Origin: Eutreptiella sp. 'Long Island Sound 2002'
Lineage: Eukaryota; Protista; Euglenida
DNA length: 64,000 bases
Direction: 5' to 3'
Assembly: GCA_964036045.1 (NCBI GenBank)
Contig: OZ038378.1
Span: forward strand, 4,464,001 to 4,528,000
The notes beneath the pieces are model-generated. The model was not told the DNA's origin. It searched no databases and was given only the letters and a program-made list of their open reading frames with translations. The translations under genes and the position numbers were made by a program. The stretch's first letter is position 1, and every line of letters begins with the position of its first letter. Below, one piece after another: positions 1-64,000 of this stretch.

Positions 1-1158
1 GGCCTCGCGCACTCAAGGTCACGGAAACAGTTGTGTACGGAAGACAACAAAAACAGGACACGAAGTACACAACGTACGAACACTGAAATAAAAGCTCGGC
101 AAAAATGTAGAAGCCCTTGAGGGCATATAATTGCATTCGCGTCGAAGGCGAGTGCACGAGGCCTCGCGCACACATGACTGCAAAAAGAGGCAAAACACTT
201 GGGTTAATGGTGACTTACTTCTTCTTCGGTCCAGCAACCTTAGCCAACCTGGAACCCAGGTTTCTTGCCACCGCACTTGTCCCACTTGGGGAGGCAACGG
301 TACCACGAGACGGCTGGGCACCAGAACGCGAGGGCGGCTTGAAGTCTGCACTAGCACTCGCAGCAGTCTTCGCTTTCTTCTTCCGCTACTCCTTACCAGA
401 TTCGGGACTTGCATCGAAGTGAGCGGCATGCCCGCTTGCGCTTCGGCTGGGTCTCCAGTACTTGCTCCGGATCCTCTTCTTCTTCCTCCTCGTCGGCATC
501 GTCGGCGTCTGATTCCCCGGGCTTGTCCGATTCCTTCTCTTTTCCTTTCGCCTGCTTCTTGCTACTCGAGGGGGTTTCCTTTTTCGGCTGCAGTAGCCTG
601 AGTTGGTACAACTTTGGCAGTCTTCTTCACCTTGGCTTGCATTGGCAAGGTAGGTGCAGGCGCAACAGGCTCAGTGTCATCAGCGGGGGCCTCAGTCACA
701 ACCTCTTCTTGGACGGCTTCTGCAGCATGCACCTTCTGGTGCCCTTCATACCCTCGGTTGGTGTCCAAAACCCACAGTGGAATGCCACGCAGAAGCCACT
801 CTTCTTGAGTATCCCAAGTTGCAGCTGTTGCTCCCTGCTCCGTCTGATCAGCCTCCAACATGTACCGCATGATGATTGCATGCTGCAGAGCACCTCCAAC
901 GGCATTCGCAAGGTCCTTTTGCTTGATCGCTGACACAACCAGAAACCCCACTTTAGTCCTCCCCGACTCGTCCGACATTGCAATCCTTGCGGCCATAGCA
1001 GGCGTGTCGTCCACAACAACCACTGCATCAGCATGCCCACTGTCCAAAAGATATTTGTCCAGGTACCACAGCACGTGAATCAGAGGCATGAAACCACCGA
1101 GGTTCTTGTTCTGCATCTCTTCGAAATGTCCAGCGGAATACGTCACATAGTTCAGTAA

Positions 1159-1255
1159 CTGTAAATGTGATGAATAAAGACGAATAACGGAGGCAGCAGT
1201 GCGCGAGGCCTCGCGCACACAACGGCATAGAAACCGGCGAAAGAAGCAGATATAC
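1159..1255 (-). other. Spliceosomal intron 4 (97 nt) containing palindrome copy
   Basis: CAG|GTATAT...ACATTTACAG|TTA. Splicing joins ORF 1028-2014 to ORF 562-1305 in phase 0. Confidence 0.85.
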
Positions 1256-1953
1256 CTGCTTATCCCAGCGACTCGTTGTTCCGATCCACATACAGTGCTC
1301 GTCAAACTGATACATGTTGCTTGTCACGGGACCCGATAACCAAGAGTATACCGGCAACCGGGCATGGTACAAAGGCACTGTGGTTGGATCCTTGTCCTCC
1401 TCCATACGCCACAGCCTCTGCATGTCGCGGCCAATACGGTGCACAACATCAGCCTCGCCATGGAAAAAGACGTCCTTCCCCAGCATCATCACATCCAACA
1501 GCCACTTCGGAACAAATCTTGCAGAGTCATATTCAACAAAAAGGTCAGCATTGATGACCCACAACGGGTACTGCAAATCCCGGAAACGGGCTGGTGATGT
1601 CTCTGCAATATCCTCAATAAGGCATGCCGTCAAAGCGAATTTGCTCCCTTGCTCGTCCTGCTTGGAGACATTGATCACGTCGCCAGTACTCAGCTGTGTC
1701 TGTGGCGGTGCCGATGATGGTGCCTCGGTCTTCCTTTGCAGTTGCTTCCGCACGGCCAGCGTCTGCGGTAATGGAGGTGCCCCCTTGTCCCCAGTCCGCC
1801 ACAGAGGTGCACTGGTCAACGTCTTCCACTTTGGCCACGGCGACCGGAACCTCGCACTTTTTGCGTCCTCCCAATAACCCCAATTTCCCAGCCCAATCTT
1901 CAGTTGCGTCGTGCCCAGCGCTGCGACTTCTGCTCGGATCTTCGCATTGGCAG

Positions 1954-2024
1954 CTGTACAGATGTGAAAAAGGTGGTTGAGTGCGCGAGCCCTCGCGCAC
2001 TGAAGCTGCGACACTGACGCATAC
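1954..2024 (-). other. Spliceosomal intron 3 (71 nt) containing palindrome copy
   Basis: GTATGC...CTTTTTCACATCTGTACAG. Splicing joins the 2032-frame to ORF 1028-2014 in phase 1. Confidence 0.85.
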
Positions 2025-2325
2025 CTGCGGTCTAGTTGACATACTGCCTGTCTGGATGGTCAAGATGGAAAATAACCCATTGTTCCGTAATCAGCGCGTC
2101 AATATAGTTCTGGGTGGTGCGTAAGGTCGAGTCCTTCAGGTTCATGTGCGCACAGACTTTCTGCAATAAGCTTGGTAGATGCAGCCCCTCCAGCTTCTTG
2201 AAGGCATTCCTTGTAACGTCCTCTTTCTTGCTCTTATTCTCGAGGTTCTTCATACCAGCTACCGCCTCACGGCGGCAGTAATACGCCAGAGAGAAGATGT
2301 CCCTCCAGTTCCTGAATGTCGAGTC

Positions 2326-2398
2326 CTGCGAGGGAAAACAGTGTCATGGAGTGTGCGAGGCCTCGCGCACTATAACCGTGCGATACACGAATACATAC
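2326..2398 (-). other. Spliceosomal intron 2 (73 nt) containing palindrome copy
   Basis: GTATGT...TTTTCCCTCGCAG. Splicing puts ORF 2267-2674 in frame with ORF 2032-2253. Confidence 0.85.
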
Positions 2399-2760
2399 TG
2401 TGTGTCCTGCTTCCTTCAACGCCTCGGGTGCAAGAAACGCAGAGTTGACGGCAGACTGGACAACAGCAATCTTGAACCGCTCGAAATCTTGTGGCTCTTT
2501 TTCCCGCTTCTGGTCCTCAATGTACCACAACATGTTGTCCAGCGCCTCGGACAGCGGAATCCACGTCACAGACTGGCTGCCAGCTTGTTGCAATCCTGCA
2601 ACCTTGGCCCGGATCCTCCAAGGCGTTTCGTACTTGAGAATGTCAACGTAGCAAAACTCCTGCCACTCCTCCAATTATTTGCCTTCTGCGAGCCGCAGTT
2701 CCCGAATCTTTCTACATGTTTCTGTGCCATGTTGACCATTCAAAACGTAAAGTGAGCCAT

Positions 2761-2826
2761 CTGCAAAGCAAATCATGTACCGCAGCAAAGAGAAGAAACG
2801 TCTTCGATCGCACAGGCGAGTCATAC
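2761..2826 (-). other. Spliceosomal intron 1 of ParB-like gene (66 nt, no palindrome)
   Basis: GTATGA...TTTGCTTTGCAG. Removal gives DS/DGSLYVLNGQH. The intron is 3n and stop-free, so it is less certain than the others. Confidence 0.6.
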
Positions 2827-3189
2827 CACTATCCTCCCATGCCGTTACGCGCAACGGTCCAGATGGTTTAATGGTGGCAGTGCTTGGTATCCCGTCACTT
2901 GCTTGGCAACGTCGTCATAGTTGATGGATTGGATCTGTCCTCGCTCCTTGGTCTTGTCCATTTGCAAATCAGTAATCTTTACCTTCACGGCTTTACCATT
3001 CTCCTTCCACAGCCACTGTTGCACGTCGACTGTGAGCTTCATCTCTGGTATTGGCTTCTTCTCACCCTTCTTCTTGCGTCCTTTCTTCGGCGTGTCCCCT
3101 TGGTCGGTCCCTGGTGACGCCTCCATGGCCTCTGCATCTGGTGCTGGACGTTCTGGCGACCCTGGTTGACTCATGATGCCAAAAAATAC

Positions 3190-3323
3190 CTGAAAAGGGC
3201 AAATGGCATGACATGAAACACGGTCATTTGAACTCCGAAATCAGTCGAAACGGTATTATGCAGGTCGTTTTCGCAAATCTGTTCCACAACCGTCTTTGTT
3301 GTGACTAATTCCACGGGACTTAC
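3190..3323 (-). other. Probable 5'-UTR intron (or splice acceptor) of the ParB-like gene
   Basis: TTAG|GTAAGT at 3323 and CCCTTTTCAG| at 3190, 15 nt upstream of the ATG at 3174. A palindrome copy lies immediately 5' of the donor. Confidence 0.55.
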
Positions 3324-3427
3324 CTAATGCGCGAGGCCTCGCGCACTCACATCGCATTACAGACCTGTTTTTCGTAACGTTTAGTGCGCCAGGCCTCGCG
3401 CACTGCGGGTGTCAGTTACCGCAAGCG

Positions 3428-5413
3428 TTACCGCAGGTTGCGTGTTGCTGCTTCCTGTATGTTGGCATCCGTATCTGTTCTCCGCCCCACAACAGCATCC
3501 AGTTTCCGTTTCAGTTGGTTGGTGGGATTTGTTTTCTGGTCAATGAGGGCATCCAGTACGCTCTGACCAAGTAGCCGGTAGTGGTCGTAACCAAGGGGTT
3601 GTGTAGGTGAGGGTGGAAATCTCGGTAACCTCCGCGGCCACGAATTTGCAACGGTGCTGACTCTGTCAGACTCCCATTCCACATAGGCCATGCAAATCCG
3701 GTCTGTCGCCAAAAATCCTGTCAGTCGTTGTCGCATTCTGTGTACCAGGTTCTAGGGAACGTTTTGCACACCCACGCGTTTGCCACCAGGACCACCCTTT
3801 AGTAACAAGTAATGGTTTTCCACCTCCTCAACAGTAACAGAACCCGTGTTTTTCGCCTTGTCCCGCACCAGCTTGCTCAACATCCCTTCTCCAAACTCCT
3901 CTGAGTGTGCCTTACCGGGCAGGTCCTGGTGCCACTTGCTGTTGTACAACAATGTGCACATGATTGTGCATTCATACTTCAGTACGGTGTCACACGGTCC
4001 TCGACGCAGCCTCCGCAACAGACACAAACTCAACTGCAACACCTCCTGAGCTCGTGACCCGGTACCGTTGTTTTCCCCCGACCAGTTGCATTCCCGTACC
4101 AGGTGACCCAAGTACAACAACAAGGGGCACCATTCCGACAACAAAGTCAAGACTGCGTTTGCCACTGCTGCCCTGTTGGCATGCGCAGTGTCACAACCAC
4201 TGATCGCGGTTGCAGCTTGTGGCTTGCGACGATACGGGCGTAGTATTCTGGGGGTGGCAAGCATCAGCGCAGCAATGGTTTTTTCCATAACTATCAGTTT
4301 GGGGTATGATAGTATGGTTGAACCAGGGCGTAGCAGACCTTTCCGTAGGTAGGTTAGAATAGGCCAGAACACCCGAAAAGTATGAGTAACAACGAACTTG
4401 TAGGCATGCCAGACACCGTAAACTACAGGCACATAACGTAGGTAAGCACGCATGTTCCATCGTTGGTTCTTGGCACCGTACAGCAACTTTAGTATCATGT
4501 AGTGTATGTTTTCGTCAACCAACAGCGGTAGAACTCTGTTTGTCTGTTGTGCTGCGTCCTTTGCAAAGTGTAACAAGTTTAACAGACCAACACCACCAGT
4601 TACCTTTTCTTTTGACAGGGCAAACGGGCGCCACACCGGTGCTTGCACAGTCCTTGCATCCCTCCTCACATCCAACGGTGCTCTCACGTTTCTGGTGTTT
4701 GGTACACACCCATCCGCATACCCCATGTCACGCAAAGTCTGGGGGATTCTCCGTTCACGCTATTGCACAGCCCTTGCGACTGTCGTTATCCGTGCTGCCA
4801 GGTCCTCAACGGCTGGATGTCCTGCCCAATACGTGGGCCTCTGTTTCAGTTGAAGTACTGCCATTGCAGTAGAGTTTTGCGACCGATCACTTTCGTCTGG
4901 GTGTGTTGTGTATTGTGCCCGGTACCAGTTGTCTATCCACGGCACGCAACACGATGAAAGCACCAGTGACCACGTTGCTTTAAGTGCTGCTGCTGCCTGT
5001 TCGTCCACTGTATCTGCGGCAGCATCTGCTTGCCCAAGTCGTACTTTTGTTCGTCTTTCTGTTTGCGTTAGGTACCCTGTTGTGTTTCCCGGTTTTTTCC
5101 TGTTTGGTACTGCCCGTTGACGCATCAACAGGTACAGGTTCTGGCCCTCCTGTCGCAAAATGCGCACCCAGCGCTTGTCCTCTTGCCTCCTAGCTGCTGG
5201 CAAACTGTGGCGCGTTCTTTTGTTGAACCTGAGTCGCTGTGCAAATGTTCAAACCAGTTGCGCTGCCAGGTCGTTTCGTTTCAGTCCTTTCCACAGGTCG
5301 TCTGCTGTTTGGTATGCTGGTTCTGCCGCGCATGCCTCTCGTAGTGCTGCTGCTCCTTTGCTTACTTCTGCAATCATTCGATGCGTTACGGATTTTCTGG
5401 CTCGAAGTGGCAT
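3428..5413 (-). pseudogene. DDE-type transposase-like protein (~660 aa), Academ/DUF6589-like by motif pattern; intronless, three in-frame stops
   Basis: A single frame runs from ATG 5413 (MPLRARK) through ORFs 4760-5203, 3752-4735 and 3428-3736, interrupted by TGA 5249-51, TAG 4760-62 and TAG 3752-54. Motifs: WIDNWY..NSTAMAV, LLVDENIHY, VYGVWHAYK, HSEEFGEGMLSK. Confidence 0.6.
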
Positions 5414-7904
5414 TTTGCGTCTTTCTCTGTTGAATTAAATTTGCGCACATATTTTAATTATCGTTTCGCACAGCGATCTTTAAAAAAAGTGTGTTTGAAA
5501 ACATCTGGCCTTTTCCTGTCCTCATTTCTGGTGCGGGTGCTGCCGCCGCAATTTGTATTTGGTGTCTACGTGCGCTCCGTTCCCAGTAACCGAAAACTGT
5601 TTTCGCAACCACAATTTCCTGTTCTGTTTCCGTCTTTAAACCCAGTTGGAAAAAAAAAACCATATCTATCGGGCAGCGAAGGCTACGGCCGCTATTAGAA
5701 CTGGACACATCTGCCATTGAGTGGCTGTTGGAAAAAAGCAAATCATTCCCCTGATCCCCTGAAAAATATGACAAAGGTTACCGATGTGTAATCGACTGTC
5801 ACAGGTGGTAGCCGTGAAAGGGAATGTAAATACCGGCGTAGCCTGACCTGCCTGCTTTTTCATTTTCTTGCGTGGTTTGAGTGCGCGAGGCCTCGCGCAC
5901 TGATTGTTTCCGTGGGAAATGTTCTATACCGTGTTATATCTGACCAACACGGTGTCTACACACACGTACACCGGAAAAAATCAAATGTGTTCGTCTGTCT
6001 GGTATTGTACCTGCAATTGTACGCGTCATATCCATTCCGTAAATTAATACATAACGTGACCTGAGTGCGCGAGGCATCGCGCACTCCGGATGCCGAAATT
6101 TGTATTTCATTTTCACTTTAGAGTATATGTGTTTCCCCTAACATGGGAAGTCCGACAGTCATACACTTCCAATGCTCCTTGGTCAACACAATCCTAGTTT
6201 TAATACCGTGTGGGACCTGCGTATTTCCGCAAACGCCAGTCCTTACGGGTTTTTAGGTTTCTTAATAAACTCTACTTTGAATATCTTGAGTGCGCGAAGC
6301 CTCGCGCACTCAGAACGCCAGAGAAATGTAAAAAACGTCACATTCAGGAACACGGAGTTGCACAACACTAAAAAAGCAATTTATTTCACTACGCCCAAAA
6401 TCACGTTCATCAAACATCCAAAAAAATAGTTTTTTTGCCCTGTTGCGAACCGGTCCTTTTCTGCGCATTCGGCGCGCAAAACAGGGTGCAGTTTGCGTGG
6501 GCTAAGCGTGTCAAACTTAAAATGCGGCTTGCGAACACGCCAAGAAAGTTGGTGCTCTTGCACAGCATGGTGTATGGTGCCAGTAATGCAATCTAATTGG
6601 GTACCATGACTCATCGTGGTGCAATGTGTAAGATGGCGATAGTAAGAGGATGGGTATCGGTGATGGTGTCGGGATGCAACAGTATATGTGGGTTACTATG
6701 CTCTATAAAGCGGAAGAGCCGCACACTACGAAGAATTGCCGAACAAATGTTTGCTGGAGCAATACCACCCCGCTTGGCTTGCTGACATTCCGCATTCTGA
6801 TGTGCAGAATTGTTGGAATGAAATCAGTGATTGGTTTTAAACAACAATACTAGATGGATACCGGTTCCAAGCCCTACAAGCTGGTCTTAATTGTAAATCT
6901 TGATTACTGAAGAAGATTTCTTGGTTATGGTTTTGCAACCCTCTTTAGCCTCCATCTTTCGGCTCCAGGGTGAGCAACCTATTTTGGCAGCCAGCAGCAA
7001 GCATTAGCAAGCAGAATGAAACGCAGCAAAAAACTGTTTGGGGACACTGTGGCTAAAAACCGGCATTCAATTCACTCAAAAATGACCATAGAGCAGATGC
7101 GCATCGCTGAACACAGGTTTCGTGTGGTTTCAGTCATGCAACCCGTTCTACGGCAGACGGTGTCACCAAAATGACCTTTTTTTTTTTACAGTTTTTAAGA
7201 TGATCATCATGAAACTTCAGTACCATCACTAGTCATGCATCCAATGAGGGCCCTTCTTCTTCCACAGTGATTGGGCCATCACATCAGTGTCTCATCTGGC
7301 GTCTTCCAAAGCATGATGTCATGCTGTGGCCCATTTTGATGTGAAAATCAGCCATTTCTCAGCCTGTTTTCAGGAATACTGTCCTAAATGCTCTGGTCGA
7401 TCGCTGGTGTGACGCGTAGGTTTCTCCAATGAGTGCCACTCTTCTTCCAAAGCGATTCCGTACCCAAAGTGCAAAACTAGGAACCAGCTCAGTCCTGGCC
7501 ACAAGTCCTGATTGGGCGGGGTACTAGGGCCAGGGTTGGGGTTGAGGATGCTGTTGGGGTGCAAAATGGACAAAATGATCATTTGGGCGCCTTTGGTGCC
7601 TGTGGAGCTTGGGCTCTACGGACACATGGACTCCTGAGGCTGTACCTTCGGCAACTAACCAATCCCAGTACCACAAATGAGCAAAGAATTCTGCCATCTG
7701 TACCCATGCACATCATTAAAAGAGCGGTTGTTGGGTGATCAAAATGCATTCTTTTTCCCATTTAAAAGTGCAATGGCATGCACACCAAGGGGGCAGTGAA
7801 ATGGCTGCGCAATCCCTGTTGTCTCAGTACCCGGGGAAAACTGAAATGGCTTTGTAACCCCTACCTTATAAAGGGAAACTATAATGGCTGTGCCACCCCT
7901 GACC

Positions 7905-8320
7905 CCCCCCTCCCCCCAGAACCGTACTACCACCGTACACGCACATGTTCAGGAACAGAAATTGCACTCCAAAATGAAAGAATTCAACGTAAGATGCGGT
8001 CACAGGGCTGCCAATGTACTGAGACCTACTCCTTTACTGGCTCCGTGTACAATTTCTTGGTCCTGCTCCACTTGACCTTGAACTCCTGCACATGCTCACC
8101 ACTTTCCTCTGTGGAGCGGATGAACATTACATCCGTCCCAGGCGTAAACATGGTTGTGCTGTCAAATTCCATTTCAGCGAAAGTGAGCAAAATGTCCTGC
8201 CAAGAGTACAAGGGATACAAATGGCAGTGCCTCACAACACAGTCACCCACACAACAACACAGTGAGCCGTAACAAAACTTTTTGTGTTGACCAAGTGACA
8301 CCCCCCCCCCTCAGGGAAGG
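7905..8320. repeat. Internally deleted copy of the repeat family also at ~21640-22190
   Basis: Aligns by eye with 21640-22190 (e.g. AATTTCTTGGTCCTGCTCCACTT, GTGAGCAAAATGTCCTGCCA). It lacks ~165 bp present in the 21.8-22.0 kb copy. Confidence 0.85.
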
Positions 8321-11300
8321 ACAAGGGGTGCGGCAGGACACGGGGGGGGGGGGTACATGCAAATGTCCCTTTGCTCAACCTTGGATTCTTTGAACCACTC
8401 ACAATGTGGGCCTCCACAAGCTCCATGGGCATGGACAGAGAGAGGCCCGTGTGACCCTGGTGCGTGATCATCTTTTCACCGTCTAGTTTCACATTTTGGG
8501 GGGAATCGGGACCAAAGTACATCGGCAACACCCTCTTACCACGTGGTGCCCACTCTGGTTTAATCTAGGCCAAGTTGGTGCACTGCGTGCGCACTGCGTG
8601 CAGTGCCCACACAATGAAACCTAGCCAGGGAGGAAGGGAGGAAACCCCCATGCATTTATGCAGGCGTCACAAGGGTCTTCATATACTTGGTGATTGGTGG
8701 CCGTGACCAAGCACAATCTGCTGTTGCGTGAGTGTGTTGGAAGATGGTGGCAGCCTTCTGGGGACATAGGCATTCTGCCTTGACCCCATTGGGGCCCAAC
8801 TCGTAGCAATATGCAGCACTATGTGGGCCGTTACTCATAAACCATGCTACTGATTCGCGATGATCCGAGAGTGCGGAGGGTTCAAGTGCTGGCTCATTAA
8901 GAGAATCCACAAAGACATTGTTTCCTTTCCAAGGCAATGACCATGAAGGTTGGAATCCGCTTTGGAGTGTGTAACAACCCACCTGCCGATTTGTTGCATT
9001 GTGAATGTACACGACATCTGGTGATTCCCCATCATCATAATCAGCATCTATCTACAACAAAGAACGGGCAACAAAACCGGGTAAAAATGGGTAAATGGCT
9101 AAAATGGCTGAAAATGGGTGAACATGGATGGCAATTCAATGCACAAGAAGCGAAAAAAATTCTGTTATGGAACAACCAACTAGTGAAAAAAGGCCAAAAC
9201 TAGGGTTCAAGTAGTTGCCGACATTGAAAAGTTTGCACTGCGTGCACGGCATTCCCCTAGTATGCTACAGCAGCCTGTTAGGTCGAGCAAGGGGAAGCTC
9301 ATGGTTGTGGTGAGGGTCATTGGCCATTGGTTGGAGGATATGAGCTTACAACGGAGTACCCCGCCAAAAAATGGTACGGAATCCTACCAATATCCCAAAC
9401 TGCATCCACAGCACATATTGCTCCGCTTGGTTCTGCTTGTAACACAAAATGGGCTCATATCATGGACCACAGGTGCGGGTACACAAAAGCTGCATAACCC
9501 ACCTGATGTAGCTGTCCAGGGGGGTTGGGTCGGATCTTTGCAGATCATGCCTTGAGAGCGCCTATGCGCAAATGTGAACTCTGCAACCCCAAAAACAGGT
9601 TGCCATGTCTCTGGCACACAAATGCGATTGTGTTTGCAAGGTGTTGGGGTGCACAAAGGTGCCACTTCCGTGCTTCTGGCACAACCTCTGCTCATTCACG
9701 ATCACCCACTGTCTAAAGCAGAAAAACCGGGGCCTCCAGACATGCTTCAGAACCAGGGGAGGGGCGTTTGAACAGAGGAGGGGTCTTCCTTGGAAACAGT
9801 ACTTTCTTGCAGCCACAAAGTAAACATGGCCACACAGATCCTCCGGCGTGTCACATAACATATCGTCAACAACAATCACGTACGAAGGGGAATTTGATAA
9901 TGAGGAACAGGAGAAAGCAAGATGACCTTGGTGAGCCTCAGAACAAAACCAATACATCCAGAACACAGCGTTGTACAAACGGCCCTCAATTCAATACTGG
10001 TTCATGAGGGGGCTGAGGGAGGTAGGAATGAGTGTGCAGATGGGGTTACACTGATCCCCAGGTGATGCGGTGCCATGTGGTGATTGTGGAGTTGAAGGGA
10101 TTCATGATCTGCACAGGGGAACATTCGCACACCTTGGGCAGCAGTGCTGGGTAATGCTTCGGCTCCCAAAGAGAATACAATGAACAGACAGTAAGGAGAA
10201 AACCCGATTTCTGGGCACAACCATTGCACAAGGGTATCAGAAAACACTGACTGGAAGAAAGCTTCTGCACCACGTGGCCCCAGTAGAATACAGCAGGAAG
10301 AAGGGAAAAACGGGACTCTGCGGGCATACAAAGCACGCGTTCCGCGTCAGCACTCTAAAACTGTGACGGAACTCCTGGTGGGCATGCTTAACTGACCCCT
10401 GGACACCTCCCATCCTTGCGACGAATGTGTATGTGGTGCAGGGATCTGTCTCTGCGTAGATGTACACAACAGCCCTGTGTATAAGGAGTCACTATGGCCA
10501 CCACAACTTCGGCTCAAGCGGCACGCCCCAGGCCAGTCTGTGTTGCAATAAAGGAGAACCACAATGTGTCATGTGGCTGGCGTGCAGCCGTGTATTACCG
10601 ACAGCCAAGGGGGACCATGGCGTCAGGTCAACAAAGCAGCCTGTCTCCTGGGCAGGACCACCAGCAATGTAGCAAAGGCTCCTCGTCCACATGTTTGGAA
10701 GAGGGTTGGAGGCTCTCTGAGGCGTTCGCAGGATGTGCCCAAATACGTACGATTTGCAATGCCGTGACTGCGCTGTTTCGGCCATCAAAGTGTCCCTGAA
10801 GGGCGGCCACACTTTGAATCTCGCAGCAAGTCGAGGAACATATTTGACAAATGGAAGGAAGCCATTTGCACCTCCATTCCTGCCCTGCGCAAGCTGCTGT
10901 CCCCTATTTGTGGCCTCATTTGCCCCCCCCCCCCCCTCTCTCTCGACATGCACAGCTGTGCTTGTGCATTGCAAAGCAGTACAACGCTAGAAAGAGCTGC
11001 ATACATTCATACAGTCCACACCCATGGGCCCGAGGCAGCGATGAAGTGCAATTCAGATGACGGCGACCGCTGCCTGCCATGCCACCGGAGGATGTGGAAT
11101 GCATGACATGCAGGGCTGCAACCCCACTGGGGTTGTGTTGCAGAACTACTGATGGCTACAGGGGAGTGGTAGAAGGATTATGTTGGTTTGGGGTGCGATG
11201 GGTAACAGGAATGCCATCAAGAAAAATGGCAAACTCATGGCCATTGGCACGTGTTTGGGTGAGCAACGTATCGTCTGGACACACACAGGGATTGGGCGTA

Positions 11301-12197
11301 CTCTCTGCCACAGATCAGCAGCAGATACAATGTGGATGGGATTCTACAGAATCTGGAAACCTTGGCAATGTGATATATGAACCACACCCCTCATACCGGC
11401 AACTCTAAGGTCCCCGTGAAGACAATGTCGATGAAGACAATGAAAGGGTCAGAGAAAAGTACAAAGAAATCAAATGCAAAGAAGGCAATGGTCAGACACT
11501 TGAACATTGGCAAGTAGCATCGTGCAGCAGAATCTAAGCGTCTGAACAGAAAATACATGGAGGAATCCAAGCAGTTCACCCCAGGCTCGACCGACGGCCA
11601 GCGTGATACGTGAGTAGACTGGTACCAATTGCATTTACTTGCCAGTATGCGCTTGGATAGAGATATCTAGTGGTGCTTGGGGGTGGATGAAGGCAACTAT
11701 ACATGTGTGTGGCGGGTGTCCAGCACCACCCAGGCCTGGCCACAGACCATCGCAGGCTACAGGATGTTGTGTTGCAGAACGGGAGGGGGACCAGCTCTTG
11801 TCGATGCAACCTGGTTAACAGAGGATCGTTCGTGTCAACCCATACGCATACATGCTCATGCAGGGGTGGTGAGCGTGCAATGGTAGGGCCGGGATAGGGA
11901 AGCGAGACGTTGTTGCAAGCGCTGTTTGGCTCTGGAGCAGGTTGGGAGTCTGCCGCAACCTGCAGATACCACATGTTCCTTTGTACCCCTACTTTCAGTT
12001 GGGCTCAGTGGACAGTATGTGGTTACACTTGGCACAAAATGAAGCGCATTGTTGAGAGACATTGAAATTTTGCGTGTGGTGAACTGAGCACATCGATTTT
12101 CAATGCTCTGAATAAAGTTCAGAACGCGTGTTTCACACGTTTGTGTTGGACCCGCACAAGGTGTGGATCAACACAACGCAACGAATGATGTGCAAAG

Positions 12198-12201
<4 letters not shown>

Positions 12202-12232
<31 letters not shown>
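12202..12232. repeat. (AT)n microsatellite
   Basis: About 15 perfect AT units. Confidence 0.95.
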
Positions 12233-12235
<3 letters not shown>

Positions 12236-12475
12236 TGCCGTTTGCACGTGCATGTTCTCTGCTGGACCTTCGCCCTTGCAGCCTTTTCCTGTTGCAGCTA
12301 CGGGGATTGTGACAACCATTGCCCGGGTCGCACTTTGCCTTCTTCTTGCTCTATCTCCTCCCACGTGCGCTTCTTGTCTTCTCCATAAATTCGCCCGCTG
12401 GGTCGTCTCCTGTTTTTCGATCCCGTTTGGGGACCTCTGAAGGCGGTTCGCCATCTCCTGTAATGGGTTTGCAGT

Positions 12476-13330
12476 TCACCCAGGCAACCGGGCATTTTTC
12501 TGGAGGGCGTGGTGCGTTCGTTGCATTCTCCTGCTGTCGCACTCTGCCTGTGAGGCCGACGACGACAAGCTCTTTGCAAACCAGTGATCCAAGTCCAAGA
12601 CATACATGAGAACAACCACTTGAAGGATCAGAGGAGTATGTGAGGGGTCGTTCACGGCAGTGTTCACAGACGCAAGGAAAACTGCACTGAGCACAAACAG
12701 GGCAAACAAAACAACGTGCATGACTACGGCCAGCACTAGAACCCCCGTGAGCAGCCGGACCTGGAGATGCCACCCGCCCGGCTCTGGCACTGCCTCATTG
12801 TGGGTCCAGCTGCCATAGATGGTGCGCAATCTGCGAAGACTGCGGACGTGGGTGCTATAGCGGAAGCAACGCCGGGACATCCTGAGGGCACTGACCAAAA
12901 CAAGGCCAAAGAGCACCGCAAGTACGTCACGGGGCATTCGCACCCACATGAGCGGCACGTCCCCGGCCGCATGGTGACGGCATACGTAGGCCAGGACACT
13001 GATCTGCACGGCCCAGCACGCCAGCAGAGCACCGTAAAACCCCACGCCCAAACAGGCTGAGGACAGTGCAACTGCTGAAGTCCCCTTGCAGCCCGCCGCA
13101 CCAATGTGCCGGGCCTTTGGACGTCTGCGGGCTTGGGGACGAGCTTCGAGGGGAGGGCGCTGATGCAGCGTGGCGGCGTTTACTGCAATTTCCACCGGAT
13201 TGGAGCCTGTGTCTGTGAGGGTGTCCTGCTGCGCCGGTGGCAAAGGGGTAATTGCTGTCTCAGCGGCACTGTTGATGGCAGTGCTCCAAGGCTCAGCCAC
13301 AACCGCTGTCATCCTCTGCAGGGGTGCCAT
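12476..13330 (-). CDS. Hypothetical multi-pass membrane protein (about 4 hydrophobic segments); start probably ATG 13330
   Basis: The ORF is 318 aa from the track start. It has hydrophobic stretches LGVGFYGALLACWAVQISVLAYV, VLAVLFGLVLVSAL, LLTGVLVLAVVMHVVLFALFVLSAVFLA and LILQVVVLMYVLDLDHW. No family was recognised. Confidence 0.5.
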   Translation of the reverse strand: MAPLQRMTAVVAEPWSTAINSAAETAITPLPPAQQDTLTDTGSNPVEIAVNAATLHQRPPLEARPQARRRPKARHIGAAGCKGTSAVALSSACLGVGFYGALLACWAVQISVLAYVCRHHAAGDVPLMWVRMPRDVLAVLFGLVLVSALRMSRRCFRYSTHVRSLRRLRTIYGSWTHNEAVPEPGGWHLQVRLLTGVLVLAVVMHVVLFALFVLSAVFLASVNTAVNDPSHTPLILQVVVLMYVLDLDHWFAKSLSSSASQAECDSRRMQRTHHALQKNARLPG

Positions 13331-14139
13331 GACAAGTGCACAAGTACACAGGCACCGAAATGTAAAAGAGGGAAACCTATAAAGTGGTGAAAGATGGACA
13401 ATGATTGGCAGACAATTATTTGGCAGGTGCACCCATGAATCTCAACTGTGAGCAGTGGGGTAACATTCCACTATCCCCCCGCAAAATGCCTCGGCTCAGA
13501 AAACCCAGGGTGATGAATTGCTTTGGTTGCTGTGGTGATTTGTACGTGCCAAGGATGGACATAAGAGGGGGAGGGGGTGGGCATCCCCCCCCCCCGCGAT
13601 CGTCAATTCTGCCCCCTCCAGAGCCCCCCCCTCCCCCCGACACACACCCCAATGAATACCCGTTTGTTTTCACAAAATTCAAAGTGCAAAACGGCATGTC
13701 CCATGGTCACTTTCTCAGGTACGCCCTTTTCAGTCTGCAGACTGCGGCAAATGTGTGCAAAAGAACCTGCCTAAGTCTCATCTGCTCCTCTCATACCCAT
13801 TCTCAGTGCTAGCACCCGCCCCAACAGGCACTATTTTTCAAGTGCCTGACTTGTCACGTCTCTATATTGCGGCATGACCCCCTTGAATCATCCTGCAACA
13901 GCATGCTACGCCATCCTTGTGGCAGTGCTGCACCTGTCCAGTTGCAAACACACATACTAGCAGGGTACTAAACCCCCCCCAAAATGTATACCCCCCCCAA
14001 TATTTATACCCCCCCAATATTTATACCCCCCTAGGCTTATTGGGCGTTTTGCCAAAATCTGTACCCCCTTCAGCCCTGCACAAAGAAACACAACACAAAC
14101 AAATCCAGGGTACAATCTCAACACTATTGCAATGGTCAC

Positions 14140-15495
14140 TCACTTGAAGAAGGCGGTGATTGTGGTTTGCTTCTTGACATTTGAAACACTGCTGGAGGCG
14201 TGGGCCACAGCAGCAGAAGGTGCTGCCCCAGCTCCATCAGCACCAGTTACACACACATCAATGACATGCTCATCAGGATCAAACTTGTACTCTGGTAGAG
14301 AGCGCAGGCTAACAACCTCACCGTGACCCCACGTATATCCTAGCTTGCCAAAAACCTCTACACACTTGGCATCAGTTTTTTGTAGTGTGGCCTCCCAAGC
14401 ATCAGCCACTGCTTTGGTGACAAGCACACGTTTTTCTGAAGCAGAAACACGTTTGGTACCAGCCTCCTCCAGAATTTCAGCAACATCATCCAGAATATTA
14501 TGCAAACAATCTTTCTAGACAGCAAAGAAATAGACATCCAGATACTGTAAAAAAGAGGTGGTTCCTTCCAGTATGCGACACACCCAAGTGTTGGCGGCAT
14601 GGAACATACATAAAACCTGTTTCTTAAAGTGTGCACCCAAGGCATCTGCCAAGAGTACCTTCTTGTGGGGTTGTTGTTTTACAGCACGTTGCCACAGTGG
14701 CACGTACACGGTCTCCATACCTTTGACATCCATCCAGGCCTCTTCCTGAAAATGAACAACAACCCTGCTGTCCCTCCTTAAGGATTCGGTGCCAAGGCGT
14801 TTGCCTTGTCCACGAAATATAATCAATGGCTTCACAAGTTGTGCTTTTCTAAAAACCGGAAGGACAACAGTAGCAAAACGCTTCAGTGAAACAGTTCCAA
14901 AGGGACCATCAAGGGTTATGCTTTCAGTTCCTTTGGAAACAAGCACCTTACGGTCGGCGGTTATGGATATTCCTGTCTCATCCATGTTTGCGATCAGGTC
15001 TGGATCAAACTGTCCCATACCTAGTCCAATGTCAACACCAAAAGTTGCTGCCTGTCGCATGGAGTGGTGAAATTTCTGGGCAGCCTTCATCAGGGTGTCA
15101 TCTGCATGCTTGACTCGGCGTTCCGTCCGAACAAACGATTTATTGTTCCTTTTTTTCCAACTCAGTAGCAGCTTGTTGGACAGCTCGGTTTTGTTGGTCA
15201 GTGCCTTCAGTCGCCGGGTCGCATGTTTCACAAGGCGTCGTCGTGTAACCTTCCTTTTTTGTGCCTGCATGTCTTTCACCCAGTCCAGTACCTTCTTCTC
15301 CCACACCGGGTGCTTTGGTTTGCTGCCCACACGACTCACACGCCGTGCTTTCCTTTTGCCTGCCACCACTTGTGCCTTCAAGTCGTTCTCTTGTGCCAAG
15401 TAGACACGTACTTGTTTCGGCTGAATTTGGAACTTGCGAGTAGTTTGCCAGGTTTGGCAGCGAGCAGCAACCAGCAACCAGCAAGCAAGCAGCAA
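14140..15495 (-). pseudogene. pogo/Tigger-family transposase (CENP-B-type HTH + DDE_1, DD35D), one in-frame stop
   Basis: HTH region VWEKKVLDWV...LLSWKKRN. Catalytic motifs NMDETG, LLADALGAH and LQYLDV (35 aa between D2 and D3). TAG at 14515-17 separates the same-frame C-terminal ORF 14140-14505. Confidence 0.9.
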
Positions 15496-15651
15496 GCATG
15501 TGCGAAACGGGCAAAAATCAGAACTCCATCGTGGTGGTTCAGGTTTGGCCGAAATTTTGGCGGGTGAAACCTATGGTGTGTGAAGGACAATCACACAAAA
15601 ATCAAGCAAGAAACTCAACCGTGGCGGCTGGGAACAGGTGTTGCTGCGGTG

Positions 15652-16848
15652 TCAATCCCAAAATTGCCGATTTCAAGGCCCTTTGGGAACTTGCATGTGC
15701 TAACATGGGTCAAAGATGGCTTAAAATGGCCTTAAACCACTTGTTTGAGCACCGGAAGTGGTCTACAAGCAATTTTGGAAAAAATCATTTTTGACCGCTT
15801 TTGGACCCATAGGTGACCCGACCCTGTAACCCTACCCTAGCACGTGTGCCGTGTACGCTCCACCACTCAACAATGCCAAAAAGAGGCATTGAAGGGTGCT
15901 GACGGCAAGAAAATGGCTTGCAAGTGATCCCCTTCATGAGTATTTATTACCACAAGGGTGCCCATTCGATTGCAGTCAAACACAACATGTGAAGGTGGAA
16001 GTTGAAACAATATGCAAGAAGGGTGCTTTTCAAGGCTGGTTTTGTGGTAAGTGGCGGACCAAGGTTTGAAAATCTGTCAAAAATGGCCAATAAATGCCAT
16101 TTTTTGTCCAGTTTGGATGCCTGGGATATCTGTGGAGGGGGGTCATTTGCATTGGAACCATCCTAGATGATGAACAAACGATAACCATGTGATGTGTTTT
16201 GCACTTGAAGAGTGGGCTCAACAGACTCTTTTTGCAACCAAAGTAAGGGGATTCAGGGTGATAGGGGAGGAATGCGGGAGGAATGCAGGCATACTCCTCC
16301 CCCCCTCCTTGGGGTTCCATATTCTCTTCCCCATTTTACGTCGGCAAGTGGCTTTCCCCTCACCGCGATCCCATCGATGTTTGCCGCATGGTTTCCACGG
16401 ATAGTGTTTTTTCCCCTGTGTTGGGATAAAAGAGGTCAATTGGGGGTTGTATGATTGCGGCCGTGTGTTTTGCATGGCACAATGGTTCGGATTGGTCTGG
16501 GGGGAGTGTGTTGTGTTTGAATTTCACACGTTGCGTTGGGCACCCTTGTGTTGATAAGTAATGATGAAGGGGATCACTTGCAAGCTATTTCCGCTTAGTC
16601 AACACCCTTCAATGCCCCGTTGGAGTAGTGAAGCGCACAAAATGCACGTGCCAGGGTAGTGTTACAGGGTCACCTAGTCACTTGTGGGCCCAAAGGTGGT
16701 CAAAAATGATTTTTTCCCAAAGTGGTTCCTAGACCACCTGGGGAGCTCAAACAAGTGGTTTAAGGCTATCTTTAGCCATCTTGGACCCACATGAGCCCAT
16801 GCAAGCTCAAAAAAAAACCTTGAAATGGTCAATTTTGGGATGGACAAT
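15652..16848. repeat. Long imperfect inverted repeat (~340-bp arms 15652-15989 and 16508-16848, ~520-bp spacer)
   Basis: The arms share blocks such as CCTTAAACCACTTGTTTGAGC, AAAAAATCATTTTTGACC and GCTTGCAAGTGATCCCCTTCAT in opposite orientation. Confidence 0.85.
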
Positions 16849-18161
16849 GCAACACAAGGGGGTCCACAAGAAATGCAGGTGGGGTGAATGGTGACGGGTG
16901 CGAGAGGTCTTCTGAGTGAGTAGTGCCATTTTGGACCCATATGAGCTCATACAAGCTCAAAAAACCCTTGAAATGGCCTGAAAATTGGGATGGACAGTGC
17001 AGCAAAGGGGGGGTCCAAGGGGAATGGCAGGGTAGGGGGGAGTTGTCGCATGGTGCGCGCACGGTTCAATTTTTTGGGTATATTCACCCAGCTTCTACCC
17101 TGTTGAACAGCCCCGACGAAACCACACCCAGAAACCACACCCAGGGTCCCAATTTTTGCACCCTGCAGCCCTTGCTGGCATACTAGGAATTTTTATTTTT
17201 TGTTCTGATGCTTCTCACAGGACCTAGGGTCCTAATTTCTGCACCTTGGAGCTCTCGCTAGTATATCAGAAACTTCTAATTTTTGGCCCGATGCAGTTGA
17301 AAAAAGACCTTTAAGTGTGCGTCATCTTTTTGCAGCCTCCTAGCCTCCTGGTCCTTCTTGTGCTCTTTGTTGAAGCACAAACACTCAATCTCCGGAGCTG
17401 TAGTGCACAGTATTTAACCCCCCCCCGCTCTTTTTCCTGGATCCTTGGGTTTGTGGTGACCCCAGTTGCAGCACAGAATCTTTTGAATGACACCACGAAC
17501 CTCACGAAGATCAGGATATACTGGCATTGCTTCCAAAAATTGAGCTGTGCTGTTCTGAAATTCTCCATGAAGACCTGGTGTTCCAAAGGTCGGGTTGCAA
17601 GCATTTTAAGTTTATTTGGTTGTACAGAAACAGGGAAATATGCCCTGGCCTGGTGCATAAAAGCCTTCTCCCGCACACTGAAGAGTTGTGCCCAAGCGGG
17701 ACGCACAGAGAGGGGTGTATTTTCAGTGCAGTCTCCACCGCGCTCTCTTAGACCCTGTGAGTGCCACGGCATCGTCTCGCGGCCCCCCTTCTGGGCGAAG
17801 AACCCCTGCCCTCTTCCCGCAGCACCCAGCCAACAGAATGCACCATTTAATGAAAAGAAAGGAAAATTCAGAAAAGGAAATTCCATTGCCTTCGGCAGTG
17901 CACCTCGAACAGAGGCTGACAGGCTGACAGTCAGCCAATCAGCCAGCTAGCCACGCCAGTAGCTAGCCACGCTAGTAGTCGGTCAGACAGAAACACACAG
18001 TTTGGGTTTTTTGTCAGTGGCGGACTCCGTTCCAAGCATTGGAGAGGAAAGCTGTCCTTAGGGCAAGCAATGGCCGAATGGTAATGCAGCCCTCCTCAGA
18101 CTTTTTGGTCGGCGGTTCGGGCCCCTGTCGGGCGAACATGGCGGCGGTGCCGCCGACGACA

Positions 18162-18232
18162 GTCGTCTGAATAGGATTCGAACCGCCGCCTTCAAATTCA
18201 GCAGTCGGCTGCGTTACCATTTGACCGGGGTT
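18162..18232 (-). other. Degenerate tRNA-like sequence (possible SINE head)
   Basis: A-box-like GGTCAAATGG and B-box GGTTCGAATCC at tRNA spacing. The stems do not pair fully. Confidence 0.3.
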
Positions 18233-18749
18233 TGCTGTGACAACAATGTACCTGCCCACTGCTCGAAGCCTTCTGAACACAAACTTTTGACCCCCCCCCA
18301 TCCCCCCACCCCTCAAAAAAGTGATATCCAATTTTAGGGGATAGAGACCTCAGAATCAAAAAATCCACTAGGGGATTGTCTTATTGGGCAAAGTAATGAT
18401 TTTACAAGGGGTTGGACATCAAATATCATGCCTTGGGGTATGCTACGCGAATGACCCCCAAAAAGGGGGGCGCCTACGCTTGATCTAACAACCTCTCTTC
18501 GAGGCTCAAAAAGGGGGGGCAACCAATGGTCAACCAACAGCTGAATAGCCGTCCTGCATCCACACCAACCATGAAGAACCCAATTTTGTCGAGAAAAGTT
18601 AGGCGTTCTGGATCTGGGTAATAAACAATACCCAAAAGTATGCACGGTGCGTGCACAGATCAAGCAACACCCCCTAGGGGTGACAAAGGAGGGGTGCGGG
18701 GGGACCGGGGAGGCATGTCTCTCGAGCGAGCGAAGCGTGCGAGGAAGTG

Positions 18750-19185
18750 TTTTGCAGGCGGTATGGGGGAATGTTTGCCCAGCGCGCCAGCGGAGACCGC
18801 CGTCTGTACCTTCGTGGCCAACAACCTGCACAAAGGAGGCAACCGGGGAAGCTGGAAGCCCCTTCAGCACGGTTGGAAGAAGAGGGAAAAGAAGGAGCCC
18901 CGTCGAGTTGGCGATCCGCCACTGTCCTTTGGGGAGTTCATCCGAGCTCACCCTCAGGGCTGCTTCGTCTGCTATGGACGGAACTCCCCCTTCCAACACG
19001 ACCACGGGACGTGCCCTACCCACAAGGCCGACACGGAAGCGTACAAGAAGGCACACGGGTCGAAGAAGCGTGCGCCAACCCACGTCCGGGAAGCCAAGGT
19101 GGAAGTGTCCAAGGATGAGCTCTCCAAACTGATGATGATTGGCAACGAGCTCGCGAAGGAGATTCAGGAAATCAAGAGAGCCTGG
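18750..19185 (+). mobile_element. gag-like retroelement fragment with a Zn-knuckle-like motif
   Basis: ORF 18640-19320 contains GCFVCYGRNSPFQHDHGTC in a basic context. The ORF runs into an unrelated Harbinger copy at 19189. Confidence 0.45.
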
Positions 19186-19188
19186 GCT

Positions 19189-21530
19189 CGCTACTTTTCT
19201 GTTAACTATCCCGACTTCAGCCCCAGATTTACCCTCTCATGGAGAAGCCCCCCAAGTAGACCACATTGCACTGCACACCTTCCCTACAAAGCACGTTGCA
19301 TAATAAAGCAATATCTGTGAATTCAACAACTCCAAATGTCATTTGTATTGTACTTAACAAACAACATTGGTCCCACAGGTGTGGGTGTCAATACATTCAG
19401 TACAATAGTGCTCTTCACACTCATCACAAACTGCAACGGTGGAGCGCTTCTAGCAACACAACACACACACTTCTGCCTCATCCTCTGCCTCATCTTGCGT
19501 GGTGGCCGAGTTGCTTTGGTCAGTCCAAACATGACGCGGGACATGCTCCCATGGTCCGTAGGGGGGGTGACCACGGGGGCCGCCGCCAGCCAATGTGTGA
19601 CCCCGAGGGGCGTGCAACTGTTTTGGGGGCTGTAAGGGGGGGGGGGGGGGCTCTTCGTTGACCCAAACCCAGCACCTTTTCCGTCAGGCACCTCCAAGCA
19701 CGCAAGCAAACAAAGCTAACAAGACACACTCCAACTGGTCATAGCTCGTGATTGTTTTGCTGCACTGCAGCACTTCCAAAGCAGGACTAAATGTTGCCTT
19801 GAGTTCGCCCAAAGGCTATCAAATGTCTCTTAGGCTGCCTTGGGTCAACTCTCTCTCCCCCCTGTGGAACCCGGTTACCGACCCCTTTGCACACACCCTA
19901 TGGAGCACCAAAGCGTGGTAATCCTTAACTGCGACACAACGTAGCCATTTTTAGAGATGGAGAACCGCCCCAGTTGCAACTTACCCATTTGCGCACACCC
20001 TATGGAGCACCGAAGCATGGTAATCCTTAACCACGACACAACATAGCCATTTTTAGAGATGGGGAACCGCCCCAGCTGCAATTTAGCCATCTCGCGGATC
20101 CCCCCAAAAAATCAGAAGTGGCTGCCTCACCCCTGCCTTCTACTGGGCCTAAAAGGGGGCGGAAATGCTATGTCACCCCTACATTCTTGTGGACTGCGAG
20201 TCCCTAACCCCAACTCGAGGGGCCACGCAACAAAGCGTGGATTGAGAGTCCCTAACCCCAACTCAAGGGGCCACGCAACAAAGCGTGGATTGTGAGTCCC
20301 TAACCCCAACTCGAGGGGCCACACAACAAAGCGTGGGAAAGAGAAACAAGAAAGAAAGAAAGAAAGAAAGAACGCAGTGCGTTCACTCCAGAAAGAATTT
20401 GGCTCTGCACTCAGGCCGGGGTTTTGCTCCGAATGCAAGATCTTCATTGCGCAACAAACGACATTTGTATAGTGGCCCGTCTTGCGATATCTGGCGCTCA
20501 AAAGCTATGATCAAAATTGGCTACCTCAACATCAAAATTGGCAACCTCACCCCTGCCTTCTTGGGGGCCCGCAAGTGGGCGGAAATGCTACCTTACCCTT
20601 GCATTCTCGGGGGTCCCCAGCAAAGGGGACAAAATTTTCGGGCGCCCAAAAGAGGGCAAATTGCTACGTAACCCTTGCTTACTTGGGGATCTCCAAAAAG
20701 GGGGGATAGACACGGCCACGTTGGGCCAGCGCAAAAAGGCCTCTAGGGGCGGTCCTTAACAAAAAAACTCTTGTCCCTTAAGGACCCCCCTTTTCTCGGG
20801 GGTCCCGAACAAAGAGGGCAAAATCAGAAGTCAAAACCAACGCTAGGGGTCACAATGATGCGCCTAGTATCTCAAAGTATGGATCTCTAGTACAGCCACA
20901 CGCTCAAATAGGTGCACCCACTAAAAAGCCACCGGTGGGGCACCGGTCAAAAAAGATGCCCGGCGCGCTAACGCTCCCCCTAAAACAAAATCTCCGGTGC
21001 CTTTGGCGCCGACAAAGCACATTGTTCCGTGTAACAATTTTGGGGTCCGTAGAGCCCCCCCCCGCCCCCCCCCTTTGGGGTCGGGTCCCGACCAGGATCG
21101 GCCCCCGTGGGGGTGACGCACCTACCTGCGAATGCAAAATTGTAAAATGTAACAAAATACGGACTGACGGGTGCAACTCATTGGGGCCGCCACACCATAT
21201 GTTCCTAACCGAACCCCAATGCCACAACCAAGCAAACAGCTGCTCAATGCTTGCCCTATACCACCCATGCACGTCATTGTAACATTGTTGGCGGGCTGTC
21301 AAAGTGCTAGTCTTTCTTCCAATGAATGGCACAATGACATGAATCTGACCTTTTATATGGACCATCATGGCCCCCAACTTCGAAATCAAAGAAATCACCT
21401 TGGGTACGAGAATGTCCATACCCATCCCAAATCAAAACATCTGCTGTCCCGGGTGCCAAGGGGCAAATCCATATAATGTTGCCCAACATATCAACGGCAA
21501 AAGTCACCTTGTAAACATGCGACGCATACT
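19189..21530 (-). mobile_element. PIF/Harbinger transposase remnant, copy 1 (split by insertion 19572-21109; one frameshift ~21350)
   Basis: KYASHVYKVTFAVDMLGNIIWI..GTAD, GHDGPYK and YNDVHGWYRASIEQLFAWL match DDE_Tnp_4-type motifs. The C-terminal part continues at 19189-19571. Confidence 0.8.
19572..21109. mobile_element. Non-autonomous TIR element (1538 bp), 11-bp TIR CACGGGGGCCG, 8-bp TSD GGGGTGAC (hAT- or P-like)
   Basis: TSD at 19564-19571 and 21110-21117. The empty site is present in the Harbinger copy near 26470. Internal ~100-bp x2 and 48-bp x3 tandem repeats. Confidence 0.9.
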
Positions 21531-21639
21531 TACCCTCCCCCCCCCTTGTCGTTCCCCACCCCAGGGAAGACGGTCCCCCACCACCCCCTGGGGGATGGTC
21601 ACCAAGTAACGGTCCCCCACCCCCCCCTGGGGGACCACA

Positions 21640-22190
21640 CCCCCACCGTACACGCACATTTGCAGGCACAAAAATTGCAGCATAAAACGAAAGAATTCAG
21701 CATAGGATGCGTTCAAAGGGCTGCCAATGTACGGAGACCTACTCCTTGACCGGCTCGGTGTAAAATTTCTTGGTCCTGCTCCACTTCACCTTGAACTCTT
21801 GCAGATGCTCACCACTTTCCACTGGAATGCTTGGGGCAGCACTCTGGGATGGTGGTTTTGCCTTCTTGGTAGGAGGCTTGGCAGGCGCAAGCAGATTTTT
21901 GGGAACCCATTTCCCTTCGGGAATGTCCCTTGTAAAATACAACCCGTGCTTTGAATGTCCAACGACCTGCGCCAAAACAGGTTCCCCCGTGGAGCGGATG
22001 AACATCACACTTGTCCCAGGGGGAAATATGGTTGTGCTATCAAGTTCCATTTCACCGAAAGTGAGCAAAATGTCCTGCCATGAGTGCAAGGGATGCAAGT
22101 GGTAGTGCCCCACAACACAGTCATGCACAGAACAACACAATGAGCCGCAACGAAAAATTTTGGGTTGACCAAGTGACGCCCCCCCCCCCC
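21640..22190. repeat. Longer copy of the repeat family at 7905-8320; carries ORF 21739-22272 (-) of unknown function
   Basis: Direct sequence similarity to 7905-8320. It truncates the Harbinger copy at ~21530. Confidence 0.8.
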
Positions 22191-23949
22191 CCCGGGAACG
22201 ACAAGGGGTGGGGAACGACAGAGGGGGGGGGGAGGGTAGGATTCCACAGGTGGGCACTCCATATCCCACCAACGGAACTGATGGGCTGAACTAATGAATC
22301 TGTGAAATGTGTCACAAAGAATGGAAAATGGGGACAAATGGCTGAAAGGATTCAACCCGTCGGCCTGGTTTCCTCAATAGCACCGGAAGGTTGGGGCCCA
22401 AAAAAGGGCGGAAATGCTATGTCACCCCTGCATTCTCGGGGGTCCCCAACAAAGGGGACCAAATCAGAAATCAAAACCTACGCTAGGGGTCACCATGATG
22501 CTGCTAGTATCTCAAAGTATGGGTCTCTAGTATAGCCAAACCCCCAAATAGCTGCACTGCGCCAAGTGCGCCCCCTTAGTGCATCCCCTACAAGGCCACC
22601 GGCGGGGCACGGGTCAAAAAAGATGCCCGGCGCGCACCCGGCGCGCTAACGTTTCCCCATAAGCGGGGAAGTGGCGGGAATCGTTCTTGGTGTCCCTCAA
22701 CATGCATCCTTATTCAGTCCCTAGTTGATATCCCCCAACCCCCACCGCACCGGCTCGGTCCCAATATTCAGTCTTCCTTAGGGGTTGGGTTAGGGTCACC
22801 GAGATGGTGCTCACCATCTAGGTGTTATGACCCTGTTTAGGGTCAAGGGTGGAGCTACCCCTTTTAGCAAGCAACAAGCAAGCATCAAGCAAGCATGCAC
22901 AAAATGGGCCCATCACCATCATCCAAATCCCACCTACGAAAGACAAGAAGGGGTGAAGGTGGGCACAAATGGGGTGAAAAGGGGTTAAAAAGAGTTAAAA
23001 ATGTGCATAGCCGTGCGCTCCTAAAGTTGCTGTATAATTACTGTGTGTCCACTGTGTTGGCAGAAACCCTCCACAGCCACCAGACACCCTTTTCACCCTT
23101 TCGACAGCCCTCTCCCACACAGATTCTTATCACATGGATGCCATCAATAGAAATACAGGTGGCTTGCCACCCGATGAACCCCACAAACTGTGGAAAAAAC
23201 CGCAAACTGGGGTTCGGGTGGTCATCGGCAAAAAAACTATGAATTGCGTGCCTTGTGTGCGCAATGCGTGAACAACATTCTCTCTATATTAGTGTGAATC
23301 CGGTCAACACCAGATGAATCGAAAAAAAAATTCGGGGTACACACTGGATACACCAAAAAAAGTCTGGGATACACACCCAGTGCACAACACACTCAGGGTT
23401 GCCGCGGAACCAAGGTTAATGAGGTTTGCTTCATGAGTGCTTTCTGTAGTGCAGAGCACAGGCAAATGATGTAAACACTAAGCAAACCAAAACCCTTGGA
23501 TACATGGTGGATACACAAAAGATTTTATGGGACACAGTCCAGGTACACAAATTCTTCTTTGGGATGCAGGATGCACAAGAAAATGATATTGGATACCCAC
23601 AAGCGTAACGACCCGGTCCAGGCAAATATTTGGGCAACAATTCAAGTCGAGCGTTTCACAAACTGTGCGATTCGCCTGCAGCGCCACATACACGCACATC
23701 ATATAGCTCTGCTGGTGAGCATTCCTTATCCTTGTACAACCTGGTCTGTGTGATCTTGGCCACAGCAAGCGAGATGTCCACTTCCTGCCTCTTCTCCCCA
23801 CCAATGTAAAGCGTTAGGCATGGCCATATACTTTTATGCGGGTGCCGCATGTTGCGGCTGTAGCAAGTGAAGAACGTCCAAACACTCTGGAGCCCCTCAA
23901 CACTTGCCTGAAGCAAGGCCTTCGAAAATCAAATAGGACGCCCTTATGT

Positions 23950-24132
23950 ACTTGTGGAGACCTACACCCCAATGCAGGACCTACTACGTTTGCGCTAATC
24001 AACGCCACAGCCCTCAGAGCGCATCTCCACATGATCTTTGACCTGCATCACGATGTAGTGGCACTAGCTGAAACACGCCTCACCCAGGGGTCCCAAAACG
24101 CCATGGCCCTCCCGGCCAGAGAGAAAAGCTGA
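23950..24132 (+). mobile_element. Non-LTR retrotransposon APE endonuclease N-terminus preceded by 2A-like motif
   Basis: CGDLHPNAGP-TTFALINATAL...HHDVVALAETRL has the typical GDxxxNPGP followed by APE motifs I/II. Confidence 0.7.
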
Positions 24133-24985
24133 AAGCCTTTCCGGGGTGCCCTTACGTCCCGCTCAGGAGGCATATGGGGAGCGGCAGAAATGGGTAATTG
24201 TTGGCGCAGAGGACATTGTTGTCTTCCTCGTCCATAAGGTCCACGAAAAGTCAGGCTGCATCCAGGGTTGGGGTTTGCCTCCTAGAGAAGCGTGGCGCGG
24301 ACGAGGTGCACAGGGGGTTGCCACGCACAAGGCACACACCAAGGGTGGTTTGCGCCTTAAGTGAGTAACACGGCGCGCGATTGCATGGAAACACTCACAC
24401 ACACACTCTGCCTTCCTCAGGCACACCCTTCAAAGACATCTCCTTCTCTGACAACACATTCTGCCGAACAATCCCTCCATCCCTCTGGGAGTCTGTACTC
24501 CACATGTGTACTCGTGTTGAACCAGCACCACGAAGACCTATGGCCAAAGGACGCAGCCCTCATCGGTGGACAAGAGTGACAGGGGCACACAACACATCCA
24601 CACACACACTTGGTGAAGGGGATCAGAGAACGAAACCGCGAAAGCGCACCGTCATCCACACACACACACACTTCGTGCGGGAAAACCAGTGGGGACCAAA
24701 CGCGGGGCACAACGTCAGTGAAGACGAAAGCAGGCGAAGGCAGAGCACTGGTCACCGAGACAATTTCATCAGGCCATTAACAAAAAGGTAGGCAAGGTCC
24801 TTTCTGAGACAGGAGTGACGGTGAAGAGGAATTTGTTCTCACAGTGCTTGGTGCGCTGATCACTACAGACCCTGCCCACTGTCCGGCCCTGTCTAGCCAA
24901 TGATTGTATGAAATGTTGAAAACCCGCAGCGCTACTTACATGTCTACTCTGGAGGCGCTTAGCTGGAGACGGGTGTAACCACCCG

Positions 24986-24987
<2 letters not shown>

Positions 24988-25071
<84 letters not shown>
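24988..25071. repeat. (CA)n microsatellite
   Basis: About 42 perfect CA units. Confidence 0.97.
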
Positions 25072-25077
<6 letters not shown>

Positions 25078-25989
25078 TGTGAGTCAGACGCATTCAGCAG
25101 CCAGGCTCAGTGCAGAGGCGCACACACAAAATACTATACTTTAGGGCCATGCCAGGGCCACTGCCTCATTGGGCTCAACGCGGGATGAAGATTAATGAGG
25201 CCCAGAGCCACAGCACCGCACATCCAAAGCCTCGACACATGGGGCCTCATGCTGTGGGCGAGCCCACGTAACACTCCATGCACACCGACCGTCCACTGCA
25301 TGCACGGGAGGCGCTTGCAGGGCCCTGAAAACACATTGCTCCAAGCCTGACAGGCCACTGTGCCGTGTCAAACCCGATCTGATTGTGGGAACCTTCAGCG
25401 CCACTGCAACAGACAGGTGTTGATGGCCCCGGGACCCCCCCCCAAAAAATCCTTCCAAGTTTCCCTGGCACTGCAGAGTGGCCTGACAATGTGGGGCGCA
25501 TATATGATCCTTTGCATAACTTTCATATCTGTTTTGGTCAAGCTTATGTACAAACTGCACTAAGGCACCTCCGAAAAGGTTTCTGGACTCTACATCAGCA
25601 GTGTTGCCCTCAACACTCTCTGTCTTTCGAAGATCCACTACTACAGAAGACCTGTTGTCGATAGAGAGGACGTGGACAGTTCTGGAATTTGATGTTTAGG
25701 ATTGCAGCAAGAGCTGCCACGCCAAAGCAAAATCACTGAGACGTCTCAGAGCTGGAAATCTCAAGAACAGGAAAATCAGGTAGTGTGAAATACAAGCGAG
25801 TTGCATAACTCTGGTATTAGTGCAAAGCAGTGCAATACAACGAGTGCACGACACTGCTGCGTGCTGTTCCAGTGTTAAGAGCCTGAGACTGACCTGTCAA
25901 GTTGCCGCAAGGGGGCATTCAGATTGTGGCTCGAGCTCTGGCCAAAGACCAGCTTATGCAGAGAAGTGCTTGCAACGAACAGGGGCCTA

Positions 25990-27360
25990 CCCCCCCCACC
26001 TTGCGCAAGCACGGCCGCGGTCCCAAAAGTCAGCTCAAACCGGCGGTTCAACGCCCAGTGTTTGGGAGTGTTTGCCCGGCGCGCACTCGGCGCGCTACTT
26101 TTCTGTTAACTATCCCGACTTCAGCCCCAGATTTACCCTCGCATGGAGAAGCCCCCCAAGTAGACCACATTGCACTGCACACCTTCCCTACAAAGCACAT
26201 TGCATAATAAAGCAATATCTGTGAATTCAACAACTCCAAATGTCATTTGTATTGTACTTAACAAACAACATTGGTCCCACAGGTGTGGGTGTCAATACAT
26301 TCAGTACAGTAGTGCTCTTCACACTCACCACAAACTGCGACGGTAGAGCGCTTCTGGCAACACAACACACACACTTCTGCCTCATCCTCTACCTCATCTT
26401 GCGTGGTGGCCGAGTTGCTTTGGTCAGTCCAAACATGACGCGGGACATGCTCCCCTGGTCCATAGGGGGGGTGACACACCTACCTGCGAATGCAAAATTG
26501 TGTAAAATGCAACAAAATACGGACTGATTGGTGCAACTCATTGGGGCCGCAATGCCAGATGTTCCTAACCATGCCCTAATGCCACAAGCGAGCAAACAGC
26601 TGCTCAATGCGTGCCCTATACCACCCATGCACGTCATTGTAAGATTGTTGGCGGGCTATCAAAGTGCCATTCTTTCTTCCAATGAATGGCACAATGACCA
26701 TAGTATCACAACGTATGGGGTTCTAGGACGGCTAGACATCCAAATAGTTGCACTGTGCGCGAACTGCGCTTAGTGCACTGGTGGTCACTGGTGGGGCACG
26801 GGTCAAAAAAGATGCCCGGCGCGTCGCGTGCCCGGCATGCTAACGCTCCCCCCATGCTTAGACAAGGCCGTGCATGCGCGTGACACACGTGACAGCAAAG
26901 CACGCGCGGGCCTCAAACTTTATACAAAGCATGGTACAATGCACAAGCAACTGTCCAAATATTCTGCTTGTCCTTATTCACTGTCGAGGGCATCGGGTGG
27001 ATCGGGTTCAAATGGATTTAGTTGTCCCCATGACGAGAGGGACCGATAATAGTGGCAGACGCATGTTCCCCGGTGCTCCGAACGTACGTGACAGCCATGC
27101 CGGGAATAACATTGTTAGCCATGGCTGAAATTCACATCAGAACAAACAGCATGGGGTGGTAATGTGTTGTACAATGTTGTTATGAACAGAATGCACCATC
27201 ACAGACATTACTGAGCCCCTCTTTCCCTGTACAAGCGCTCTACAAACACCCAATCCTCCAATCTGGAGCACAAAAACAGTGGTCCCAAAATTTCCTTAAA
27301 ACGGCGTTTCAACGCCAACCCCGTGCTTAGGCAAGGCCATGCATGCGCAAGGGGGGGGGG
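25990..27360. mobile_element. Composite element with poly-C/poly-G TIRs (same family as 43089-43477) enclosing a Harbinger fragment
   Basis: Left end TA|CCCCCCCCACCTTGCGCAAGCACGGCC and right end GGCCATGCATGCGCAAGGGGGGGGGG. 27100-27360 matches 43205-43470. Confidence 0.75.
26093..26698 (-). mobile_element. PIF/Harbinger transposase remnant, copy 2 (C-terminus with Cys-rich Zn-finger-like tail and 3' flank)
   Basis: Close match to 19189-19571 plus 21110-21340. Encodes ...CVLCCQKRSTVAVCGECEEHYCTECIDTHTC. Confidence 0.8.
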
Positions 27361-28334
27361 TCTAATCTGCCCCACACGGGGGCCTGTGGGCCTGCCTCCA
27401 CACGAAGGCTGCGGATGGCAGGGCACGCAGCTCCTGCCTGGTTGGACCGCTACCTGAGCACCAGATTGAAGTTTCAGGTGGTGTCTCGGCTGAAAGATGT
27501 GTTCAGATAGAGCCTGGGCTGCCAAGCCCCAGGATTGTAGCATTGTGTCAAACAACCCCTCAATCAAACACAAACGCCACCACCGATGACCACTGCAGAA
27601 GATGTGGATTGTGTAACTAGGGCCAGTCCCCACGCCCACCCAAGCTACTCACAGAAAAGCAGGAGAAGATGCGAATCACAGTGCGGCACAGCATGGTCCT
27701 TTTGCAGTGGTGCACAGCTGTACCATGCCAAATCACGTTTGCAGGCCGCAGGATGGTTCCAACGAAACAGAGGAGAACTAGCCTTTCAGAGGGAGCGTTT
27801 GTGTACAGCACCCACCAGCTGGAGCTTGTTACCAGAAATCTGCCTGGGACCGCCCCCCTCTATAAAGAGCTGAGGTTGGCACCACAAAGACGGCATCAGT
27901 TTCCTCCCTGGTCCTCCAGGCCCTCAGGTGGGGGCCACTGGACATCTCCAGTTGCAATGCCCCTACAAGGGAGGGGGGGGGGGGTTTAGTGCAGCAGAAT
28001 TTTTGCCCCGAAAAATTTAGTATGGGAGAAATTTGCCACGATCCGTAAAAGCGATGGGCAAAATTGCGCCACACTTTTGCATGGTGAAGGGCAAGGCCCC
28101 AGGTTGGCTCTGCGCAGGGGGGCACCACTTGAGGAAAAGGTGTGATGAGGGTCTAGTTTGCTCAGGTCCACACAATTACCCGCACTGCAAATGACATCCA
28201 AATTACTGATTGCGCCCGGCCGTTGACCAACCGCGTCTCATCTGGACCTGGTGCATTCACTCACTGCATGCAGAAAATTGTGCACAACTGACGAAAAAAA
28301 TTGACGCGCCTGGTAGGTAAGGAGGAGTGTAGTC

Positions 28335-28398
28335 AACACATGGATCCACGGACCTTGAACTTTAGAGTTGAATGCATCAACAACTGAGCTACCACCGG
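28335..28398 (-). other. Degenerate tRNA-like sequence (possible SINE head)
   Basis: GGTAGCTCAGTTG A-box followed by an anticodon-arm-like segment and a degenerate B-box. Confidence 0.3.
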
Positions 28399-31000
28399 AA
28401 CCTGTCAGTACTGTGTAACAGAGGGTTCAAAGCTTGAACATGATGCCCAGAAAAAAGTATGGGAAAAACTCGCCACAATTGGGGGTACTAAATTTTTCAG
28501 AATTTCTCCCGCACTAAATCCCAGCCCCCCCCCCCCCCTTGTATTCCATTTTCAAAGCTTCTGGGGTTCAAGAGCATTGTTCAGCACATGCACAGCACCA
28601 AATACGCCATGTGACACAGCATGCCCTGAATGTGGCTCTTGGGACATGGTTCTCAACAGCTGGGTACTGCAGGCGGACACCGCGGGCCCCTCTTTGCCCC
28701 ACTACTAAACCAGCACCGTCACGCCCCTTCTCAAGCAGATCTGCGAACATGTGCAGACATTGACTCTGGACACTTCTGACTTCACATAGAGGGATCCATT
28801 GCATCCTGCCCTAATCTACCACATGAAGCAACCCCAACCGTAAGCAATTCTTTGCCAATGCCATCCGCTCCAAGGCATTACCCTTGCCATTGAACCGACT
28901 TTCATGCGGTTTGCAGTGCGGTGCACGATGGCCGACGTGGACACCGTATCTTTTGTGGTCACGTGGTGATTTGGACCAATGGGACCAGGAATGGCCCCAA
29001 CGGTAAGAGATCGGCTGAGAAGGGGGGCCTCAGCGTATCGAGGGTGCTGACTCCAGGGGCAAGGGCGTTACGGAGCAAAAAGGCGATTCGTATGCGAGTC
29101 TGGATTCAATCAAAGACCATACCAGACACCACATCGTTGACCGATTCATCGATGCGAGTTCACATGAGCGGGCGCTCCCCCCGTCACACCTGAGGACCGC
29201 TCGCAAGAGCCTACTTGTCGATCAGAGCACGGAAATGGCATGTGCTGCATGGAGATACCCATGCCACTGTTACGGGGCCTCCTCCTGTGACGGCCTCATT
29301 AGTGTCCAGTTACGACTGTGCAGCCTGGTGCATTGTAGGCCTCTGGACGCGGAGGGGGGGCGGGGGGGGGGGGGGATAGAGCAGAACTTTGGTCCTGGAG
29401 CAGGGCTCCCTCGCGGGTGTAGTGCTAAGGTGGCCATTGGAGGGTTCGTGCCACGGTCGGCAATGGGGCACAGAATTTTGCAAAGTGGAAGTGGAGGCTC
29501 GCCCATGCAGTCGGGCCTCCTGCCTCTCAGAGGCCTCTCTGTTGTGGTGGTCTAGGAGAGGGAGGGGGGAGGGGGCACACCGGGGGAGGAGGGGGACAGG
29601 CCGACATGTATGGACGTCATGCCGAGCAACTTCTTGGAGGGCTGGCGAATCTTGGCCATCCCGGGTGCCGCCGGACAATGGCGCCCCTGAGCGCACAGCC
29701 TTGCGACCGGTGCGATGACGTGTGTTGATGGGGGCAGGAATGCGGCGGTGCCTCACCTTCCGGGGACCGGCAGCAACACACCACCACCGCCCCCATGCTG
29801 CTGTACACAGTGCGGGAGGTATGAATGGGCCATGCCACACCTCTGGTCTGCGTAGCACAACGACCGGGGCGTTGGAGCAGCGGCCCCATGCTGCCCCCTG
29901 TTACACGCACCGGGTGCATACGGTGCGTGCAACGCCCCATCCCCCCCTCTACACAGAACAATCACGTCAAATGGTCTCGGACGGCACCCACCGCCACGTC
30001 CCGGCGTCACGAGTGTGTGCAGACGGTGGGATCATCTGGGCTGCCCTTAGTGCCGAAGGAAAACACAGGCTGCTGGGCTCCGGTACGCCTGGACCTGAAT
30101 AGAACACCGGACGATCCGCAACTGCTGTCGGTTACCCAACCGGCGCCGGTTGACCCTCGTCGATTAACCGCCAACCGCCGCCGGTTGACCGTAATCCTGC
30201 CAAAAACCTTTGGGCTGTCCTTGTCAAGCAGGCCCAAATAGAGCACCACAGCATCGCCCGCATCATCAGCCCGGGGCATCATCAAGTGAGCTGCCGATGA
30301 AGGCCCAAGCCGCTCGTCTGCGGAGGCTCGTCGCAGGGTTCCCTGCCCCCGGCATCAGCCGCGTTGCCTTGGGTTAGCGCGGTGATCCCCCTCTCGCCCC
30401 TCTGGAGTCAGCGCTGGTGCCCCCTCCGGCCCTCGACAGCCTCTGGTGCAGGCCCCCTGGCTCTCTGAGAAGGCTATTGCTTACGGACCCCCCCCCGGGG
30501 CGGGGGGGGGCGGGGGGCGGGGGTTGTTGAGGGCCCTGGGAAGCCCCGGTCGACCGACCCACCCACCCACATCAGAAAATTTTTCCTCAGAACAAAAAAT
30601 GAAATCTATTAAAGGGGCCGGAAATTTGAGGCCATTTTCGGGACACGAACTTTTTGTTGGCCTCTGACGTCTCTCTGGGTTCTCCCCAAGCAGTAGCCGC
30701 CTCTGAGGTCAGTGCTTCCCCCGAAGTTGAGCTGCCACCTGCGGAATCGGGCCCACCACCGGCGGCGACCCTCAACGCCTGGTCCGCTCGAGTGCGTCGG
30801 TGGCGTGTCGCAGAGATCGGGTCAACGTCGTTGATCACGTCGCGTCGCCGTTATCATTAGAGGGGGGGGGGGGGGGCGCAGAGGCAATCAACAAAGGCCA
30901 GAGGACAGAAGCGGGTCTGAGAAACGTCTCGTGGCGGCGCGGCCACGCAGTCCACACCTCGCCACCCCTGCGGACGGGGGCTCGGCTGTGGCCCACGCCG

Positions 31001-31285
<285 letters not shown>

Positions 31286-32169
31286 CGCGCCAGTGCAGAG
31301 TGCGTCACCCCCCGCACGACGGCGGTCCGCGCACACCACCACCCACGACCCCACGACGGAAGCGCTCCATTCAAAAGCGGGGGGGCACTTGGTCGTGCCA
31401 TTCCGCATTTGCGCTGCGGCCCCCGGGCGCGGCTGCGTCCGTGCGGACGCTCTCGAAGTCGTTGGCATTCCACTTTGCCGCCGCCGCCCCCCCGCACTCC
31501 CCCCGTTCGCTACCTCTGCCTCTGCCCCTTCGGGGTCCCTGGCCTTTGCCTGTGCCCCTCGTCACCCCTCGTCACCGCGCATGATGGAGGCGCTCCCGGG
31601 GCTGCTCTTTGGCGCAGGTTTGTGTGAGATGAGCCGGACTGGAAATGCGTGTACTTTCCTCGACGGTTGTAGTACACGGCCCGGCCCGGCACGCCTGCAC
31701 TTGGTTCGTGCGGCACGGTGCTGTCGTGTAGGGTGCACCATGTCCCACGGTGCCGCCGGTTGTCTCCCGGTATATGCAACACGGTGCACAGCGTTCTATG
31801 TCGTGTGGCGTTGTCTTGCATCAGGGGCTGCCGCGCTTTGCGTCAGGTGCGCACTGTGATGCTGTACACTGTTTGGTCTAGTGTGGCACTTCTTGCTTCT
31901 ATTATCGGATGGTGTTGTATTGCTGTGTTGCGGAGCATGGCATTGTGCAAGGGAAGCGTTGATTGCGTGGTGGCATTGCACAGCGCATCATGCTTCTTTG
32001 CAGTTTGGCAGCGACACGGAGTGTCGTCATGCTGTGTGGGCGGGCTGTTGTCCAGGGGTGCTGTCCGTTTCTGTATCACTACCCTGTTGCGGTGGCTCGC
32101 TGAATCCCATTCTGGACAGAATAATGTCTGGTGGCTGCTGCACTACAACGTCTGTTGCTGGGGCACCAC

Positions 32170-32424
32170 CTAATGCTCCACGCGCATGTCATCCAAAAGC
32201 CCCTCGGAATGCGCCAGAAGCACAAGTTCGGCCATGAAGCCGCGGTTGCTCAGGATCACTGTGCGGGCGTTGTACACACGCTGGACCGTGTCCAGCAGCA
32301 TCCGGCGCATTGTGACCATCAGATATGCGATGCAGAGGGTGGCACTGCGGTTGATGCCCGCAAAGCAGTGGACCAGGATTCGGCGGCCACTGATACGCGC
32401 CTTGTTAATGAACTGGCAGGCCTC
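32170..32424 (-). CDS. Dual-specificity protein phosphatase, last exon (catalytic motif)
   Basis: ATTCAG|GAG GCC acceptor. Translation EACQFINKARISGRRILVHCFAGINRSATLCIAYLM contains the HCxxGxxRS signature. Confidence 0.92.
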   Translation of the reverse strand, partial: EACQFINKARISGRRILVHCFAGINRSATLCIAYLMVTMRRMLLDTVQRVYNARTVILSNRGFMAELVLLAHSEGLLDDMRVEH

Positions 32425-32883
32425 CTGAATGGTATTGGAAATGCGGCGAATGGGGGTGTGCGTGTGGTGAAGGCGGTCGGAAAGGAGGGTCTGAATGCAG
32501 TGAATGGGAGGTGGTGATGCAGTGGATGGGGGTGTGACTGGACGAATGTGTGTGTGATGGGCAAATTGGGGTGCGGATAAAGTGAGGCAGGGTGTGAATG
32601 GGGTGTCTGGGATTGGACCTGCGGTGAATTGGGGTGCGGCTGCGTGAACGTCGGTGTGAAGGCAGCATATTTTTTCGAAACGCATTGAAGAGGACGCGGG
32701 ATTGCAATGAACGGGGCTGAGAATTGGGTCAATGGGGTGCTAATGCAGTGAACGGGGCTGGGAATACGGTGCATAGGGGTGTGAATGTGGTGAACGGGAG
32801 GTAGAACGCCCTCCTACACCGCCCTGTAGCGGGCAGAAGCAAACAACACCACGCTTGTAACCATCTTTGAGTGGGAGTGGGAG

Positions 32884-33081
32884 AACACAATACTGCTTTG
32901 TCTCACAAATGACCAAACACAATACTGCTTTGTCTCACAAATGACCAAACACAATACTGCTTTGTCTCACAAGTGACCAAACACAATACTGCTTTGTCTC
33001 ACAAGTGACCAAACACAATACTGCTTTGTCTCACAAGTGACCAAACACAATACTGCTTTGTCTCACAAGTGACCAAACACA
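32884..33081. repeat. 32-bp minisatellite x6 (intronic)
   Basis: AACACAATACTGCTTTGTCTCACAARTGACCA head-to-tail with no spacers. Confidence 0.97.
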
Positions 33082-33840
33082 GGTGCTTAGTCTGCTCAGC
33101 TGTCTGCCCTGGTAGCCAAATGCAGGGGTGTACTGGGGTTATTTTGTACGAACCAATTGCCGTGTGACCCTGCCTTTGGCGGGGCTAGAGTTGCACTCGT
33201 AAATTCCAGTGGGCTTTCCAGGAGGTTCCGGCATTGTACTGTTCATTTCTGGGAGGTTCCATGATTGCGCTGCTAGTTTGTAGGAGGTTCCAGAATGGCA
33301 TTCTTAACTTCCAGGAGGTTCCAAGATTGCTGCTCCCAAGGGGTGCTCCTCAACACCCAAAGAAACCAACGAACTGAGACAGGTGTGAATGCAGTGAAAA
33401 GGGCGTCTGAATGCGGCGCATCGGGGGTGTTGATGCAGTGAATATGGGATGGATGTGTGCATGTGGTGCATAGGGGGTGTGAATGTGGTGCATTGGGGGT
33501 GGCGTGTATCCAGTGACTAGGGTCTGTGAGTGCGGTGCATAGGGGTGTGAATGCAGTGTGCAGGGGGTGTGAATGTGGTGTATAGTATGTGTGCATGCGG
33601 CGCATTGCATGAGTGAATGCAGCGTGTAGGAGTTGTGAATGTGTTGCATGCGGTGCATGGAGGGTGCGAATACAGGGGAGGTGGAAAATTGGCTTGCGCC
33701 CGGGGGGGGTCACGGCTGTCGCCTGAAGGAGGGGGGGGGGGGGGTTTGGGAAATGGACACCTGTGACAGGACCGGTCCTCATTGTCAGCCTTTTTTTTTA
33801 CTATGCTATACACTCTCTGATTTTTGAATGTAGGCAGATC

Positions 33841-33906
33841 CTGGCTTAGCTTGGTTGGTAGTAGGCCTTGGCTTCATCCCCAGAGATCCTGGGTTCAAAC
33901 CCAGCT
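33841..33906 (+). other. Degenerate tRNA-like sequence (possible SINE head)
   Basis: TAGCTTGGTTGG A-box, CTGGGTTCAAACCCAG T-arm hairpin, imperfect anticodon stem. Confidence 0.4.
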
Positions 33907-35212
33907 TCATGCAATGTTTTTCCCTTCGCTTTTTTGGTCTTTTTTATGTCTTCATGTTTGCATGTTTGCATGTGCATGCCCCCCCCAAGACAGTTTTCTA
34001 CAGGTCCCCCCATCAGGGGGGACCCTTTCAGTCAGTCACAGGCACACATACCCCTTTAACCCCCCCCCCCCTGCTCTCGACCCCTTCCCCGAAGCAACCA
34101 GCCCCTGACAAGGAAACAAACAAAAGTCAGTTCAACACAGGGGGCCACTGACAGCACCACTTTGCAAATCTTTTTTTTCTTTTTTGGCGAACCATCCTTT
34201 CTGAGTTAAACAGGTGCTGTCTGATGGCTGGGTGCCTGGGCAGGCAGGTTTCACCTTCTTGCCCTACCCCCCCCGTGCTATGGGATGCAACCGGAATAGA
34301 CCGGACATAAATACCACCACCGTTGGGGGTAGGGGAGGGACTGGGGGGCTGTGTATACCGGTTGTCATTGCCCCGTCACGGCGGGCCAGAAGGGGGGGGG
34401 GGGGGGTTTGGGAAATGGACATCCGTGACCCCCCGTGGGCGCAAGCCAATTTTCCCCCACCCCAGGGGGTGCCCAGGGCTGCCCAGGACTGATCCGTCTG
34501 CCAGGGCAAACAAGTCTGTACAGGGCTGGGCCCCACACCCCTCCCAGCCCCCAGTATTCAGGCAAAGCTTAGGCGTAAATCCAGGGCCCACCAGTCTACC
34601 AGCTTCCATTGGCACGGCATCCCGGCCATTGCCTTTCAGTCCCAGCGCCTTCAGCACAGCGGAAGCGCAGCTCCTGGACGCCCCGCCATGGGCCTTGAGG
34701 CCCTGCTCGAGCCTTGGGGAGCAGTGAGTGTGCCACATCATCAACCCGTCCTAGATCTGGCAGATGAATTCGTCCTCCGTGATGTAGGGCCAGGGCTTCT
34801 TTTGGGGGTGAGGGGGGAGGGGGTTTTGGACCCAAAACTTGGTGTACCAAAAATGGCCTGACCAGATTTTCCCTATTGTAAATTTCGTTTTTTCCCACGA
34901 TGGTCACTTTGGTCTGGGGAGGGGGGGAGGGGTTTTTGGGGGAGGCCCCCCCCCCCTTGGTTTTTAATTATTCTAAAGAAGCCCTGTGTAGGGCCCTGCC
35001 ACCTCCATGTGCGCCTGGCACAGGGGCGGGTTGTTATGGCCGCCGCCCACTATTCCAGGACGGACGGTTCATGGGGGTGTGCGTGCAGTGCATGGGGGTG
35101 TGTGTGCTGTGGATGGGATGAAAAATGCGTTGAATCAGCTTCGATATGGAGAGATTGGGTTGAATGAGGTGCAGGTCGCTGGGAAGGCCATGCTAGAATA
35201 GGGGGCGGAGAC

Positions 35213-35560
35213 CTCCAAATGATTTGGGAGCAGCTTGTACTCCAAAGTGTCCTCTGCGTTGATGGCCATGTACATAAAGTCCCCGGGGTAGGTCTGTCGG
35301 CTAGTGTTGACCATATTGGGGGCACAGTTCAGCACCATGCTGATGCCGAGGGCTTGCAGCATCGGAACGTTGCGGGCATGGCCAACATCTCCAAGATACA
35401 AATACGGGAGGAGCTCTGATGGCTTCTGCAGCTTCTCCGTCCGGTATGAGTCTTTGACGATGTCGTAGACGCGCTCCACCCAGTACTGGGTCTCATGTAC
35501 GCCCAGACCGCCCAATCGCAGTGGAGGGTGCGTTTCTCTGGCGCTTGGCATGCATGCAAC
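35213..35560 (-). CDS. Dual-specificity protein phosphatase, internal exon (5' exons unresolved)
   Basis: PSELLPYLYLGDVGHARNVPMLQALGISMVLNCA...AINAEDTLEYKLLPNHLE|GT. Splices in phase 0 to 32424 giving NHLE/EACQFI. Confidence 0.9.
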
Positions 35561-36461
35561 CTGAGATGCCGCAACAACTCGCGTCCGCCAATCCGACCCA
35601 TCAAAGCAACAGGGGGCAGGCAATGCAAAAACACCACTCCCTCCTGGCGTCCCTCTCTCCCCACTTTGCTGGCGTCCCTTTCTCCCCACTTTGCCTCAAA
35701 GAGCACTGGATTCAATCAATTCTGCCCAAAAGGATGTGGGCACAATCAAAATCTGCACTCCTGAGTTGTGTCAGAGCTTTTCAAAGCAGTTTTCAAATGG
35801 CATCCAAATGTGGCCGTAATGAATTCTGCCATATTTCAAGATGGGGACATAGGGTGTGGGTCCAAACATCAAGGGCAGATCAAAATTGCACAAGTGGGGG
35901 GGGGGGGGGATCCCATCTCAGATTCCTTACGTGGGGGGCACTGTTTGGGACAAGGGGGGGGGGGGGGGTTAATGCAGTGAGATGCGATGGGGAGACAAGA
36001 AGCTTACAGCCAAAACAGTACGCTGAAAAGTGATACAATGAGATAGAGGAGAACACTAATGCCTCCATATCCATCACACTTGGTACCGCATGGTCCCGTG
36101 CAGAGTCTTCTCTTGTGCTTTGTCTGCTTGCGAATTGCACGACAACCTCCCTTGTCAGCTGTTTGGGTTGACAAAGATGAAATGGTCCGTGCAACGTGCA
36201 TGCACTCATGATGAGAAATGGAAGGTATTTGACCTATCTAATCCATAATGTGCAAAGTAGTTGCCGCACAAACAAATGCTTGTGTTTGTGCTTTTTGTTT
36301 GTCCTTGTGCCATCGGCCGTGAGTGCAGTACATACAATTTGAAGGCGGATGGGACAGAATGTAACTCACGCGGTAAAAGTGGGGCAACACATGCTTTCGG
36401 GCTGTCAGAAATCTGATGGCCGATCTTGTCATTGTGCGCGAGGGGTGTGTTGGGCTAATTG

Positions 36462-39400
36462 CTAGTGGGTGCCTCCATTTTCAATGTCCTTTTCGCGTGC
36501 CCCGTGAGGGTACACATCGGCTGAGTCTGATGAATGTCGTCGCGTCTCTAGCACCGATGCGACGGAGTCTTGAAGACTGGCATCACCCACAGAAACACAG
36601 AAGACGCAAATAGTCTTTTATGGCGCCAGATAGGTAAACATGTCCGACCGCGTAAAAACCCCCCTATCAGATGCAAATATCCCCTTTCAGGTGGTCCTTT
36701 TTGCCAAATTCAGTATGGTAAAACCCCCCTCCATCACCCGTTTTTCGTACGAAAAGGAGTGTTTTTCGAAATAACAGGGGGTTTTGGAATGATGAAATGG
36801 ACGGATGTTGCTCCAGCCACGGGAAACCCTTAAGTTTGGGGGGGGCTCACCCCTAACTCCCCAAAAGTGCACCCGGTAGTGGGGGAGGGGGAGGGGGCTA
36901 TGATCATACAATTGCCATCTTTCTACAGGCATCCGCAGTGCACGGTTGCAATGAACAATCTGCTGCTGCATGCCACAACACCACTGCCCCACTGGTGCAT
37001 GTCATGGTTCTGAATATCACTGCACTGCGACCAGCACTTCATCAATCATCCAACCGAAGTTGTTGCTTGCAAGTCGGGTCTGTGAAAAGTGCTGTCCCAT
37101 TGTGCCAATGATGTATCTTACCAAAAAAATTGCAGTGTCTCCAACAGCAACCCTAATGCTCAGAGGAAACAGCATAGTGCCTCCAAATATCAGTGCCATG
37201 CATGTTACAAACGGATTTAATCAGTTTGAATATCAGGGGATAGCAGGAACCCCCCCTGTCTTGCAGATCATCTTGCAAAACCAAAATGTTCCACATGGGG
37301 TTTTCGACATATTTAGACAGAATCATGCCAGAATTGGGTGTCTGAAAAATTCTTGTCTAGAGGGGGGGGGGCCCGATCTCAGATTCCCTACAAAAGGGGA
37401 GGGGGCCTCTTACAAGGGGTCAAATGCGCTGAGGTGTCATGCCCCCATTCGCAAGTTGGAGCTGCCCCAGTAGGCCCAACTCCTGAAGTGGGCAGTCACT
37501 GCCGTGACCGAGACCCGGTACACTTTCTTGGGGTGAATGCCGCAGGCGCTACGCGCCTGGCACCGCTCACAGACTCACCAGTCTCTTCTCCCAACTGGAC
37601 TGCCGTGGATGGAGAAGACCAAGTCCTTCTGTGACATTCGTGGGAACCAATTGAGATGATTGAGATGCAACTGAAGCACATTGGTGGTCCCACGATGATC
37701 TCCTATGTGATAGTGTTGTCTGTGCTCTGCTGCGGGAAAACAGGGGAAATCACAGCAAACGGCCCAACTACAACGCTTTGTCCAACCCCCCACGGTCTCA
37801 CCCAGGCCCAAACCTTGTTTCTTTGGAGAGTTCCCGGCGCCCAAAACAGGGGGGTACATGGTCTTATGCAGCACCTCCATAATACCATGGTGAAAACCAG
37901 TAAGCAGCTGAAAATTCTGCGAGTCACTGGGGCTTTCACCCACCCCCCCCATCCAGGGATGCATTTGAAAAGAGGAGGGGGGGGGGGGAGGTCCGAAAGC
38001 CAAAATGTGTGTATCAACAATGGCCCCATTCAATATTTCCTTTTGTAAATTTCATTTCTCCCCCCCACTACAAAACCTGGAGTGAAAGGCCGGGAGGGAG
38101 GGGGGGGGGGTCATCCCTGCCTACTCCCCCCCCCCCTGCCCACTCCAGTGGGGCATTTCTGAAGCAGAAAACAGGACCTGATGCGGCTGGTAGTGCCCGT
38201 CCTGCATGTACTGCTGCACCTCGGGGGACAGGCGCGACTGTATCGCATCCGCACTGGCCGGCCTCTTGTTCGGCCACTGCCCCATCGCCAGCGCGGGGTC
38301 CATGGGGGCGTTGTGGGAGTGCCCGCCGCTGGGGAGGCGCTGCGTCCGTCCCGCCGCAGGCCCTGCGGTGGGGGCACCGTCCAAGGCCATGTAGACCGGG
38401 GCCGCGGCGGGGCCCCCCACAGCGTCCGCGGGACCGTCCTCCACCGCCTCCACCTTCACCCCCGGGAACGGCTGCACGCGATGCGGGGCGCTGGCGATGG
38501 GCACCGGGAGGTCGATGAAGTAGGACTGCCCGCCAACGGGCGACATGGGCCGGGCAGAGCCTGCGGCCGCTGGGGCACCGGAGTTCGTACCCGAGGCGGG
38601 GTCGATGGGGAGCAGCTTCACTGCGGGCGGATGGACCACACTGGCCGGCAGGATCCGTTTTGTAGACAGGCCGCGGGGCGATCCCGGGGGTGACGCAGCG
38701 CCGGGCTCAGTTGTGGAGTGCGGGGTGGGCGAGCCGCAGATGACACCCGCGATCTGACAGAATGAGAACAGAGCCTGACCCAGAGGATGACCTCCCGTGA
38801 TGCTCTCCGAGCCCCCCTACCCTCTATACCCCCTACCCTACGCTCTATACCTCAATGGCTTCTACCTTCCTGATGCGCTATACTCCCCCATCCTCTCCAC
38901 CTTCCCTGATGCTCGACAGCCCCTCAACGCTCTCCACATGGTCAACCACCAAGAAAATATGCAGCTTCCGCCACATTCCTCGTAGCGGACGATGGGAGGG
39001 CAATCCGGCTGCAGGTGCAGGGACAACATATTTGGGGTTGCAGGGTGGCTTTGAGGTGTCTTTGGCGACAAAAGCAAAACCACGATGAGCTGTGTCCTTT
39101 CAGGCCACCCTGCGATGCAAAGGTGCGACATGAGGCTTGCCATACTCGCCGCCCAACCCTTGCCATTTTCCCCACGTGCCAAGATGAAGTATTGTGGTGT
39201 GCTGTTCACTTCCATTTCCGCTCAAAACTTTGCGTGGAAATGGCTCGAAGTTCAAAGCACAACTCACCTCCTCGTGGAGCCCAACTCAGGTCTCAGGGCC
39301 CTGGACCCCACATTGCCGCAAGCCGGGGAAAAAAATCGCGGCTACGTTGCGCAACAGCTCTGTGAATGCCGTGTAAATTGTGTCAAATTGTCAAGTTTTG

Positions 39401-42400
39401 CGATGCAATTGGGTAAGGGTGTCTGTGGCACACATCTAAGCATGATGCATTGTTATTCGAGGCTTTTGACATGAGTTGGTGTCCCATCTAGGTACAAATT
39501 GTGCACTGCATCTCTCTATCACTCGCCTGCTTCATTGCCTTCAAGACAATATGTGGCATACAAAGAAATTTGGAGAAAAAGTTTTAGATTGGACCCTTTT
39601 CAGCCATGAGCGACATTTCCAACGGGTTGGATTCTTGTTGCATCTACACCTCAAAGCTGAGGCACATAGCTTTTACGGCAAAATACAAAGCAGCAAATAA
39701 TGGATGTGCATCACTGGTAATGAACGTGCGTCATCGATACCTTGGTGCAGGATCAACCGTGCTACTCCATGCTTCCACTCGGTGGGGAGCAATTATTTCA
39801 CTCTTCTACATCATCTCTATGTTGCACCGCAATTTGGGAGTTTGTATCATGACAATCGGGATACCAAGCTTGGTGATGCTAAAAACCCGAGACAATCTTC
39901 ACCTTGAGATCGATTTGTTACAAGGCAGAGATACCATGGTGACCTGGGCTTTCATGTTTGTTCATTCTGTTGCCCTCGCATACCTTAATGCCCTGTGGCC
40001 AAGCCCCTTAGTGGAGGTGGGCTCGCCAAGCAACATCGGCAGTGGTACCATCTTTGTAGGTCAACCAAGGACAGCCAAACTGCCAATTTGCATTAAGTTT
40101 GTCCTTTTCATCATTTGGCTGCGTGCAAGAGAAGTTCTGTGTGGGTCCTGCACAAGGGACACAAATGGTCCCGGATGCACATGACAAATGCACAAAAGAG
40201 CTTCAAGTTTTGCATTGCGGTGTGGAGGAGGGGTGGGATGACATGTGGATCATCCTTTGCAATCTCCAAACCAGCCATCACGTTCTTTGTGGAGGTGTGC
40301 AGAACGGTTGCGGTGTCTTGGCCGCAACCCAGCCACCCCTACCGTCTGGACCGCACAATCTATGAATTGCCCTTGGGGATTTTATTCACCTTGCTTGTGA
40401 AGCCACATGGAACGCAAGGCTGCAGATCACAACGATGACAACAAAGGAATGCAATTGCCTTCCCACCTCACAAATACCCTTTGTGCATCCAGTTACCTTA
40501 TATTGACTCAGTGCCACATGTTTTATCCCAAAATTACATCAATTTACATCCATTGACATGCCTTGACATTGGTTTAGGCAGCTTTCCCACGAAAGATTCA
40601 TCATCGGTGCAAATTGCCCAAGTAGACCCGGCTTGATTCCAACGGTGGTGACCGGTCCAGGGCCATAGAAAGCGAAGCGCAGGGGTCCGTGCAACCGCAC
40701 CTTTCGACCGCTGGGGGGTCAGGGAGGGCTTTCGTGGCACAAAGGAGTGTTGGGACCCACGTCACTCGATTCGAACACCATTCGAAGCCAAGAGCCGAGT
40801 ACTACTGACCACTGTAAATCTTGGGCACCACCACCAATGCACACGGACGCCTGTCTACAGCCCGTGCTGCGCCCCGGGATGGTGGAAGGGGAGGCCCCTG
40901 GACCTGTGCGCATATGGGGGGGGGAGGAAGGACCTCTGCAGACGCAGTATCACGAAACTTTGTGGGGGAGAATGGGACGTTTGACCCGCGTTTCGCTCTT
41001 GAAGGGGACATATGCCCCGAGTTGTGCGGGAATGAGCTGAGCCGACCTCTGCCAGGCCGCTCCAGGGCAGTCGCGGGGGCCCCAGGGCTGCCGCCGTCGG
41101 CAGCGGCAGAGGCAGACGAAGCGGGAGCCTGTGGAACAAAGTGGGCCTTGCGATCCGCAGAGGACGGGGAGGGGGCGGGTCAATGGACGAGGGCAGGGCG
41201 AGAAAGAAGGGGCAGTGCCAAGGCGTGCGCACGGAGGGGGTTGCCATCCCTCTTTGGGAACCACCTGTATGGCATGTCATCCATTCTGTGGGGTCCGGCG
41301 TCCCCGACCGTCGCCGCACCAACCGCCCGCTGGTCCAAGCCACAGCAAAAGTATCACCCGCGACGAGGCGGGAAGAAAATTGCTCTGCCGGGGAGGGGGG
41401 GGGGGGGGCATTTTCCCAACCCGCCCCGCCGTGCTGGGAGGGGGTCCGGGGCAGGGGGGTGCCCTACCTGCCGTGCGGGGGGGGGGGGGGGGGGCAAAAG
41501 ATATGGCTCAAAACGATCCCCACGTTGCGCTGATCATTTTGACTACACACATGCGGGGATAAAAATTTTGGTGGCCAAAAAATTTTTCGGGCCAAATTTT
41601 GTGTCCCGGCACCAACATCCATCCTTACACAAAGCAAAAGACCCCAGCACGGAAGCCCATTTCTCCATCCCCCCGCTTCCCACTTTCGGCAGGCGTCCGT
41701 GCCAACCCCCCCCCCCCCCCCCCGCCCGCCCGCAGAGAAAATTTCAGGTCGCCCGACACCAACACCTTCTGTTACTGGGATATGTGCGCTGATTGAGCAA
41801 AGGGAGCACGGGGTATTTTGGGACTCAAGGCTCTTGTATACCTCATTTGGGTGGCCTGAACCCTGGCAGGCATACTAGCCATGGGGGCTTACAGTTCGCT
41901 GGGGCGCAGTACCGTGAAGTCCTCTGAAACACTTCCATTACGTGCTATGCCCCGGTGTGAAATTCTCGTTCCTAGTCACCCTGTTCGTTGTGTGTTGCTG
42001 CTGTTGTTGCGTTCCTTTCGGTGTTCTCAGTGCCCTGAAGACGATGGGTTGGATCCTATCATCACTGATGCCATGCCCTATTTTTAGCGCTTGCAATCCC
42101 TTTGTAGACCCCAAAACCCGCCCCTACCCCACCCAAATAACTTCCAAAACATGTTTTTTTGAGTTCCCCACCCTCAAAATTGGGGGGAGGGTCCCTTGAG
42201 GCACCCCGTAGTAGGGGGTGGGGGGGGGGGGGCGGAAAGTGTATAATCGCCATTTTTTATATTTCTTTTGCACTCGTGTGACACTTCACTCCCCTCCTGC
42301 ATCCACTTCCAGGCCCCTTGCACAACTCAGCCGTGGTCAAGAGTGTACCGACCTTTGATGAACACCTTTTGCTCATGGGGGGTGGCCATTTTGAGGATGT

Positions 42401-44790
42401 CCTCTACCATGAGAAGTAGGGTGGCGAACACCCACACACCATTTGGAAAGCGCATTTTGGAGACAAATGGGGTGAAGGGAGTTGATTGAGATGGAACCCT
42501 GTTCCTTACGAATTGGGGCCAGGAGCCCCATTGCCCACGGGTCGTAGATCCTTCCCTGCTGTAAAAACTGTTGAATGGAGTCATGCATGCGCGGGACGAG
42601 GGTCTCTGGAAAAGACATAAAAACTTCAGCTGGGATACCGGCCATTCCCACAGAGGAGCCTTTTTTGAGCACCCCAAGGCTGTGAGACCCAGCTCTGAAA
42701 TTAGGGGGCGGAGGAGGAGGGGGGCCGCGTTGCGGATGGATGCCGGAGGGAGAGTGAGTTCAGATATTCAGTGCATTGTGCAATCGACGGCTCTCCCGTG
42801 CTCAACATCCCTTGCCAATCTTCCTGAAGGGCCCATGCCACATGGAGGAGGTCGTCAAGCAGTTGCCCATGTTTGTTGCGGTGGTTGGTCAGCCGTCTCC
42901 GCAGTTGCATTTCACGTGCAAGCCTGGCCATTTCCATCCGCCATTGTTGCTTGCCATGTGGGTTCGCAGGGTGTTCTGTGAGTATGCGTTTGAGAGAGTT
43001 CAGTACTTTGGTACTGCTTCTATCCACCGCTCCTTGGTCAGCAAGGGACGTCAGCATTGCACCGGCATGTGGCTTGGATTGAGGGGTACCCCCCCCCCCC
43101 TTGCGCAAGCACGGCCGCGGTCCCAGAAGTCAGGCCAAAACGGCGGTTCAACGCCCACCCCGTGCTTAGACAAGGCCGTGCATGCGCATGACACATGTGA
43201 CAGCCAGACCGGGAATAACATTGTTAGCCATGACTGAAAATCACACCAGAACAAGCAGCATGGGGTTCCAATGTGTAGTACAATGTTGTTATGAACAGAA
43301 TGCACCATCACAGACATGAATGAGCCCCTCTTTCCCTGTACAAACGCTCTACAGACACCCAATCCTCCATTCTGGACCACAAAAACAGTGGTCCCAAATT
43401 TTCCTCAAAACGGCGGTTCAACGCCCACCCCGTGCTTAGACAAGGCCGTGCATGCGCAAGGGGGGGGGGGGGGGGGGTAGGGCCGCGGGAGGGCCGAAAT
43501 GCCCTTGCCTGTGACGAGGTGAAATCTCTCAAGGAGTCAATCAGGAGGACCTATACCTCATGTCGGCCTGTGGGGCTGTGGGTGCGTTGAGCGCCGCACG
43601 TTTAATTGCCTGCGATGCCTCTTCCCACCACTGTTGGGCTGCGATAAGTTGAGGGGGGGGGGGGGGGGATCTTCATCCAAGCTGCATCGGTTCGCCAGTC
43701 CAAAGAGATATGCTACGAGCAATCAAGATGAACCCCAAAGCAGTCATCCGTCACCAATGTCTACATCCACATCGACAATCAACCTTCGACAGTTGGGCGG
43801 TCTTGGGTCGGCAGGACACGCTGCCTGCATGCTACTAGGGCTTGAGGGGAAGGTGGGGGGTGGCCGCTGCGCAGTGAAGGCCCCCCACTGCACCACTGTG
43901 GCTGTGTCCTCGATGCCTCAGGGCATTGTGTGCGGGGGGGGGGCCTCAAAAGGTCGGGTGCCTCCACACGGCCTTCATTGCCCCATCAGTTCACCGAGTG
44001 GCAGTCCGCGCAATGCCCCGCTGCAGGAGGGCTGCCCGCCCCTCTCCTCCCGGAAAGGGGTCAGAGCATGCGGTCCCCTGCCTTCCCTGGTCCTTACTCG
44101 GATGTGCTGCTGGAGACTGTGTCACCGACGTGTCGGCGAGGGGCGGGGGTGGACGTTCTGTGCCTCGTACTCCCCCGGGCACCCCGGGCAACAGCCGCCA
44201 CCGTGTGTTTTCTTTTTGGAGGGGGTCATGGGGTATAGGGGCAGTAGCAGCGCGGAGCCGCCCCGCGCTGCACCGGCCGCACTGAAAGCCCCGAGGCCGA
44301 CGGCAAAGCGGGGCCGACCGCTCCCACCGCCGTTGCGGTACCCTCACGCGCGGAGGCAGACCTGGCGGTTGACGGAGGCGGCGTTGGTTTGGGGTCCGGA
44401 GGGGCCATCCGGAATCAGGACGTACTTTGTCTTTTCGGCGCCGCGGCGCTGGGGTGAGCTCTGCCCGTGCGCGTTGCGAGACGTGGCGGGGCCCGGCGGC
44501 GTGGGCTTGCCGTCCACAGGAATGGGCACGTACTTTGTGGTGGTCCGCGGCGAGGGTGAGGCGTCCATCAGCCGCGCGGAACTGCTCGGGACGGCGCCCG
44601 CCACTTCGTAGTGCAGGCCGTCGTAGTAGGTAGGCATGGCGTCGTATTGGCGGTAGGTGTGCAGGGAGTGGGGGTGTGCGGGCATGCCGCGGGGCTCCAT
44701 GCGGGGGTGGGGGTAGGAGGTGGGGTACGAATGCGGGTGCCCCGAGGGCATTTGCGGCATTGCCGATCGGTGGTGCCGTGCTTCAGGCGT
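36462..44790 (-). CDS. 3' exons of an unknown Pro/His/Ser-rich protein (exons 44790-44362, 38753-38178, ~37616-37567, 36576-36462)
   Basis: Each exon has an AG acceptor and GT donor, and the phases are compatible (0,0,0,2). Translation TPEARHH...SVNRQ/IAGVICGS...YQPHQ/KDLVFS...RRD C/LQDSV...DIENGGTH*. Low complexity, no family recognised. Confidence 0.5.
42270..43020 (-). mobile_element. LINE (non-LTR) ORF2 remnant: linker and RT domains 0-2, frameshifted
   Basis: KKGSSVGMAGIPAEVF...WAMGLLAPIRKEQGS..SLHPICLQNALSKW followed by FIKGRYTLDH. Confidence 0.85.
43089..43477. mobile_element. MITE with poly-C/poly-G-terminated TIRs and TA target duplication (Tc1/mariner/pogo-type)
   Basis: TA|CCCC..CTTGCGCAAGCACGGCC ... 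GGCCGTGCATGCGCAAGGGG..G|TA, with TA at 43087-88 and 43478-79. Confidence 0.85.
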
Positions 44791-45239
44791 CTGGGGTAAG
44801 TGTGGGATGCGGCTACATGAGACGTCACAACATGTAAACGCTGTGAGAGAATGCAGCGATGCGACGAACGGTGAATCACACTGTACAGGGGGCATTCCAT
44901 AGGTGCAGGTTGGGCACCGCGCAGTGGGATTGGTGTCCAGTGCCGTGCCGCTTGTATGACCCTGGGGGGGGGGGGATTGCGGTCCCCCAAGCCTGAAAAA
45001 ATTGGGGTAAAATTGCGGAAAATTGCGGAACATTGCGGGAAAATTGCGGTAAAAATTGCGGTACATTTCTTTTTTGGTCCCCAGACTCTATGCCAGCCAT
45101 GAGAAGCAGTGGAGCACAAGATTTTTTGCAAAAAGGTTTTTTTGACCAATTATGCACCCAATTGGCAATTTCAGCACATAGCATGCACAAAGCACCAAAG
45201 CCTTCAGCACAAGCATCTAATCCAACCGTCGTTCCACGT

Positions 45240-45580
45240 CACCATTATAATGAGCCATGAAAGCCACACGACGGGCATTGTCGCTCATTGAATGCCTCTG
45301 GCCCGTATCAGAAGATTTGCCAAAGGAAAAGAACTGCTCCACAGAGCCAGTCCCCATCACCATGCAAACGAGGAAAAGGACACACGGTCTTCAAAAAGTG
45401 ATGCAGGGCGGGCCTCCCACCACTGGAGGAGATGTGCAGGACCAGTTATGTCCCTAAACTCTGTCCCCACATATGCCTGCCATTCCTCTTGAGCCCCAGC
45501 AATGGTATGCAGCTTTAGCGATGTGTAATCTGCCAAAGAATGTGAAAGGTCAGAATCACTGTCCCCAGAAGTAGATGACA
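45240..45580 (-). mobile_element. hAT transposase C-terminal dimerisation domain remnant
   Basis: QEEWQAYV...LLQWWEAR followed after a frameshift by GTGSVEQFFSFGK..QRHSMS. Confidence 0.7.
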
Positions 45581-45949
45581 TTTTGGGAACACAAAAACAG
45601 AAAAGCGTCCTGCCACGCAAATGACATGCAGGACAGATGAGAACACAGAAACGTACAGTGTGCCTAGTGACAGCAAAGGGAGAGAAAGATTTTTCCTCAG
45701 GGGAAAATTGAAATTTTTGAATAGAGGCATCACTGAAAAATTGCAGTAAATTTGCGGTAAATTGCGGGCCTCAATCCCCCCCCCCCAAGTATGACCTGCT
45801 TTCCTTGATCGACGTCGTTTGTGCACGTGCGGGAGCAGGCCACAAAAGATCAGGATGTCTCACGACGTGCTTGCAGAGGGGGGAAATGGCATTTTGGAAC
45901 TTGCTCATCTAAATTTCCCCAGAACATTCGTGCAAATTCCCCCTTATTC

Positions 45950-46130
45950 TGTGCTCCCCCTTAACCACAATTTGGGTGGTGATCCAAAAAGTTTTGCATC
46001 CCAAGAAATTCTCAGCCCGACTTCTATGAAATCCAACTAACTTTTTCGACCATCCATCAGTGAAGACTAGGACAAAACCCTCCTCCTTGAGGAAATTCAA
46101 GGCACTCAGCGATGCACACTCATAGTTCAT
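45950..46130 (-). mobile_element. RNase H-like fragment of a retroelement
   Basis: GFVLVFTDGWSK...RAE resembles the RNase H xxTDGS...RAEL motifs. Truncated. Confidence 0.4.
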
Positions 46131-47253
46131 TGTGCTGCTGTGCTCATTGCCTCTTCACCAGTCAAGACTCGCTGATGTCCATGCTACAAGCACTGTACTA
46201 CAAATGCAGTCCAACCCTCACCCCCCCTTGACCATGAGGCTAACCCCCCTCCCCGCATTCTAATTCGCTCTGAGCACTCTGCATGTCCCTCCTCATCTTT
46301 GTGGAAGACTTGGACCAAATGACACAGGACATGGTTTGCAAAGCTTAGTGTTGATGCATTGGAGCCCATGAATTGTTTGCTAAAGCAACGGCACAATTAG
46401 CACAGCAATGAGGGGGTTGACGATGGGCTATCTGGATACACAAAAATCTTGGTATCCACACCATTGGAGGGTACTTTCGCAAGCCACAGGGCATGATGAG
46501 GGTGCCTAACCTGGGAATAATTCTCTTACAACCCCCAATTCTCTTACGGGGGGGGTTTGCATTTTGTGCCTAGTCAATTTCACGGTGGCAAATTGCGGTG
46601 CGGGAAATTTCGCATAAATGCCTGGATTTTGTGTGGTAAATTTCATGGACACTCCCAGAAATGTTGTGGTGTGTAGGGCTTTGCAGGCTCAGTGGTGCTT
46701 AGCCACAGGTGCCATTCACAATGCAAGGGAGATACATCTGCCACACTACGCCATTTAAGGCTAGGAACCTTTTCTCAAATTCAAAACCGGTCATTGTGGC
46801 CATAAAAATGTCCAATACCAGTGATTGGTTTTTCTCAGAAAAAGTAAAATCAGTCATTAATTCTTATGTGCCTTCAACCCCAAATTCCCACCATTACAAG
46901 TGATGTATGCAGCAATAAAGCTTGTAACTATTTTGCAGGTCGATTGCCAAATACTTGGCTTCATGCAAAAACCTAAAACCCGTTGTTGATTTTTTTGTCA
47001 AAAACAAACCTGGTTATTGTATTAAATTGATGAGGCTGAACAGGTACTGGTTATTGGCGGTACCTGAAAAACTGGTCTCAGGCCCTGACATGCTTTTGAA
47101 CTTTGACAGTGGAATTCGACTTACACCCTAGGCAAGGGCAACCGTAACTCCCTGTTAATCACCCATCTCCACCAGCCGGCAATGAGGCGCATCATCACTC
47201 TAGACGTACCACCACTCAAGCCATCATAATGGCTCACAAGAGCGTTCTGGGAG

Positions 47254-47721
47254 GTGGGATCTGAGGGAAGGTGGGTGTCAAATGCAGCATTGAAACAGTG
47301 CAAACACCCTCAGAGGATTTGTAACCACACATGTGATATGGGGGACTTGGTTCAATCGGCTTGGCATTGCATGTTACACAAGTGTAGTGTGAATGAAATT
47401 TTCCCAAACACCCAATTCTGCAATCTCCTTCCAACTCTGTCCGACGAACTACTCTATGCGTGGAACATGATATGTATGCGAGGTAGCTGGCATTCTGAGG
47501 ATGGCGTGGGCCTACCAACATCCGATTCGCTTCTGCTGAAGGACGATAATGGGTTAGAGAGTGTCAGGCAGGCCAGAGACTTGCATCCTATCTCCGCGCC
47601 ACCCATCACATCGAGTTGGATGTGCCAGATGAGCCCCCACCACCAGGGAACACTGACCCTGGGGAGGGTGCTATCTGGATGGGGCAGCTCCCGCTACTAC
47701 TGCACCAAGTGGAAGAAGTAG
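47254..47721 (+). mobile_element. Degenerate LINE RT N-terminal fragment
   Basis: SLLLKDDNGLESVRQARDLHPIS resembles the LxxK...xRPIS motif. Confidence 0.4.
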
Positions 47722-48324
47722 GGGTTGCCATTCACGGTGTCCAGGAGAGCCTGGCTTTAGCACAGTAGGGTGGGGGTCTCATATGGGGTCTGTTGGGTGT
47801 ACCACTGAGAACAAGCGGCGAAGCGCCTAGTGTCTCCGCCCACTAAACAGTGACTGTGTATGAGTGGGACAGTCTATAGAGATGGTCCATGGCTTCCACT
47901 GTCACAACAGGTCTTGTGGACCTGTCAGGTTAACCCTCTTGAGCGTCCCATTTGGCTTGGAGTCCGTGGATGCCCGCCAGAGGATATGTGGTCCACCAGG
48001 TCAGGTTAGTCCTCCAAATGGGTAGCAAGCGCTACATTGCCAAGGTTGGTCATGTGTGGTTTGGCGGAACCCACGTGCTTTATCATCATCAGTCTCCACT
48101 TCACCAATGACCCAAAAAGCAAACGATGTTGAGCAAAGTCGTTGCAAATGTAAGTCATGTTTCCCTTGAGATGACCGGACTCTAGTAACAGAACCTTCTT
48201 AGAGGGAGCTTGTGAACCTTAGTTCACAAGCCCCTCAGGAGTGCTTGGACAGGGTCCAAGCTTCACCGTGTGAGGATCAACATTGGGACCAATGCAATAT
48301 GAGAACCACCCTGTCATCACCCTG

Positions 48325-49156
48325 CATGTACATGACACCCAGCCCGGCAGCTCGGAATGGAACGGCGGTGAGGCTCGGCGGCGGTGAGGCTCGGCAGAAA
48401 GTGAAGTAGCCAATGGCGGTGTCGGCCGGCCGAACCGCCGGGCGGCGGTCCGCCCGGCCGAAATCGGCCGGCCGAGACCGCCGCCGAAGATTTCGGCCGA
48501 AAATCCGGCCGACACCGCCGGACGGCGGTCCGGCTGACCGAACTGCCGGCTCGTTCCGATACACCCCCCACCCCATGTGCCTCTTGAAAAAGCAACCCCC
48601 CCCCCCCCCTGTGGCCCCTTAAATAACATGACTCCTGCGGTGGCCACAGACCACCTTGTGTGTGCTCCGCCTTGTGGGCGTACCGCATTATTGTGTGTAC
48701 CGCCTTGCCTGTGGCCCGTGAAATAACATGACTCCTGCGGTGGCCATAGACCGCCTTTTGTGTGCACCGCCTTGTGTGTACACCGCGTTATGTGTGTACC
48801 ACCTTGCCTGTGGCCCCCTAAATAACATGACTCCTGCGGTGGCCACAGACCGCCTTTTGTGTGCACCGCCTTGTGTGTGCACCGCGTTATGTGTGCACCG
48901 CCTTGCCTGTGGCCCCCTAAATAACATGACTCCTGCGCCGGCCGAACTGCCCGGCGGCACTTCGGCCGGCCGAACCGCCGGGCGGTGGTTCGGCCGGCCG
49001 ATTGGCTGGCTGAAGTGCCGGGCGACGGTCGGCCGGATCGGCCGGCCGACACCGCCGCCAAGCCGAACCGCCGGAACCTAACCGGCCGAGCCGAACCGCC
49101 GCCGAGGGTACCACCGGTTCATTCCGTCCAGCCCACCCCGGCGGTCATGTATCATG
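48325..49156. repeat. Foldback-like element: imperfect TIRs, CGGCCG-rich subterminal blocks, central ~99-bp tandem repeat x3.3
   Basis: CATGTACATGAC...CGGAATGGAAC at left and GTTCATTCCG...GTCATGTATCATG at right. Tandem units start at 48609, 48709, 48808 and 48907. Confidence 0.7.
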
Positions 49157-49666
49157 GACCAGACCAGTCCAATGGCCGCCACCAGGAAGCAACATGGTTA
49201 GGATTAGCCGCAGTAGTATGGTTGTTTCCCCCGTCTATCGCGAAAGCAGCCGTGGCACCACCCCACGGGCCTCAAGGGCCCAACCAGGCCACCAAGATCC
49301 TCCCAGCATGCGTGGTAGCATGGCCCAGCGTGGCCTGGCATGGAGGTGGCCTGGCAAAGGGGTTCCTCCCGTACCCATCCCCATACGCCCCGATCACACC
49401 CACCAAGGGAAGGGTATCAGCCTACTAAGGTCCAGACCATATCAACGATGTTCACTAGGGCACCGGTCTATCAATGTCCACATTGCTGCTGCGCAAGGGG
49501 ATGCATTGCAGATGTAATGAACCGGTTCCTGCCCACCAGCCCCCAACGGTGGCCCGGTGGAGTAGGAGTAACAGCGAGACGTTCGAGCGAAAACTAGTCC
49601 TGGGAATGGTCCGGGTTGCTGTTGTGTAGGGATGTCGCAGGGAGCAGGTCATATTACGAAGGGAAA

Positions 49667-50350
49667 TCAGCATGGGCCAGCAGGAAGGAGGCTTCCAGGG
49701 GAGTTCCGGGCTCCTGGAGTCAGACATGTGTGGCCAGCAGCAATCACAACCATAGGCTGCCTTTGGATCCAACAACCAAAATATGACGTCTCTGCCCCCA
49801 CTGCCCCAAGCGGAGGAAAGACAAACAAGGGGGGGAAAGGAAATCGAGAGATTGCCAGCCCCCGTAACGGGCCCTCTTCACCGCTTACGGCCATGAGTTT
49901 TCTGTTCATGTGATCTGCTGCTCGGGGCGTATCAAATTGGTACGGGAAAAGCTCTTTGGACAGGAATTGGGTAGTGGAAGGTCCGAACGAACGCAAACCT
50001 TCTAACCCTCTGCGGGAGGGGGGCATTTTGGGCGAATGCTGGTTCAGGATGGGCAGTTTCTTGCATCGGGTGCTTTGTGCACATTTGTGCCGGACTAAGC
50101 AGTATTCCGCATTTCTTGATGGGATTGTATGATGGATGTTTCGATGGTTTCACAGTTGGTTAGGGTTCTGTTGATGTGCAGGGCCCGGGGGCGACCATGA
50201 TTTGGTGATAAGATATTGAGCAATGTGGGGATGAGACCTGCTGACTGTGAGGGCCATGAATCAAGGCTCAAAATGCCGGGGTCCAAAATAAGGGGGCAGG
50301 GAGGGTTTTCTTGAAGACCAGCGGGGGGTCTGGGACGCTGACTGCTTCTG
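49667..50350 (-). mobile_element. DIRS/Ngaro-like retrotransposon RNase H and downstream domain remnant
   Basis: Across frames: LHINRTL (HINxLE-like), HHTIPSRNAEYCLVR (HIPGxxNxxADxLSR-like) and LFVFPPLGAV...PMVVIA (FPP motif). Confidence 0.45.
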
Positions 50351-51394
50351 GGTCCTTGTGTGCTGGGTTTGGCCAAAAAAAATGCCTCTGTCGTCAAGGA
50401 TAGCGTTGCTATACTTGGAACTTGAATATCCCTCACGAATGTGACAGAGACACAGCAGTAGGATGCACCTAGAACCACTTCCTTGCACTTCCCCTCCCTT
50501 TGACTCAGGAGCGGAGTCTGTGTCACTTGTTGGAGCGGCTGACAGCCGCATGTTTGGACCGCGAGGTACCCGGGGCATCAAATATGGAGTGTCTTACTCC
50601 AGAAAAGCGACTCGCATCACGCCACACAGAAGCCCTTTTCCTGTACCCATTGTATTCGCCGTCCACTGTGTCAGCTTTATGTGGGAATGGCAGAAATGAC
50701 ATTTCTCTTGAGAGTACACATTGGCACAGGCGCGCCGGGTACTGAGCGGCCCTTGCAAGCTGCTTTGGACCCTATTGCACCGGCTCAGTCCGTCTGCCTG
50801 TCAAGAGCGGACGTACTTCTATTGCCTTCGGCAACGCACCTTGAAGAGTGACCCTTGTGATTTGTTCGCCCTCCAACCCCCCGTTTTGCGACACTTCTCC
50901 CCATGGCTTTATACGTACTCCCATTGTCACCAAATGATCACCCAACAACAGCCCAAGGGCCCCCGGGGTTGGTCGGAAGCCACCCCCGGGGGGGCGACCC
51001 CTCGAGTCTGGACGCCAATTACCCCCCCAAACTAACTGTTGGCCGGAGGCCCCTTGGGGGGGGAGGGGGGGCGGGGGGGCATTAGAGGGGGGGTTCAGGG
51101 AGGGGCGATGGGGGGTGGGGGGGGCGCTCCGGGAGGGTCGGTTGGGGTGGGGGGGTTCCAGGTGGGGCGATTTGGGGTGTTGGGGGGGGAGGGGGGGCAC
51201 AGGCTCCCCTTACCTCCCCTTGCCCTCAATCTGACCATACCATCACCATAAACCTAACCCTAACCGTTGCAGCCAGTTGGTTTGGCCATGCCAGCCATGT
51301 TGATTGGGCTGAACAAGATCCCCCAAATTTCGTTCATTGCTGTTGTTGCCACATCATTGCTCTCCATTTTGGACCCCAACACTCACTGTGACCC

Positions 51395-51510
51395 TAGCCT
51401 AGGGTGAGAGCTAGGGCTAGGGTTGGGGCTAGGGTTAGGGGTAGGGATAGGTGTAGGGTTAGGAGTAGGCTGAGGGTTGGGGGTGGGCGTTAGAGTCAAG
51501 GTTGGGGTTA
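51395..51510 (+). repeat. Degenerate interstitial TTAGGG-like array (similar short tracts at 52550-52590, 22778-22797, 51253-51264)
   Basis: CTAGGG/TTGGGG/TTAGGG/GTAGGG hexamers in tandem. Confidence 0.75.
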
Positions 51511-52764
51511 AGGATAGTGTTGGGGTGTAAAGTGGACAAAATTTTCCTTAGGGTACCTTTGGTGTTCATGGAGCATCGGGCGCCTTTGGCGCCCATGGAC
51601 GCCTGAGGGCGACACCTTTGGCAACTAACTGTTGGCCGGAGGCCCCTAGGGGGGGAGGGGGGGGGGGGTAGTTGGCGTCCTAGGAGCCGCGGAGTCGCCC
51701 CCCCCCCCCCCCGGGAAGCCACCCCGAAATCGCGATTTTTTAGCCAACCCATGCCGGCCTGAAAACAGCCAAATTCTCGCCCGTGGGGCACCATAAAGGG
51801 GGGGGGGGGGGGCAATCTTGGAAAATGGGAGGTTGCACCCCTTCCTCCGCCATTGGTTTGGGGGGTCCATATGGAAGACACAAATGGAATGGGACCTGGG
51901 TCGGAATCGACGCATGGTGGCGGCTGTAGACCAAGCAAGTTTTGAACCCCCCATCCACCCCACCCCCACCACCCCCCGCCCCCTAAAAACTGGGACCCAG
52001 GTACAGGGGGGTAGAGGGGTCAAGATCGAAAAATTTGTTGGGGGATATTTTTGTACAATGATTTTACAAAGGGTCGAGGCACCCGATACCACGCTTTGGG
52101 GCATCCCTCGCGAATGACCCCCAAAAGGGGGGTATATGGCGCCCGCGCCCGCGCTTGATCTCACAACCCCCTCTTTGATGTGATTCTCATCTCCTGCGGG
52201 ACCACAGCTTCCTATCTGTTCTTTTCTGCCGTTGGTTGGCGGTGGTTATGAACGGTCACGTGGCACCGACGGATGTTCCACTCCACGATGCGTGGGTGCA
52301 GAACAGCCAAACTGTCACAGGCAGAGGGGGCGGGCCAGCGAGGCAGGCCGCCGCCGAGACAGGGTACGTGCCGAGACACCTCCAGCGCACACGGCACGTC
52401 CTCGCACAACAGAAAGGACGCTGCCGCATCCCAATGGTGGGGTCAAGACGGAGAAGCGGCACATTTTGCTGGAACGATGTGTATGTGCAAGGCATGTGCA
52501 TCGAAGGCGGGGACAGCAGGTGCGCAGTTACCTTTGTTACCTGATTAGCCTTAGGGTTGGGGTTAGGGTCAGGGTGGGGGTTAGGGGGGAGGGCTTGAAG
52601 TAGCCCTACCCTGACCCCAAGTGCGTGTCTCCCCCCCCCCCACTCACCTCTAGGACACCCCCCCCCGCGCGTGCCCGCCCCCTCCTCCTCCGTTGAGTGG
52701 CGTGGGCCCCTGGCCGTCTGTCGGCAGCGGCAGGGGCTGGCCGGGTCAGTGCAGTGGGGCAACT

Positions 52765-55700
52765 TCAGTCCGTCTGCCCCGCCTCCGCACTGGTCCGCCT
52801 CCGGAAGCGCAGGAGGTACCGCGGCTGCACTTGCCACGGGCGGTACACCACGTACCACCACCGCTCGTCCTCGTGCTTCGGGACGCCAGACACGGGCCCA
52901 TACGCGGACTGGAACGCCGACGGCAGCCGGCCCTCGATCTCATGCGCCTCCTCGTGGATCTCCGTGCTCCGCCCCAGCGCGAAGTCGCACAGGCTCACGT
53001 AGAACGACAGCCGCGGCTGAATGGACCCGCCGCCGTCGTGCGCCGCATCATAGTCGGAGGGCCACCACGGCGTCTGTTTTCCGTAGTACCTGTGCCGAAC
53101 CGGGTGATCCCTGGGCTTGGGGGCATTGCGGTTTGAGGAGCGGTTGATGGCGGTTACGAGCAGTTGTCAGGGCGGTTGCGGCGTGTCTTGGGCAGGACGC
53201 CGATCCCTACCGTGTGGTGGAACCGCTTTGTCCGGTAGTACATGCGGCAAATGCCCGGCAAAGGCCCCCCATCCGAACGACTCCGAAATGCATGCAACAT
53301 CAGGGGATTGCCGGGGAGTTAAAGGGCTGAGTCAAAATGCTTGTCAAAGTGCCTTTGCTCTCATGCACTATGACACTCGATGTTCCGACGACCGGTGTTA
53401 CCGCCTTGTGCCTTGTGGAGGCAACAGACTTGCCCCGCCCCTCCCCCCGTCTGCTACCAATGACACAAGGCTACGAGGTAAGATCGTGTGCTTACCCGGA
53501 GGTCTCGTCAGGCGCAGGGGCGGGGGGGGGGGGGACCTCCTGCATAGCCCCTGCCCCATTGACAGTCTTGTGGTAGGCCGACCTGGTCCAAATTGTCCTG
53601 CCCGCACGTTTGGCACCAATGGTCATGTCAGGCCCAAACCCGGCCAAGCTCAGAGATCTTTGGTAGCTAAGTGTGGCCCAACGTCAGGGAAGGGGCCACA
53701 AATGGTCAGGTGTGGACACGCCACTTAGCTCCAGCCGCGCCTGCCCCACGGCCTTCATCGCCTCTCCAGTTCCAGCGTATGTGCCGGGGTGCTGCCATGT
53801 TCGCTCCATTGTGCTGATCCCTTACCTCCCTGGTTAGGGTCCGTAGTGGCCAGCTGGCTGCGGGTTCAGGGCTTTATCGCCTGCTTCCTGGTCTGGGTTT
53901 GGGCCGTGGCTCTCTAATTGTGTTCCATGTTGGCTGCCGTCGCCCGCGCAGTGCGCTCGCTGTCGCTGGCCCCATTCGGCCACACACCTCACTTGCTACT
54001 TTCAACGGGTCATGGAGGGTTTGGGGTCGGTCAGTGGTCAACCAAGCCGGGTCAGGGAAGGGGGGGGGGGATAAGCGTACCAAGGAGCCCCCCCCTCGTG
54101 GTCAGATGCACGCTGACATCCGACACCAGTGGCATGCGCGCAAAGGTGTGCCCGTGAGTCCGGTCGGTACGGGAGGCATCTGGACATTTTGCTGTCTAGT
54201 ATAGGCACATGAAAACGGCCCAAGTGCTCATTGGGCCCCACGGGTGATCGACACTGAGAGATCGGACCCTTGTTGGCAGGGAGCACTGTGACAGAGGCCA
54301 CTCAACGTGCAGCCCGTGCTATCTCCCACCGCGCTGGGGGGCGTCTCAACACGCGTTTCAGTGTCGCCGCCCATAAACATGCCCTTCCGGACATCCTCCT
54401 GGCACACGGGCCTGATTCTGGGCCCGTGGGGGCCGGGGTGGGGGCTGAACGCTTCAAGTGGAGGAGGTTCGCCGTTGGGCATTTCCGGTTTGATGCACTT
54501 GGTCTTGTTTTGTGGGGGGGGTGCCCCCGGGGCCGTAGGCGGTCGATGCTTTCACGGCAGCAGTCCCACTGGTAGTCCAGCCTCAGTTTGCTGCGAGCAG
54601 TGATGATTGCTTTGCAGAGCGTGGGCCACCTTTGAAGCAACCCCCTCCTGGCCCTTGAGTAAGCACAGGCTTGTCTGTAAACGGAAGCCCTATCTTGAGG
54701 CGCCGATGCCGGGTATCATCCCGGATTTCGCTGTTGCTGTCCTGTACCACTGCAGCAACACTCGGGGGCGCACAACAGCGCCGCTTGTGAATGTATGATG
54801 TGTCTGCACAGGGGGACAACACAACATAAGTGCAACATTGAATGGCACATATGCGACAAAATGCAACAACAGAAACTGACTCCATCAGAGTTCGTGGGAG
54901 TCCTGAAGACACAGTGGAAATGGAATGCAAAACAAACAAAACAAACAAACAAACAAATTGAATGCAAACACCTTTTTGGAAGAATGTGCCAGTGACGGTG
55001 TGTGCAATAGAACAGAGGAGCGCAGGCAGACAAACAGTGCAAGTATCTGAGGGGTTCGATCCGAATGACTCAGCGACAATGCTGGCCGTCAAACACAGCA
55101 ACGCGTGGCCGCTGTACCGTGCCCCAGAGAATCATTTCGCATTTGCCGGGAAGCCTTGTTGTCTTCTTCTCCAGCGCTGCCCTAGAGTGTGCCAGGGGTT
55201 CGCCTACCGGACCAGAACTACAATAATCACTGTGCCTCAATTTCTAGGGTCATGATTGGTGTGGGTGGGTTTTGCCCAAGTGGATGAACATTTGTGCGGG
55301 TGCTGCACACACACACAGACTCAACACTCAAACAGCAGCCGAAAGACCCGCAGTAGCGCAAGCAGTGGTCAACTGCAAGGCTACTACGCCCTCCCTATAA
55401 CATTCTCTGCAACGCAAAACGATGTACGGGGGAGTGGCCGTGCACATGCCGGCACGCACCTTCTGACGGAATCATCCCGGGAACGGCTCTAACCCCCCCC
55501 CCCCAACATACACACACCACAAAAACAAGCACAACACACTTGCCACTCTTTCCAGTCCTGCCGGGTTGCCTCTATTGGCCCTATTGGCCGTGTGCGCCGC
55601 GCGCGCGCACTATCGCCTCAGGCCTCTGCACACATTGGCGCAAGGACCAGCTCGACTGACAGTGGTTGTTGTTGTTGCTTTCCCATGGTTATGGTGGTTG

Positions 55701-56211
55701 AGATGTGCCCCAATTACCATTCTATCGCTTAATAACTGCATTTTTTTTGTAGTGCTTTGTTCAAATCACTTTTTGACTGTCCTTTGCTGCTGCACAAAAG
55801 AAAGTACGGTCTGAGGTGCATGCCAAGTGCTCCCAGTCAGAGGCAACGGGCACACCCGTTCCCGAAGGGGCCCTGCGTTTTGACAGCGAAATTCCCCACG
55901 GCGTTGGAGCGGATGTGCTGCATGTTCCTCAAAGGCCGAAACAGCGGCCTCTTCTCGCACCTCCGGCACACTTTGAAGAGCATCCGCCGGATGTGGCTCG
56001 TGTGCAGCGCGTGGGCCTCCCAAAGCTCGTAGTGCGCCAGGAAGACGGACTGCAGCTCCGTGCATCGGGCCTCCAGCAGCGCAGCGATCTCCTGAAACAC
56101 CGGGTCCTCTGGGGCGATGTGGGGCCCGATAAAGGCCAGGCCATACACGTCCCACACGGCCACACCCACACATAGTACTGCGGCAGTGAGGGCCACTATC
56201 AGGAGCAGCAT
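52765..56211 (-). CDS. PARP/ADP-ribosyltransferase-like gene (exons 56211-55856, 55181-54972 [frameshifted], ~53091-52765; at least one exon missing); may be a pseudogene
   Basis: The last exon reads SFYVSLCDFALGRS...WYVVYRPWQVQPRYLLRF (PARP-type C-terminal strands). The middle exon has EMILW(H)GT and ..CTVCLPALLCSIAH. Exons 1-2 splice in phase 2 (GG|GT...TAG|G). Confidence 0.55.
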
Positions 56212-59200
56212 GGGTCAGCGGCCCCACGGGGCCATGGGCATGCAACTTCTGAGACGGGAACGGGCGGTGGGGGTGCACCCTCCGAATCGGACCAGGGGGC
56301 ACCCTCTTCGACCGGACCTGCCTTGGAACAGCAGTAAGGGGGAGGGGTTGGAGAAGGGAGGTGCTCATTTGCATCAGGGAGCCGTTGGGGCCGAGAAGCG
56401 GGTGCCGGGGGGTGATTGGGTGATGATTATGGAGGAGGAGTGGGGACAGGAAATGAAGGGGGGATGACCGGGAATCACAACCACCAACTCCTGCTCATCG
56501 TCACTCTCGGCCCCTCCTGCCCAGGATGAGGCTGTCTGCCTCAGGGGTGCAGTAGAGCATCGCTGGCGGCACAGGCCGCGCCCGACTGCAGGGCGCAGGC
56601 CAAGCGGCTGCCCGACGTGGACGGGTGATCCACCGGCCGCATTGAGTCACGGGACCAAGAGCGTGTGGTCTTTGAGGGTCGTGCAAGTACAGTCCCTCGT
56701 GCTCAGCAAAAGGTCCCGTTAAATTTTTCATATGGCCGTGCCCTGGCGCTGCTGAACGCCCACCCACTTCTTCTCCCGGTGCCTTGTGGGGATGTGCATG
56801 TGGTGTTCAGACATTCATCCATCGGTCCAGTTGTGGGCAGCAGCTTGGACCCTGCCTGGGCGGGTCTGGAGCACCGCGCAAGGGCCAGGTCAGGCTGGCC
56901 TCACCTTGCCCCCATTCGCAATTGGCACCGCGCACTATTGATTGTAGTTGTTACCCAACCGACAGGCGGTGCTTCTTTCGGCGGGTGGAAATCACCAGAA
57001 GAGTTTCTACTTCAAAGCTGCCTTGGCTATGGTGAGTGGCTTGAGCATGGCTTGGTGGAGGGGATGGTCAATACCTTGATTGAGGATGGGCGGGGGGGGG
57101 GGGATAAAAAAAAAGGGGGTATCACGGACACCCAGGGCGCAGCAAACAAGGGAAGACATGAAAGGAACGCTTGGTTACACTTGGTGGCTGGTCTTTGTTT
57201 TTAGAGCTTTGGTGTCCGCTGGCGGGTGGCTACCCTCCAGAATCACTCTAGCAGCACACAGTACCCCCCCCCCTCCCCCCACGCTTGTCCTAACACTGGC
57301 TTGTGCAAACACGGGGACCGGTGTTTCCGCACCCCCCCCCCCGCCCTGCGCGCAATCAACCCCCCCCAACCAGCACTGCCCATGATGACCACCCATGATG
57401 ACCACCACAACAAACCTGGGCGCCCAACCACTCACCACACACTCCACTGGCCCACCCCCCCCCCACAACCACAACAACATTACTTTCAACCCGCCACAAT
57501 GACTCACACAGTCACGGACATCCTGCCGGCCATTAACGCAGCCAGGGCAGCCACGGAACGTGACATGGGGGACGACCTCCTGGCCACAAAGATTCAATTT
57601 TGCAAGCTATCCTCCATGCAAACATACCCCAGAGGTGCCTGTGGCCGTCAGAAACAAACCCCTTGGCAACTCTTGCTACCCCCACGTTGAACCCCCCACC
57701 CCCTGTGTCGAGCGAACAATAAAGGGGGCGTTTTCGCACAGCGCGGGCACAGCGCCAATTATTACGATGATTATCCAGGTAACAACCCTGAAAACCACTC
57801 ACCTGCGGAATCATGCACAATCAATTCAAAACTCAAAAATTCAAACATCTGATGCTTGCCATAGGTCCCAGGGACCTAAATTCTGCCCCCTATAGCCCCA
57901 TCCACTGCAGCAGCCATTCAATGACGTCCTTTCAATCTTCTGAACTTACCGAACTCCCGGTGGTGGAGAACAGCCAACTTTTCGCACAGCGCGCGCACAG
58001 CGCACGGTACGCCCCCAAAGTCCTCCAAAATACAGTCTGAACAGCCACAAACGCCAGGGAGCAGCAGCTTTCATGGCAATGGGAGGCACGCTTCGGGTAT
58101 TAAAGGTCCAGGGCCAGTGGCACTCCATACAACAGCCTAGAAGGGATTCAGCACACCCCCCATTGTGGAAGTTGCCCATAGACCCACACCTCGCCCTCCC
58201 CGCGGCGGTGCAAGCAGGGCATTCCAAAGGACCCCAAATAATTTCCATGTGGCCCACTGACGCCCTTAAGGCTGACTCCATATCCTTCGCACCATCTAGT
58301 GCTCAAATTTATGTCCAGCTCCCCGTCCTTGCGGACGATGGGGCCTCAGACTCAGACCCCAATTGGCCAGACGAGGAGCCAGCCAAAGACCCCAGTGCCC
58401 ACCCCACCATGCCAACGCCACCCTCCAGACCGGCACTCCCACCGCCCAACGGCGAAGGTGAGCAATGTTCACAGCACGTCGGCACGAATACAGACCCTGA
58501 GCCCCCACCCCCACACAACCAGAGAGACCACCAGGGACGAACCCAAATCACCACAAGACGCCCAGCAGGAACCATCCACAACCCCTGACCAAAGGGCAGC
58601 ATGGGCAAGCGACCCCGAACACAGGCCATTGTCCGAGTTTCGTTGTTTGCTCAACCGGACCTTGCGCCATGCTTTTTGGCCTGGCTGCCAGGCTCATGCC
58701 GATTCACCCGCACCCACTGTGCCCCCCGGAGGGAGCTCTTTTGCGCACCAATGGTTTTTGTGGTGCATCAGGGGAAGCAACAGCACGGGGCGTGAATTTG
58801 TATGAAGACATGGTGGCTGCCTGCTTCACAAAAGGAGGCCGGAAGCAACACAGGCACCGTCCAAAACGGACGAAACTCTGAAACATATCGTCAGTACAGC
58901 GTGCAAACCTGGGTGTTCCGAAGAGCCCTTTTCAAGGACTTTCCGAATACACCCCACATACCCCTACCTCCGGGACACTCAGTGGACACAAATGGGGCAA
59001 CAATGGCACCAACCCGCGAAAACCCACAAAGTTGGCACAAACAGTGTATACACTGAGAGATATGTGTGATTAACACCTGTTCATCAACATGGTACTGGGG
59101 TCATCAAGTTTGATTCTGTGGCGTGACTTTCTTGCACAGTTTGCCAGGTACAGCCCCAAACAAGGGCCAAAGAACGCGTCCATTGTGTGGCCAAAACGCC

Positions 59201-61343
59201 GGGAACACCATTTGTAAATTTGAGCGTTTTTAAATAGGGCCAGAAGAGTGTGCTGTGGTGGTGCACACAAGACATCCATCTCAACAAAATAGCGAGACGA
59301 TGAACCCGCCGAAAATTGTGTGCTCAGAAACTCCATCTTTGCACAATGACTCCAAAGACCATCCCAGCCCCCACCGCAGCTGAAATCTAGCACCACTGTG
59401 CCCACTGCATGCCAAATGTGGCCTCAGACCTGCTTTGTTAAGAGCGAGGATATGTCAGTGGCAGAGGCTGTCTTTGCACCGCATCAGACCAGGCAATGCA
59501 GTACAATGACCATCCAAGCTATGTAAAGCATGTTTTAGGCCGTATTTATGTCGCTTTTCCCCTATTTTTTGTGTGTGTTGCTTGGAGTAGATTCTCTGCG
59601 AGGTGGACTTGCCGAAGGCAATAGAATCACCTCGCAGAGGTTGTTAGATCAAAGCCAAGCAGGCGTATATAGGGGAAAACGCCACATACCCCCCAGGGAG
59701 ACACCAACTGAACCACAAAAAAATAGACCCACTTGTCGCAGTCACGTTTCGGGACGGGTTTTTGGGGACGGGGCATCAACTTGACCCGTGACAAGTTTCA
59801 CAGTGATCTACGACGTGCTCCGCAGGCCATGCTGTGCAGCATTTGCATCCTACAGTGCGAAACCTCCTTCCACTGTGGTGTCTCTCCAACAATAGTGAGC
59901 ACAGCAAGCAAACGAGTCAATGACACCCAACAGCCAAGCAGTGCCCCTGTACACCAGGACAGCTGCGCAGCAGGTTTGGCATAGTCCAAATGGAAGAATG
60001 CCGCGGGCATCCGGATGAAACCAGTGGAAACTGTGCAGCAAATAGCAACATGTAAATTTCAAAACTTGCCCCCAAAAGGCAACATCATGACTCCAGCCCG
60101 AACCCCCAGACATCACGCGCTTGCAAGGTGGGCACTGGGAGCGCAGCAGTGCCGGAAGCTGAAGGTATTCCGTTTGCAATGCGATAGGTTTGGTGGAGGA
60201 TGTTCACAGGAGTGCCGGAGGGTGGGGGCCGATCCGACGAACGCATCGAGATGAACATCATATGTGGCGAGCATCTCCAAGAGCACGCTCGAATCGATGC
60301 AGGGTAAACCGCCAGCAGGCCCCAATCCCTTGCGCCATGCGCAGAGACCACATTACCCGCTGAATATATATTACAGGGTCCCTTGGTACCTAGACAGGGC
60401 AGGGGAAGAGGAAACATTGACGATGTGTTGTATGACTTAGGGTTGTGTTTCGGCAGAATCTGCAGGGGCACCAGGAGTGGTTTGCGGAGGGCACTGGCCA
60501 CATGGTGCAAATCGAGGTGTGCGTTCTGTTTTACATCTGCATCAGAAGAAGCCTACAGACCCTGTGCCAGGATGCCCCACCCTACTTTGGGGTACGGGAC
60601 AAATTGATCTTGTGCGTACAAAAAGTCAGCCGCCCAACTGATGTACTTAATGTGGAAACGGAATGTAAAAGCAATCCCTTTTTAAAAGGCAACAGGCCAT
60701 CCGAAGGTCAGACGACAGGCGTCCCTCACACCAATGGACACACCTTCGTTGAGCATGCATGCGATGCGCCACCACATGTTGCGCCAGTTGTGGCCAGTGC
60801 CATCCCCTTGGTGCTCTCTCACCAATTGCTGTATTACAGTTGGTTATAGTTCAATTGCAATATGCGCCAATGTCCATTCTGCTACGGTCATTTTTCAGCG
60901 GTTAAGTTCGGGGTCAGCGAAGCACGAAGAACTTGTGAGGCACAAGAGAGCAAGAAGGGATGATCAGATGATGTGGGTGCATAATGAAATTGGGCCGTGT
61001 TGATAAAGATAACTGCAGGGTTCACAGAGGAGCGTGGCAAGCTTCTGCCTCATTCTTTCAAACATCAACACTACCAGTGCGCACAAACAACACCTCCAGC
61101 ACCGGTGGTGAGCGCCAATCCCCACCAAAGCTGGAGCAATATGGTTGAATCTACAACTCAAAAGATGTCCCTTGTATCTGTCCTTTCCTTTTGAACGAAC
61201 TTTCTCCAGAAGCGGAGCCGCGATCAACATTCGGGAGTCACGGTGGAGGAAGACAGAGATAAAGAATGGGGGGGGAAAGGTGCCTTCACCCCCGCCCCCG
61301 CCCCTGCCCCCACCCCACGCTTCTTGGTGTTTCCAGCACTCAC

Positions 61344-61587
61344 ATCATGCTGCAGGCTCCACGTGTGCTCGCAGTTCGCACAACCAAAGGATCTCTGGTC
61401 GGACCGCGGCTGCTGCCGCCAGTATACTTTGGACGTGTGACAGCTGGGGCACGTGACGTCGCTGGACTTGCCGACCATTGGGGGCGCCGCACCAGCAACG
61501 AACATGCGCTCGGGCAGCTCCACTGGGCACCGGATGGGGCTGAGCTTTCTGGGGAATGCTTCATTGACTTGGTTGCCGACACGGTAC
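61344..61587 (-). CDS. Exon encoding a TFIIS/Rpb9-type Zn ribbon, probably the next exon of the histidine phosphatase gene
   Basis: CCAG|G TAC...CAT GAT|GTGAGT. Translation VTCPSCHTSKVYWRQQPRSDQRSFGCANCEHTW. The phase-2 join gives KDHDGR/YRVG. Confidence 0.7.
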
Positions 61588-62255
61588 CTGGTGGATGGGC
61601 ATAAAGTGTTTGGGGCTGGGTGGTGGGGGGCCAAAGAACACCAAATGTGGGTGCAAATGAAAAATCTACGCATAATGCAGTCATCCCAACCAAGAACCTA
61701 TGGAGAATCCAGTTGAGACCTCACTTGAAGCTCAGCAAAAACAATGTGAAATCTAGATCTCACGTAAATTCCATGTAGATTCTTGGGCAGGATGAGCACT
61801 TTGTCCATAAATCAGTCATGAGGATGAGTCAAGAATCTTAACAGGACTCTACTTGCAGGCTCTGCGAAAGCCTACGAAGAAGCTTTGCAAAACATAGTTG
61901 CACAGTGCTCAAGTAGGTGATATCTCACTTGAGGCTGAGCAAAAACGACGTGAAATCCACTTGACTTGTTCTTATAACAGTTGTCCGTTGGACACAAAAG
62001 CAGGAAAAGTGCAGCTGATACCTTTTGAAAGGTGCGCATCAGCACAACAAGCAAAGGCTGGCTGCAGGAGCCCGCGTATTCAATAGCTTCAAAAAATGCC
62101 GATGATGACAGGCTCAAGTCAGTATTGCTCAACATTTAGCAGCGATGTTAATTGGTCAGAGCTCGAGACGGGAGTATTGAGGACAGTAACGTTGGGACTG
62201 CCCATTGGCTTGGGATTGGTCTGCCATTAAGGGGATGCTTGGGATGTATTTCCAA

Positions 62256-62417
62256 GGTACCCCTTGCGCACCTTGTCCCCATCGCTTATGGTACCCCTTG
62301 CGCACCTTGTCCCCATCGCTTATCGTACCCCTTGCGCACCCTGTCCCCATTGCTTATGGTACCACTTGCGCACCTTGTCCCCATCGCTTATGGTACCACT
62401 TGTGCACCTTGTCCCCA
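62256..62417. repeat. 34-bp minisatellite x~4.8 (intronic)
   Basis: GGTACC(C/A)CTTGCGCACCTTGTCCCCATCGCTTAT head-to-tail. Confidence 0.95.
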
Positions 62418-63240
62418 AACATGGCCACATGAGGTGAGAAACTGCATTGGGAACCCAACCTTGGCTCTAGTAGCTTCAAATGGTGCCTCAAAATAGGGAT
62501 TCCTGCACAAAACCCTTTAAATCAATGGCCACTTGAGGTCTGCAGTGCTTGAATCCCCACATTGTACTTGCACCGCGTCCAGTGTTCCCCAATGCTACCA
62601 GAAGTTGGCAAATGGCTTTGCACGAGCACCTGTTGCAGATGCTCCATTGAGAACCATGGTAACACCTGCCTTTGGCGCCAAAGCAAGGAATAATTGAAAG
62701 GGTTGCACAACCCTGCCGTCTTGGGGTCGTCGAAACGGGGACTAATCAAAATGGCTCATGACATGTGTGGTACAGAAAACCTTTGAACAAGGACCTCCTC
62801 TCCCCCATTTGCCCGACAGCCCCCCCATTCCCCCCATTTCCCCCAAACGACTTCCCAATGTGGTCTCCGACCCCCGTGGTGGGTCTGAACAAACACCTTT
62901 GAGGGGGGGGCGCGTGATGTTCAGACCGCAAAGCGTCCATTTACAAAAAACGAAAAGCGAAATGACACCAGCTGATTTTGTCCCACCTCAACCATTGTTC
63001 CTCCAAACTGGATAGGTGTCCAGAAATAGTTCAGGAACAGGGATTTCTGAGGCTGACCATACAATTCTCTGAATCACTCAAATTCAAACAGAATGTGACA
63101 CCAACGCCACCAGGGCGCTTCGCCCACGAACCTGTTCGCCATGAGAAAATGCTTACCAACACTGGAATTGCAAAAACTTAGCCCTTACCTACTTGTCTTG
63201 ACGGGGAAAGCCCCCCTTCCCCTGTATCCCCTGTGTGTAC

Positions 63241-63505
63241 CTGCCATCATGGTCCTTCGCAAGAACCACAAACTCGCAGTTGCAAAGCGGCTCCATTGTA
63301 TCATAGGCCTGGACTGTCAAGTGATACCAGCGCATCAGAAACACGCAAATCCAGTACCCGTGCGACACAATGACAATGTTCTGTGGCAGGCTAGTGGACT
63401 GGAACTTGCGATGCAGTGAGGACATAAAGGCGCTGATGCGGTTGTACACATCCGCAGCAGACTCCCCGTCTGTGTATCGGTAGTAGAATGCGCCGCCCTT
63501 GATGC
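63241..63505 (-). CDS. Histidine phosphatase / phosphoglycerate-mutase-like (DET1/PMU1-type) exon; 5' exons lie beyond the window
   Basis: FYYRYTDGESAADVYNRISAFMSSL...NIVIVSHGYWICVFLMRWY...LCNCEFVVL. Acceptor TCCGCAG| at 63505 and donor AG|GTACAC at 63241. Confidence 0.88.
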
Positions 63506-64000
63506 CTGCGGACATAGCAAGTGCCTTGACCCCTGCCCTGCCCCGAATACCCCATGCACCCTGTCCCTGGCCGTACCCCTACCCCTGTCCCATTGCCATT
63601 AACCCCTGCCACTATCCCTGCCCTCGCCCCACATCCCGAACTTTGCCCGTGCTCATACGTCCTTGCCCCTGCCCCTGCCCCTGCCGATACCCCAATAGAT
63701 GTGGCTCCAACGCTCTGCAAAAAAGAAGGCCACCCTCAGGCATCCCTGGTCCAGTCTCAACTATGTGGATACACTGAACACCTGCCTGGCGGCCGGCTGG
63801 GGCACAGTCTGTGCAAAGATTAAACCTGGCTTCAATGGCCAAAACCCCACCTCCCCAGAGATTAGAGTGTGGGCAATGTGCCGAACCATCGTTCCAATTT
63901 TCCCATTCAAGCACAGCCTGGGGATTGGGGCAGGGACAGTGGCGAGGGCTGGGACAGTGGCAGGGGCAGGACCAGGGGCAAGGCTAGGGGCAGGTGCAGG

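Follow-up and report, generated by a model that had tools for sequence, protein, structure and literature searches.

Accessory genes with a ParB-like part have been described in DNA transposons of algae. In the red alga Bostrychia moritziana, a Plavaka element carries the accessory gene PAG3, whose N-terminal part is weakly recognisable as ParB-like (HHpred E 0.29) and which inverted repeats adjoin; its product is proposed in that work to bind the element that encodes it (bioRxiv 10.1101/2025.02.11.637652; Curr Biol 2025). The accessory protein of Sola1-1_Ec32 from Ectocarpus combines a ParB-like part with a DNA methyltransferase and has been proposed to bind and modify its own element (Genome Biol 2025, PMC12477816), and ParB-methylase fusions had been noted by Iyer, Abhiman and Aravind in 2011, as cited in PMC12477816. 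Self-recognition by a ParB-like protein was thus put forward for algal transposons in 2025 and is so far a proposal. Since such accessory genes have been published, and both studies hold the same self-binding idea, the term undescribed, used in the initial annotation of the locus presented here, was overstated.

In bacteria, parS sites are often located in or near parB. Within the maize En/Spm element (CACTA), TnpA binds many subterminal motifs, and TnpD cuts. Introner elements of Micromonas, Aureococcus and Amoebophrya are bordered by inverted as well as direct repeats and form the whole intron (PMC7789003).

Here, a 64,000-nucleotide stretch (the window) from the euglenid alga Eutreptiella sp. 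was analysed. Positions 1-6506 are a decayed member of a cut-and-paste transposon family that has two genes and many copies. Both genes lie in tandem, as first annotated, on the minus strand, and both are broken.

1-6506, minus strand: dead two-gene transposon copy with terminal inverted repeats (TIRs), cut by the window start; full element about 6.86 kb
6477-6506, minus strand: TIR, CTTAGCCCACGCAAACTGCACCCTGTTTTG on this strand, found as an inverted pair at both ends of the related copy L007
6507-6511, unstranded: flanking 5 bp CGTGT, presumed target-site duplication with its partner beyond the window (L007 flanks both AATAT)
3431-5413, minus strand: transposase-like pseudogene in a single frame, with TGA at 5251-5249, TAG at 4762-4760 and TAG at 3754-3752
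215-3174, minus strand: pseudogene of the second gene, G1, with exons 3174-2827, 2760-2399, 2325-2025, 1953-1256 and 1158 to about 215

The earlier view is supported in that this is a DNA transposon of a eukaryote, carries a transposase-like and a second, spliced gene, and has palindromes specific to the element. Like the Plavaka element with PAG3, it combines a transposase-like gene, a putatively ParB-like accessory gene and inverted repeats. In contrast, the transposase there is Plavaka/CACTA-like, whereas the look-alikes here are DUF6589-like, and the host here belongs to the Euglenozoa. Furthermore, the Plavaka repeats form tandem arrays beside PAG3, whereas here ten solitary sites are scattered through the element, introns included, and PAG3 has a 2OG-oxygenase part, whereas the C-terminal two thirds of G1 gave no match. 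Taken as a whole, our account, to which we give somewhat less than an even chance, is that of a decayed two-gene transposon whose palindromes, kept by selection, would be bound by a dimeric protein of the element, most likely G1.

The window copy is 94.1% identical over 6526 columns to L007:3661-10518, and the similarity ends exactly at 6506, by which the element end, previously set at 6312, is corrected. The inverted ends start with CTTAG, and CTTAGCCCACGCAAACTGCACCC... is found at both L007 ends as well as at window positions 6477-6506. The second end of the window copy falls outside the window, about 350 bp (the 3' end in gene orientation) lying before its start, and the target-site duplication was judged from L007, the one copy examined, where AATAT on either side reveals a duplication of 5 bp. 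The element is dispersed in many copies over thousands of contigs. Its relatives include clusters of 65-277 near-identical intact ORFs on many contigs, so that the intact relatives to be sought have been found with P0238 (65 members) for the transposase and P0084 (70 members) for G1. The copy in the window itself is dead, as proposed, with in-frame stops in the transposase gene and frameshifts as well as stops in G1.

The transposase-like pseudogene is 93% identical to the intact 653-aa P0238 over 647 aa without a gap. The motifs WxDNWY, DENIHY and EEFxE are conserved, and the candidate D/D/E residues are present in WIDNWY, VDENIHY and SEEFGEG. The protein matched neither a Pfam family nor a PDB sequence. 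Protein-language-model look-alikes hint weakly at a DDE-type, DUF6589-like transposase: DUF6589 occurs in 70 of the 100 nearest ESM-Atlas clusters with a best score of 0.96, although recognition is low. Academ elements have a target duplication of 3-4 bp and XPG or helicase cargo. Here, the duplication is 5 bp in L007 and G1 matched no XPG or helicase, and the Academ label suggested before is not established; the DUF6589 look-alikes are the current lead.

The second gene, G1, contains four introns and a trans-splicing acceptor.

2761-2826, minus strand: in-frame intron 0 of 66 nt with GT..AG ends; RNA contig 4 lacks exactly this segment
2326-2398, minus strand: intron 1, 73 nt, holding palindrome site 6
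1954-2024, minus strand: intron 2, 71 nt, holding palindrome site 7
1159-1255, minus strand: intron 3, 97 nt, holding palindrome site 8, skipped exactly by RNA contig 1
3191-3192, minus strand: AG acceptor at which the spliced leader is joined in trans, 16 nt before the ATG at 3174

RNA from a relative of about 92% identity skips 1159-1255 and 2761-2826 exactly and has 24 letters in place of 1957-2048. One RNA contig stops at 3190 and continues with the reverse complement of ATTTTTTTTC, which we take to be the spliced-leader 3' end of Euglena. This related RNA confirms that G1 is spliced, as had been claimed, with GT-AG introns, and uses a Euglena-type spliced-leader acceptor. Together with the intact near-identical ORFs, the spliced and spliced-leader-capped RNA is a sign of activity among the relatives. 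The N-terminal part of G1 shares 88-90% identity with the intact ORF P0084. The defects of the gene are a frameshift at about 2872, TAA at 2677-2675, a TAG within exon 2 and, in exon 4, further frameshifts near 565 and 390.

Ten copies of one palindrome are located in the element, in agreement with the initial annotation: nine full matches to the 22-mer AGTGCGCGAGGCCTCGCGCACT with up to two mismatches, where zero would be expected by chance, and a tenth that is cut by the window start.

6289-6310, unstranded: site 1, 5' region, one mismatch
6064-6085, unstranded: site 2, 5' region, one mismatch
5880-5901, unstranded: site 3, 5' region, perfect
3383-3404, unstranded: site 4, intergenic pair
3326-3347, unstranded: site 5, intergenic pair
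2350-2371, unstranded: site 6, inside G1 intron 1
1980-2001, unstranded: site 7, inside G1 intron 2, with the centre GGGC, a variant common to the family
1198-1219, unstranded: site 8, inside G1 intron 3
151-172, unstranded: site 9, 3' UTR of G1, where the RNA contig extends to 131
1-12, unstranded: site 10, truncated; its L007 counterpart lies 159 bp beyond site 9

The dispersal through the element that had been described holds with sites in three of the four G1 introns, while the intron at 2826-2761 is without a site in the window; in a distant family, this intron does contain one. No further match with up to two mismatches is present in the rest of the window, and about 150 kb of non-element DNA (window plus loci L001-L008) is without a site.

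The case for the palindromes was strengthened by the comparison with relatives, and new here is that the same core, 12-18 bp long, is kept in families of only 25-49% protein identity. In the young copy L007 the sites follow exactly the same 3+2+3+2 pattern, with three upstream, two in the intergenic stretch, three within introns of G1 and two downstream, a layout broadly similar in two full elements. The distant L008 element (transposase 49% and G1 about 30% identical) also has ten sites, in the order three, two (55 bp apart), introns 0, 1 and 3, and two; its core TGCGCGAGGCCTCGCGCA is identical, and the outer base pair is changed symmetrically. The spacing of the intergenic pair, 55-57 bp, is kept in L005, L007, L008 and L001. 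Even L002, a relative of 25-30% identity from a JGI metagenome, has matching sites within introns 2 and 3; they share the central GCGAGGCCTCGC and differ by three double changes, all symmetric.

In the matching introns 1 and 3 of L007, L003 and L008, 17-18 of the 18 core positions are identical, whereas the flanks are no closer than shuffled sequence, and the local flank scores of L007 versus L008 agree with unrelated flanks. Since the core is kept at matching places while the flanks are unalignable across families and the surrounding intergenic DNA is likewise not conserved, the ten palindromes are under selection as cis-acting sites of the element. The palindrome is a working site and probably a docking place for a protein.

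These data bear on the possibility that the palindromes are functionless, being either footprints of small mobile insertions of the introner or MITE type or GC palindromes that arose by chance. Introners likewise place a repeated sequence with hairpin potential inside introns, most introns here are 67-74 nt long, and introns 1 and 2 have a weak flank similarity (p about 0.014, uncorrected for 15 tests). However, unlike in introners, only the internal 22-mer is common here, the introns end in ordinary GT..AG without border repeats, and half of the sites lie outside introns, the intergenic ones included. An introner identity was rejected, the flanks not being significantly alike after correction. 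With the core kept between unrelated flanks and no match expected by chance, the conservation data already contradict this explanation from sequence comparison, and we consider it very improbable.

Alternatively, the palindromes may act as RNA, where GC hairpins with a 9-bp stem would tune cis- or trans-splicing or feed a small-RNA production that controls element activity. Nearly all sites lie in parts that are removed from the RNA, namely introns and the sequence that precedes the spliced-leader acceptor; 8 of the 10 are in introns, upstream of this acceptor or upstream of the transposase start. The hairpins fold as predicted, the intergenic pair can form a long duplex of -56.8 kcal/mol (z -4.2), a 5' splice-site-like motif is kept between the two sites of this pair, and the changes between families are compensatory. 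Such symmetric covariation would be equally expected for an RNA or a DNA hairpin. Nevertheless, folding of whole introns is no better than that of shuffled sequence (z -0.4 to -1.4), and the central 12 bp are invariant including the loop, which a stem alone does not demand. Moreover, intron 0 is spliced without a site, one site is retained in the mature 3' UTR and another lies past the end of the RNA contig, and the position within the introns is not conserved (flanks of 16-43 nt). An RNA function is considered unlikely.

If a protein docks at the palindromes, it could be encoded by the host. A transcription factor, insulator or chromatin/methylation factor might be recruited by the element for transcription or for escape from silencing. 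The core is identical in families with 25-49% identical proteins, while the TIRs, likely the transposase sites, have diverged (CTTAGCCCACGC... versus CCTAAATTGC...). On the other hand, sites of a host factor would also be expected in the roughly 150 kb of surrounding host DNA, which has none, and the outer positions vary by family, symmetrically. We regard a host protein as improbable, too.

The transposase itself would be another candidate, with the palindromes as internal or subterminal sites for assembly of the transposition complex and an unrelated job for G1. The family is of the cut-and-paste type, the two end regions hold five sites (200-610 bp and about 350-520 bp from the ends), and maize elements with many subterminal motifs are a precedent. 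En/Spm also combines a transposase, a second protein and many copies of a short non-TIR motif; there, however, 12-bp repeats are subterminal, near the ends, whereas the palindromes here occur throughout, also within introns, and the two systems have unrelated proteins. The palindromes do not resemble the TIRs, half of them occupy the middle of the element and the G1 introns, and none is closer than 190 bp to an end. This role for the transposase is considered even less probable than that of a host factor.

In our preferred account, a dimeric protein encoded by the element would dock at the palindromes as two-fold symmetric sites. This protein would most likely be G1, since 7 of the 10 sites are in or adjoin G1 and its N-terminal part looks ParB/Srx-like. 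By this binding the element would recognise its own DNA, which may serve to control the expression of G1 and the transposase, to give the element a mark or a shield, or to keep its DNA together while it transposes. The placement in introns would allow a compact element to house sites within a gene while leaving the protein unchanged. Counting against G1 is the invariant core although G1 has diverged to about 30% and the TIRs differ between families; this pattern matches a host factor that evolves slowly, or a structural signal, no less well than a co-evolving protein of the element.

A more specific version resembles ParB/parS. Here, G1 dimers would load onto the ten palindromes, several of them hidden inside introns of the binder's own gene, and coat or bridge the element DNA, protein and sites having been inherited together since before the divergence to 25-30%; its purposes might be shielding from silencing, setting expression or keeping the excised DNA together. 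As in bacteria, a single palindrome recurs several times within and near a putatively ParB-like gene. In contrast to the bacterial systems, the element has two genes only and no ParA partner, CTP-binding GERRxR motif or detected helix-turn-helix (HTH), the sites are GC-rich and 22-24 bp long instead of 16 bp, and in a eukaryotic transposon no segregation role is implied. This version is possible but doubtful.

The ParB-like label for the N-terminal part of G1 is weak and comes from protein-language-model look-alikes. These are unnamed eukaryotic clusters (0.96), DUF3723 (0.95), ParB_N (0.93, rank 23) and DUF6551 (0.90), and the model of the best look-alike reaches a TM of 0.53-0.57 against ParB_N clusters. 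A strand motif [NS]GQH[GS] is conserved (as NGQHG in the family of the window copy and as SGQHS in that of L008), keeping GQH, while the arginine of DGQHR and of ParB GERRxR is absent. Searches with the intact P0084 yielded no Pfam family, including PF02195, PF14072 and relatives, and no PDB chain up to E 10, and no PHROG or NCBIfam family up to E 1. No HTH or CTP motif was detected by Pfam, PHROG or NCBIfam profiles, and with only two genes in the element a bacterial-type ParABS system was rejected. The AlphaFold model of P0084:1-258 has a pLDDT of 38, the alignment being shallow and the ORF reading through intron 0. The fold check thus leaves the hint of the ESM-Atlas look-alikes at ParB_N/DUF3723, while the ParB fold as annotated before is not established.

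For the C-terminal part of G1, the best Atlas score is 0.78, and fold comparison of its model (pLDDT 55) gave no hit better than E 0.03, with every TM value below 0.25. Like Sola1-1_Ec32, the element has a putatively ParB-like accessory protein within an algal DNA transposon; there, standard profiles recognise the domains, whereas PF02195 and PF01555 are unmatched here, and the Sola1 paper reports no palindrome set (PMC12477816), in contrast to the ten sites of this element. A ParB-methyltransferase accessory protein was rejected, since exons 3 and 4 and their relatives do not match the Pfam methylase PF01555 and the C-terminal model contains no methylase fold. By eye, the C-terminal part seems to resemble methylase motifs.

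If G1 does bind the sites, the element would be a clean and experimentally tractable case of a eukaryotic transposon recognising its own DNA via a ParB-like protein. The deep conservation supplies probes, namely the 12-18-bp core, the family-specific outer bases and two full ten-site elements, and the natural intact genes of the relatives are likewise usable as test material. Separately from this, introns serve here as a safe housing for cis-acting DNA sites within a mobile element's own gene. Outside the element, the lone half-site mentioned in the initial annotation exists, with its position shifted from 36434-36443 to 36435-36444; this isolated GTGCGCGAGG is compatible with chance.

The DNA at the start of the window belongs to a two-gene mobile element carrying about ten conserved palindromes, which are found in non-coding DNA only, seven of them in or adjoining G1, the second and spliced gene of the element. 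Its extent was revealed by L007 (ENA ERZ25074135), a young copy that is 94.1% identical to window 1-6506. The similarity ends exactly at 6506, which places the true end about 194 bp beyond the border at 6312 assumed in the initial annotation. L007 is bordered by inverted CTTAGCCCACGCAAACTGCACCC... repeats with AATAT on both sides; therefore, the element is 6858 bp long and has a target duplication of 5 bp, L007 being the sole copy examined for this duplication. Approximately 350 bp of the opposite end fall before the window start.

Features of the element in the window (window positions)
6477-6506, terminal repeat, followed by CGTGT
5413 to 3431, minus strand, transposase-like gene in a single reading frame
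5251-5249 (TGA), 4762-4760 (TAG) and 3754-3752 (TAG), the three in-frame stops of the transposase-like gene
3174, minus strand, ATG of G1, which has five exons
about 2872 (frameshift), 2677-2675 (TAA), exon 2 (TAG) and last exon (frameshifts), defects of G1
151, 1198, 1980, 2350, 3326, 3383, 5880, 6064 and 6289, start positions of the full palindrome copies, each with at most two mismatches to the 22-mer
1-12, tenth palindrome copy, truncated by the window start

Both genes are encoded on the minus strand. The transposase-like gene shows 93% identity to its intact 653-aa relative P0238, gap-free over 647 residues. Since stops and frameshifts interrupt both genes, the window copy is dead, as had been proposed from the sequence alone. 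The family itself must have a high copy number, because thousands of contigs from three other runs (X2-X4; two organisms, probably DNA) map to this stretch. Within window 1-6000, several joints of these contigs start or end at palindromes (170, 1217, 2352, 3327 and 5904) with 34-40 unrelated letters in between; they could be derivatives that arose by deletion or rearrangement at the repeats, or else result from short contigs being placed ambiguously.

For G1, direct evidence was obtained from RNA. Run X1, an estuary metatranscriptome, supplied contigs from a relative that is about 92% identical, which were aligned to window 1-6000. Here, a contig of 2010 nt spans 131-1158, 1256-1956 and 2049-2307; it omits the predicted intron 1255..1159 exactly and has 24 letters in place of 1957-2048. 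A second contig omits 2761-2826 and thereby reveals a fourth G1 intron of 66 nt, in frame, which both the initial annotation and the initial gene prediction had missed. This contig stops matching at 3190 and continues in letters whose reverse complement is ATTTTTTTTC, which we take to be the 3' end of the Euglena spliced leader. The trans-splice acceptor is therefore the AG at 3192-3191, 16 nt upstream of the G1 ATG. The skipped introns together with the spliced-leader end demonstrate that G1 is a real and expressed gene, cis- and trans-spliced in living relatives, and that the host is a euglenid. A search of the window with the leader sequence revealed no spliced-leader gene. The RNA cover of the transposase gene in run X1 is almost nil, contig depth being a poor measure of expression.

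On the minus strand at about 3355-3375, between the intergenic palindromes, a 5' splice-site-like AACAG/GTATGT is present, with counterparts at L007:6790-6805 and in L008 between 9537 and 9573. It is kept between families that otherwise share nothing in that stretch, the window copy being mutated to GTCTGT, and could represent the start of a cis-intron ending at the spliced-leader acceptor AG.

Scanning the 64-kb window with the 22-mer AGTGCGCGAGGCCTCGCGCACT gave nine matches with up to two mismatches and no further copies in the rest of the window, and a shuffled sequence gave zero. The ten copies originally described in the element are thus nine full sites and the one cut by the window start. 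The "lone half-site" GTGCGCGAGG reported outside of the element is indeed present, at 36435-36444; for a single 10-mer, this is compatible with chance. In the introns of the window family the palindrome is centered to within 1.5 nt, and one G1 intron is devoid of a site. Exact centering was considered as a general feature and dropped, as the flanks in the distant family measure 36/19, 34/23 and 29/22.

The comparison of relatives revealed how strongly these sites are preserved. L007 matches the window in both the number (ten) and the order of its sites. In the family of L003, whose transposase is about 62% identical, the terminal repeat differs (CCTAAATTGCACCC...), and eight or nine sites are present with unchanged sequence. 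L008 represents a distant family, of which L001 is a second copy, with 49% identity in the transposase and about 30% in G1. Again ten sites are found, and the 18-bp core TGCGCGAGGCCTCGCGCA is identical, while the base pair outside of the core is altered symmetrically (TT..AA vs. GT..AC).

Layout of the ten sites in two relatives
L007: three between the end and the transposase gene; two intergenic, 57 bp apart; one each in introns 1, 2 and 3 of G1; two after G1
L008: three; a pair 55 bp apart; one each in introns 0, 1 and 3; two

Intron 2 of L008 (10860-10985) lacks a full site; it contains GGTGCGCCGCAC, in which both arms of the palindrome are present but the center is missing, and thus looks like a former site that has lost its middle. 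A still more distant G1 relative of 25-30% identity (L002, JGI metagenome 3300060423) carries two copies of CACCGCGAGGCCTCGCCGTG, at 433-454 and 1238-1257 in introns 2 and 3. This is a quasi-palindrome, whose single asymmetry is common to both copies; they retain the central GCGAGGCCTCGC of the other families and differ from these by three symmetric double changes in the outer arm. When introns 1 and 3 were compared with their counterparts among L007, L003 and L008, flank similarity did not exceed that of shuffled sequence, whereas 17-18 of the 18 core positions are identical; local flank scores of L007 vs. L008 likewise agree with unrelated flanks. An introner-type origin was rejected, no significant likeness of intron flanks remaining after correction. 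A core conserved despite unrelated flanks, together with the absence of sites from roughly 150 kb of DNA outside the element (window and eight loci), shows that the sites are element-specific and maintained by selection, the property kept being the two-fold symmetry and a fixed center. That the palindromes have no function is accordingly hardly credible to us.

The 18-mer core was also detected in metagenomes, in at least 120 GC-rich, apparently bacterial contigs with one exact copy each; 15 of them have one or two additional degenerate matches, often 430-470 bp from the exact copy. In the one contig examined, the 18-mer (L032:3886-3903) falls within the coding region (..KLREASRTWAES..) of a gene resembling SIS-type sugar isomerases. 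Since no metagenome contig with the 18-mer encodes a relative, these copies appear to be coincidental matches in coding DNA, with no connection to the element.

What binds or reads the palindromes can be narrowed down only tentatively. Our leading candidate, held with somewhat less than even confidence, is a dimer of G1. The palindromes would be bound by this dimer, the element would thereby recognize itself, and the introns would offer places for sites inside the gene while leaving the protein untouched. Three observations speak against G1 binding. First, the core is unchanged although G1 has diverged to about 30% and the terminal repeats differ, a pattern that a host factor binding the palindromes, a rather unlikely reading overall, would explain at least as well. 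Second, the symmetric covariation equally fits RNA or DNA hairpins. Third, most sites are located in RNA parts that are removed by splicing. An RNA or hairpin signal would accommodate this majority and would also explain the invariant core at least as well as G1 does; nevertheless, we consider a role of the palindromes as RNA to be about as improbable as that of a host factor. Binding by the transposase is slightly less probable still.

The nature of both proteins was approached by profile and structure searches. Pfam, PHROGs, NCBIfam and the PDB sequence sets gave nothing credible, even at permissive thresholds, for all ORF pieces and the intact P0238, P0084 (a G1 relative) and P0240. The transposase displays the conserved motifs WxDNWY, DENIHY and EEFxE, spaced as in a DDE enzyme that contains a long insertion, and DUF6589 occurs in 70 of its 100 nearest ESM-Atlas clusters (best score 0.96), the recognition value of the query being low. 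A profile search with the transposase alignment recovered no annotated outside relative among the 120 matches listed of 467; these 120 are all from the ENA assembly that also supplied the G1 representatives.

The nearest Atlas clusters of the N-terminal part of G1 are unnamed eukaryotic families (0.96), DUF3723 (0.95), ParB_N (0.93, rank 23) and DUF6551. For the best look-alike, the Atlas model matches ParB_N-bearing clusters with a TM of 0.53-0.57. The strand motif of G1 reads NGQHG in the window family, and its counterpart in the distant family is SGQHS; this recalls ParB/Srx proteins of the DGQHR type, except that the arginine is absent. An AlphaFold model of P0084:1-258 was unusable (pLDDT 38; alignment of 33 sequences, with an ORF reading through intron 0). 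The exon 3-4 core (P0012) reached a pLDDT of 55, and in Foldseek comparisons with PDB and AFDB clusters E never fell below 0.03 and TM never exceeded 0.25; its Atlas look-alikes are uninformative (best score 0.78). By eye, exons 3-4 possibly resemble methylase motifs, without support by any tool. A spliced full-length G1 protein was not among the matches, as 66 of 66 representatives are exon-sized genomic ORFs (one ENA assembly and one JGI contig). The ParB assignment has its look-alikes on its side, and the missing profile and PDB matches, the poor model and the absent arginine against it. "ParB-like" for G1 and "DUF6589/Academ-like" for the transposase are therefore leads, not results.

Two papers of 2025 describe related systems. 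In the Bostrychia genome, part of the Plavaka accessory gene PAG3 is weakly recognizable as ParB-like, inverted-repeat arrays adjoin the gene, and self-binding was proposed (bioRxiv 10.1101/2025.02.11.637652). In Ectocarpus, a ParB-plus-methylase gene is found in a Sola1 element, and earlier reports are cited there (PMC12477816). For Euglena, the literature search retrieved no description of an element of this kind. The self-binding idea is hence published as a proposal, and the view of an undescribed family has to be restricted: new here are the euglenid family and its deeply conserved sites, which are dispersed and in part intronic.

The flanks of L001, L004, L005 and L006 contain retroelement genes (RVT_1, RNase_H, rve, Chromo) and a DDE_1 transposase gene; therefore, the element resides in repeat-rich DNA with nested insertions. 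Just outside of the window copy, at 7784-7900, three direct copies of a unit of about 34 nt are spaced by 38-45 nt. Furthermore, P0040, a 616-aa sequence from the representative search, consists of eight tandem units of about 70 aa, each with a G1 exon 3-like fragment (YPLWALNAFCFAWFDSA), and appears to be a satellite made from a piece of G1.
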